Of a stretch of DNA of 64,000 bases, positions 1 to 64,000 are shown piece after piece. Source of the DNA: Eledone cirrhosa (taxonomy: Eukaryota); NCBI GenBank assembly GCA_964016885.1, contig OZ024741.1, positions 177,258,001 through 177,322,000 of the forward strand. The letters are read 5' to 3'. How positions within the stretch are numbered: position 1 is the stretch's first letter; every line of letters starts with the position of its first letter. The notes under the pieces are model-generated. The model was not told where the DNA came from. It saw only the letters and a list, made by a program, of their open reading frames with translations, and made no database searches. The position numbers were made by a program, and so were the translations under genes.

Positions 1-745
1 ATTAGAGGATATGTTAGATATTCTTTTTCCAATATTACTAACTATAGCATTCTTGATATTGGTAGGATGGTTAGATTTAAAGTTAACATAATTTAGGTTT
101 TCATTGTTTTTATGGTAAGGGTAATATAGGCCAGTGTCAAGATTAAGAGATACATCCAAAAAATTAGCTAGTTTGATACTATTATCAAATTCAATTTTTA
201 GGTTATGTTGGTTAAAGAGATTACGTATATTGTTCTTAATAATATTAAGGTTAACTATATTGCAATTTAGGATAGTAAAGAGTCCATTGTTATGATAAAT
301 TCCACCGCGAAGTTAAGGAATTTTCCGACTCAAAGAGTTCAAAATGAAGAGTTTAAATCAGTCAATTGGGATGAATCGGATGCTCCCATTGTGATGTCGA
401 AGTTGTTAGAGGTATCGGCTCTGGTCCAATATTCGTTGTTGAACTCTAGGATGGTTTTACGTGCGGTGAGGATGATGTGAAGTTCATCTGTGGTGATGTC
501 AGAATATTTAAGTACGAAAGATAGAGCATTATTGAGAAGTGAATGCGAAATGGAGGAATAGTAGCTGGCAATATCAAATTGAATAAATTTTAGTTTATTT
601 TTATTATCCAATTTGTTGAACCAGCCAATCACCTCAGAAGTACCAAACCATAAATTTAGGTTCAAAGAAGAGCAATTAGAACTAACCTGTGGGATAATTC
701 TATCCAAGATGGCTTTACTAACAACCCCCAGATCAGATTTAGATT
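1..745 (-). mobile_element. Penelope-like element, degenerate reverse transcriptase fragment (5'-truncated, runs off window start)
   Basis: Minus-strand translation gives FIQFDIASYYSSI, FDITMGASDSSQLTDL and further on NFLDVSLNLDTGLYYPYHK...YVNFKSNHP...IGKRISNISS, which are PLE RT motifs; frameshifted. Confidence 0.85.
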
Positions 746-1375
746 AACAATATATCTTTCTCTCTGTTATATAAACTATCTCTTTCTCTCTATCACCCAT
801 CTCTCTCTCTCCACCTTCACTCTCATCTCCTCCCCCCTTTTTCATCCTTTCCACCCCCCCCCCCTCCCTAAATAAAATACTTTTTCCTCGCACGTATCCT
901 CCTTTCGTTAATTTTCAAATTTTTTTAATTCATACATTATCTTCCAACGGTTTTCAACCTCTCTATGTAAAACAATATATCTCCTCTCAGTTATAAAAAC
1001 TATCTCTTTCTCTCTATCACCCATCTCTCCCTCTCATCTCCTCCCCTTTTTCATCCTTTCCACCCCCCCTCTCTAAATAAAATATGTTTCCCAATATCAC
1101 ACATCAATCTAAAACCACTTTTCATATGTTGATTTAAAACTGCACTATCCACAAGTGTTTTTTAGACTTCATATCATGTTCTCCTGTTTTATTTGATGAA
1201 AACACAAATATTATTGCATGATGATGTTTGTTTTTGAAATGCGCATAATAAAATACATGGAACTCCTTTAACCATCTTTTGATCTTATATTATGTATACT
1301 CCAGTCCTACAAACTGTAGAGTGCTCCTATCCAATATCTGCATTGCTTTATTGTACTACAATAAAACTCACCTCC

Positions 1376-1378
<3 letters not shown>
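746..1378 (+). mobile_element. Probable inverted pseudo-LTR/3' UTR of the PLE, with an internal direct duplication (about 746-880 / 971-1085), ending at (TA)n
   Basis: Abuts the RT fragment, carries a hammerhead-like motif on the opposite strand and ends at a (TA)n tract. Confidence 0.55.
1187..1253 (+). ncRNA. Type I hammerhead-like motif (C3U core variant)
   Basis: ttttat-TTGATGA-long helix II (acaaatattatt/gatgatgtttgt)-GAAA-tgcgca-TA-ataaaa; helix I ttttat/ataaaa; palindromic helix III. Confidence 0.65.
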
Positions 1379-1440
<62 letters not shown>

Positions 1441-1443
<3 letters not shown>

Positions 1444-1580
1444 CTATGGCAACATTGAGGACCGAATAAATTAGATTACCGATATAAAAGACACAGAAAC
1501 GAAAAGCGAAAACCAACCAAACAGTGAGTGTGTTCTATTATTAATTCTAGCAATATTACACAAATATGACCCTCCCCGAT
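1441..1580 (+). mobile_element. Solo terminal fragment of the PLE family at 58-62 kb, between (TA)n tracts
   Basis: Reverse-complement match to about 58155-58292 (ggcaacattgaggaccga...gagtgtgttc...atgaccctcccc). Confidence 0.8.
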
Positions 1581-1792
1581 TATATATATATATATATATA
1601 CCAGACTACTCGGCGTCGATGACGCTACTTTTTTCCTAAAAGTCTCAAAAATCCACCATGCCTCCTGGAGGCTGAAGTTTATTTATTAATTTTTTGTTTT
1701 GGTGGGGGGGGGGTCAACATTAGCGTGCGTCCTCAAGGAGGAAGCGACTACGGCGCCTGGAAATATGGCATATATATATATATATATATATA

Positions 1793-3663
1793 TCAGCGCG
1801 ACTTATGTCGGACAGACGGGGCGTTGCCTGGCGGACCGATTCACCGAGCACCTCCGGGATATTCGTCTCGGGGGTAGTTCCCCCATCGCCCGCCACTTTG
1901 GTGGCCCTGGACATTCCGCACGCCATCTCACAGTCTGTGGCCTACTCCAGTGCCACGGAACACCCGCCAATCCCCTTACAGTCGAACAACGAACTATCTT
2001 CATCTTACAGACCCACATTCCCCCGGGCCTGAACTACCCACCCTTATTCCTTAGTCTTCGACCGCCCCCCTCCCCCCACAATTACCCCCACTAACACCAC
2101 TAACAAACCCTTCCTTTTCACCGCCCACCCCACAACTAACAATACTAACACCTCCACTCCACCCCTCATCTGACCACCCTTCCCCAACTAACATACTAAC
2201 ATCCCTCCCTTCTTCTCCTCCTCCCCCCTCCTTATTATCACACGCACACACCCACCGGCACATATATACACGCGCTCACACTAAACACACACCCTACTAC
2301 CACCACTAACCCTCACCCCCACACCTCTCACCCCCACACCGCCATCCCACCACCCCGCAACTAACCTCACTAACACCCCCTAACCCCAAGCACACGAACA
2401 CACGCACCCACTTACACCACCCACCCCACACGCAACTAACATCACTAACACCCCCCAACCCCACGCACACGTACCCACACACCCTCGTACACCACCAACT
2501 CTACACACCCCACCACCACCAACCCCCACTCACACCTGCATTCAACCTCTCCCCACCTCCCGTATACTAACATCCCTTCATCAAACTACACACACACCAG
2601 TACACCACACTCCCTCCATAGAACCACACACACCCTTCTCTCCCCGCTCCACCCACACCCTCGCTCCACACTCACTCATCCCACTAACACCTCTACTAAT
2701 ACACACATACACACACCCTCCTCACTCCAACTTTCACACCTACCCATCCTCGCCCCTTTACCATTCCACCGACTGCTGCTATGCCCTCGGACCACCTCCC
2801 AGCACAAACAGACACACAGCACTCCCACTGCTTGACCACTTCCTGTTGCGCGCGCACCCCACATCTCTCCTCTTCCGACCGTCGCTTCATGGAATACCCG
2901 CACGCAGAAATTGACCAACACAAAATCCGCTATACACCTATGGAATTTACCTACTTTTCAACCATCCTCTTACGTAATCGCCTATATAACTCACCCACAC
3001 ACACACCCCAAAAAAATGTTTTCTTCACACGCCACCTACACCCACAACACGCTTAAAACCCACACACACGTGCTTTCCACCACATATTTACACCCCCAGC
3101 CTCCTGATTCCTCTCCCCCCCTCTATCCACACACTCACAGACACTCCGACCCCCCCCCACACACACCTCTTCCTGAACATGCAACCCCGTTCTTCCCCCA
3201 ACCCTTACTTTCACATACACACACACACACACACACGTACACCTACACACACACCACCACCTTCAGCCCTCCCCGCTCGGACACCCCATCTCCCTCTCCC
3301 CACTCCACCCGCCACCACCCCTACACACCCCACACCTTCCACCACCTGTATTACCCCCTTTTAATTTCAGTTTATTTTGATCATGCTTTTATATTTAAAT
3401 TTATTTCAATCCTTGTATTTTGATCATGCTTTATTTTTATTTTTATCTTTATTTTTTTTTTCCATTCGCACCGTTTCCTTTCGCTATATGTATCTCCACC
3501 ACTCCCCTACACACCCATTGAACTCTGTTCCCACACACTTCTCACCTGAGGAATGGCTTATGCCCGAAACGTCGTCCCTCACCAACACCCCACTCTCCAG
3601 AGCGTGAAATTAATAAACATTCGTTGTACTGCCTCTCTGTTTTGTCCCTGTTCAATTTTTTCC

Positions 3664-3667
<4 letters not shown>
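1793..3667 (+). mobile_element. 5'-truncated PLE (Neptune-like): GIY-YIG C-terminus plus long C/A-rich 3' UTR, flanked by (TA)n
   Basis: YVGQTGRCLADRFTEHLRDIR...PIARHF...H...EQRTIFILQTHIPPGLN, stop at 2094; terminal ctgagga-atggcttatgccc-gaaacgtc motif at 3546-3576 resembles a PLE pLTR hammerhead core. Confidence 0.85.
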
Positions 3668-3760
<93 letters not shown>

Positions 3761-3762
<2 letters not shown>

Positions 3763-4105
3763 GAATATATGTATAGTATATTTGGCAATATACTGTATGC
3801 TTAATTAAAAACATTTTGAAGACCACTTTCTGATTATTACTGGAATTCTATGAGAATCCTGCCTCTATAATGTTCAACAAAGGTCGGCGAGTGGTAAGCT
3901 CTGATGATCACCAACTGTGGGAAACAGATCTGTCAGCTTATCTCCCTTAGACTGTTGAAAAAAGAAGTAAGTGACATAGTCACTACTTTAAAATAATTGC
4001 GCAAGGTCTTCAAAATGTTGTTAATTAAGCATAAAGTATATTGCCAAATATACTATACCTACATTCATGTATACATCCCTCTTTCAGAGCACAAATCCTA
4101 ATTTA
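3761..4105 (+). mobile_element. Short fold-back hammerhead-bearing element related to the 310-bp satellite unit
   Basis: Inverted repeat 3761-3824 / 4005-4068; the ggtcttcaaaatgtt...tttcagagca...ctaattt segment aligns with the 310-bp unit. Confidence 0.7.
3895..3940 (+). ncRNA. Type I hammerhead ribozyme
   Basis: taagct-CTGATGA-tcac caact gtgg-GAAA-cagatctg-TC-agctta; perfect helix I, palindromic helix III, GUC site. Confidence 0.9.
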
Positions 4106-4227
4106 TATATATCCACCACTGAATATGTTGTCAACACGGTGAGGGAGATAGAGAAGAATACCTAATACAATTTCCCTGTCAAAGTTAGCACCAACGGATT
4201 TTTGCCTAACACCTGTGTCTCCTTAGA

Positions 4228-4328
<101 letters not shown>

Positions 4329-5087
4329 TGGTATGTATAGTGGCAGCTTGTCTTCAAGCTAGATATAATTAATGGCTGTTGAATTTTTTACTATCACCAT
4401 GAGGCTATTATCATTTATCCATTCCTTTTAATAAGTTAATTTAAATTTCGCAAGCCCTATTTACGTAATATTACAAAATCTGGATTTAATTCAATAGTGA
4501 ATAATATTTTTATAGTTATTCCGGAAATACCCATCACATAAATTTGGTAAAAGATTCTGTCTCATTACTGTATCTTTTTCTACCTCTAAAATTTATTTTG
4601 TGTAATTTCCTTTCTTTTTTGAATAATTTATTGAAGAATGAATGCATTGTTGACAGAATAGTCCCCTTTGTATATGTTTTTTACCTGAAAATAATTATTC
4701 TCAGAATATTGTTTAATTTAGTGAAATGGCTGTTTTCACCTCACTTGCAGAAAAAAAAACATGCATGCTGTGTTTCTTTGCCTTCTTGTAGGGCATTGCG
4801 GAAATGAAATTATTTGGGCATAAATGGCAGAAAAATACAAAATAACAAACAGAATTAGTTTCTGTTTGCACCATCTGCCAGGTTTACAATAATTGCTACT
4901 TCCCTCTCACTTCTCTCTTACTTAACCCCAACTTTGGCCTGCTTGCATCTTATTTTTCCTTGCCATCTCTTTTACTAGATCTCTTCTCATGTAATTCTCT
5001 TTCTCAACTGATTCATGCTAACTCTATCATTTTACATTCCCATATTTCTATTGTAACTACATCTTTCCTTCTCTTTCTTTCTTTCAA

Positions 5088-5169
<82 letters not shown>

Positions 5170-5929
5170 CCTCTCTTTATATATATATATACATATATAT
5201 ATGTATATAAATACATATATGTATATAAATACAAATATGTATATGTGTGTATGTGCGTGTGTGCATGTAAGAGGACTGCTTATGTGTGTATGTAGCTGTC
5301 CGCGTGTGCATGCATGTATACACCAATATTCTCTCTCCTCTCGGTGAATTTTCTCACCGTCTAATTCTCTAAAATATTTTGTACGTATATTCCTATGATT
5401 CTTCTTTTTTGTCATTTTTTCATCATTACTTTTATTCTCGTCATTTTTTTCATTCAGCCCCGGCATGGAATGCATGCATAAAGTTTACTAGCATAATAAA
5501 TACACACACACACAGACACACACGCACTTGCAGATACAGAAACTAAATTAATACATCTCTGCTGGTAAATGATTCTGAATGCGTGTACTCCCAGCCCACA
5601 CATGCATGTATCACGGGCACAGAGGATAGAATGTGCAAATAAAATATATTAGAAATATAGCAATGCTTGTAATACAATAATGAGCAGCTGAACACATACG
5701 CATAGTAGGAAAATGATTCTACACATATATAACAACCACTCTTGTACTCTATCGAATTTTTGATTAAATACATGGGGGCAGATGATATATTTTAGAGCTA
5801 GTTCCTAAATTTAATTGTATTTTATCACCACTTGTTGTCATAATACATATTGAGGGATGGGTGCTTCATAATATTTATTGATCTGACATGGTGTCTAATT
5901 AAACTCGAAATGCTTAATTACAGCTCTTT

Positions 5930-6800
5930 GTATTCGGGATCGTATTCCTTTGGTCATTACGTAAGATTTCTGAGCAAAGGTAAGGGATGTCACGAACACC
6001 AAGTTGAAGATAGCGACATTGGCTTTTATACCTACCTCATTTTTTCTGAGGAGCAAGAATGTACCACTGCCACAGCTTCTTCAATCCTGGCATTTACGCA
6101 CGCTTTCCAACGCATCATAAAAAAGCAAACTTATCCAATCATCTTCCTAGGAGTCTTCATCTTCGTATTCTGCTGGTTTTATTTTGCCCGTAAAATCTGT
6201 CCAGCAATTCTTTCCTGAGAGATTCTAAACATGTCAAACATATCCATGAAATTATAAACAGCAACATTGACAGTAAGCACTCTTCGTTTATTTCGACATC
6301 AGCATTGAATGGTTTCTCCTTAGAACTATTTATACGAACACAAATACTAGGGCATACATATAAGTACATCATATCAAACAACATCATATCAGCCGATCCC
6401 ATAATCCTGGAGAATCTTCCACAATAGCTCATTAGCACGAAGTAAGATGCTTCTTTGATTTCTTCAAAATAGTATCCCTCTCGACGAGACTCTCATGATT
6501 ATGCAGCAACCGTAATATGAATATTTGTTCGATTATGCTGCATCCAGGACGAACACTTCACTATTCGGCAGCCTGTCTGGTGTCGACAAACTTCCTACAT
6601 CTCTTTGCCGGATTCCTAGCATAGACTTTAAGAGATCCCTTAATCATTGGAGCGCTCTCTTCGAAACATCACTGCCGATTGCCATTGCTTAGGTACATTT
6701 CCAGAGATCCACTCCACTCGACACAAAGCAGTCAGCTTAGGCCGAATTTCATCTTCCCCAGCAGCTTTGGCACATTTGAGAGGTTTTACATTGCTCCCAG
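5930..6800 (-). mobile_element. Highly degenerate LINE (RTE-like) RT fragment
   Basis: KAAGEDEIRP...WISGNVPKQWQSAV and LY...VRINSS...F...CLLSMLLF resemble LINE RT motifs; many frameshifts; boundaries approximate. Confidence 0.6.
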
Positions 6801-7877
6801 ATGCACCTCTTATACATAACAAGTAGCTGTTGTGACCGGGCTTACCTGATGAACAATGTATTCTTTACTCCCGACGAGAATACTCCTCTCATAGGAAAGG
6901 AGAACCACAACCGCTTTCCTGTTAGCAAGCATGGGGAAGGAATTATTATTGCAGTGTTGGTGTATGGTGAATTAGAACATTTCATTTACTTATATCCAAG
7001 CCAAGCCTTGTAAACTCGCTTCTTAACTTGGTGAATTAGAACATTTTATTTGGTGATCTGAAGAAGGATTTCAGCTTACAAAGTCCTATTCTATACATTT
7101 CAGCACATTTACTGTTTTTTGCGACGACGTTTTGTGTCTGCTGGTACCGCAAGTGCAAGAGGAAAGTCTTATATCCAAGCCTTGTAAACTCCCTTCTTAC
7201 CTTGGATGTCATCTTTAAATACTTGAATGAATTAAGGGTTCTTCGTACCATCCGGTGCCTCACCAAGCCCCTTTCACCCGTCACGTTCAACAGCTAAAGC
7301 AGAAACTGCTGAACTCAACGGTCACCACTAAATTTCGACTTCATCATTTTATTCAAATTTTCTCGGAATTCCGTTAAACTAGCATCCACAAACATAATCC
7401 TGACTTTATTATATGCCAATGCTTTAACTTTAACCTGTAGCGCGAGCTGAACCTAGAATTCCTGTGGGCGTCCTTGGCTTTAAAATGTCTGAGGTTGCAG
7501 ATAACTAAATGTGGAACCGTTGTCACTTCAGTCCTTCAGTTTCAATGAACATACAACCCAGAATCTAAGAGCTCAGGGACAACAACTAAATTACTTACTG
7601 TTCTCTGTCCCCGACTTCCTTTATACCATGTGTATTTACGAAAGTCTCTGTGTTTGAAGAAGGTGTACATAATAGAGAGCCAGTTAATAAAACAGATGTC
7701 TAAGACATCCATTTGTATTTAGATGGGATCGACGTTCCTTCCAGCGATGCATTTTCAAATATTACTGCATCACTCCAGGGAATTTACATATTGTGTTGTC
7801 TGTCTGGCAATGCTTGATAGTGGACAGCTGATTGACCCTCAACATTTCCAATCCTCACACACCTATACGCCCACACC

Positions 7878-7915
<38 letters not shown>

Positions 7916-7931
7916 GATAGATATCTATATC

Positions 7932-8045
<114 letters not shown>

Positions 8046-8048
8046 TAT

Positions 8049-8165
8049 ATATTGTTATACTTTGGGAGGGTATGTTTCTTATTGGCAACATGACCCTCCC
8101 AAAGTATAACAATATCGGTTTCAACACACGATTTCAGATAAAGAATCTTGCTAAACAAATTCAGA
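8049..8165. mobile_element. Short fold-back PLE terminal fragment
   Basis: atattgttatactttgggagggt / accctcccaaagtataacaatat inverted pair; similar to the terminus at 62100-62175. Confidence 0.7.
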
Positions 8166-8174
8166 AACGAAATA

Positions 8175-8214
<40 letters not shown>

Positions 8215-8217
<3 letters not shown>

Positions 8218-8425
8218 ATAATAATAAATTTGAAGACTAAAATCCAGAGAGGGCTCGATAAGGATACATATATATCAAATATATAAGAACCGTAGAGCAA
8301 ATATTTATTAAAATAACAGATTAAAGTTTAAGCAAAGAATCCCGTTAATAAAGCTTTAAGTTTCAGAAGATCCCGTTAAGGGTGAAAGCATCGATTCTTT
8401 GCTTAACCTTTAATCTGTTATTTCA

Positions 8426-8430
<5 letters not shown>
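8215..8430. repeat. Interspersed repeat between (TA)n tracts; related inverted copy at about 25289-25440
   Basis: gtaataataataaatttgaagactaaaatcca... and cagaagatcccgttaagggtgaaagca are shared; internal partial inversion. Confidence 0.65.
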
Positions 8431-8523
<93 letters not shown>

Positions 8524-8524
8524 G

Positions 8525-8662
8525 AGTCCAGAATTAGCCGTCGAAACGGCTTGAGCTCAGCTGTCGGGGTCTTACTGGTTCCTATTACCCACTCTACTAC
8601 CTCAAGTATTGAGTACTTTGGTGCGTTATGGTCCACCTGGTTCCTTACCACATTTCCTTCGT

Positions 8663-8663
<1 letters not shown>
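8525..8663 (+). repeat. Short (TA)n-embedded repeat family (agtccagaattagccgtcgaaacggcttgagctcagc...); other copies at 9360-9498, 9527-9587, 19517-19699, 25482-25680, 37970-38030
   Basis: Near-identical sequence repeated at least 6 times in both orientations, usually next to (TA)n. Confidence 0.85.
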
Positions 8664-8729
<66 letters not shown>

Positions 8730-8739
8730 TTAATTTTTT

Positions 8740-9112
8740 AATTTGTTTTGCAAGATTTCTTATCTGAAAACGTGTGTTGAAATAGATATTGTTATGCTGT
8801 GGGAGGGTCGTGCTGCCCCTAACACACACACCTGTGGGTTTTCACTTCAATATATTATACATTTCCGTTTGGTTGATTTAAGAACCGGCTGGTTGTTTAT
8901 AGGCTCTTTCGTTACATATGTTGTGACTTCCTCAGAGACTCAAAGTAAGAAAGCAGTCATTGAGAAGGACATAGGTTATCAGACGAAAGAGATTTAGCAA
9001 TGTATAAACAATCATCCGGTTATTGAATCAACCAACCAAATACTTAGATTAAATCGAAGAGAAAACGACTGGTGCGTGTGTTTTTGATGGTAGCATGACC
9101 CTCCCAAAGTAT

Positions 9113-9120
<8 letters not shown>
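8740..9120. mobile_element. Imperfect palindromic non-autonomous element with PLE-type termini
   Basis: Arms atattgttatgctgtgggagggtcgtgctgcc / ggtagcatgaccctcccaaagtataacaatat, plus inner arms ttggttgatttaagaaccgg / ccggttattgaatcaaccaa. Confidence 0.7.
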
Positions 9121-9183
<63 letters not shown>

Positions 9184-9321
9184 TTCAGTTTGTTTGGCCT
9201 CTATAACGTATGTTAATTGCTCTGGTCTTCGTTTAGTCCATTGAGCGCTTGCCACATACCTCGAAAATTGAGTTTCGCTTTGTTTTTAACCACAGCCGAA
9301 ATGCGATCTCGCACAAAATTA

Positions 9322-9360
<39 letters not shown>

Positions 9361-9584
9361 CTAAGGAAATGTGGTAAGGAACCAGGTGGACCATAACGCA
9401 CTAAAGTACTCAATATTTAGGGTAGTAGAGTGGGTAATAGGATCGAGTAGGATCCCGACGGCTGAGCTCAAGCCGTTTCGACGGCTAATTCTGGACTAAA
9501 AAAAAAATGTTGTTTTTTTTTTTTCTTAGTCGAGAATTAGCCGTCGAAACGGCTTGAGCTCAGCCGTCGGGGTCCTACTCGTTC

Positions 9585-10793
<1,209 letters not shown>

Positions 10794-13525
10794 TTGTTAT
10801 ACTTTGGGAGGGTCATATATATATATGACGTATGGGCATACATATATATTCATATGGGCATACCCATACACAATCACTTATATATGCACACTCACACGTA
10901 AAAGATGGGACCGATATTCTTCTCCTCCTAAATTTGTCACTTATAAAATAGGGACTACATATTCCAGTTGTAGAATATAGGGGCAAACATGCCACTTTGG
11001 CAATATCGACGACTACTAATACTAACACGGCTAATGTATGAAATCGCACATTTGTTAATGTTCTTTTGGTTACAACTATTTACTTCCACAAACGAAAGAT
11101 CTATAATGTTTTCATGCTACCATCCATATTATATAAGGATGGACTCGTTGTAAAATGAAATTATAGATGTACAAATATATAAGAGGGATCGAACATTGGT
11201 CTGACATTTAAATCTGACCTAGGGCTAAACAACATTATGAAAAATAGTTCTTATTCTACTTCCACAAGAGAGCAATATATGTGATGTGATATAGCAGAAT
11301 GGTATAAATATTTCATTTAGGAAGAACGCTGTAAGATGAAAGAAAAGTGATCGGATATGGAAATCACAAAGTCGTTATAACGGCAACATGTGTTGCATTA
11401 TATGTCCTCCGTTTCTGTGGCTCAAATCTCACTGATGCTCAAATATCATCGATGTCCACCTTCTATTTCATCATTTCGTAGTCAATAAATAAATACTAGG
11501 CAATTGCTGACACAACTGACTCTTTCTCTCTCTCATTTTCTCGCACTTTCTCTCTTTTCTTCCCCTCTCTCCGGGTGTCAATTCCACTTAATAAGATACC
11601 TCTGAATGCAATATGAGCGTATTATTTCTTCTCTTATTCCTATGCAACTGCGTGGTCTCTCATCAAGACGATGTATCGATATATGTCATAGTCTAAACTA
11701 TAAATTTCAAATTTCTCAACCCACGTAGCAAATACATTTTATAGCCATCAACGTAAATTATGTCCATAGAATAATGTAGTGAATACATATTCTTTGAGAC
11801 AAAATATATCAAAAGAAAATGTAAAAAAAGTATCCTAAAGCATAAATGGATTCAGCTTTCCAGAATGTCTTGTAGGATATAAACGGTTACTTTAGCTAGA
11901 GGCAACGCATTTCTATTTATAAAAAAAAATGTTTTTGAATTATTCAGACTCTAACGAAATCCGGTTTCACAAATATACTCTTAAATGTTGAATATATTAT
12001 GTTTTATAAAACGACCCCTTTACAGTTATTAGTGAATAATGTATACGGAATGTCATATCTTTTTTGAATGGTCTTCTTAATAAAGGAAATGTTTTCAACA
12101 CATAATTCAAAATATTCCAAATCCATGTATTTTCCTGTAATTTGAAAACAATGACATGTATATAATAATGATGTAGAATTCCAACAGTGGACCCAGTTTT
12201 TTAACTTCTTTAAACTCACCATGCAACAACACACGTGCGTGTGTGTTTGTTTGTGTGTCTGTCTCTCTGTGTGTGTGCGTGTGTATGTGTGTATGTGTGG
12301 GTGTGTGTGTACGTGTGTGTGTGTGTGTGTGTATTTGCATGTATGAGTGTATATTTTCTTTAAACGTTATTATCTTGGTTATTAGATTCCAGCAGTTAGG
12401 ATCCTCAGATGTAATATTTTATTTTTCATATGTTAGGCTATTTGTACGTGCAGCGGATAAGGTTCATTATCGTCCTTTCATTTACTACTTCTGATTGTTC
12501 TGTTTACATTGGATGGATATATTTAATTTCAATCAAGCCTTTCTGTATTTTTGTCGTAGTATCGTGTCTATTTTCTTCTACTTTTTTATTTAGTCATATT
12601 TTGAATTTTTTTAAAAAGTTAATTCTATATCTTTTGCATTCTACTATTTTTGATCAGTAAAGTTATTTTTGCTAAACATGTTTATTTATTCATGTTTTCT
12701 TGTCAGAAATTATAGTGATTCTCTTGTATGTAAATCGAGGTAGAATGGGTTAATACAATTTCCCTTTTAGATATTACATAACTTAGAGGTTTTCATTCCT
12801 TCACTCTGAAAAAATGTGTTAATATACTCTGTAAGTTTTCTTGGTATTATTTTACATTTAAGGTCGCTAAATCGGCCCTAGGTTTTGTTGCTGATATTGT
12901 GTGTGCCACTGTGTATTTTCACTAACAGAATTCTATTTCTTTAAAAGGAATATATTTTTGTGTAAAAATATATTAGTAATTACTGCCACAGGGGGAAAAC
13001 CGGGAACATTCTTTTGTACAGGGTGACACTATATAAAATTGCCCATTCATTCGTATTTCGGATTGGCTTTTCATAGAACGAAGGCATTTCTTGAACATCA
13101 TGGAGATATCAATTATATATATTTGTGTGGCCTCCATTTAACGGAACTCTGGTATTAAATCAGATTGTGCTAACTTATATATGTGCGTCTATAGGTATGT
13201 ATATATATATTTAGCTTATTGTATCTCAGCAGCGAGAGAATATATATTACTGATGACTGATAAAATCGCAAAATATCTATCTGATATTCTCACCGCTATT
13301 GAGATAGATACATGATCACAGCTTTTGAAATAAATTCATAACGAGTCTCGTATATTATTATACATAAGGAAACCATTATATGTTACGGATTTCTAATTAC
13401 TATATATATACCCCTTTCGTCTATAGGGGTATTTAATGCGATCTTATAAGGTATTTTTTTGCAATCAACTGTGTCCACAGTTATTTTCTGCATTTTATAA
13501 ACATTTCAACTCACTCGACGCTCCA

Positions 13526-13585
<60 letters not shown>

Positions 13586-13589
13586 TTTA

Positions 13590-15260
13590 CACGTGCTCGT
13601 TGAGTCAAACATGCACCTCTTCACTGTCCCCTTATTCAGCCCGAGAGTTGAAACAGTATTCCGGAGTGTGGCGCTAGGAGACAGCACATGAAAGATTTAG
13701 AAGGTGAATGAGAACCTATTTTCCCTGTCCATTCAAGCCCGGTGGCCCCTCGATCATTATCGTTTCGTCCCGCCAGCGTCTGCTTCCTTCGGTGGAGGCC
13801 TGGAGCTCAGTGTATTGACGTGCAATACAAAACAATACAAAATAGACTTAAATAAATCAAATCATAGGATACTCCAACTCTTTGACTTGCAAGCTTGAAC
13901 ATGCAACCCATGTGCACTGACATCTCCAATGATCTTAGAGATATGGACAATAAAAGTAAATCAGCCATCATTGAGAGAGAGTTCTCCAGATACAGCTTCA
14001 ACATAGCTGCCCTTCAGGAAATTAAGCTCACCTCCAGTGGCTCTCACAGACAGAATAACTACACCATTGTTCTGGAAGGGTAATGAACCCAATGAGCTCC
14101 GCCAGCGCGGAATTGGCATTGTCATCATAAACACGCTCCTGTCTTCTGTAGAGTCTCCGTCAGGGAGAACAAAACGTCTATTTTTCATCCGGCTTAGTAC
14201 TGTTGCGGGCCACGTCATAATCGTTAATGCCTATGCTTTCATTCTAACTTCACCGGAAGACACAAAGAAGCAGAAGATGAGTCCCTATTCCTGCTGGGCG
14301 ACTTAACTCCTAGAGTAGGTTCAGATGCGAGGTCATGTTCTACTTGCCTCGGACACCCTGGACCTGAAGGAAAATCAACGAGAGAGGTCAGACTAGAGGA
14401 AATGTGCTCATTCTATGACCTCTTCGTCACAAACACCTTCTTTGAGAGCAAACCACAACACAAAGTGTCATGGAGCCCCCGCCCATCTCATTGCTGGCAC
14501 CAAACTGATCTGGTGATGATCAAACACCATCATTGCTAAAATGACTAAGAGGGTATGAGAGAACAGAGCGCTTACAGAACACGCCATGATTCGAGTCCAC
14601 CAGGACTGTGTTCTTAGCACGTTGCTCTACAGAAATGAAACCTGGAGCACGTACAGGAGTCAAGAGCGTCGGCTCAATGCCTTCTAGATGCGGTGTCTCA
14701 AACGCATCCTCGGGTCCATCTGGTAGAACAATATCACACACAATGACTTCCGATAATGCACCAGTATTCGCAGCATATATTTCCTGCTGAGCCCACACCA
14801 TCTTCATTGGCTAGGACATATTCGGGGTATGGAGGATGGGGGTGGGTGGGAGTGGTTGCCAAAACACATCATAGTCTACGGTACCAGGCGTTTGGGCCAC
14901 CCATCTCTCCGTTTCAGGGATATATACAAGAGAGACAGGAAAGCCTGTAACATCTCTGCTTCCAGTTGGGAGAGACAGGCTGGGAACTGCGACGCCTTGT
15001 GTTAGAGTGGCTGCAATGGGATCGGAGATGAAAATGCGAAAAGAAGACAACTTGCAGCTGGAAAGAAGGAAAGAAAAAAACGCTTAGCAGACATACCAAC
15101 AACCCAGGATTCTGCACATATCTCCACCAAGTTCAACAAGTATTGACACGCACGCATCAGTCTGCACATCTACGACAGTCGATGCCAAAGACTAGCCATA
15201 ACTCGCGGAGCATTAAGCACGGTCTCCCGAGACTGAGCAGCCAGTGATGATGATAATGAT
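13590..15260 (+). mobile_element. Degenerate, internally deleted RTE-clade LINE (APE endonuclease plus C-terminus), ending in a (TGA)n-like tail
   Basis: KSAIIEREFSRYSFNIAALQEIKL, IVNAYA, LLGDxNxRVG-like and TNTFFESKPQHKVSW motifs; 3' end cagtgatgatgataatgat. Confidence 0.8.
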
Positions 15261-15270
15261 ATATATATAA

Positions 15271-15303
<33 letters not shown>

Positions 15304-15354
15304 CAAAGAGCGAGAGAGAGAGTTAGAGAAGTTACGTGAATGTGTGTATATTCT

Positions 15355-15425
<71 letters not shown>

Positions 15426-16200
15426 TCTCTTTCAACGTGTAAACTAATGTATATTTTCGAAGCTGGACACCGAAAGTTTGAACATTTAAGGAAAATAAAA
15501 ACTCCATGCAAACACGGCAATGTATTAGTCAAAAGGTTTCATACTAAGGTCCATTTATATTTTCGAGATGATACATGATGTAATAAAATGTTATGCTGGA
15601 AGTAATTAGTTGTATCTTTAATTCGCTTTGATATTATGTTATGAAAAACGTGTGTTTCCCATAAATATACATCATTTCAATTCACATAGATATATTACGA
15701 GTTATAAGGTAGTAAGTAAAGAAATGATGTTTGATTTATTTAATTTATCTACCATGTATATTGCTAAATTTTATATGCGAGCATAAAGCATTTGGTTGGA
15801 ATTTAAGTGCTTGAACTAGTTTCGTTTTGTTTGATTTATTTTTTGTGTACGGCGCGGAAGAGATGTCTGATATTCAGCACCGGTAGTTAACATTTCAATA
15901 ACGAGTTCAAATTTCTCACAGTAATTTAATCTAACAAAGCTTCTGCACACTTGATCCTAAGGTCGTGAGTTCGATTGCGCGGCAATGCACTATGTTGTGT
16001 TCTTTAGCAAAACACTTTTTTCTCGCAGTTTTATTCCATTCGTCTGAGAGGAATTGTTATTATATTAATAACGGATGGGTAATAAGGCGTGAAACATTGC
16101 ATTTGAGAGTATGTGATTTTGTACAATTTATTTAAAAGTCATTCTTACATTATTTAGTTGCAACTTAGTCTCACTAAATTTATATATATGACCTTCATAT

Positions 16201-16378
16201 AATTGTTTCTACGTTAGGCACAATGCCAGCAATTATCCAGTGCATTACTGGTACTTTATTTTATCGACCCCGTAAGGATGAAAGGCAAAGTCAACCTCGG
16301 CGGGATTTGAACTCAGATCGTAAAGGGACGTAACTATGCTGGAAAGCATGGCGTCCGACCCACTACCGATACTGCCAA
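16201..16378 (-). mobile_element. tRNA-derived SINE with Deu/Nin-like core domain
   Basis: Reverse complement contains gagttcaaatcccgccgaggttgactttgcctttcatccttacggggtcgataaaataaagtaccag; flanking direct repeat atgaccttcatataat at 16188-16203 and 16378-16393. Confidence 0.85.
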
Positions 16379-16991
16379 TGACCTTCATATAATGATAATG
16401 ATTAGCAGAGCAATTTCACAATTATAGCTATCGAACGATACTAGAAGGTATTTTATTTGGTTTACTAGCGGTTGAAGCAGTCTGATGAGTTATTCAGAGC
16501 TGAGTTATACCCTAATACCATCAATAGTCCGCAAACCCCATGCAAATTGCCATTACGCATCCAGGGGATCACTATTTATTTGCTTATTTGTGCGCAAACA
16601 TAGGCTTTAAATTTACTTCACTCTCTATTCATTTCTATATCAATCAATGCTTATCTGCTGCTTGATAATGTACCTGGCCATTCATATATATTGCTACCGG
16701 TGATGGGTTACTTGTGATATTAGCTCGATTGTCTAAGGCATCAGCGTGACTTATACTTGGGGGGCGGGTGTGTTCAAGTTACAGCACGCTATATTTTTAC
16801 AAATGTTTACCTGATCACAGATCTGTAGTGTTTTTATCTAACCAACGAATCAACCAAACAACCAATATACATATGTAAATTTAACATTTCCGGTATTTCA
16901 GTAGCAGATGAATATGTGAAATCAAAGCAAAATGGAAAACCTTTACAATCTTTTCAAAGCAATTTACAATTACATATATATATATGAAGCG

Positions 16992-17124
<133 letters not shown>

Positions 17125-19448
17125 TGTGTGTGTGTGTGTGTCTATTTATATGCATATATATTTATGTATATATATATATATATATATTGCCCTATAGAAT
17201 TATAAAGATTGATATATTTTTGAGCGGAAGTGTTATTTCGTGTGTAAGAATACGGATTTGTGTAGACATGAGGTTGTGTTTATGAAGAGGTTTAAGATTT
17301 CATTTATAAAATTTATAAAATTATTGTTTTCATATTCTTTGAATGTTTACGATCTAAAAATAATGTGATGCATAAATGAATTGCAAAGTTGTATCGACAA
17401 GAAACATTAATGATAGTTGTTGCAATATTTTGATACGTTTAGTGATATGCGAAAGAATTTAAACAACATTAACATCATCAATACTAGCAAACCATTATAG
17501 TTAACATACATTTTTATAACATAGAAAACAATTTGATTTCATGTCATTTTAATTTTTCTTTTATATCTCGCTTCTGGTAACTCTTCACTAAGTAATCATA
17601 ATAACCTGCATTATGCTAAGTCAAATGAAATGCAGATTTCTTTTCCTTCTTTTAAACGGTGCTTTCAATAAATCATAAATTCATGTTACTGAAAAAATAC
17701 ATTTCTTAGAATATGGCTTTCTTGAAAGGATGATTTTCTGTTATCAAAAGATACTATTTTAAACTGAGATGAAGTAACGATTTATTTAATAACTTGTAAT
17801 TTTATTAATCCATAAATCAGATTATTTATTTGTAACATTTGTGATAAGGTAATATTGTCCATATTTGTCTCAGGAATGACTAATGTAATTAATCTCATTG
17901 GAAATTTGACCAGGAATTAATTGAAAGATTAAGTCTTCTGGAATTATGATAGATTGTGCCAGTGATTAAAGTCACTGCTTCTGTGTTAATTGTGCAGGCC
18001 GTTCAATAAAAGGACACATTATTTGCAGACAGAAAGTTTGTCTGAGATGGAAACAAAGATAAAAGATATGTCAATGTTATTAAGATGTGAGATAGTGATT
18101 AATTCGAAGCTTCTTCACTGAAGATTTCAATCAGATGTTACCTGCTCCTTTTTGCTATTGTTGAAACCGTTGTTATTTTTGTCGTGATAGTTTCAAAGTC
18201 TAGTTATTTCATATCAAGCAGTCATATGCCATGGAAACAGTTAATTGAATACATGCTGGTCAAACATAAATTCATTAAGCCTGATCTGATATAATCCATA
18301 TATCATTTATAGATAAAAGTTTAAACTTGTTATATATGTAATTTGAACATAGAATTATAAGATTGATTACGAAATTATTTCCACAATAATGGTGTTCCCG
18401 ATACAATCCCAAAGCGTGGCATCTATAGGACGTGTTTTACCATAAGTCTCGGGTCGATCCAATATCTCGTGAATAAAATTGGGCGGATGGATACTGCGTT
18501 GAAGCCCCATGAATGAATAGCATCTCTATTTCTAGTCTTGCTGTACATTGCATCAGACTTGCGAAAGAGCATATATCAGATTGCATCAGACTTGCGTAAG
18601 AGCATATATATGAAAGAAATAATTGGCCACTTATACATAAGTGCACGTTCAGCTCATTGGAGACCCGAATATACATCATCAAATCTGACGGGGACTCCAT
18701 CATAAGATATACAGGAATTATAACTAACAGAAATATATTTAGTTTTAATAAAAGTAAATTTAATCAACCTGATGACAAACATCATTGATCTATTTATAAC
18801 AATTTGGAATATTCCACAACTCTCTTTATGTTTTTAGAGAACAGTAAGTTGTTGAAGGTGTATCCCCATTGTTTCTCGGAATGCAACACCTGTTTGATCA
18901 ATATAGTCTTCATGGCAAGATTTATGTCATTTGCATTATGAAAATCGAGGGGTAATTTTTTTATTTGAAAATAGCTACATTTTCAAGCGAAGTTTCGTAA
19001 TCTTACCATTCTGTTGATTCAGCTATTCGACATCAGAACAATATGGCATTAATGACTAAAATATATGCGTAGACTAAAGCTAAACTCATTCTACATTCGC
19101 TAATATATGACATTAAATTACATTCATAGTCAAACTAGAGCCGTGTATTTTGCGTTGGAAATGTAACATGTAAGGGACAACAAAGTTACAACGAATTGTG
19201 TCCATTGTCTTAGAAAGGACGGAAGCAACACCAAATAAAAAGGTATTCCACAGAATCATAGCAACGTGTGTGAAATACATGCAACACCATCACAAATTAA
19301 AATGAAGATTTGTCAAACTACTCACAGTTTAACCGGTTATGTCAAAATTTTACAAAAAAAAAACACGAATATTTCTAAGAAACCAGAAACGTACTAACAC
19401 ACACGTGCACGCACGTGCGCACACACACGTAGTCGCACGCACGCGCAC

Positions 19449-19517
<69 letters not shown>

Positions 19518-19779
19518 GGAACGAGTAGGACCCCGACGGCTGAGCTCAAGCCGTTTCGTCGGTCCAGAATTAGCCGTCGAAACGGCTTGAGCTCAGCCGT
19601 CGGGGTCCTACTCGTTCCTATTAACCACTCTACTAGCCTAAGTATTGAGTACTTTGGTGTGTTATGGTCCACCTCGTTCCTTACCACATTTCCTTCGCTA
19701 TATATATATGTATACCTTTTACTGTCATTTCTATAATACGAAGAGGGTGTTTAAATCCAACACGCTCCAATATTTTAAT

Positions 19780-19827
<48 letters not shown>

Positions 19828-19867
19828 GATATTAAATAAATGGAAACTATATTTATAAAACCATATT

Positions 19868-19933
19868 TATTTCATTATATATATTTCAGGGATATCATAT
19901 TAACAATATGTTATGCCTTCTTCAGACAAAATA
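19868..19933 (-). ncRNA. Type I hammerhead ribozyme (one of a tandem pair)
   Basis: Minus strand: tattttgt-CTGAAGA-agg...catatt gtt aatatg...cct-GAAA-tatata-TA-atgaaata. Confidence 0.8.
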
Positions 19934-19974
19934 GATATTAATAAATGTTAACTATCTATATATAAAGCCATATT

Positions 19975-20039
19975 TATTTTATTATATATATTTCAAGGGC
20001 GACCAAGCCAATCTTGGTACGCTTTCATCAGGTAAAATA
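19975..20039 (-). ncRNA. Type I hammerhead ribozyme (other member of the tandem pair)
   Basis: Minus strand: tattttac-CTGATGA-aagcgt accaag attgg cttggt cgccctt-GAAA-tatata-TA-ataaaata; one mismatch at the base of helix I. Confidence 0.7.
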
Positions 20040-20169
20040 CAAAATTTGTTTTATAAATATAGTTTCCATTTATTAATATCTTGGAATATTTACTCCAGTA
20101 ACTTATTGAGTGCTCTATATCAGTTATAAACATTTATGTTTGTCGGCACTCCAACAAATTAAATATAAC

Positions 20170-20236
<67 letters not shown>

Positions 20237-20605
20237 CATATATATTTCTTTTCGGTCGTTTGCAGGTATATATAGAATAAAAGGTGCATCTTCAAATATT
20301 ATTATTATTTTCTCTATATAATATCTAACGAATCCATTGTTGTTGCTATATTTATTTGTTCACTGGTTTCATTCGTAAGACAGCTGCGGCCATAATTTGG
20401 AATTTGTAATGAATCACGCTTTACTAGTTGTGTGTTTGCGGGTTCATTCACGATATACAATTTACTCAACAAGACCATTCTCATATACATTTGATTTGAT
20501 TAATTGTTTCTTCCTGAACGTTGATACTGGGGGAAGTATGAATACATTCATATAAACATACATATATATATTTATACGCCCACCCACACGCACACGCACT
20601 TACAC

Positions 20606-20674
<69 letters not shown>

Positions 20675-20767
20675 TACACACACACAGCCGGATGGCTGGA
20701 GCAGGCAAAAGAGTAAAAGACTATATGTATATATATATTGTATGTATATATATATATGTATATATAT

Positions 20768-20846
<79 letters not shown>

Positions 20847-21300
20847 ATATATATATATATGTATGTATATATATACATATATATGTATATATATATATAG
20901 AGAGATAGATAAATATACACGGGTGTGTATGATTGTGTATAGAAGATTATATTAATAAGAGGAATTCCAACTTTGTCTGATTTACTCGTTTTAATTTACA
21001 ATCCTTTGAAATTTATAATGAAATAGTATGATAGAATATTAAATTCTAAGTGTTAATTAAACAAGTAGTTTCATGCTTTCGCAATCTTCAGGTTCATAAT
21101 ATGTAATTTCAACTGCAAACTTGACTGTCACCACATATTATGAACCCGAAGATTGCGAAAGCATGAAAGTACTTGTTTAATTAACACTTAGAATTTAATA
21201 TTCGATCATACTATTTCATTATAATACCATTATAAATGTTAAAGGATTGTAAATAAAACGAGTAAATCAGACAAAGTTGGAATTCCTCTTATTAATATGT

Positions 21301-21500
21301 NNNNNNNNNNNNNNNNNNNNNNNNNNNNNNNNNNNNNNNNNNNNNNNNNNNNNNNNNNNNNNNNNNNNNNNNNNNNNNNNNNNNNNNNNNNNNNNNNNNN
21401 NNNNNNNNNNNNNNNNNNNNNNNNNNNNNNNNNNNNNNNNNNNNNNNNNNNNNNNNNNNNNNNNNNNNNNNNNNNNNNNNNNNNNNNNNNNNNNNNNNNN
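21301..21500. other. Assembly gap (200 N)
   Basis: Run of N. Confidence 1.
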
Positions 21501-21683
21501 TTGGTTTAGGCATCAGGGTTGTTTGAGCATCTCTAACCACTTCTATTTGACCCTATCCAAAGCATCAGTTGTTTTGCTATTTTTAGAAATGATGAAATAT
21601 CTTTTTCTAGGGTTTTTATAAAAAATGTTCAGTAATCATCAACATCAACATCACTTTAATTATTATTATTGTTGTTATTCTTA

Positions 21684-21875
21684 GGCGGTGTATTGGCAGT
21701 ATCGGTAGAGGGTCGGACGCCATGCTTTCCAGCAAAGTTACGTCCTTTACGATCTGAGTTCAAATCTCGCCGAGGTTGACTTTGCCTTTCATCCTTACGG
21801 GGTCGATAAAATAAAGTACCAGTAACGCACTGGGTATTTCCTGGTCTTGTGTTTAAAGTAGAAAACAATTATTAT
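21684..21875 (+). mobile_element. tRNA-derived Deu/Nin-domain SINE nested at the PLE 3' end
   Basis: ggcggtgtattggcagtatcggtagag...gagttcaaatctcgccgaggttgactttgcctttcatccttacggggtcgataaa; (att)n tail. Confidence 0.85.
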
Positions 21876-24613
21876 TTTTAATTTTCTTTAATTTTTCTCT
21901 TGATTTCACTTGGGCTGTGTAGTTTGTAGAATGGAAATATAAATATTTTCTGACCACATGTTGCTAGATGGTTACTCGGGGGTATCTGACGGACATTTGT
22001 GTCTTTCATTTTCTGTCGATGGACCCGTGCACGTTCCAATAGTGCATTTCCAGTTTGACCGACATATAGCTCTTCAAAATTCAGGCATTTAATGCAGTAA
22101 ATTAGATTGATGCTTTTGCAGTTCATATTTGCATTTAAGAATATTTTTCCAGTTTTTGTGCTCATATATTGACCAGGTGTGTATGGATTGACATGTGCCA
22201 CATCGACTATCATTGTAATTAGATACAGTGTATGATTGATCTGTGTTGTTAAAGTGAAAATTTGCCTTTGTTAGTAATTGCTTCACATTTTTTGGCTGTC
22301 TTTTACTAAGTGTCAAAGATCGGTCTGTGATTAAACCTTTTAATTAATTACTTTGAGCAATGATCGGTAGGTTTGCTTTGGGAGTGTTAAAGATATGCCG
22401 GTGACATGGGTTGTGTATCATTATAAATGGTATGACCAGTTCTTGGTTTCTTCTTCCTTTAGTTGTCCTAAGTTGTTGTATAGGTATTATTATAGCAGGT
22501 TGTATGAAATTTTCTATAAGTAGAGATGGGTATTTTTGTTTGAGCAAAAATTATCTCAGTTCTGTTAGGCGTTTGTTGCTGGTATTTGTATCTTCTACAA
22601 TGGTACAAATTCTTCTGGCTAGGCAGTATGGGATGTTGCGTTTTGTATGAGGTGGATGGCACGACTTAAAAATCAGATATTGATGGGTGTCTGTGTGTTT
22701 ATAATATATATCCGTGTTAATGGTGGTGTCGTTTTTGATTACCATTATATCTAGGAATGGTAATTTGGTACTACTCATCTCTTTTGTAAATTGGAGAGAT
22801 TGGTGTAGGTTATTCAGGAGGATATTGAACTCACCAGAGTATCTAGAGATTCTTTCAAGATGATGAAACAGTTGTCAAGGTATTTCTTCAAGACTTTTCA
22901 ATGTACTTTCTAAATTCAGTGCTATGTTTTTCCTCTATTTCTTGTTAGAGTTGTTTGTTCTAAGTATCCCATTACAGAGTTCGCGCAAATGGGAGCAAAC
23001 TTCGTTCCCATCGCTGCTGAACCTCTAATTTGGATGTAATTCTTTCCATTGAAGAAGAATGTGTTGTTTTCCCAGAATAATTCTGACTGTGTCTAATATA
23101 AATGGCACTGTGAATCTGGTGGGAATCACTTCTCTGTGTTTTTTCCACCTAGTATTTAACCGCCTTTATTCCTAAATCATATGTAATGTTGGGTGTAAAG
23201 TCTTACCACATCAAAAAATAAGTAGAGGTGAATTCGTTTCCGTGGCTTTGGGAAGATAGGACAGGAAGTCGATATCATCCCGGATGAAACTGGGTATGTG
23301 AAGACATAGTGGTTTCAAAATAATGTCAACAAAATTGCTTAGACGGTGGGGGGGGGGGGGGATGTTGGACCAGCTATATTAGGTCTAAGTTTTAAGTCTT
23401 TTGGGTGTAGTAATTTAATGTACTCACTTTTTCGTTCTTTTACTGCCAGTTGGATTTCTTTTGACTTATGAATTTTCGGTAAGCCATAGAGGTTGCTGGG
23501 TTTTGACTGAAAATTGGTCATGTAGTCTCTTTCCTTATCAGTAGGTGAGTTGTAGTATTTGGAAGCCAGGTTGTTGATCTTCTTCATGATGTTGTGGTCT
23601 ATATTTGACGGTATTTCATGGTAGAATGTTGTGTATTTCAGTTGTTCCTCAACCAAATCTTTGTAGTATTCAGCATCCATTATAACAATTGCACCCACTT
23701 TATCAGCTTGTTTAATTAGTATTGTTTTATCATTGTGTATACGTTTACGTGCAGACATTTCCGATTTGTTAATGTTTGGCCAAACATTAGTATTACGTCT
23801 AAGAGGAAATGTATACAGGATATCAATGTATTGGTCGAGATAAATGTTTCTTCCTTTTTTGGTGGAGTGAAATTTGATTTATTCTTTACTAGTGATTCAT
23901 CATTCTCATTACTTTTATCACCGAAGAATTCTACAAGTCGTAATTTACAACAGAATTCTTGGGTATCCTCCTTTAGTCCTTGGTGGTTGACTGTTGGAGT
24001 CGGTGTGAATTTCAGTCATTTTGACAGAATTTGCATTTCGTCATTGTCAAGATCTATCTCTTTTGGTAAAATAATTATTTTTAGGATCTACGTGTTCAGT
24101 TGTTTTGGGTATGTTTCCTCCTGGGGTTTTTCGTTTTCCAGTTTTTGTTGTCCTGACATTAAAAAATGGATATTTCTCTCTTCAGGTTCATATTCAGTGG
24201 TGACAGTCAAGTTTGCAATTTTCAACTGTAATAAGATGGGTAAAATATGTGCCTAATATACAGCAACCACTAACAACAACAACAACAATAAGAAGAATAA
24301 AAGTGATGTTGATGTCACTCATTACTGAAAACTTTTTATAAAACCCTAGAAAATGCTATTTTGATCGTTTCTAAAAATAGCAAAACATTTGATGCTTTGG
24401 ATAGGGTAAAATAGAAGTCGTTAGACATGTTCAACCGACCGTGACGCTTAAACCAATCAGCTTTAGTAATCTAGTGAAGCGGCACACCGATTGGTCGAAA
24501 TACAGTTTAGAAAACTTAGCATTCTGTAGCCCCTTTTTACTGTATATAAGGCACAGATTTTACGCATCTCATTACAGTCGAAAATTACAAACTTGCCTGT
24601 CACCACTGAATAA

Positions 24614-24650
24614 GGACCTGAAGATTGCGAAAGCATGAAAGTACTCGTTC
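24614..24650 (+). ncRNA. Minimal type I hammerhead ribozyme in the PLE pLTR (mutated copies at 21141-21177 + and 21059-21096 -)
   Basis: ggac-CTGAAGA-t tgc gaaa gca t-GAAA-gtac-TC-gttc; palindromic agtact helix III. Confidence 0.85.
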
Positions 24651-24742
24651 AATTAATACTTAACATTTTAAATTCTATCATACTATTTCATTATAATATC
24701 ATTATAATTTTAAAGGATTGTACATAAAACAAGTAAATCAAA

Positions 24743-25257
24743 ATTTCAAGACACTGAAAATTTTACTACCTTCCTGGTCAGTGGTAAATTCAAAAGAATC
24801 AATCACGTGACATCGAGGTTAATCAGTCAGGAGTGGGGTGTAAAAAAGACAGTAGCATAAGTATAATTCTGTATAAATATATTGGTAGGTATACTAATAC
24901 TATATAATTATCTCCAAATTATTTGTTGAGCAAACATTTGCCTGAATTACTGCTATGATTCATAGTAATATTTTAGCTACTGTCTTTTTAACACTCCACT
25001 CCTCACTGATTAAACTCGATGTCACGTGATTGATTCTTTTGAATTTGCCACTGACCGGGAAGGTAGTGAAATTTTCAGTGGCTTGAAATTTAGTCCGCGC
25101 TTGCTTCTTTTCCATTCAGTGAATTGATTTTGTTTGAGATCCCTGTGTCCGCCTATCGCCAGGGATCTTAGCAGAGAATTGACACCCTGATGAAGAAAGG
25201 AAATCTCCATGGTTTTGAACACTATGTATATCCCCTTTCAGAAACTAATTAGTTGGA

Positions 25258-25262
<5 letters not shown>
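24743..25262 (+). mobile_element. Member of a ~520-bp non-autonomous hammerhead repeat family, with an inverted terminal segment
   Basis: Homologous to 29570-30335 and 43780-44720; HHR at 25182-25260 (acacc-CTGATGA-agaaagg...cctttca-GAAA-ctaattag-TT-ggagtg). Confidence 0.8.
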
Positions 25263-25292
<30 letters not shown>

Positions 25293-25437
25293 AGATCCCG
25301 TTAAGGGTGAAAGCAGCGATTCTTGGCTTAAACTTTAATCTGTTATTTTAATATTTGCTCTACGTTTCTTATATTTTTTATATATATTTATCCTTATCGA
25401 GCTCTCTTTGGATTTTAGTCTTCAAATTTATTATTAT

Positions 25438-25483
<46 letters not shown>

Positions 25484-25699
25484 CGAAGGGGGTGTGGGAA
25501 GTAACCAGATGGACCAAAACGCACCAGACTACTCAATACTTAGGGTAGTAGAGTGGCTAATAGGAAAATGTTTGACCCCGACGGCAGAGCTCAAGCGGTT
25601 TCGACGACTAATTCTGGACGCGCCCAGAAATAACTGTCGAAACGGCTTGAGCTCTAGCGTCGGGGTCAAACAATTTCGTATATATATATTTTTTTTTTT

Positions 25700-26310
25700 T
25701 AATAAAGAAATGTAAGCCTGATAGTGGGGTTTAGAACCCTCAGAGAAATGGAAAAAGATGAGTATTGACGTACATGGGAGTCGAACCCACATCTTTGGTT
25801 ATCCAGACCACTGTGCTACCATTACACCAAAACATCACCCATCTGCTTCCATTCAAATTAGAAGCTACATTCTTAGCAAGTATGATGACAAGTAAGTATG
25901 TTTTGAAACAGTGAGTAAGTCTGAAATTAAAAAATAGAAGCTTTCACCGTATTTTTAGTCTAAAGAAATTTTAGCCTGATAGTGAAGTTTAGAACCCTCA
26001 GAGAAATGGAAAACGACTTGCTCACTGTTTCAAAACATACTTACTTGTCGTCATACTTGCTAATAATGTAACATCTAATTTGAATGGAAGGAGATGGGTA
26101 ATGTGTTAGTGTAATGGTAGCACAGTGGTCTGGTAAACCAAAGATGTGGGTTCGATTCCCTTGTACGTCAATACTCATCTTTTTCCATTTCTCTGAGGGT
26201 TCTAAACCACACTATCAGGCTAAAATTTCTTTAGTCAAAAAATACGGTGAAAGCATCTATTTTCTAATTTCAAACTTGCGCACTGTTTCAAAACATACTT
26301 ACTTGATATA
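25700..26310. mobile_element. Fold-back element with a tRNA-like segment in each arm
   Basis: 26100-26170: tagtgtaatggtagcac (A box), ctggtaa loop, gggttcgattccc (B box); inverted copy at about 25765-25837. Confidence 0.7.
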
Positions 26311-28489
26311 TATATATATATATATCTCAAGTAAGTATGTTTTGAATATATATATATATATAAAGGTAAATAAGATATAGTCAGAACATATATAAGTTTA
26401 GATGAAACCATTGAGGCAGCAAGAAATCGAGGAGAAAAAACATTAAAATATGTATGTTATAAAATCGAATAAACGTAAACACTACAGAGGCACTACAAGT
26501 AATTTTAGTCAGAACCTGTGGTCGGACACAGACATAAAGTAATGGTCATATAATTAATATAACATTGTCAGTACACTAGCAACATAAAATAGTTGTAAAA
26601 ACATTTGAAAAAATAGCTGGGAATTAAATAAAAAATAAAACTTTAACTCGAATAGTTCACTTGTAAAAATATAACAATGAGGCCAACAATGCGCACACAC
26701 GTATATACAATATACAAGAAAACAGACAAACCCGTACAGTTATATATATATACTGCTTCCTCTTTCTCTGTATCTTTACCCTCTCTAACAGTCACTGTCT
26801 CTGTTAGCCTCTTCCTCACCCTTCACTCACTCACTCTCTGTTACTACCTCTCCTCCTCCTCCTTCTTCCCGTTTGACATGTGCGTAATTCTTTTCTTTCG
26901 CAACCTTGGTCAGGCAGGTCGCTTTTTTTCTCTCTCTCGTCTACGATTTCACAGAACTTACGTTCACCGAATTCACAGACAAGATCCCTTCTTCCTCCCG
27001 TTAGACCTGTACGTAATTCCTTCCTTGCTCACATTCCAACCAGGTTTGATGGTCTTTATTCTCTCTCGTTCACGATTTCACCGAATTTATATTCATGGAA
27101 ATTTGGGACTTGACTCCTTCTTCCTCACTTTTCGCTGCTTCACCACCTTTGTTTGTTTACACTCTCGGGTCCCCTTTATTTACGTGTCCCAACGACTTTT
27201 TTTAGCCGTTGCTCGCACCAACCGGAGGTATATGGTCTTTAAAGCGATGAAATAACCAATGATGGTTGGAAGATCACTGATGAAGGACTAACTTTATTCA
27301 TATATATATATATGTATATATATTTAAATTTATATATTAGAAAGTGAGGTTTTTACAAAATGAAGGTGTTCTACACGAGTGAAAGTATGAGAAAAGAAGA
27401 TGAAATCGAAAATGCAACTGGAGTCTTCTTTTTATTTAAATATATATATATTTGGTTCCTTTACCGGTTCCGATGTGGAATTGAGATGGAGTGTCTGTGG
27501 TTTTTCTCAAATCTGTTTGGTCTTTGAATGTTACTTGTTTTATATGAAAAAAATGCCAGGTTTTTAGAGAAGTAATTTGATTGGGTGATGGGTGATGAAT
27601 AAGTATAATAAATTTCGCGCCAGTTCGCTTTACGAAGTACTTCAAACAAGGGGGGGGGGGGGGGGCTCAGGTTTTTTTTCATGTATGAGTGAAGTTTGGT
27701 TGGTTGATGCAGTCACGTGAATAAGCACATCAGCTTTCGCGCCAGTTTGTGTTTGAATTTCTGTTTACTTAAAAAAAGGGGCTCCCGAATGCTTTTTTTA
27801 AATAAATGTAATTTGATTGGTTATAAATGAAATTATGACTGTCACGTGAACAAGTAAATTATATTTCGCGCCCGTATTTGGGAATTTATGTTGTAGCCTT
27901 TTAGAGAATGTTGTGCCAAACAAAAGATAATGGTCAAGAAAAATAGGATGGGGAGAATTGTTCTGGTTCAGTGAATATGGCTGGTTCGCTGGGGTGTCAG
28001 AATTCAGAATTTCTATTGAAATAAAAAAAGTAGAGATATGTATTATTTGTGTGCTTGTGTGTGTGTGTGTAGAAAGATAATTCTATTAGTAGAAATGGGG
28101 GAGGGGGTGGTGTGTATGTGTACGGGTGTTATGTGTGTGTGTATGTGTCTGTGGGTGTATGGTTAGCATGTTAAGATGGAGAGAATATATATATTTTTTG
28201 TGTGTGTGTGTATGGTTGTTATTTATGTGTATGGGTGTTATGTGTGTGGTGTGTGTGTGTGGGAGTATGGTTAACATGTTGACATGGAGAGAATATATAT
28301 ATTTTTTTTGTGTGTGTGTAGGAAAATGATTCCGTTAGTAGAAATGGGGGAGGGAGTTATGTGTGTGGTTAGCATTTTAAGGTGTTAGAGTATTAACTTA
28401 TGTTAAGGTTTATTTAGTTCTGGTTTTTATTTTCTAAAGCAGATCCAAACAGACACATACATACAAACACACATAACACCTTCTACTAG

Positions 28490-28678
28490 CGCGGTGAATT
28501 GGCAGTATCGGTAGAGGGTCGGACGCTATGCTTTGACCCATAGAGTTACGGCATTGCCATTCTGAGTTCAAATCCCGCCGCGGTTAACTTTGCCTTTCAT
28601 CCTTACGGGGTCGATAAAATAAAGTACCAGTAATGTACTGTGTAATTGCTGGCCATGTGCAAATAGTAGAAACAATTA
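28490..28678 (+). mobile_element. tRNA-derived Deu/Nin-domain SINE
   Basis: Same head and core as the copies at 21684 and 16201. Confidence 0.85.
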
Positions 28679-28699
28679 TCTTTTGTTTTGAGTATCTAT

Positions 28700-29330
28700 G
28701 CTCTCTTCTAGCGAAGTCATCTTTGACAGGGTAGCCCCTTACTACGGCTCATTCCTAAGCAACAGCGGTTCACAGATCACCAATCTATATCTACTAGGAA
28801 AACATCTATTGATAATGCTGCTGTCTAATGTAATTAGAAAATTGCTAGATCTGATAGAATTTCATTTCCTTCTAGCCCATAAATATAAGCAAATAATCAA
28901 CCACTACACAGCCACAATAGGATTCTCTTATGACAAAAACATGAAGTCCCACATCAACAACCGCAAAAGCCTTTCGCCTTACGGATGTTCATGCAAAAGG
29001 CCAGAGACATGTTAACTTGATGAACAGTGTAACACTTCAGCGATGATATATGAAGCAGACGACACCTACATCCGCCTGACCCACCAGCTTGAAGTCTGAG
29101 AGTAAGTTCAAAAGCCGTTTCCTGAACCACGAAACAACCTCATCACATCCTGATAAAAACATACCACTCAGCTCGTGAACAATGGATGGAAGATACTTTG
29201 AAATATCCTCCCTTGCGTCAATGGAGATGCGGAATATACTCTCACAGCTGGCTTCAACGAAACTCTACTTAATAACACACCTTGTCTGCTTTAATTGCTG
29301 CCCTCATGAAGGAATATTTATTCTAAAAAT
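28700..29330 (+). mobile_element. Heavily decayed PLE C-terminal (linker/GIY-YIG) fragment
   Basis: FLLAHKYKQIINHYTATIGFSYDKNMKSHINN...GCSCKRPETC followed by IYEA...Y; parallels the same region of the ORF at 40739. Confidence 0.65.
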
Positions 29331-29567
29331 CGTTTAGAACAGATTAATTAATTTTGTTTATTTCCACTTTCCAAATTAACCACGAGGCACCCTGTGAAAT
29401 ATAGTTTTCCTATCTTGGGTTTTTGTTTCATAATTACCTCCCTTTTCACTTACATTATTTAATGAGCTTATCTATTTATAGATCATTTTGGTATTACCTG
29501 TATATGCATGTGTTGTAAATAATTTTATGTATATCTTTATATATATATATATAGAGAGAGAGAGATA

Positions 29568-30331
29568 GAATTAGTATATCTACCAACATATGTGTACAGA
29601 TGTACACCCATACTAGCAAATATATATGTTATGTCTTAGTACCTTTGTGGTTTTATGCAGGGGGATGCAGAACAATTATATGAAAGACGTAAAATAAGAA
29701 AATTTTAAAAATTAAAAATCAACTTACTTACTAACATGTTTTGATTTTTAATTTTTTGATTTTTAATTTTTAAAATGTTCTTATTTTACGTCTTTCATAT
29801 AATTATTCTGCATCCCCCTGCATAGAACCCCAAAGGTACTAAGACATAATATATATATTTGCTAGCATGGGTGTACATCTGTACACATATGTTGGTAGAT
29901 GTACTAATTCTCTATATTTATCTCCAAATTATTTGTTGGGCAAAACTTGCCAAAATTTACTGCTGATTCATGGTAGTAGTAGGCTCTTGTCATAATACCA
30001 CCCCGCTCCTAACTGATTAACCTCAGTGTCACGTGATTGATTCTTTAGAATCTGCCACTGACCAGGGGCAGTGAATTTTTTCAGTGCTCTGGAATTTAGT
30101 CCTCGCTAGCTTTATTCCATCCACTGAATTATTATTTTTATATGGGTTCCTAGTGTCCGCGCATCACCTGGGAACTTAGCTGAGAATAGACTCCCAGATG
30201 ACGTAAGGAATTCTCTATAGTTATATTACGTAACTATATTTATCCCCTTACAGAAACTAATTAGTTGGAGTGGAAATTTTAGTAAGTAAGTTGATTTTTA
30301 ATTTTTAAAATTTTCTTATTTTACGTCTTTC

Positions 30332-30335
<4 letters not shown>
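29568..30335 (+). mobile_element. ~520-bp hammerhead repeat family member preceded by an inverted partial copy (palindrome about 29568-29910)
   Basis: Homologous to 43780-44720; HHR at 30190-30271 with mutated core CAGATGA. Confidence 0.8.
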
Positions 30336-30405
<70 letters not shown>

Positions 30406-31396
30406 ATAGAAAAGATAGAGTGAAGAGATGAAGAGGTAAATACACACATCTCACTGTATATATGAATACAAATGAGGTGAGGCAACATTTACCACCGGTT
30501 GTAACAAATTCAGATCTGGTTTTGCTGCTGTGTCGAGCATATATGAAGTTTACGTAAAAGGTACAAGGAAATTATTCGACATCCCAGTTTTGTGTTAGTG
30601 AATAGTTAAACGAATTCTTAAACGTTTCTACTCTTAGCAATAGATTCCAAAGATTAAGAAAGAAGCGACACTAGCATAACCAATGCCTACGACTTATAGA
30701 TAAAATTACAGAATACGATACCATCGTTCAATAAGACGATAATTCTAATGCTATTTCATAGAAAAGGTGCCAGCACGAAGATCCATGTCTAAAATTGTTT
30801 TACACTCAAATTCCTTAACAATGAAGTAGATCCAAATGAGGAGTAAATTAGATACATAGAGGAGTAAATTTGGAAGTATCGGTGAGGTAGATCTTGCTGT
30901 GCCAGCTGCACACAACTCAGTCTCATATGTGACATTAATACACGCTTTGTGGTTGATAATAAATCGATACAATTATCGCACGTCAAATTATTGAATTACC
31001 CTCATAACATGTGTAAGTGGTAATTACTGTGAACATTGAAAAACTGATCAAAATTACATAACACTGTTTGTTTCACGGGGAGGTTTATTATAGCACACGA
31101 CCATAAACCAATACTACGTAAGATGTTCGAGATACTCTGTAGTTGCGTAAATATACCCCAGCATTGTCCTTTAGGATTTTAATAGAGAACAGTACTCACC
31201 ACTAAGTAGTAATCGGTATCTCAGTGTTACAAAGCCTACAACGCTACACTCATGAGATTTCATTAAAATCTAGTGTACGTTCAATCACCACATGTGTGTT
31301 CAAATCACGTTTATTTCCTATATATTAGTCGATATAAATTACGTCTATGCTTATGTTTCACAACATAAAGGATGAAAGAACATCCATTATATATAA

Positions 31397-31457
<61 letters not shown>

Positions 31458-31679
31458 TAGTCTCAGTATTATCACATTTGCTATCTTTAGATATCGTTTA
31501 TTCTCTGTGTTGTAAACAATTTATTTTGTTTCAAATATCTTACAACTTTTCAATTAAAATAAATCTATCGTTGAAATATATAAAATTCCATCTAAATTGT
31601 CACATTTTACATTACACACATAGGACACGAACACTCTGAAATACACACACACACACGCACACACACACGTACACACACG

Positions 31680-31758
<79 letters not shown>

Positions 31759-33199
31759 TATTTATCTTTGACAAGGGCCTTCTGATGCAATTTAAATTAA
31801 GTTTGTTTTTTTACTTTTACTGGTCAATTTACATTCTTGTTAAAACTATTTAAATTGAAATGTCTTTCTGCTACTATTTATCGTATTTATTCTCATACTC
31901 TATCGTAAAGACATTACACAGTAAATTTTATTCAATTTTTGTTGTTATTGCTGTTGTTGTCAATTTATTTTCGCTTTTATCTGTTTTAACATTTGCTACG
32001 AAAATGTTAATCTTCTAAATGGTTTCAATTAAATTACGTAGCTATAGTAGACATTTGATCAAGTCTCATGTTCTACTTAGTAACTTATATGACCCCGTTC
32101 CTGCAGCGAACCGAAATTGTATACCCATATCGAGGGTTACGAGTTCAAATTTGTTAGAAGCGTTATTTTATTTTCTTGCATGTGATGTATATAATTTTCG
32201 CATTGCTTTTGGAAAATGACATAACTTATCTTGAACATTTACCCACATTTCAGTATTTTTCCGTCAGTCGTATTTTGAAGAAATTATTAATGTTTATTTA
32301 CTCTCAAATCACCATATGTAATTTAGTTAATTTCTGTACCCAGCTTTTTATATTTATGATGGCAGATCATTTTAATTGATATTGAATAATATGTTTTAAA
32401 TCGATATAAACTATTATTTTTTGTTTATATCTTTATATTAAATAATTAATTTAAATACCAATGGTATAATAAACATCGACTGATAATCTGACTTGACGCA
32501 CACTAAATGTATTCGGGTGATATTTCAAAATAATATTCTAATGCATAGTAGCTGTTATTGTATTTATGTTGGTCACAAATATATTGCTGTATTTTGTGCA
32601 CGATAAATGAACACATAAGATACACAAATTGCTAAATGGAGACTTCACAATATATTTATAGTAATACATAAAATTTACAGAACGTATTTACGACTAAAAC
32701 ATTAATATTATTTTCAAAACTTGCATATGCTTTATAATGTATTTAAACATTCACAAGTTAATATATTTTATATTCCGAAATACACGCAATTTTGAGAATG
32801 TTTTAAAAATTAAAACTAATTTTTCTAACATGTCATTTTAATAATATTCTTAATGTTTATGTAATTGGTTAGGAGAACAAAGATTTATGCAACCGTCGCG
32901 TATGATAAAAATTGCAGTCAAATCATCTAGACGAAAACATTGTATAATAAAATGCTGCTCGACATATACCTGAAAATAAACCACTTTGTTACGAAGGGAA
33001 GACCTAGTCATTGGTTTTTTAAAATAAGGCGGATCTAGGCTGAACTGCAACACATACTTCAATTACAGTTAAGATCGATCAAACCTGACGTTGAAATAAA
33101 TATATGAAAGGAACAACACTGGGAGACAAAGATCGGAACGTCAGTGGCCTATCTTAGGAATGATGACCCTGAGGTGGGGTGGCTGTTGCAGCGAGCGTC

Positions 33200-33310
33200 A
33201 CTGGACATTCTCTGCGGAAATGATTTTGCCATCTTTTCCGCGGCGCGCGACGTTAAAGGGACGATAAGTCCCAGAGCCAATCATCTACCCCCGCCCCTCT
33301 CTATTCTCCT
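33200..33310 (+). promoter_or_regulatory. GC/CpG-rich patch with CCAAT and GC-box-like motifs
   Basis: ccgcggcgcgcgacg, agccaatca and ccccgcccc within AT-rich unique sequence; no associated gene seen. Confidence 0.25.
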
Positions 33311-33937
33311 GTGACACCAGAGTCCTTGCTATTGCCTCCCTTTTCCGTTGTTTTTTTTATTTATATTTTCTTATTTTACATTCTCAACCTAAATTTCCTT
33401 TTTTTCTTTTTCTATTAAACTGTAAGTATTTACATGGTATATTCCATAAATGAAATTTACTGAAATTTGAATATAGAAGTCTATAAATGTAGACAAACGC
33501 ATGGAAGCTTCGGTTAATGGATCAGAATTTTAAACTGTCTTCATGATAAATAATTTCAATGGTTTATACTCATATACATGCGTAAATAAATTGATTGAAT
33601 TTTACAATATAATCACATAGTCCTATTTTTCTACCCACCAGGTTTGTAGTGTAATGGTGAAGCGGAAAGAGGCAATGGTTAATGTGCTGGGTCCTTTGTT
33701 CTATATTCGTTAGTTAAAACATAAAATAGTACAGATGTTTTATTATATTTCATCGAGAAGAGAGAAGGCTCATAACTATGTGCACCGCTATGTGCACACG
33801 ATGGCGAGTCGGCCAGTAAGAAGTATATACAGAAGTACACTAAGGAAATAAAGACCAAATCGACACACAAATTATACGCACGATGGAAAGAAATAAAAAA
33901 AAAAGAAGAAAGAAAAAATAATGATTAAGACACGACG

Positions 33938-34053
33938 ATGCAACCGGTAATGGTGATACTGTTGATGATGATAATGATGATGATGGGGTTGGTGATGACG
34001 ATAATGAGGGTGAGAATGATGATGTTTATGATGACGTTAATAATGATGATAAC

Positions 34054-34106
<53 letters not shown>

Positions 34107-34120
34107 CGATGATGAAGTGA
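33938..34120 (+). repeat. (ATG)n trinucleotide microsatellite
   Basis: Direct reading. Confidence 0.95.
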
Positions 34121-35283
34121 TGTTAGATTAAATAACTGAATTATTTAAGGTTCTATTGAAATCTCTAACAGGAAAATAATGTTTATTCGCATTCAGTGAA
34201 AATATTTAATATCGAAGAATAGTTGGTGAAAATGTTAAATATTTGTGTTTATTCTTCGATGATTGACCGATTCTATTAAGACGTGCGTCTTATTCTAGGG
34301 TATAAAAAGATTATGTTTTTCCGTCTAAAATAATTCGTTTTTAAATATCAGTTTTTATGTAAAGTATATTATCAGATTATAATTGTGAAAATAGAAAATC
34401 ATACGCCTAAAAGATATTTTTGTCAACATTAAATAATTCATACCATTGTTTCGGAATTTTCTTTTGTTACTTTTACTGCGTATTTTGCGATAACTATGGC
34501 TGAAACTCCATGGAAGCAGAATAGATACATTGCAGTAGTTAGTTTCATTTTTCACATTTCTTTATTTGGGTTGGGCTTTGTTGGCATTAAAATGATGCAC
34601 ATAATCTTAATCGACTATACTGTCGTATCAACAAGTATTATTATTAGCCATGCACACATCTAACACAATTGCAGTAGTTCGCTTCACTCTTCCCAAATAT
34701 TTTGAATTTATATTGATATTTATAGAGTCACTGTAGTAGTAAGATACTGAATAATCGGGTATTTGAATGTACTGTTTTTCAACAGTTTTTCTTGCATAAG
34801 GTGAAAGTCGTGAACATGTCGGATGTAATATCGTGAATGAAAAAAAATGTTTTTTCCCAAATAACAAACGTTGATATATCTGACACATATTTATATTTTA
34901 AATATTGTTGATGAGTTTAAGAATAAAGATGGTTTCATCAGAGTTAACTTCTCTGGAGAGAATTAGACTCATCAATTAAATCTACGATAAGGATAAAGCT
35001 GAAGTCGCTCGGCATTTTACTAAGAGTAGACGCAAAATAATCATTCAACACACACCCTATATACTGCACACCGAGAGGAAACATTAGAAAGATGGTTCTT
35101 GACATATAAATAGATGAAATAGTTCAGAAATATTTTCATAATAACTGTGCTCAATCGATATTCTATTGGAGCTAAACAGCAATAGATAATCACTGATTAA
35201 ATCATACCATTTCTGCAACCCACATTATTGTGTTTAGCTACTATAATCTCGTCGCTTAGTAGGACATTAATTGTTAACAGCTT

Positions 35284-36522
35284 TGACGGGACGGCTAAAA
35301 AGGTCATAGACTGACTGTGAAATCTTTGCACCCATTCATTTCGTCTCTTCTTATTAACAATTTCTTTCCAAAGAAACTGACATGTGGCTATTTCAAGAAG
35401 ACTTCAAAAGTATCTAGTAGTGATGTTTCTACAAAATGAACAAAGTTTGGCATCACGGTTTTATCAAGTACACGCGTTTAGCCCTCGAGCATATTCATGC
35501 TGACATGATTGCTTCATTAGGGGATAACGCTCCAGCTTTATCAACAGAGGAAATGTAGGAAGCTGAATTTAGGGGAGGAAGAGATAGTCTTGATGATGAC
35601 CCAAGGTCTGGACGTCCGGCAACTGCCACCACCAACAAAATCATTGATCATGTTCACCACAGGCCATTTACGAAATATCAAATAGCCAAATCTATTAGCA
35701 TTTTCCGTGAGAGTTGATTACATTCAGCGCAATGAACTTGGCATTGACGAAGGTTTCTGCCTGGTGGGTGCCGCATCATCTGACACCTGCACAAAGTCTC
35801 ACAAGGCTGATCACATCACGGGGAAAAATTATGACATTGTTTGAAGCAGATCTAGCGGGATTCCTTGAAACTTATCTAACCCAGGATGTGATCGCATCAT
35901 CACTTTGAGACTGGGGCAACGAGACATCCATGCTGTGGAAACACCCCCACCGCACCTGCACCAAAGAAGGCTAAGGGCGTTTAATCTGCTGGGAAGGTGA
36001 TTGCCTCAATTCTGGCAATGCAAAAGGCATTATATTTATTGGCTATCTACAAGATGGCCGCACCATTAATGGTGAATAATATGCCAACTTGCTTAGGAAG
36101 TTTTGAAAAGTTATCAGGACGAAACACCCAAGAAAACTGACAATTTCTTTTTGTCTCAGCAGGAATATGCTCCAGCATACAAGTCCTTGGTTTCAATGGC
36201 ATCTGTGCATGTCTATAGCTTGGAAGCTGTTGGTCACCGCCCTGTACTGATTTGGTCCCATCTGACTATCATCTGTTCCACAACGTGAAACAACTCTTGG
36301 CTGCGAACCATTATTACAATTATGATGACGTCGTTTTCATTATTGATCACCTTTTTGACCAACACGATGAATTCTTCTTCGCCAATGAGATCCAAACACT
36401 GTAACGCTCATGAAAGATGTATGCCGACTGCAAGGAGAAGTATTTAGTAAAACAAATCTCATTTGCTCATATTCCAAAACAATATCTTGGCCTGCCTGTG
36501 AACATTTCAGCTTGGCCTCATA
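35284..36522 (+). mobile_element. Decayed mariner (Tc1/mariner) transposon
   Basis: DDDPRSGRPATATT, SAWWVPHHLT (WVPHEL), KKAK..SAGKV and a PSDYHLF-like segment; imperfect TIRs gacgggacggctaaaaaggtcatagac / gcctgtgaacatttcagcttggcctcata; about 1.24 kb. Confidence 0.85.
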
Positions 36523-37030
36523 AGTGTCATAGCCAAACATAATAGATTGCTAGGGACATGATGATAAATTGAACCTGTCTCTTATCAACTCCAGCATCGT
36601 AATTCAGAAGAAGTTTATACATAAGCTACTATTATGAGAACCAACACTCGAGATACGCAAGAAGACCTGCTAAAACATTCTTGAATCCACTCCCTAACGA
36701 TAGAAACCTCAGTGAGGAGCAGTTGCCAGGATTAATGTAAATTCATGAAATGTGGATAGAGTTTGTCAGGAATGTATCAGCATCTTTGTTATATATCACA
36801 CATTCGTTCATATCTTCCCTCACATAATTATGTACTATGAAGAGGCCGTTTACAAAACGAAAATAGGAGAGAGAAACTATTTATAATATAGTTCATTGGT
36901 GTTGTTTTCTTACTGTTCTAAAGGTTTTAAACAGAAGGAAAATGCCATGACATATACATACATATATATATATCTACATACATATATCTATCTATATATA
37001 TCTATATAACTCTCTCCCCCCCACTTTCTT

Positions 37031-37107
<77 letters not shown>

Positions 37108-37898
37108 GTGTGTATGTGCGTGTGTGTGTGCGACTGAATACGCACGTGCACTTTTTTATTCTCCACAATTTGTTTATCATTTCTCCCGTTCCTTTCTCTT
37201 ATCACTTTTTACTTTCCATTTATCTTCTGTTCCTAACTCTGTCTTCTCATGAAGTACTAATGTCCGAAAGTTTAAAGCTCTCTTCCTGCTATTTCAACGT
37301 GAAACCAATATATTTCTTTTAAGAACTGTGTTGTTTATTTTGTAATTTTTATTATTTGTGTTTAACTTTTACACCCCCCCCCACACACACACACACATAC
37401 ACAGGCATACACACACACATACACACACACATATATATATATGGTTGAGTTGGTGTCTTTGTGTGTCTGTGTGTGGTGGGGTCCATTGTGGCACACGAGA
37501 GAAGCAGAAGGTAATCGAACAAAAGTATATATTTTCCTCGTCAACCAACCTTCTATTACAATTTAATACTACAAACATACACATATTTATTTTTAACTTA
37601 GGTATTTGTTGCTATTCTCTGCCCAAATTCTGCAAATGCACAACACCTTCAAAGTCCAATAAATTAATTGCCACTCCGGGACAACAATCTCATTGCATGT
37701 TTCATTGAGTATTGATCGGGGTTTACTCAAGTTGATCTATGTGTTCTCACTTCAAAAGATTCCTATGTATATACATATACAGAGGAATTTATATATACAC
37801 ACATACGCGCGCGCACACACCCACACACACATACACACACGCACACACACACTCACTCACGCACAGACACGCACACACGCACACACGCACACACACAC

Positions 37899-37971
<73 letters not shown>

Positions 37972-38428
37972 GGAACAAGTAAGACCCCGACAGCTGAGCT
38001 CAAGCCGTTTCGACGGCTAATTCTGGACTAAATGAAAATTTATCCTGGTATTTAAATAGCCGATCTTCTCAAGGGGTAATTCCATATATGGTCAAAGTGA
38101 TTGTCAAAAATCAGTAGTAATTCTGTGGTTGCAAATTAGTAGGGGAGATGGTGGCTAAACCTGCCAGTAGGAGAAAGAGGGGAGGGGGTGGAGTAGACCC
38201 AATCAAGCGTTGGTAGTGCCAGCTACAGCTGGGCATGAGGTCAAAGAAGATACAGGGGAGGGGGAGGGGGAGGAAGTCGGAACGGTAGGTAGAACAATGG
38301 GGGGTAGAAATAGGAAAGAAAAAATACTGAGAGTGAAGAAAAGCAAATAAGTGTAAAGAAAAAAGTAAAGTAAAAGTTTACTTTACTTTACCACTCACTC
38401 TCTCTCTCTCTCTATATATATATACCAA

Positions 38429-38520
38429 ACATATCTGACGAGCTTTCGATTACAGAGTCAGGTTCGATCTATAATAGATCTTCTCGCGAGCTGATCGATA
38501 GAGAAACATATGTAATATGT
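38429..38520 (+). ncRNA. Type I hammerhead ribozyme with extended helix II, in a ~150-bp insert between (TA)n tracts
   Basis: acatat-CTGACGA-gctttcgatt...gatcgataga-GAAA-catatg-TA-atatgt. Confidence 0.85.
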
Positions 38521-38565
38521 TATTAAATATGGTATGATGCGACACTGAATTCGCATTCCTTATTC

Positions 38566-38615
<50 letters not shown>

Positions 38616-38617
38616 CA

Positions 38618-39523
38618 TTTTGAGTATATGTTGGTTGTTCACCGACACTTCAGTGTACAGAATGGAGCACTCTACGAAGTACGCATGTTAGTTTGTTTAC
38701 TCAAGAGTAATGTAAAATAATTAAGTCAAATATTTAAAGTTTGGTATATTATAAATTATACATTATAGTTACTGCTATATATATTTCGCTGACAGCCATC
38801 ATTGGCTGTGACCTCTTCAGGCAGTCCGAATTGATGTGGGAAAGACAGGTACATATGTTGTTGGAGTGTGTTTTACTCCGTTAATACATCGATATGTCCA
38901 ACTCCTTGTTGTATTGTTATTCCTCTGAAGAACTGGAATCATATGCGTTAGAACAAACGAATTTCGGCGTCATAGGACACGCTCGCAACCCATTGGTCAG
39001 TTGTGAGCACATTCCTCAGTTAAAAGTCTATAGAAATTTTTCAGAAGCAATACAATCTGTTGTAGTTGTTTTTGTCCTGATATTTAAGTACAGCTGACCT
39101 CCTCCATTGTGATGATAGTCGTAGTGGTGTTAAGGGGTCAGCTGACAGGTCAACTTTAGTGTGCTGCTGCTATGTTCTGAAGAATTTGTGTGTATAGATT
39201 GGCATCTATCCTGTCACCATTTCACGTGGTGGGGGTGCCAAACAAATAAAAAATGCTTGAAAGATTTGAATAATATTAACTGAAGTAAAAAACCTGTGTC
39301 ATAATCGCAAAGTGTAAAGAATAACAATTCTAATTTTATCGAGTGGTGCGTTTTCAGAGCAAAAGCGATAAAAGTGGAGTGTAAAACAACAATATCTGAG
39401 TGTCAAAATCCGGAAATGTAAAGGAGTACAGTTCCTATTTCAGCATAAATTACATATGCGTATATTTCAACGCACATAGTTGCAAGCACACACGCGCAAA
39501 CATAGGCTCAGGTGCATTCCATT

Positions 39524-39525
<2 letters not shown>
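38618..39525 (-). mobile_element. ~0.85-kb non-autonomous hammerhead element (second copy at 47388-48210, +)
   Basis: Reverse-complement homology along its length; HHR at 38771-38825 (-): actgc-CTGAAGA-ggtcacagccaatgatggctgtcagc-GAAA-tatata-TA-gcagt. Confidence 0.85.
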
Positions 39526-39595
<70 letters not shown>

Positions 39596-39598
<3 letters not shown>

Positions 39599-40404
39599 AT
39601 AAATTAACGGAGCCATAGTCCCTCGCCATTCCCTGTGAATAATGTGCTCAAAGGAGAAGAAATCCTGAGCTCTTTAAAATACAATATGTTGAAAAGGTAA
39701 CACACCAGAGAGAGATATACAGTGCGCTATCAATAAAACAGGGACAAAACCACCAGTGTATGGAATCTATAAACTATGTAAGGCAGACTATAGACACGAT
39801 AATTAAAAATATAAATTAAATGGTAAATAAATACCTCTATAACTATATAACACACGTACAAATCCAAAGAGATCTGTTTCGCCAGTAATTTGTTAACAGA
39901 AATGGAATAACCTCGGTTCCTCAGCGTGTGTAAGGCTATACATTTCAGACAACACTAAGAGAATGTTAAAAGTGACTGTTCAGCTACACGTGGGAGACAA
40001 AAGTCACGGCTTGTTAAGGGCAGTGAACCAATGGCCTCTGAGGGACGAGCTGCTAGAAAGGGCAGCCCAAAACCACTCAGAGGAGTGTGCTCATCCAAAC
40101 GAAGAGATAGGAAAGACTGTTATAACACGCTTTCCTATCTCTCTGAATTCGATATGCAAATTAGGCTGCTCAGCCGTTAATATGCATAAGGAAAGTATAT
40201 AGTTGCAGATGTTCAACCATCTGGCAGGAAGGTATACGATGCTGACGATAGCTAATAAGCTTGAAACTAGTACATCGTTCCTGTGTCAGTGTTGAACAAA
40301 AAGGTGACGTGGTTGCCTAAACACTGTACGGCGTAATTCGGGCTGTTTGTTTGTTTACAAACAAACAAACCGAGCATTATGACAAATGTTCGGTAAACTG
40401 ATAC

Positions 40405-40468
<64 letters not shown>

Positions 40469-40635
40469 GTATCAGTTTACCGAACATTTGTCATAATGCT
40501 CGGTTTGTGTGTTTGTAAACAAACAAACAGCCAGAATTACGCCGTACAGTGTTTAGGCAACCACGTCACCTTTTTGTTCAACACTGACACAGGAACGATG
40601 TACTAGTTTCAAGCTTATTAGCTATCGTCAGCATC

Positions 40636-40638
<3 letters not shown>
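39596..40638 (+). mobile_element. Hammerhead-bearing element whose last ~175 bp is duplicated in inverted orientation around a (TA)n spacer
   Basis: 40233-40410 vs 40463-40640 is a near-perfect inverted repeat; (TA)n on both flanks. Confidence 0.8.
40236..40278 (+). ncRNA. Minimal type I hammerhead ribozyme (inverted copy at 40595-40637)
   Basis: acgatg-CTGACGA-t agct aata agct t-GAAA-ctag-TA-catcgt. Confidence 0.9.
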
Positions 40639-40714
<76 letters not shown>

Positions 40715-40717
<3 letters not shown>

Positions 40718-43615
40718 TAAATTAGACAATTATCTAAGTTGTGTTCAAATCATTCAATAGCTGCAATCGTTTCTTCCAAACTCTCGTTTGGATTCATCGG
40801 AGCATTATCAATGTTTGTACATATCATTAACCTTAACTTCCTAGATGCTACCCTTTGCCTAGACTATAAATTGTACACACCCTATCCTAAACCTAACATA
40901 AAACTAATTTATGTGTATACCAACTCTAACCATCCTAAATACATATTAAAATCTATTACTAAAGGAATATCTAATAGAATCTCTGATATATCATATAATG
41001 AAACCATATTTAACAATAATTCACAATACTATAATGAGGCCCTAGCTAAATCAGGACATAAGAACGGAATTGACTTCCTACCTATAAAATCACATAGTTA
41101 CAACAGTATTTCTCATAATATGGCCATGAGGAAAAATAATAATATCACTAGCCACTATAACTCTAAGACGAATGGTAATAACAAACTTAACTCGCACAAA
41201 AATAAACACCACGATAATAATGTTAACAGGGATGCAAATACCTCAAAATACATTACTAAAAACAAAAATAGAAGAAGAACTAATACATTCTTCAATCCCC
41301 CTTTCAATATAAACATCTCTACCAACTTGCCTAAGGCTTTTTTCTCAATCTTAGAAAAAAACTTGCCATCCGGCCACAAGTACCATAATCTTATCAATAG
41401 AAATATTATTAAAATCTCGTACGCCACCACACCTAACATAGCATACCATATAGCTAGTAGCAATAAAAGGAAGATTAATAATTATTTCCAACTAATTAAA
41501 ACACAACAGGAGGTAAACTTAGTACCTGTAAACCATAGTAGTAATGATAGTAATAATGGTAATAGCACTAATGGATTCAATAACAATACGAATGACAGAT
41601 ATCATTACCCTAGTGCTATCCCTAGCAACCAGAATTCTTCACAACATAGTAACCGGCAAGCTTACATCCAGAATAAATGTAACTGTAGAACTAATAGAAT
41701 TGGTCCCTTGGGTAATAATTGCGTAACCAAAGTTATCATCTACTCATGCACCGTCAACGCAAACAACTCTTCTAAACCATATATAGGCTCTACTTCGAAC
41801 AGCTCAAGACGAGATATAACTCGCAACTCCACTCTTTCAAAAAACACAATCTAGCCAGCTCCACTTCTTTATCTAGCTACGTACACTCTCTGAAAACTAG
41901 GAATATACCATTTACACTGTAATGGGAAGTAGTAGGTAGGGCCTACCCTAATGTCTTCTAGAGACTCATACTATAATCTTTTCGAAACTGGACCTCCTTA
42001 ATAGAAAGTCAGGGACATTTTCCTCGTGCCAACACCGATACCAGCACTCATTCCATAACTTTAAAACAAGCTGTTAGTATACAGCAATATCAGATCTGAA
42101 TTCCCCACCACCATTAACACTTCACATCCAGGGCTTATCAGCACCCACAACCACACACACTTTGATCAACTCTTTCCTCTACACAACTCCTATTTATCTC
42201 TAACCTTATGCTCTGCAATAACAGTTAGAATTAAACATAAATTTACCACCTTGTGATAAAACTACAATAGATTAATTATATTATATACAGTAATGGATAT
42301 TTAGTATGTAGAGACATTTAATGTAATATGTGATAATAAACTATATATACATTTATAATTATATAATTAAATATTTAAATTAACAACATGTATATAAAAA
42401 AGATCTACATTTAACACAGCATAATAATAATAAAGTATATATACATTTATAATTAAATACAGAATGTAATAGTATTGTATGTTAGGGATTCACTTTTAAA
42501 ACAATAATTTATATTATTACACATATGATATATCTATTTAGACATATTAACAGCTATACAATTCTTCATAACATATACCTTGTCCAGTAATGAATAGATA
42601 GCAATCTAAAGGGACCTGTAATGTATTATAGTAAAATATACTGTATTTAAAATTAAGTATAAATATATAGCATTTTGTAATAGAGATTCAATGGTATCAC
42701 GTTATAATGTGTATTAGAGCAAAGACTTTAAATAACTGAATTGAATTTAATTAGCTAGTTACCTCCCCGTACGCATTAGCTCCCCTTATTCACTTCCGGA
42801 AATTAACGATTGGAAAATGTACCGGTTGATCAACTATAGTCCATGAATATGAATACAATAAGACAAATTTACAATCCATTGCTCTAACTAACTTAAAACA
42901 TTCAATATAAACTTTAACTACATTTAATTCAACATATGTAATGGAAAAGACTGCAACAACTTTATGTTTCTCAACACACACAATTTCAAACACTATCACC
43001 ATACTTTATGCACCATCGATTTTAATACATTAACATATTTGCTTAAAATGCAGTATTTACTTATCTATATATGCATAATAACTTTGCTTGTTTCCTTCTC
43101 ATGTATATGACTAACGCAGTTGCACTCTCCACACGCCTGCATATGTATTGTTAATGTACTCTTCCTTTCTCAAAACTCATTTCTCAAAGCCTCTTTAATT
43201 ATTGGACTATTCTTTTGTATTATATGTTGCATGTATTCCACTCTGTGCTTTTAATTTGAATTTGAATTGTTATACAATTATTGTACAATTCTCGTAAAAT
43301 ATATGTCACATCCATTCCACCATGTAAATACGAAACTGTTGCTCACAGCATCAATATATATGTATCTATATTATTGTTCAGTTGAATAGGAGATTAATTA
43401 TATGTACAAACATTGATAATGCTCCGAGACCCCAAACGAGAGTTTGGAAGAAACGATTGTCAGCTATTAAATTATTTGAACACAACTTTGATAATTGTCT
43501 AATTTATTTATTTATTTTCCTGCTCTGTAAAACAACTGATGTTCTTACATTTAGCTATTTCTCTTACTGGTAATAAGGTAGTAGGCAATTATTGACCTTT
43601 CCTATTTATAGTTGT
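40715..43615 (+). mobile_element. 5'-truncated PLE (RT thumb + Asn-rich linker + GIY-YIG) with long AT-rich 3' UTR
   Basis: LNFLDATL...YVYTNSNHP...GISNRIS, FFNPPF, CNCR...PLGNNC...IIY...YIGST; degenerate HHR-like motif at 43421-43464; 3' boundary approximate. Confidence 0.85.
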
Positions 43616-43682
43616 TTATAGTATATACATAACTATAAATAGTATTATTATAATTATAATATATATACATTTATATATATCC

Positions 43683-44771
<1,089 letters not shown>

Positions 44772-45007
44772 GTTTTAATATAGAAGAGATTCTACAGGAC
44801 TAGAACTGTTTCATTCATTAGAAATCATCAGGAATCTGGGTATCAAAAAATAAATATTTATTTTTTGATACCCAGATTCCTGATGATTTCTAATGAATGA
44901 AACAGTTCTAGTCCTGTAGAATCTCTTCTATATTAAAACTGTTATACTCTGCTATGTATTGAGTACCTTACTTACTGTGGTTACCTCCGATTCAACCCGG
45001 AATAACG
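44772..45007. mobile_element. Palindromic mini-element with two head-to-head hammerheads (44787-44837 -, 44874-44924 +)
   Basis: agattc-CTGATGA-t ttc taat gaa t-GAAA-cag ttctagtc ctg-TA-gaatct on both arms; flanked by (TA)n. Confidence 0.85.
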
Positions 45008-45015
45008 TATATATA

Positions 45016-45059
<44 letters not shown>

Positions 45060-45064
<5 letters not shown>

Positions 45065-46885
45065 GTAAGTATCTATGTATGCATAATCTAAGCAACAGTA
45101 TCTATGTATGGACATATGTATAAGTATGTGTTGCTATAGAAGTCGATCGAGGCAGGAGTAGGAGTGTTGAGTGTATAGGTGCTGGTTTACCTTGGGCTCG
45201 GTGTGGCGGGGCTACTGTCTCTATATCTTGAGGGAAGTTCCCATCCCAATGTGTTGTTATTGTTCATATAGCTTGAGAAAGGTACTGGCTCTGAGATGTC
45301 TACATGTACCGAAGAAGTCGGACCTGAGGTTTATTAGGTTGCTTCCACCGCTGAGTATCTCGAGGGTCTCGCTCGGACATGGTTTGAAGATGCCAAAAAC
45401 CCCTCTATCAGGTGGTACTTTCCTATTTTGGACCAGGCTATGAGTACGGGTTCCTCTGCAGCTTGAGCTTCGAGATCAGTTCGGAAAGAGCCGTACTTTT
45501 CCTTTTGTCCTCCTTATTAAATGAATGGCGATAGTTATACCATCGGTCTTTGAAGCTCGTTGATGTGGCTCCTATGTAAAGGTGTTCAGAGTTGGGGTTT
45601 TTTACTCTACATCTGTATATCAAGTTCTTCCTTAGTTATTCATTACTAAGGGGGCATAATGTGGGGGTTCTGCAGTTGCAAGAGGTGGTCGACCTTCGAG
45701 TGCCTAATGTGGGGTTCCCGTTGCGTATTATAGGGTGGTCTTCTTGTTGGCCCGGTGGGGGGTCCCTGGGTCTCTTTGGGTTCCCAGGGTGGGTACCGGG
45801 TCCACCCTTCCTTCCCTCCACATGGCTCTGCTAGGTGCGTTTATTGCGAGCTTCTGGTTGTGTGTAGTTTCTAAGTCTACCCTTATTGATGCTAGCTATG
45901 TGCTGGGCTACGTTGCGCGTGGTAGAATACGAGAGCTTCACAGTGTGTCTGTTGAAGATCTTGTGGTATCTATGATCCCCCAGGAAGCATTTATCTAGTG
46001 CTCTAAAGAATTACCAGGCCCGGCTGTTCCTCAGGGCCGCTGAGTAGGGTGAGGTGTACCAGGTGATGTTTCTACGTCTATTCCTATGTGGGTGGGTTGA
46101 GCGTGCTGTGGGCTGTTGGAGAGTTGTTGGGTTGTTAGTGGTTCCCGCATTGTTGCTTCCCCTTTGGGCGTTATGTGTTTTGCTAGCTTCCCGGCCCTTA
46201 CCTGTGGGTTGGTTGTGCCCACGCTGGGGGTTCCACAGTGAAATGATCCTCCATCTGTCCCACTTCGTGTCTGGCAGTTGGGGGCGTCGGGCCCAGAGTG
46301 GTTAGTTTCAGCCCTGAGACCGCTCCCCAAACTGGGTTTCCTCCAATGGCTAGGCGTACGCGTCCTTGTCCCTAATGTGGTGGTGTCGGTAACATGGGGT
46401 TTAGTGGTTTCCACTCAGCCTGTAATGTTAGGGTTCCCCCCAGAGTCCCGGATACCGTGGATCGGGGTGCCCGATGGGCTATCCGTATCATGGCGCTTCG
46501 GATTATAAGGTATAGTTTGGCCATGCGCCGCCTTATTAAGAGCTGCGTTATAATACTCTACGATACTATCGAAGAACACCTTATTGGCGGAGGGGTTGGA
46601 GATCCTGTCTGAGACACTCTTGACTCCGGCCTTAATTATGCCCAACGGCATGTGAAACCACCCTAGATCCATAATTAAGGGCCGGGACCTTGCTCAAGCT
46701 ATATGGACTATATCAAAACGTTGGGATGGGAACTTCCCTCAAGCTATAGGGACAGTAGCCCCGCCACATCGTGCCCAATGTAAACTACCCCTACTCCCGC
46801 CCCGATCGACTCCTATAGCAAAACACAATTATACATATCTCCATACCAAGATACTGTTGTTTAAAATTATGCATACATAAATACT

Positions 46886-46890
<5 letters not shown>
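45060..46890 (-). mobile_element. 5'-truncated PLE (RT thumb + GIY-YIG) with inverted terminal duplication
   Basis: GIIKAGVKSVSDRISN...YYNAALNKAAH, CNCRTPTLCPL, IYRC...YIGATSTSFKDRWYNYRHSF...STALS; about 45060-45250 is inverted at about 46720-46890. Confidence 0.85.
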
Positions 46891-46949
<59 letters not shown>

Positions 46950-46964
46950 ATGTATGTATACATC

Positions 46965-47228
46965 CCAAAATTCAGCTCAAAAGCGACACAGAGGAGACTG
47001 AGGTTAGCTGGACATGCTCACCGACATCCAGAGTTGACATTGCACTCAGTGCTCCTTTGGGAGCCCCTACATGGACACACTAGAAGAGGAAGACCAAGGT
47101 TAACGTATGTTGATGCCCTAAGGAGAGACACTGGTCTGTTGGAGATGCAGGACATGGCTGCGATAATGAGGGACAGAGACCGCTGGAGAGAACTCGTCCA
47201 TGGATCTCGGGAATTTTACCCGCCTTAG
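46965..47228 (+). mobile_element. 3' end fragment of an RTE-like LINE within (TA)n
   Basis: [12 protein letters not shown]...[21 protein letters not shown]...RDRWR is a typical LINE ORF2 C-terminus; the stop codon abuts (AT)n. Confidence 0.8.
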
Positions 47229-47250
47229 ATATATATATATATATATATAC

Positions 47251-48210
<960 letters not shown>

Positions 48211-48239
48211 TTATATATATATATAAGTATGTATATATG

Positions 48240-48365
<126 letters not shown>

Positions 48366-48880
48366 CGTGTCACTCTTTGAGTGCTACTGGTAAAACCCAG
48401 TACAAGCTGTCGCATGGTCGGGTCTTCGGCCACTTAACCGGCAAACCCATCATGTTTACTTGGTGAGGAGGGTTATTTTGGACACCCTGCAGGACAAAAA
48501 ACAAAACCTGACAAAGGGCAGAACAACTCATAAGAGTCAACAGTCATCCGAAATGTGTAAATATTTATAGACACATATACCACAGGGATTAAAGGACCCC
48601 TAGCCTTTGTCAGGGCATTCTTCTAGGAGAAGGCAACTAAGAAGACTAGGTTAACTCCGATATAAAGCCTGCGGCTCAGTAGGTACCGATTATGTTGATC
48701 TTTTCTTCTTTTCGGGTCATAGCTACTGCCGCTCAGAGAGTGGGATTGGCAAAATGCACAGTCTTTCCTCACTTTAAAAAATATCTTCACGCACAGACAT
48801 TTCACGATATAATTAATTAATAATTATTAATAATGGTATATCTTGCAATGTCCATACTCGATAACGACGGGGCAGCCATC

Positions 48881-48960
<80 letters not shown>

Positions 48961-48965
<5 letters not shown>

Positions 48966-51900
48966 GAATGTAATTGTAATACGTGACGTATTCTATTCTA
49001 TAGCGATTAGGTCTTCAAAATGTTTATTATAAACATACAGAATATTTTCGAATATTCTATGTCTATCTTCACATATATATCGCTATTTCAGAGCATTTAA
49101 TCTAATTTCTAATTTCTGCCGGACCGGCAACCGCTCTTTCAAACCAGTTCCTGTACACAGCTAAGTATTCTATAAGTCTCTAGCTGTGTCATTCTCGATA
49201 AAAGCACTGGATATGTAATCCTGAAGATTTCTAATAAGAATGAAACGCGTAGGTTACTTCCCTTGCCTTTATCGAGAATCTAATTGTAATACGTGACGTA
49301 TTCTATTCTATAGCTATTAGGTCTTCAAAATGTTTATTATAAACATACAGAATATATTCGAATATTCTATGTCTATCTTCACATATATATCGCTATTTCA
49401 GAGCATTTAATCTAATTTCTAATTTCTGCCGGACCGGCAAGCGCTCTTTCAAACCAGTTCCTGTACACAGCTAAGTATTCTATAAGTCTCTAGCTGTGTC
49501 ATTCTCGATAAAAGCACTGGATATGTAATCCTGAAGATTTCTAATAAGAATGAAACGCGTAGGTTACTTCCCTTGCTTTTATCGAGAATCTAATTGTAAT
49601 ACGTGACGTATTCTATTCTATAGCGATTAGGTCTTCAAAATGTTTATTATAAACATACAGAATATTTTCGAATATTCTATGTCTATCTTCACATATATAT
49701 CGCTATTTCAGAGCATTTAATCTAATTTCTAATTTCTGCCGGACCGGCAACCGCTCTTTCAAACCAGTTCCTGTACACAGCTAAGTATTCTATAAGTCTC
49801 TAGCTGTGTCATTCTCGATAAAAGCACTGGATATGTAATCCTGAAGATTTCTAATAAGAATGAAACGCGTAGGTTACTTCCCTTGCTTTTATCGAGAATC
49901 TAATTGTAATACGTGACGTATTCTATTCTATAGCGATTAGGTCTTCAAAATGTTTATTATAAACATACAGAATATTTTCGAATATTCTATGTCTATCTTC
50001 ACATATATATCGCTATTTCAGAGCATTTAATCTAATTTCTAATTTCTGCCGGACCGGCAACCGCTCTTTCAAACCAGTTCCTGTACACAGCTAAGTCTTC
50101 TATAAGTCTCTAGCTGTGTCATTCTCGATAAAAGCACTGGATATGTAATCCTGAAGATTTCTAATAAGAATGAAACGCGTAGGTTACTTCCCTTGCTTTT
50201 ATCGAGAATCTAATTGTAATACGTGACGTATTCTATTCTATAGCGATTAGGTCTTCAAAATGTTTATTATAAACATACAGAATATTTTCGAATATTCTAT
50301 GTCTATCTTCACATATATATCGCTATTTCAGAGCATTTAATCTAATTTCTAATTTCTGCCGGACCGGCAACCGCTCTTTCAAACCAGTTCCTGTACACAG
50401 CTAAGTATTCTATAAGTCTCTAGCTGTGTCATTCTCGATAAAAGCACTGGATATGTAATCCTGAAGATTTCTAATAAGAATGAAACGCGTAGGTTACTTC
50501 CCTTGCTTTTATCGAGAATCTAATTGTAATACGTGACGTATTCTATTCTATAGCGATTAGGTCTTCAAAATGTTTATTATAAACATACAGAATATTTTCG
50601 AATATTCTATGTCTATCTTCACATATATATCGCTATTTCAGAGCATTTAATCTAATTTCTAATTTCTGCCGGACCGGCAACCGCTCTTTCAAACCAGTTC
50701 CTGTACACAGCTAAGTATTCTATAAGTCTCTAGCTGTGTCATTCTCGATAAAAGCACTGGATATGTAATCCTGAAGATTTCTAATAAGAATGAAACGCGT
50801 AGGTTACTTCCCTTGCCTTTATCGAGAATCTAATTGTAATACGTGACGTATTCTATTCTATAGCTATTAGGTCTTCAAAATGTTTATTATAAACATACAG
50901 AATATATTCGAATATTCTATGTCTATCTTCACATATATATCGCTATTTCAGAGCATTTAATCTAATTTCTAATTTCTGCCGGACCGGCAAGCGCTCTTTC
51001 AAACCAGTTCCTGTACACAGCTAAGTATTCTATAAGTCTCTAGCTGTGTCATTCTCGATAAAAGCACTGGATATGTAATCCTGAAGATTTCTAATAAGAA
51101 TGAAACGCGTAGGTTACTTCCCTTGCTTTTATCGAGAATCTAATTGTAATACGTGACGTATTCTATTCTATAGCGATTAGGTCTTCAAAATGTTTATTAT
51201 AAACATACAGAATATTTTCGAATATTCTATGTCTATCTTCACATATATATCGCTATTTCAGAGCATTTAATCTAATTTCTAATTTCTGCCGGACCGGCAA
51301 GCGCTCTTTCAAACCAGTTCCTGTACACAGCTAAGTATTCTATAAGTCTCTAGCTGTGTCATTCTCGATAAAAGCACTGGATATGTAATCCTGAAGATTT
51401 CTAATAAGAATGAAACGCGTAGGTTACTTCCCTTGCTTTTATCGAGAATCTAATTGTAATACGTGACGTATTCTATTCTATAGCGATTAGGTCTTCAAAA
51501 TGTTTATTATAAACATACAGAATATTTTCGAATATTCTATGTCTATCTTCACATATATATCGCTATTTCAGAGCATATAATCTAATTTCTAATTTCTGCC
51601 GGACCGGCAACCGCTCTTTCAAACCAGTTCCTGTACACAGCTAAGTCTTCTATAAGTCTCTAGCTGTGTCATTCTCGATAAAAGCACTGGATATGTAATC
51701 CTGAAGATTTCTAATAAGAATGAAACGCGTAGGTTACTTCCCTTGCTTTTATCGAGAATCTAATTGTAATACGTGACGTATTCTATTCTATAGCGATTAG
51801 GTCTTCAAAATGTTTATTATAAACATACAGAATATTTTCGAATATTCTATGTCTATCTTCACATATATATCGCTATTTCAGAGCATTTAATCTAATTTCT

Positions 51901-54900
51901 AATTTCTGCCGGACCGGCAACCGCTCTTTCAAACCAGTTCCTGTACACAGCTAAGTATTCTATAAGTCTCTAGCTGTGTCATTCTCGATAAAAGCACTGG
52001 ATATGTAATCCTGAAGATTTCTAATAAGAATGAAACGCGTAGGTTACTTCCCTTGCTTTTATCGAGAATCTAATTGTAATACGTGACGTATTCTATTCTA
52101 TAGCGATTAGGTCTTCAAAATGTTTATTATAAACATACAGAATATTTTCGAATATTCTATGTCTATCTTCACATATATATCGCTATTTCAGAGCATTTAA
52201 TCTAATTTCTAATTTCTGCCGGACCGGCAACCGCTCTTTCAAACCAGTTCCTGTACACAGCTAAGTATTCTATAAGTCTCTAGCTGTGTCATTCTCGATA
52301 AAAGCACTGGATATGTAATCCTGAAGATTTCTAATAAGAATGAAACGCGTAGGTTACTTCCCTTGCCTTTATCGAGAATCTAATTGTAATACGTGACGTA
52401 TTCTATTCTATAGCTATTAGGTCTTCAAAATGTTTATTATAAACATACAGAATATATTCGAATATTCTATGTCTATCTTCACATATATATCGCTATTTCA
52501 GAGCATTTAATCTAATTTCTAATTTCTGCCGGACTGGCAAGCGCTCTTTCAAACCAGTTCCTGTACACAGCTAAGTATTCTATAAGTCTCTAGCTGTGTC
52601 ATTATCGATAAAAGCACTGGATATGTAATCCTGAAGATTTCTAATAAGAATGAAACGCGTAGGTTACTTGCCTTGCTTTTATCGAGAATCTAATTGTAAT
52701 ACGTGACGTATTCTATTCTATAGCGATTAGGTCTTCAAAATGTTTATTATAAACATACAGAATATTTTCGAATATTCTATGTCTATCTTCACATATATAT
52801 CGCTATTTCAGAGCATTTAATCTAATTTCTAATTTCTGCCGGACCGGCAACCGCTCTTTCAAACCAGTTCCTGTACACAGCTAAGTATTCTATAAGTCTC
52901 TAGCTGTGTCATTCTCGATAAAAGCACTGGATATGTAATCCTGAAGATTTCTAATAAGAATGAAACGCGTAGGTTACTTCCCTTGCTTTTATCGAGAATC
53001 TAATTGTAATACGTGACGTATTCTATTCTATAGCGATTAGGTCTTCAAAATGTTTATTATAAACATACAGAATATTTTCGAATATTCTATGTCTATCTTC
53101 ACATATATATCGCTATTTCAGAGCATTTAATCTAATTTCTAATTTCTGCCGGACCGGCAACCGCTCTTTCAAACCAGTTCCTGTACACAGCTAAGTATTC
53201 TATAAGTCTCTAGCTGTGTCATTCTCGATAAAAGCACTGGATATGTAATCCTGAAGATTTCTAATAAGAATGAAACGCGTAGGTTACTTCCCTTGCCTTT
53301 ATCGAGAATCTAATTGTAATACGTGACGTATTCTATTCTATAGCTATTAGGTCTTCAAAATGTTTATTATAAACATACAGAATATATTCGAATATTCTAT
53401 GTCTATCTTCACATATATATCGCTATTTCAGAGCATTTAATCTAATTTCTAATTTCTGCCGGACCGGCAAGCGCTCTTTCAAACCAGTTCCTGTACACAG
53501 CTAAGTATTCTATAAGTCTCTAGCTGTGTCATTCTCGATAAAAGCACTGGATATGTAATCCTGAAGATTTCTAATAAGAATGAAACGCGTAGGTTACTTC
53601 CCTTGCTTTTATCGAGAATCTAATTGTAATACGTGACGTATTCTATTCTATAGCGATTAGGTCTTCAAAATGTTTATTATAAACATACAGAATATTTTCG
53701 AATATTCTATGTCTATCTTCACATATATATCGCTATTTCAGAGCATTTAATCTAATTTCTAATTTCTGCCGGACCGGCAACCGCTCTTTCAAACCAGTTC
53801 CTGTACACAGCTAAGTATTCTATAAGTCTCTAGCTGTGTCATTCTCGATAAAAGCACTGGATATGTAATCCTGAAGATTTCTAATAAGAATGAAACGCGT
53901 AGGTTACTTCCCTTGCTTTTATCGAGAATCTAATTGTAATACGTGACGTATTCTATTCTATAGCGATTAGGTCTTCAAAATGTTTATTATAAACATACAG
54001 AATATTTTCGAATATTCTATGTCTATCTTCACATATATATCGCTATTTCAGAGCATTTAATCTAATTTCTAATTTCTGCCGGACCGGCAACCGCTCTTTC
54101 AAACCAGTTCCTGTACACAGCTAAGTCTTCTATAAGTCTCTAGCTGTGTCATTCTCGATAAAAGCACTGGATATGTAATCCTGAAGATTTCTAATAAGAA
54201 TGAAACGCGTAGGTTACTTCCCTTGCTTTTATCGAGAATCTAATTGTAATACGTGACGTATTCTATTCTATAGCGATTAGGTCTTCAAAATGTTTATTAT
54301 AAACATACAGAATATTTTCGAATATTCTATGTCTATCTTCACATATATATCGCTATTTCAGAGCATTTAATCTAATTTCTAATTTCTGCCGGACCGGCAA
54401 GCGCTCTTTCAAACCAGTTCCTGTACACAGCTAAGTATTCTATAAGTCTCTAGCTGTGTCATTCTCGATAAAAGCACTGGATATGTAATCCTGAAGATTT
54501 CTAATAAGAATGAAACGCGTAGGTTACTTCCCTTGCTTTTATCGAGAATCTAATTGTAATACGTGACGTATTCTATTCTATAGCGATTAGGTCTTCAAAA
54601 TGTTTATTATAAACATACAGAATATTTTCGAATATTCTATGTCTATCTTCACATATATATCGCTATTTCAGAGCATTTAATCTAATTTCTAATTTCTGCC
54701 GGACCGGCAACCGCTCTTTCAAACCAGTTCCTGTACACAGCTAAGTCTTCTATAAGTCTCTAGCTGTGTCATTCTCGATAAAAGCACTGGATATGTAATC
54801 CTGAAGATTTCTAATAAGAATGAAACGCGTAGGTTACTTCCCTTGCTTTTATCGAGAATCTAATTGTAATACGTGACGTATTCTATTCTATAGCGATTAG

Positions 54901-57760
54901 GTCTTCAAAATGTTTATTATAAACATACAGAATATTTTCGAATATTCTATGTCTATCTTCACATAGATATCGCTATTTCAGAGCATTTAATCTAATTTCT
55001 AATTTCTGCCGGACCGGCAACCGCTCTTTCAAACCAGTTCCTGTACACAGCTAAGTATTCTATAAGTCTCTAGCTGTGTCATTCTCGATAAAAGCACTGG
55101 ATATGTAATCCTGAAGATTTCTAATAAGAATGAAACGCGTAGGTTACTTCCCTTGCTTTTATCGAGAATCTAATTGTAATACGTGACGTATTCTATTCTA
55201 TAGCGATTAGGTCTTCAAAATGTTTATTATAAACATACAGAATATTTTCGAATATTCTATGTCTATCTTCAAATATATATCGCTATTTCAGAGCATTTAA
55301 TCTAATTTCTAATTTCTGCCGGACCGGCAACCGCTCTTTCAAACCAGTTCCTGTACACAGCTAAGTATTCTATAAGTCTCTAGCTGTGTCATTCTCGATA
55401 AAAGCACTGGATATGTAATCCTGAAGATTTCTAATAAGAATGAAACGCGTAGGTTACTTCCCTTGCCTTTATCGAGAATCTAATTGTAATACGTGACGTA
55501 TTCTATTCTATAGCTATTAGGTCTTCAAAATGTTTATTATAAACATACAGAATATATTCGAATATTCTATGTCTATCTTCACATATATATCGCTATTTCA
55601 GAGCATTTAATCTAATTTCTAATTTCTGCCGGACCGGCAAGCGCTCTTTCAAACCAGTTCCTGTACACAGCTAAGTATTCTATAAGTCTCTAGCTGTGTC
55701 ATTCTCGATAAAAGCACTGGATATGTAATCCTGAAGATTTCTAATAAGAATGAAACGCGTAGGTTACTTCCCTTGCTTTTATCGAGAATCTAATTGTAAT
55801 ACGTGACGTATTCTATTCTATAGCGATTAGGTCTTCAAAATGTTTATTATAAACATACAGAATATTTTCGAATATTCTATGTCTATCTTCACATATATAT
55901 CGCTATTTCAGAGCATTTAATCTAATTTCTAATTTCTGCCGGACCGGCAACCGCTCTTTCAAACCAGTTCCTGTACACAGCTAAGTCTTCTATAAGTCTC
56001 TAGCTGTGTCATTCTCGATAAAAGCACTGGATATGTAATCCTGAAGATTTCTAATAAGAATGAAACGCGTAGGTTACTTCCCTTGCTTTTATCGAGAATC
56101 TAATTGTAATACGTGACGTATTCTATTCTATAGCGATTAGGTCTTCAAAATGTTTATTATAAACATACAGAATATTTTCGAATATTCTATGTCTATCTTC
56201 ACATATATATCGCTATTTCAGAGCATTTAATCTAATTTCTAATTTCTGCCGGACCGGCAACCGCTCTTTCAAACCAGTTCCTGTACACAGCTAAGTATTC
56301 TATAAGTCTCTAGCTGTGTTATTCTCGATAAAAGCACTGGATATGTAATCCTGAAGATTTCTAATAAGAATGAAACGCGTAGGTTACTTCCCTTGCTTTT
56401 ATCGAGAATCTAATTGTAATACGTGACGTATTCTATTCTATAGCGATTAGGTCTTCAAAATGTTTATTATAAACATACAGAATATTTTCGAATATTCTAT
56501 GTCTATCTTCACATATATATCGCTATTTCAGATCATTTAATCTAATTTCTAATTTCTGCCGGACCGGCAACCACTCTTTCAAACCAGTTCCTGTACACAG
56601 CTAAGTATTCTATAAGTCTCTAGCTGTGTCATTCTCGATAAAAGCACTGGATATGTAATCCTGAAGATTTCTAATAAGAATGAAACGCGTAGGTTACTTC
56701 CCTTGCTTTTATCGAGAATCTAATTGTAATACGTGACGTATTCTATTCTATAGCGATTAGGTCTTCAAAATGTTTATTATAAACATACAGAATATTTTCG
56801 AATATTCTATGTCTATCTTCACATATATATCGCTATTTCAGAGCGTTTAATCTAATTTCTAATTGCTGCCGGACCGGCAACCGCTCTTTCAAACCAGTTC
56901 CTGTACACAGCTAAGTATTCTATAAGTCTCTAGCTGTGTCATTCTCGATAAAAGCACTGGATATGTAATCCTGAAGATTTCTAATAAGAATGAAACGCGT
57001 AGGTTACTTCCCTTGCTTTTATCGAGAATCTAATTGTAATACGTGACGTATTCTATTCTATAGCGATTAGGTCTTCAAAATGTTTATTATAAACATACAG
57101 AATATTTTCGAATATTCTATGTCTATCTTCACATATATATCGCTATTTCAGAGCATTTAATCTAATTTCTAATTTCTGCCGGACCGGCAACCGCTCTTTC
57201 AAACCAGTTCCTGTACACAGCTAAGTATTCTATAAGTCTCTAGCTGTGTCATTCTCGATAAAAGCACTGGATATGTAATCCTGAAGATTTCTAATAAGAA
57301 TGAAACGCGTAGGTTACTTCCCTTGCTTTTATCGAGAATCTAATTGTAATACGTGACGTATTCTATTCTATAGCGATTAGGTCTTCAAAATGTTTATTAT
57401 AAACATACAGAATATTTTCGAATATTCTATGTCTATCTTCACATATATATCGCTATTTCAGAGCATTTAATCTAATTTCTAATTTCTGCCGGACCGGCAA
57501 CCGCTCTTTCAAACCAGTTCCTGTACACAGCTAAGTATTCTATAAGTCTCTAGCTGTGTCATTCTCGATAAAAGCACTGGATATGTAATCCTGAAGATTT
57601 CTAATAAGAATGAAACGCGTAGGTTACTTCCCTTGCTTTTATCGAGAATCTAATTGTAATACGTGACGTATTCTATTCTATAGCGATTAGGTCTTCAAAA
57701 TGTTTATTATAAACATACAGCATATTTTCGAATATTCTATGTCTATCTTCACATATATAT
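48961..57760 (+). repeat. Tandem array of 28 full plus one partial 310-bp units, each carrying a hammerhead ribozyme (non-LTR retrozyme-like satellite)
   Basis: Exact 310-bp period (unit starts 48961 ... 57641); few substitutions; (TA)n on both sides. Confidence 0.97.
49215..49257 (+). ncRNA. Minimal type I hammerhead ribozyme (first of 28 copies, repeated every 310 bp)
   Basis: gtaatc-CTGAAGA-t ttct aata agaa t-GAAA-cgcg-TA-ggttac; helix I gtaatc/ggttac; palindromic acgcgt; predicted cleavage after 49251. Confidence 0.9.
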
Positions 57761-57800
57761 ATATATATATTTATATATGTATATATATATATATATATAT

Positions 57801-62460
<4,660 letters not shown>

Positions 62461-63188
62461 TATATATATATATATATATAAAGATTTGAATGGATACAGT
62501 TTAGTTGAAAGGAATTCATTGACACGTGTTTCTATAACAGTTACATAACCTGAAAACAGCTGCGATCTACAAAGTTTTAGTTATGCAGACATTCAATATT
62601 TCAATGTTATTATTTACTGTCATTTCATCAGAATAATATTACTGAGGACCTATTTAGTTTTTATAGAGAATATTAGGAGGGAGGGGTGAAGTTGTTAGAA
62701 GAATAGTTGAAGGAGTAGTTTTTCGATAGCAGTGAGAATTCTTGGTGGCAGTGAGTAATTAGATTCCCATCTGTTGTTTTGACATTTTTTATAGAATATA
62801 TTATTGGTTATTTTTCTAAATCTATAGAAGGATTAGAGATAGTAAAGATATGCGTGGTTGGTTTTGTGTTTGCACTTAATTAACATTCAGACTTAAATTT
62901 TTCTTTCAAGTGTACGTATCCTTTCACCCACTCATTCACACACAAATATATTTGCACACCTCTACAAAATACATATACTCACAATTCACATATTCATACT
63001 TACATACATATACACATGCATACACATATATATACACACATGTATTCATGTACATACATACGCGCTCATGTGTATACATTTTCATACTCAACTTATCTTT
63101 ATATACACACGTATAGACACACACATATATACATACATACTCTAGTCCATGTGTACACACATACACATACATACACATCTATATACAC

Positions 63189-63257
<69 letters not shown>

Positions 63258-63470
63258 GATAAATCTACCAAGAGTTTACGGTAGTGTCCAATCCGTATGA
63301 AGAACTCAATGTAATCCGGATATCATGGAAAGAAGAGATGCAATGAAAAATCACTTTCGGTGAAAGATAAACGGAATAAAGAGTCAAGATAAAATATTAA
63401 AAAAATAATGAATAAAACAATGAAACAGTTCCTTATATTAAACAAAAAAAGTTCATTATTTCATTATTTC

Positions 63471-63529
<59 letters not shown>

Positions 63530-63530
<1 letters not shown>

Positions 63531-64000
63531 CACTTTAATACATGAATACACTTACATCTAACTATACACATCAAACATATATATATATTTACTTATTTAT
63601 ATACATTTTCACATATATATACATACTTATGGACGTTTTTAGACACATTCATTATCGTATATTTGCACCTATTCTCATCAGCATATCTTTCCATTATTAG
63701 TGTGGTAATTTAAGGTTATTAATATATGTTGAGAAGAGATTGTTTTTATATTTTTCTAACTAGATTAAGGTTTATATAGTTGGTGGATGTCCCTCTTTAA
63801 TGTAATATTCGGCTTGTAGTGGGAAAAAAGGGTTTTAGTTCTGTGACGGCAGAATAATGTTCGTTCAATTCTGTTATTCAGTAGTTTCTTCTTGTGTGTG
63901 ATTATGTAATAAATCTCAAGATTACACAATTTGCAGAAATTTTGGCTCCTGGAAAAGCTTTGGGTTTTAGCTAATTTCTCCCATTTCAGGGTAAACTTTT
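63530..64000 (-). mobile_element. 3' end of another PLE (GIY-YIG C-terminus), runs off the window end
   Basis: Minus strand: FTLKWEKLAK...CKLCNLEIYYII...LLNNRIERTLFCRHRTK. Confidence 0.75.

What the first reader, a model, noticed from the sequence alone, without database searches (positions are those of the whole stretch)
48961..57760. 8.8-kb satellite made of 28 hammerhead-ribozyme units: candidate retrozyme/circular RNA locus
Seen: an exact 310-bp period, and every unit has an apparently invariant type I hammerhead (gtaatc CUGAAGA [U-UUCU-AAUA-AGAA-U] GAAA CGCG UA^ ggttac). No ORF is present and (TA)n lies on both sides. Established: metazoan non-LTR retrozymes are tandem repeats of a few hundred bp with type I HHRs that self-process into monomeric linear and circular RNAs, and they are proposed to be mobilised by Penelope-like RTs. 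Inference: a transcript of this array would self-cleave into 310-nt monomers (5'-GGUUAC...ACGCGUA-3') that can circularise. The array would derive from rolling-circle reverse transcription and/or later tandem amplification. The copy number, the homogeneity and the near-intact PLE about 400 bp away make it a strong candidate. Whether this family is already described cannot be determined here.
Basis: partly seen in the sequence, partly recalled or inferred. Interest (0 to 1): 0.93.

Follow-up and report, generated by a model that had tools for sequence, protein, structure and literature searches.

The report
Ribozyme repeat spread by Penelope retrotransposons
This repeat is one copy of a large family of short, non-coding mobile elements that carry a self-cutting RNA motif, and the shape of its insertions across the genome points to a Penelope-type enzyme copying a small RNA circle round and round into (TA)n stretches.

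Summary
Confirmed: 28 units of 310 bp plus 120 bp, an invariant type I hammerhead motif in each, no ORF, (TA)n on both sides. It is not a lone satellite. It is one insertion of a dispersed family with at least 17,291 hammerhead-motif copies in this 3.0-Gb genome.

Of 80 other loci, 61 are head-to-head inverted arm pairs. Their 3' ends sit at two fixed sites 26-35 nt apart, mostly joined to (TA)n. In 58 of 60 complete pairs one arm ends at each site; none uses the same site twice. This is the Penelope-like element (PLE) 'tail' signature.

The 5' ends are random and not enriched at the cleavage site. Young loci carry one haplotype in all units of both arms, and fixed variants spare the ribozyme. 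The best reading is rolling-circle reverse transcription of a circular monomer by a PLE enzyme; uncleaved linear transcripts remain a real rival.

The neighbouring PLE shares no sequence with the unit and is probably not the partner; no partner was found. Cleavage, expression and circles are untested. Retrozymes are known; this insertion anatomy was not found in the papers searched.

The parts
48961..57760 (+). Single-arm retrozyme insertion: 28 units of 310 bp plus a 120-bp terminal part; the + strand is the ribozyme strand
49215..49257 (+). Type I hammerhead motif, first of 28 (+310n): helix I 6 bp, helix II 4 bp over a U.U mismatch, helix III 1 bp with palindromic tetraloop; predicted cut after 49251
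   Evidence: cleavage itself not tested
49191..49279 (+). Extended helix I (16 bp, 49191-49206 with 49264-49279; +310n) that would hold the cut ends of a monomer together
   Evidence: 11 of 18 pairs with two-sided change across 21 family and sister units
49020..49058 (+). Two hairpins just upstream of end site 1 (+310n), conserved with compensatory changes in sister families; candidate RT recognition element (inference)
49071..49106 (+). End site 1 (unit positions 111-120, an internal AT run) and end site 2 (position 146, variants to 153); the stretch between is the 26-35 nt tail (+310n)
   Evidence: 126 of 128 outer 3' ends at other loci fall in these two classes; 12 of 12 more
57751..57760 (+). 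3' junction of this insertion at end site 1, running into (TA)n
48881..48962 (.). Left (TA)n target tract; 5' junction at unit position 1
57753..57800 (.). Right (TA)n target tract
3744..4127 (.). Separate inverted insertion of a homologous sister retrozyme family (75-80% identity over unit positions 49-151, own hammerhead at 3901)

Best explanation
The array is one insertion of a non-autonomous, non-LTR retrozyme family that uses Penelope-like (PLE) machinery. Step 1 (inferred): an array is transcribed on the + strand and neighbouring hammerheads pair through their palindromes and cut out 310-nt monomers. Step 2 (inferred from known retrozymes): a host ligase closes the monomer. Step 3 (shown as a genomic footprint; enzyme inferred): a PLE RT/GIY-YIG protein cuts a (TA)n tract and primes cDNA from both DNA ends at two internal RNA sites, one end at site 1 and the other at site 2. 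Step 4 (inferred): each cDNA runs round the circle and stops at a random point, and the two are joined head to head. The window's copy has only the site-1 arm, and its recurring 5-unit pattern suggests it was lengthened afterwards by local duplication. Odds: retrozyme family 0.95, PLE-type insertion 0.9, circular monomer as usual template 0.65, later local expansion here 0.6.
For: Dispersed family: 14,709 copies of a degenerate motif that excludes the window's form plus 2,582 of the window's core form; controls 0. Inverted arm pairs at 61 of 80 loci; 58 of 60 complete pairs have one end at each site, 2 have site 1 plus another position, 0 use one site twice. 111 of 128 outer ends pass a strict (TA)n test. 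PLEs show inverted 5'-truncated copies, a 30-40 bp tail at one end and (TA)n targets (PMC8557442 passages); a purified PLE protein cuts AT-rich DNA, extends both strands and starts at two internal sites that bound the tail (PMC11167929). An ORF-bearing PLE in this genome shows the same unequal inverted ends, 127 nt past its hammerhead cut (L130), against 130-139 nt here. 5' ends are uniform round the unit (n=127, KS p=0.55), 4 within 5 nt of the cut against 4.5 expected; 88 of 128 arms cross two or more cleavage sites. Both arms share a haplotype in 24 of 25 loci against 109 of 600 cross-locus pairs; nine young loci differ internally at 5 of 27,153 bases; private variants are fixed through both arms (L179, L183, L188, L189, L191, L195). 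Locus-fixed substitutions: 0 of 27 in the core, 8 of 9 at paired sites keep the pair; single-unit variants: 12 keep, 29 break, 4 hit the core (Fisher p=0.0008).
Against: No autonomous partner found in 50 GIY-YIG loci or the window. In vitro, hammerhead cleavage was not needed for PLE insertion and uncleaved RNA was the main template. Only 1 of 9 Xenopus retrozyme dimers cleaved in vitro (bioRxiv 2026.07.22.740005). Six older loci carry a non-fixed variant in both arms (L016, L021, L023, L032, L039, L047), which a single monomer circle does not explain; L023 has the same deletion at the same rank in both arms and L032 has a core mutation in 4 of 8 units. Both end sites match the (TA)n target by 2-9 nt, unlike the non-homologous start seen in vitro. 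The monomer hammerhead fold is unfavourable (+2.7 kcal/mol).
Confidence: 0.68

Rival explanations
1. Same PLE machinery, but the template is a long uncleaved or partly cleaved linear transcript of a homogeneous source array; the hammerhead is incidental to copying.
For: Uncleaved RNA was the dominant substrate for a purified PLE protein. Helix III is weak. Variants shared between arms without being fixed occur at six loci. Young source arrays are homogeneous enough to give uniform progeny.
Against: 27 distinct locus-fixed substitutions imply repeated one-unit bottlenecks. None of 22 multi-unit polymorphisms outside the window recurs as such at a second locus (low power, 74 loci of perhaps 1,400). 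Fixed variants preserve the ribozyme. No excess of 5' ends at the cut site.
Confidence: 0.22
2. A DNA satellite spread by DNA-level routes (extrachromosomal circles, unequal exchange), with the hammerhead a relic of a PLE terminal repeat.
For: The window's array has a recurring 5-unit pattern. Strand excess in motif counts (319 vs 624; 1,039 vs 1,543) hints at large one-direction arrays. A birth-then-expansion model is discussed in the 2026 preprint.
Against: Strand-specific fixed 3' ends, the one-of-each rule (58 of 60), random 5' ends and G.U-tolerant conservation on the + strand are not expected from DNA recombination. It may still explain extra length at this locus.
Confidence: 0.05
3. The neighbouring PLE (58148-62580) is the parent or driver of this array.
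For: 388 bp apart; it encodes RT motifs and a GIY-YIG-like domain.
Against: No shared sequence or structure with the unit; in-frame stop between RT and endonuclease frames; no hammerhead found in it; PLE relics are everywhere. An intact relative of it acting in trans is not excluded.
Confidence: 0.05
4. The 28-copy array is an assembly artefact.
For: No read or contig spanning it was seen.
Against: Units carry 13 private and 5 patterned variants; both junctions follow the family's rules; a 27.3-unit arm exists on another chromosome.
Confidence: 0.02

Closest known systems
Metazoan non-LTR retrozymes (coral, mussel, axolotl; PMC7229834, parts 2-4 of 6 read)
   Same: Tandem non-coding repeat of 150-450 bp, GC under 50%, one type I hammerhead per unit, self-paired predicted RNA. 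Helix III like axolotl HHR_Amex1 (1 bp, palindromic tetraloop) and U.U at the base of helix II like HHR_Amex2; both cleave better as dimers.
   Different: Here the insertions are inverted arm pairs with two fixed ends in (TA)n; the words inverted, tail, microsatellite and rolling do not occur in that main text (its supplement could not be read). Circular RNA was shown there and is untested here.
Penelope-like elements, especially Poseidon of Anolis (PMC11167929, parts 1-2 of 4 read) and the Neptune/Naiad/Hydra clades (PMC8557442, passages)
   Same: Inverted 5'-truncated copy, tail at one end only, AT-rich targets, internal start sites downstream of a hammerhead.
   Different: No ORF; the whole element is the repeat; arms hold up to 28 units. 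In vitro the two strands showed no difference in start site, whereas here every complete pair uses the two sites asymmetrically or (2 of 60) ends elsewhere.
Vertebrate retrozymes related to PLE pseudo-LTRs (bioRxiv 10.64898/2026.07.22.740005, parts 1-3 of 5 read; supplements closed)
   Same: Proposed non-autonomous PLE derivatives; similar unit length; arrays of up to 300 units reported.
   Different: That link rests on co-occurrence and sequence homology; here homology to a PLE was not found and the link rests on insertion anatomy.
Non-autonomous Chlamys PLEs such as MRC1 (PMC8557442, passage)
   Same: Non-autonomous, multicopy head-to-tail insertions driven by PLEs.
   Different: They resemble their partners at the 3' end, and that clade lacks canonical hammerheads.

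Membership tests
Non-LTR retrozyme | Tandem repeat of about 150-450 bp, GC under 50%, non-coding | tested here: met
   310 bp, 34% GC, longest stop-free frame 46 codons
Non-LTR retrozyme | Type I hammerhead in each unit | tested here: met
   Core and helices in 28 of 28; covariation with sister families; below Rfam gathering score
Non-LTR retrozyme | Dispersed copies, i.e. mobile | tested here: met
   80 loci examined
Non-LTR retrozyme | No LTR, PBS or PPT | tested here: inconclusive
   No terminal repeat distinct from the unit; PBS and PPT not searched specifically
Non-LTR retrozyme | Self-cleavage of transcripts | not testable with these tools
   Folding only: monomer +2.7, dimer model -14.1 kcal/mol against cofold minimum -14.8
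Non-LTR retrozyme | Accumulates as linear and circular RNA | not testable with these tools
   No run on record as RNA was listed; only contigs could be laid
PLE-mobilised element | Inverted 5'-truncated copy joined head to head | tested here: met
   61 of 80 other loci; not at the window's own locus, which has one arm
PLE-mobilised element | 30-40 bp tail at one end only | tested here: met
   26-35 nt, the range set by the AT run at site 1; 58 of 60 complete pairs
PLE-mobilised element | AT-rich or (TA)n target | tested here: met
   111 of 128 ends by a strict test; most of the rest AT-rich
PLE-mobilised element | Sequence shared with the pseudo-LTR of an autonomous PLE | tested here: inconclusive
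   None in 50 loci out of 10,597 GIY-YIG candidates
Autonomous PLE | ORF with RT and GIY-YIG | tested here: not met
   No ORF in the unit
Plant LTR retrozyme | Type III hammerhead in LTRs | tested here: not met
   Helix I is the open helix; no LTR

The most novel reading that the evidence does not exclude
A currently active PLE enzyme performs rolling-circle reverse transcription on one 310-nt ribozyme-made RNA circle, priming the two ends of a cut (TA)n tract at two different fixed sites in an obligatory one-of-each way and making up to 8.5 kb of cDNA per arm. The family would then be a natural record of both retrozyme mobilisation and the origin of the PLE tail and inversion.
Probability: 0.5. 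Interest if true: 0.8.

Novelty: new member of a known kind. Interest (0 to 1): 0.6.

Why it matters
Which enzyme moves animal retrozymes is open: a 2020 review says their repeats show no motif that identifies the partner (PMC7761336, passage), and the 2026 preprint reports limited evidence on the life cycle. This family leaves the PLE footprint at almost every insertion, names two exact start sites and a conserved upstream structure, and includes very young copies. That makes circle versus linear template, and the asymmetric two-site priming behind the PLE tail, directly testable with a purified enzyme.

Tried and rejected
Rfam: no hammerhead at gathering score; weak HH9 only.

Partner search: BLASTN, shuffled local alignments of 17 PLE 3' regions and a covariance model of the end region over the window and 50 GIY-YIG loci found only family or sister copies. 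Shuffle z-scores up to 6.8 for the sister unit against L127 and L133 were not followed up; those 3' regions are AT/CA-rich and BLASTN and the model gave no significant match there.

Expression: no RNA holder listed; this is no evidence either way. Runs X4, X5 and X6 each hold one 340-nt contig (310 + 30, a closed graph cycle) matching three different young subfamilies of this genome. Their kind is not on record, and tandem DNA gives the same cycle, so this was not used as evidence.

My first mapping script fragmented on palindromes and was replaced by BLAST. The first pairing test used a circular minimum-energy fold that mis-registers the hammerhead (p=0.03 and 0.07); it was redone with catalytic pairing chosen after seeing the data.

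The idea that dead hammerheads explain multi-unit patterns: 5 of 22 such variants fall in the motif against about 3 expected; rejected as unsupported.

Arm junctions overlap by 1-6 nt in 33 of 54 simple pairs; no chance control was run.

Earlier scan findings: none returned. The large one-direction arrays implied by strand excess were not located.
Full report
Observation. The array is as described: 28 units of exactly 310 bp from 48961, a 120-bp remainder to 57760, 39 differences in 8,680 bases, and a 43-nt type I hammerhead motif unchanged in 28 of 28 units with predicted cleavage after 49251 + 310n. There is no ORF and (TA)n lies on both sides. Rfam does not call it at gathering score (weak HH9). 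Helix III is a single pair around a palindromic tetraloop and helix II stands on a U.U mismatch. The monomer fold costs +2.7 kcal/mol, while a two-copy model reaches -14.1, close to the cofold minimum of -14.8, so it probably works as a dimer, as reported for two axolotl hammerheads with these features (PMC7229834). The linear monomer folds better than 100 of 100 shuffles (z=-3.8) and its ends pair through helix I.

Family. The window is G000:C2:177258001-177322000 in an unnamed 3.0-Gb genome; the organism was not identified. A degenerate motif that excludes the window's form occurs 14,709 times and the window's core form 2,582 times, at least 17,291 units or about 0.18% of the assembly; reversed controls gave 0. 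Two young subfamilies account for 4,250 and 3,958. The window's exact 43-mer has 943 copies, and a 26-mer marking its own sub-lineage only 34, of which 25 are in the window. The first 35.9 Mb of C1 hold 17 loci, which extrapolates to roughly 1,400. Homologous sister families of 317-322 bp with stronger hammerheads share a 17-mer found 5,263 times. Across 21 family and sister units, 25 of 55 pairs show two-sided changes (0 of 500 shuffles; 3-5 pairs when slid). The rows fall in two clades and the structure came from the same alignment, so this counts fewer independent events than it seems.

Insertion anatomy. I examined 80 other loci: 39 from the 150 of 277 matches listed (ranked by similarity), 20 further C1 places from the first 100 listed, all 15 places in the first 100, and 6 hand-picked, mostly for long arms. 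Of the first 74, 55 are head-to-head inverted pairs and 19 single arms (two of these cut by a contig end or gap, one with an inverted stub under my 45-bp cut). One pair was cut by my fetch. Of 54 complete pairs, 52 have one arm ending at site 1 (unit positions 111-120) and the other at site 2 (146, variants 139-155), 2 have site 1 and another position, and none repeats a site. All 6 extra loci follow the rule: 58 of 60 in total, or 2 to the power -58 for the 58 if sites were chosen independently. Of 128 outer ends, 111 pass a strict (TA)n test. Neither arm class is longer (site 1 longer in 27 of 52). The 5' ends are uniform (n=127, p=0.55) with no excess at the cut, and 117 of 128 arms cross at least one cleavage site, 88 at least two. 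Inverted truncated copies, a 30-40 bp tail at one end and (TA)n targets are PLE hallmarks (PMC8557442, passages; PMC3846280, passages). A purified PLE protein cuts AT-rich DNA, extends both strands and starts at two internal sites bounding the tail (PMC11167929). An ORF-bearing PLE here, L130, has the same unequal inverted ends.

Template. A linear cleaved monomer primed at these sites could give at most about 170 nt, so the template is a circle or a long multimer (inference). Both arms carry the same haplotype at 24 of 25 loci, against 109 of 600 cross-locus pairs; nine young loci differ internally at 5 of 27,153 bases. Private variants run through every unit of both arms, for example 18 units at L191 and 17 at L195. 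Leaving out L048 (indel-rich) and one entry that is really an insertion, 27 locus-fixed substitutions include none in the core and keep the pair at 8 of 9 paired sites, while 143 single-unit variants include 4 in the core, 29 that break and 12 that keep a pair (p=0.0008; p=0.018 for damaging versus the rest). Single-unit variants may include sequencing errors, and the pairing was fixed after seeing the data. This pattern means repeated one-unit bottlenecks with selection on RNA structure, which a ribozyme-made circle provides. Against it: six older loci share a non-fixed variant between arms, pointing to oligomeric templates or conversion between arms, and uncleaved RNA was the preferred template in vitro.

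This locus. It is a single arm ending at site 1, with a random 5' end in (TA)n. Internal divergence is 0.45%, against 0.27% for the other older-type loci. A four-variant monomer recurs at ranks 1, 6, 11, 14 and 21, which suggests a block of about five units duplicated after insertion; an oligomeric template is the alternative. L190, by contrast, has a 27.3-unit arm without such a pattern, so a single long run is possible. The adjacent PLE is not supported as partner, and no partner was found in 50 of 10,597 GIY-YIG candidates.

Comparison and novelty. It works like, and by every testable feature is, a non-LTR retrozyme; cleavage and circular RNA could not be tested. Retrozymes and their proposed link to PLEs are in print. 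Seven searches of the held library returned no paper whose listing, or whose text where I read it, describes inverted arms with a tail or a one-of-each end rule in retrozymes. Most listed papers were seen as listings and abstract starts only, subscription journals and repeat databases were not searched, and the supplements of PMC7229834 and of the preprint could not be seen and may bear on this.

Verdict. A real, ordinary-looking member of a known class, whose family gives unusually clear genomic evidence on an open mechanism. Interest 0.6.

Noticed in passing
window 3744-4127: Inverted insertion of a sister retrozyme family with its own hammerhead at 3901, ending at the equivalents of sites 1 and 2.
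   Followed up: partly
window 19925, 21091, 38820, 39924, 40242, 40631, 44073, 44593, 44831, 44880, 48111: Eleven more type I hammerhead-like motifs of at least seven other families, several as inverted pairs (40242/40631, 44831/44880) or a 520-bp tandem (44073/44593); the same motifs recur in other loci.
   Followed up: no
window 58148-62580 (- strand): PLE with an asparagine-rich insert before the RT, an in-frame stop between RT and endonuclease frames, a roughly 280-bp direct terminal repeat and a short inverted terminal copy; asparagine-rich inserts are described in rotifer Penelope elements.
   Followed up: partly
window 46912-47276 and 57752-58100: Two copies (93% identical) of a LINE-like 3' fragment face each other across the array, each running into (TA)n; the LINE label is recalled, from no call. 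Probably independent insertions.
   Followed up: no
window 25766-25836 (-) and 26100-26170 (+): Two similar tRNA-like sequences in inverted orientation, possibly a tRNA-derived repeat.
   Followed up: no
G000 motif counts: An excess of 305 and 504 minus-strand matches suggests one or more very long one-direction arrays somewhere in the assembly.
   Followed up: no
L130 2915-6100; also L118, L119, L121, L128: ORF-bearing PLE family with a minimal hammerhead in its 3' repeat and unequal inverted ends in (TA)n; a relic lies at window 21091-24000. No homology to the unit, but similar spacing from cut to end.
   Followed up: partly
runs X4, X5, X6 on window 49564-49973: Each run holds one closed 340-nt contig of a different young subfamily; X4 and X5 lack the neighbouring high-copy repeat that X1 and X6 hold. 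Run kind not on record.
   Followed up: partly
L032, L018, L025: Hammerhead-damaging variants present in several units of one locus (4 of 8, 2 of 10, 3 of 16).
   Followed up: partly
window about 21300-21500: Run of N (assembly gap), seen in the ORF listing.
   Followed up: no

Follow-up and report, generated by a model that had tools for sequence, protein, structure and literature searches.

A hammerhead retrozyme family of Eledone cirrhosa: a conserved RNA fold and insertion scars that point to a Penelope-type enzyme copying unit-length RNA

A tandem array of 310-nt units in the genome of Eledone cirrhosa is, almost beyond doubt, a non-LTR (type I hammerhead) retrozyme, and selection acts on the fold of its RNA. 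Our main reading, to which we assign a probability of about 0.7, is that this retrozyme is selected as sense-strand RNA and is inserted by the reverse transcriptase and endonuclease of a Penelope-like element (PLE), which copies a unit-length, likely circular RNA into (TA)n tracts. The array lies in a window, by which we mean the whole stretch of 64,000 nt analysed (contig OZ024741.1, positions 177,258,001 to 177,322,000, forward strand), and it is compared below with sister loci elsewhere in the genome. Positions are counted from the first base of the window; within a unit, u1 denotes the first base past the predicted cut, which is 49562 in the second unit.

The array and its hammerheads

The array and the microsatellites on either side of it are the following.

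48881..48962, no strand: (TA)n tract at the 5' end of the array, from sequence
48960..57760, + strand: retrozyme array, 28.4 x 310 nt with 28 hammerheads, a one-armed insertion
57753..57800, no strand: (TA)n tract at the 3' end of the array, which stops at u139, in the 'short' class of ends

The units repeat with a period of 310 nt, are 99% identical to one another and have a GC content of 0.34. The array starts at about u19, within the 3' arm of the long helix described below, and overlaps the (TA)n tract there by a few bases. The genome, which measures 3.0 Gb and is rich in microsatellites, holds at least 16,700 unit junctions, that is, 1,783 copies of the window type and 14,929 of a younger subfamily, both counted as exact matches, with inexact junctions falling outside the count. 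Unit length in the sampled loci is 309-312 nt; a 312-nt subfamily (L195-L233) has a 2-nt insertion after u30, just beyond the long helix.

Hammerhead cores occur 28 times in the array, spaced 310 nt apart. For the ribozyme that ends at the second unit, the parts are given here as read from the sequence, except where another basis is named.

49519..49530, + strand: 5' strand of inner helix I (3 bp, UAU bulge, 6 bp), pairing with 49562-49571
49531..49561, + strand: type I hammerhead core, from sequence and a weak Rfam HH9 match that aligns the core in register
49531-49537, + strand: CUGAAGA of the core
between CUGAAGA and GAAA, + strand: helix II, with U.U at its base, 4 bp and an AAUA loop
49552-49555, + strand: GAAA of the core
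49555-49560, + strand: helix III, a palindromic 6-mer
49561, + strand: predicted cut, after the GUA triplet

Core positions carry the standard hammerhead numbering. The Rfam score of the hammerhead is weak (17.1 bits, E 0.13, against a gathering threshold of 52), and at gathering thresholds a search of the whole window returns no ribozyme and only two tRNA-like matches. These are divergent, near-identical sequences at 25766-25836 (-) and 26100-26170 (+), perhaps an inverted tRNA-derived repeat. Helix III has a predicted energy of -7.5 kcal/mol as a dimer, as opposed to +6.0 as a hairpin, and helix II reaches a pair probability of only 5-7% in the predicted circle. A scan of the minus strand of the array found no hammerhead; other ribozyme classes on that strand were covered by the Rfam scans.

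Not one of 33 locus-wide variants changes the core, and a single core variant is present in 3 units of one arm of locus L045. A related family, F2, has U3 and A8 where the window family has C3 and G8, and this U3:A8 swap of the core pair is reported to be a natural, active hammerhead variant (PMC3088659). The unusual helices have counterparts in axolotl, where HHR_Amex1 has a similar helix III, of one pair and a palindromic tetraloop, and HHR_Amex2 a similar U.U at the base of helix II; both of these ribozymes cut well only as dimers (PMC7229834). Among nine predicted Xenopus retrozymes, eight gave no cleavage in vitro (10.64898/2026.07.22.740005).

Retrozymes are tandem units of 150-450 bp with low GC, each with a type I hammerhead, found as dispersed copies and arrays without LTR-type structure and predicted to form a stable, self-paired circle. 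The element described here has 28.4 units of 310 nt at low GC, with 28 hammerhead cores; helices I-III can be placed, at a score below Rfam gathering; its ends directly adjoin (TA)n, and its unit folds with a z-score of -4.35. No RT-like frame of 170 aa or more lies within the array, so the array is not itself an autonomous Penelope-like element. Animal non-LTR retrozymes likewise carry one type I hammerhead per tandem unit and need no coding frame, and those of coral, mussel and axolotl are expressed as structured circular RNAs (PMC7229834); circles were shown there, whereas here they are predicted from genome sequence alone. A structured fold is an expected property of this described class, and is not new.

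The fold of the unit and selection upon it

The first-pass annotation had described the unit as densely self-complementary, with a number of short hairpins and a perfect 16-bp helix across the unit junction. The strings it named are where it placed them, and 49501-49516 is indeed the exact reverse complement of 49574-49589. The paired elements of the fold are listed below.

49501..49516, + strand: 5' arm of the outer, 16-bp part of helix I (u250-265), from covariation
49574..49589, + strand: 3' arm of the same helix (u13-28 of the next unit), from covariation
49598..49678, + strand: three branch hairpins (u37-51, u79-95, u98-117), from the fold
49710..49809, + strand: helices u149-153/192-196 and u176-188 and hairpin u214-248, from the fold and covariation

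The 16-bp helix, which is perfect at 22 of the 28 junctions, is the outer part of hammerhead helix I; that is, helix I consists of 6 bp, a bulge, 3 bp, a 2x2 loop and 16 bp, and its duplex (6+3+16 = 25 bp) has an energy of -29.9 kcal/mol. The unit folded as a circle has an MFE of -69.2 kcal/mol; its dinucleotide shuffles average -47.4 +/- 5.0, and none of 300 does as well (z -4.35). The linear unit gives z -4.52; 59% of bases are paired. The unit has a perfect inverted repeat of 16, and no such repeat in 2000 shuffles is longer than 14. The word 'densely' owes much to the long helix: the body without helix I (unit 29-249) gives only z -2.31, is equalled by 4 of 300 shuffles, and has 58% of its bases paired as compared with 50 +/- 5%. 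Since the minus strand folds equally well (z -5.19), energy alone cannot pick the strand or the function.

Two of the hairpins had been written with 1-nt loops, which cannot close; atgtttat/ataaacat and tgccgg/ccggca are present, with real stems of 7 bp and 5 bp respectively. The helix atagcgat/atcgctat has its letters in place and a pair probability of 0.5-0.6, but is absent from the MFE structure. The inner pairs of the other five noted helices have probabilities of 0.86-1.0.

Diverged relatives allow the fold to be compared across families. Family F2 (316-318 nt, 64% identical to the window unit) has 2,954 first-look candidates in the genome and family F4 (66% identical) has 1,776; their circular folds have z-scores of -7.93 and -3.93 respectively, with 0 of 150 shuffles as good in each case. 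Our covariation alignment comprises 17 natural copies, namely 3 window units, 13 of 30 full-length F2 copies and the one full-length F4 copy, and it thus compares one family split over related sequences, with the structure derived from one of them. Relative to F2, both sides have changed in 4 of the long helix's 12 outer pairs, and 97.5% of cells are paired, as opposed to 35-47% in slid controls; F2 also has one double change in hairpin u79-95 and two in hairpin u98-117. One of six helices tested, atagcg/cgctat, fails, with 30% of cells paired; the alignment shifts F2 by one base there, and F2's own fold contains a similar helix. RNAalifold recovers the long helix and two hairpins and misfolds the core. 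The long helix, then, is kept through double changes in diverged families, and the branched fold proposed at first pass is both beyond chance and kept by covariation.

Variation within the window's own family (413 units from 85 loci) can be used in a similar way. Among locus-wide variants, 8 keep a pair and 3 break one; among single-unit variants, 8 keep a pair, 42 break one and 2 fall in the core (p 3.6e-4). Only 2 of the 11 locus-wide pair variants would pair on the antisense strand, and 9 would not. Since locus-wide variants keep pairs, and do so specifically on the sense strand, we conclude that the fold is selected in sense RNA. The core and helices are under purifying selection, and the tail region, defined below, is among the best conserved unit sequence across F1, F2 and F4.

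The window contains a second, diverged retrozyme copy, of family F4, at 3753-4110, two-armed and lying between (TA)n tracts. Another hammerhead tandem family, F3 (L035 6400-7000; L131-L145), has units of 440-540 nt that contain a microsatellite, and a long interrupted helix I of its own; it numbers 2,446 candidates at 96-97% identity and does not align to F1. Further diverged relatives of the unit, at 71-83% identity, were seen at L111 958-1023, L201 2152-2320, L219, L242 and L257; with these relatives, the conserved 3' region is common to at least five families.

It had also been suggested that the long helix holds the two cleaved ends together and would favour ligation into a circle. The helix is continuous with helix I, and in a closed monomer it would pin the new 5' end beside the core that bears the 3' end. 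This account is sound as far as it goes but incomplete: in a tandem transcript the helix joins neighbouring units, as it does at 3 of 3 junctions of a folded trimer. Cut monomers would accordingly stay clasped to their neighbours and would have to swap identical arms in order to close upon themselves; such arm exchange, together with incomplete, dimer-dependent cutting, would also yield oligomeric rings. Because self-ligation of the animal retrozymes tested is poor (about 1-3%, compared with 30-80% for RtcB ligase; PMC7229834), a host ligase is the likelier closer of the ring.

Insertion ends and a candidate enzyme

We examined the ends of 40 best-hit loci including the window, of 39 loci and 16 young loci that were both taken in positional order, and of 3 further loci reached through a variant, together with one completed end. 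Read in the sense of the ribozyme, 164 of 166 closed 3' ends fall in u120-140 or u155-173, two sites about 30 nt apart (66/67, 64/65, 27/27 and 7/7 per sample; class limits of 126-140 and 158-173 in the 40 best-hit loci). A (TA)n tract follows the 3' end immediately in 62 of 67 and in 62 of 65 cases. Where both ends of a two-armed locus are seen, one is short and the other long in 67 of 68 loci; in the positional sample, the arms of all 26 two-armed loci meet head to head, and in 20 of these loci some bases overlap where the arms meet. Copies of F2 and F4 have the same two ends. Across the genome, one exact form of the long-end junction occurs in 1,006 copies, and one short-end form in 462. 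The corresponding region of the unit is:

49689..49733, + strand: putative reverse-transcription start region, with the short-end site u128-139, the 'tail' u140-165 and the long-end site u158-172

These ends match what is described for PLEs, whose copies have an inverted, 5'-truncated arm, a tail of 30-40 bp at one end and a bias towards (TA)n (PMC8557442). The Hydra and Neptune PLEs of that account share with the retrozyme the (TA)n targeting, the 5' truncation, the inverted arm, the tail at one end only and a hammerhead upstream of the 3' end. In the Anolis Poseidon system, a purified PLE protein nicks the two strands and extends each of them, and its cDNA begins at two neighbouring internal sites, one on either side of the tail (PMC11167929), just as two internal start sites are predicted for the retrozyme. 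There are differences as well: the retrozyme has no ORF, it consists entirely of the terminal unit in up to 28 repeats, and its hammerhead sits in a 25-bp helix I. With a one-end tail, an inverted 5'-truncated arm and a microsatellite target borne out by 164 of 166 ends and 67 of 68 two-armed loci, we regard PLE-type insertion of the retrozyme as very probable.

The sole arm of the best-hit sample that ends outside both sites, at L040 2180-2503 (-), enters a perfect hairpin of about 30 bp at u191 and continues into a second hairpin with a 9-nt motif common to the retrozyme, and then into (TA)n and a Hydra-type ORF fragment. Variant positions are mixed when a mirror-image fold-back origin of the inverted arm is considered.

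The same genome contains a young PLE family, all 97 scored matches of which are 97-100% identical in protein sequence; many of them keep an open frame of 785 aa, and an intact ORF lies at 5710-8064 of locus L176. Its protein has the RWK, DKT, CxCX5C, CxxC and CxH motifs of the Hydra clade, an assignment made by reading motifs against section 11 of PMC8557442; a Pfam search did not recognise the Hydra-type protein. The element carries a hammerhead in its terminal repeat, and at 4 of 4 complete two-armed loci it meets (TA)n with a short end on one side and a long end on the other. Its tail exceeds 100 nt, rather than 30, and has no homology to the retrozyme tail. This intact Hydra-clade PLE is a candidate partner. 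Among the matches listed, BLAST of three retrozyme families against 236 stretches (1.12 Mb) gave no terminal homology to an autonomous PLE, in a comparison that covered the ends of two PLE families; the matches listed were retrozyme-like relatives and one 28-nt core resemblance to a PLE (E 0.004-0.013). A motif search for the conserved block with some other continuation yielded 16 candidates, all of which were rejected as the text of mutated F1 copies or of F2/F4 copies.

Several PLE-like features lie near the array. Some 400 bp from it, at 58150-62600 (-), is a PLE with RT (YVDD) and GIY-YIG frames split by a stop near 59645. It has terminal pieces in tandem and a 5' fragment in inverted orientation, and among the repeats upstream of it is the 3' end of the young Hydra-clade element. 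Further hammerhead motifs at PLE-like 3' ends are found in the window at 19208, 19925, 24618, 39924 and 44833-44918. The one at 44878-44903 resembles the retrozyme's core and helix II at 89% over 28 nt, and also occurs upstream of a Hydra-type ORF in L179.

The template and the proposed cycle

What kind of RNA was copied can be judged from the 5' ends and from the uniformity of each locus. The 5' breakpoints are distributed evenly along the unit (chi-square p 0.40), and 9 of 132 lie within 8 nt of the cut site, compared with 6.8 expected (p 0.43). Since 5' ends ignore the cut site, copying did not end there by running off the RNA, although read-through in the best-hit loci is partly due to selection, those loci having been chosen for a full unit.

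Private variants are common to both arms in 10 of 28 loci, as compared with at most 4 in 20,000 permutations. In 39 young loci with at least two full units (209 units, about five of them counted twice; about a quarter of the loci found via a variant pattern and the rest by position), 73% of within-locus unit pairs are identical, as opposed to 9% of pairs between loci. No minority variant is present in two units in 38 of these 39 loci, the exception being a locus that was fetched twice, and the 39 loci show 20 different locus-wide haplotypes, most of which were seen once. Since a new variant is fixed in all units of both arms, a one-unit template must have been copied repeatedly. A covalent circle is the simplest template of one unit, and we consider the covalent monomer circle to be probably, though with real room for doubt, the main one.

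Not every array is uniform. In the window array, a four-change haplotype that partly breaks the helix recurs in 5 units with a rough period of 5, and another variant is also present in 5 units; one searched change of the four occurs in 3 other places, without the other three. Several older loci show variant periods of 2, 3 or 5. Later in-place duplication of DNA, or oligomeric templates, would explain this non-uniformity. In L037, and partly in L031, one variant unit lies equidistant from both outer ends, a placement that fits a multimeric template.

Contigs of 340 nt (310 + 30, with the shape of a ring or a collapsed tandem), one each in runs X4, X5 and X6, were considered as circular RNA and rejected. 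The X4 and X6 haplotypes belong to genomic loci L191 and L190, from a subfamily with 14,929 copies, and the same runs hold low-depth PLE pieces, as thin DNA coverage would.

One may also suppose that the PLE enzyme inserts an uncut or partly cut linear multimer, that uniform arrays come from uniform sources, and that circles are a by-product or absent. The periodic variants of the window and older loci and the matching end distances of the variant unit in L037 fit such a template, as do the weakness of helix III, the dispensability of cleavage for PLE insertion in vitro (PMC11167929) and the accumulation of multimers by axolotl retrozymes (PMC7229834). We nonetheless think it unlikely, for 20 locus-wide haplotypes in 39 young loci, fixed in both arms, need a one-unit bottleneck; partly cut multimers would pile up 5' ends at cut sites, where there is no pile-up; and the core and helices are under purifying selection.

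A one-unit bottleneck and read-through are explained equally well if what is copied is a linear monomer, already cut, whose ends the 25-bp helix I at -29.9 kcal/mol keeps together as a nicked ring, with the reverse transcriptase jumping the nick, so that the helix splints copying and not ligation; the poor self-ligation of related RNAs (PMC7229834) is in keeping with this. We hold it to be distinctly unlikely in view of the exact junctions in 1,783 + 14,929 copies (counts of exact matches only), of units that stay at 309-312 nt, of stops at the nick that are not in excess, and of the related retrozymes shown as covalent circles (PMC7229834).

The array might, thirdly, be an ordinary satellite spread by DNA-level recombination, its inverted repeats being DNA features and its hammerhead a relic of a PLE terminal repeat. 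A DNA-level route has been proposed (10.64898/2026.07.22.740005), and the periodic helix-breaking variants of the window array suggest some in-place duplication of DNA. As a general account this is very improbable: more than 1,000 separate insertions share one exact long-end junction alone, the two 3' end sites are fixed, the pairing of short and long arms is strict, and conservation is of the G.U type and strand-specific. The satellite route is disfavoured by the end statistics and retains only a secondary role, in older arrays.

Hammerhead viroids and viroid-like satellite RNAs are infectious RNA replicons with no DNA phase, with ribozymes mostly on both strands. The retrozyme likewise has a small structured RNA, a hammerhead and, as predicted, multimer-to-monomer processing, but it is a chromosomal repeat with retro-insertion ends and a ribozyme on the sense strand only. 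The term 'viroid-like', applied to the fold at first pass, is thus an overstatement for a genomic retroelement of a described class in which no minus-strand hammerhead was found. An endogenised viroid-like replicon that also copies RNA to RNA would have a small, structured, ribozyme-bearing unit, both strands of which fold well, as here, but is extremely improbable given that the array scan found no minus-strand hammerhead and that there are several related genomic families of graded age, all with retroelement-type ends.

Returning to the reading that we prefer, PLE-type insertion from a one-unit circle, the cycle might run as follows. The array would be transcribed as a multimer, in which each hammerhead would cut after GUA, likely as a pair of ribozymes because the palindromic 6-mer of helix III cannot fold alone. 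The 25-bp helix I would then swap from the neighbour's arm to the unit's own arm, holding the ends until a host ligase joins them; in the monomer circle the ribozyme would be alone and nearly inactive. A PLE protein would nick a (TA)n tract on both strands, and from either nick cDNA would be primed at one of the two internal sites, u128-139 and u158-172. Each cDNA would pass the ligated junction for one to dozens of rounds and stop at a random place, and the two cDNAs would be joined head to head. The analysis itself shows the fold, its covariation, the positions of the ends, the pairing of arms and the uniformity of young insertions, whereas we infer that the array is transcribed, cut and ligated into a covalent circle, and which enzyme copies it. 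PLE insertion in vitro needs no hammerhead cleavage (PMC11167929), which counts against the cycle as proposed.

An excess of A-to-G changes may bear on the RNA stage. Such changes make up 13 of 38 locus-wide and 10 of 111 single-unit changes (p 5e-4; p 0.03 against T-to-C), the polarity of change being taken from subfamily majorities and hence uncertain. At the helix I positions u20 and u276 they recur on several backgrounds. Selection for G.U pairs explains part of the excess, and the RNA may in addition have undergone A-to-I editing before it was copied. More speculatively, and as something we would not expect to hold in full, the loci may be a record of rolling-circle reverse transcription of a covalent circle by a dimeric Penelope-type enzyme with one start site for each half, with a hammerhead switch that acts only in dimers, cutting multimers and sparing the monomer circle, and with the A-to-G excess as A-to-I editing written into the genome.

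Both the enzyme that inserts retrozymes and the circle as its template are still hypotheses in the sources consulted (PMC7229834; 10.64898/2026.07.22.740005). The latter source treats vertebrate retrozymes as derivatives of PLE pseudo-LTRs that co-occur with PLEs, and proposes a non-autonomous use of PLE enzymes; it argues from co-distribution and homology, invokes unequal crossover for array growth, and calls its own life-cycle evidence limited. Its text offers no analysis of junctions or tails, in contrast to the loci presented here, and the main text of PMC7229834 mentions no inverted arms, tails or microsatellite targets, whereas here ends, arm pairing and within-locus uniformity are measured. 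A literature search over largely open-access papers listed no study of retrozyme insertion junctions or tails. The new part is the insertion scars of sister loci, that is, the end sites, the arm pairing and the uniformity within each locus. This retrozyme family is young enough and large enough for its insertion mechanism to be read from such scars, and what a test of that mechanism would need comes from one genome: two places at which cDNA is predicted to start, a tail that has been conserved, (TA)n as the target, and a candidate protein from an intact PLE.
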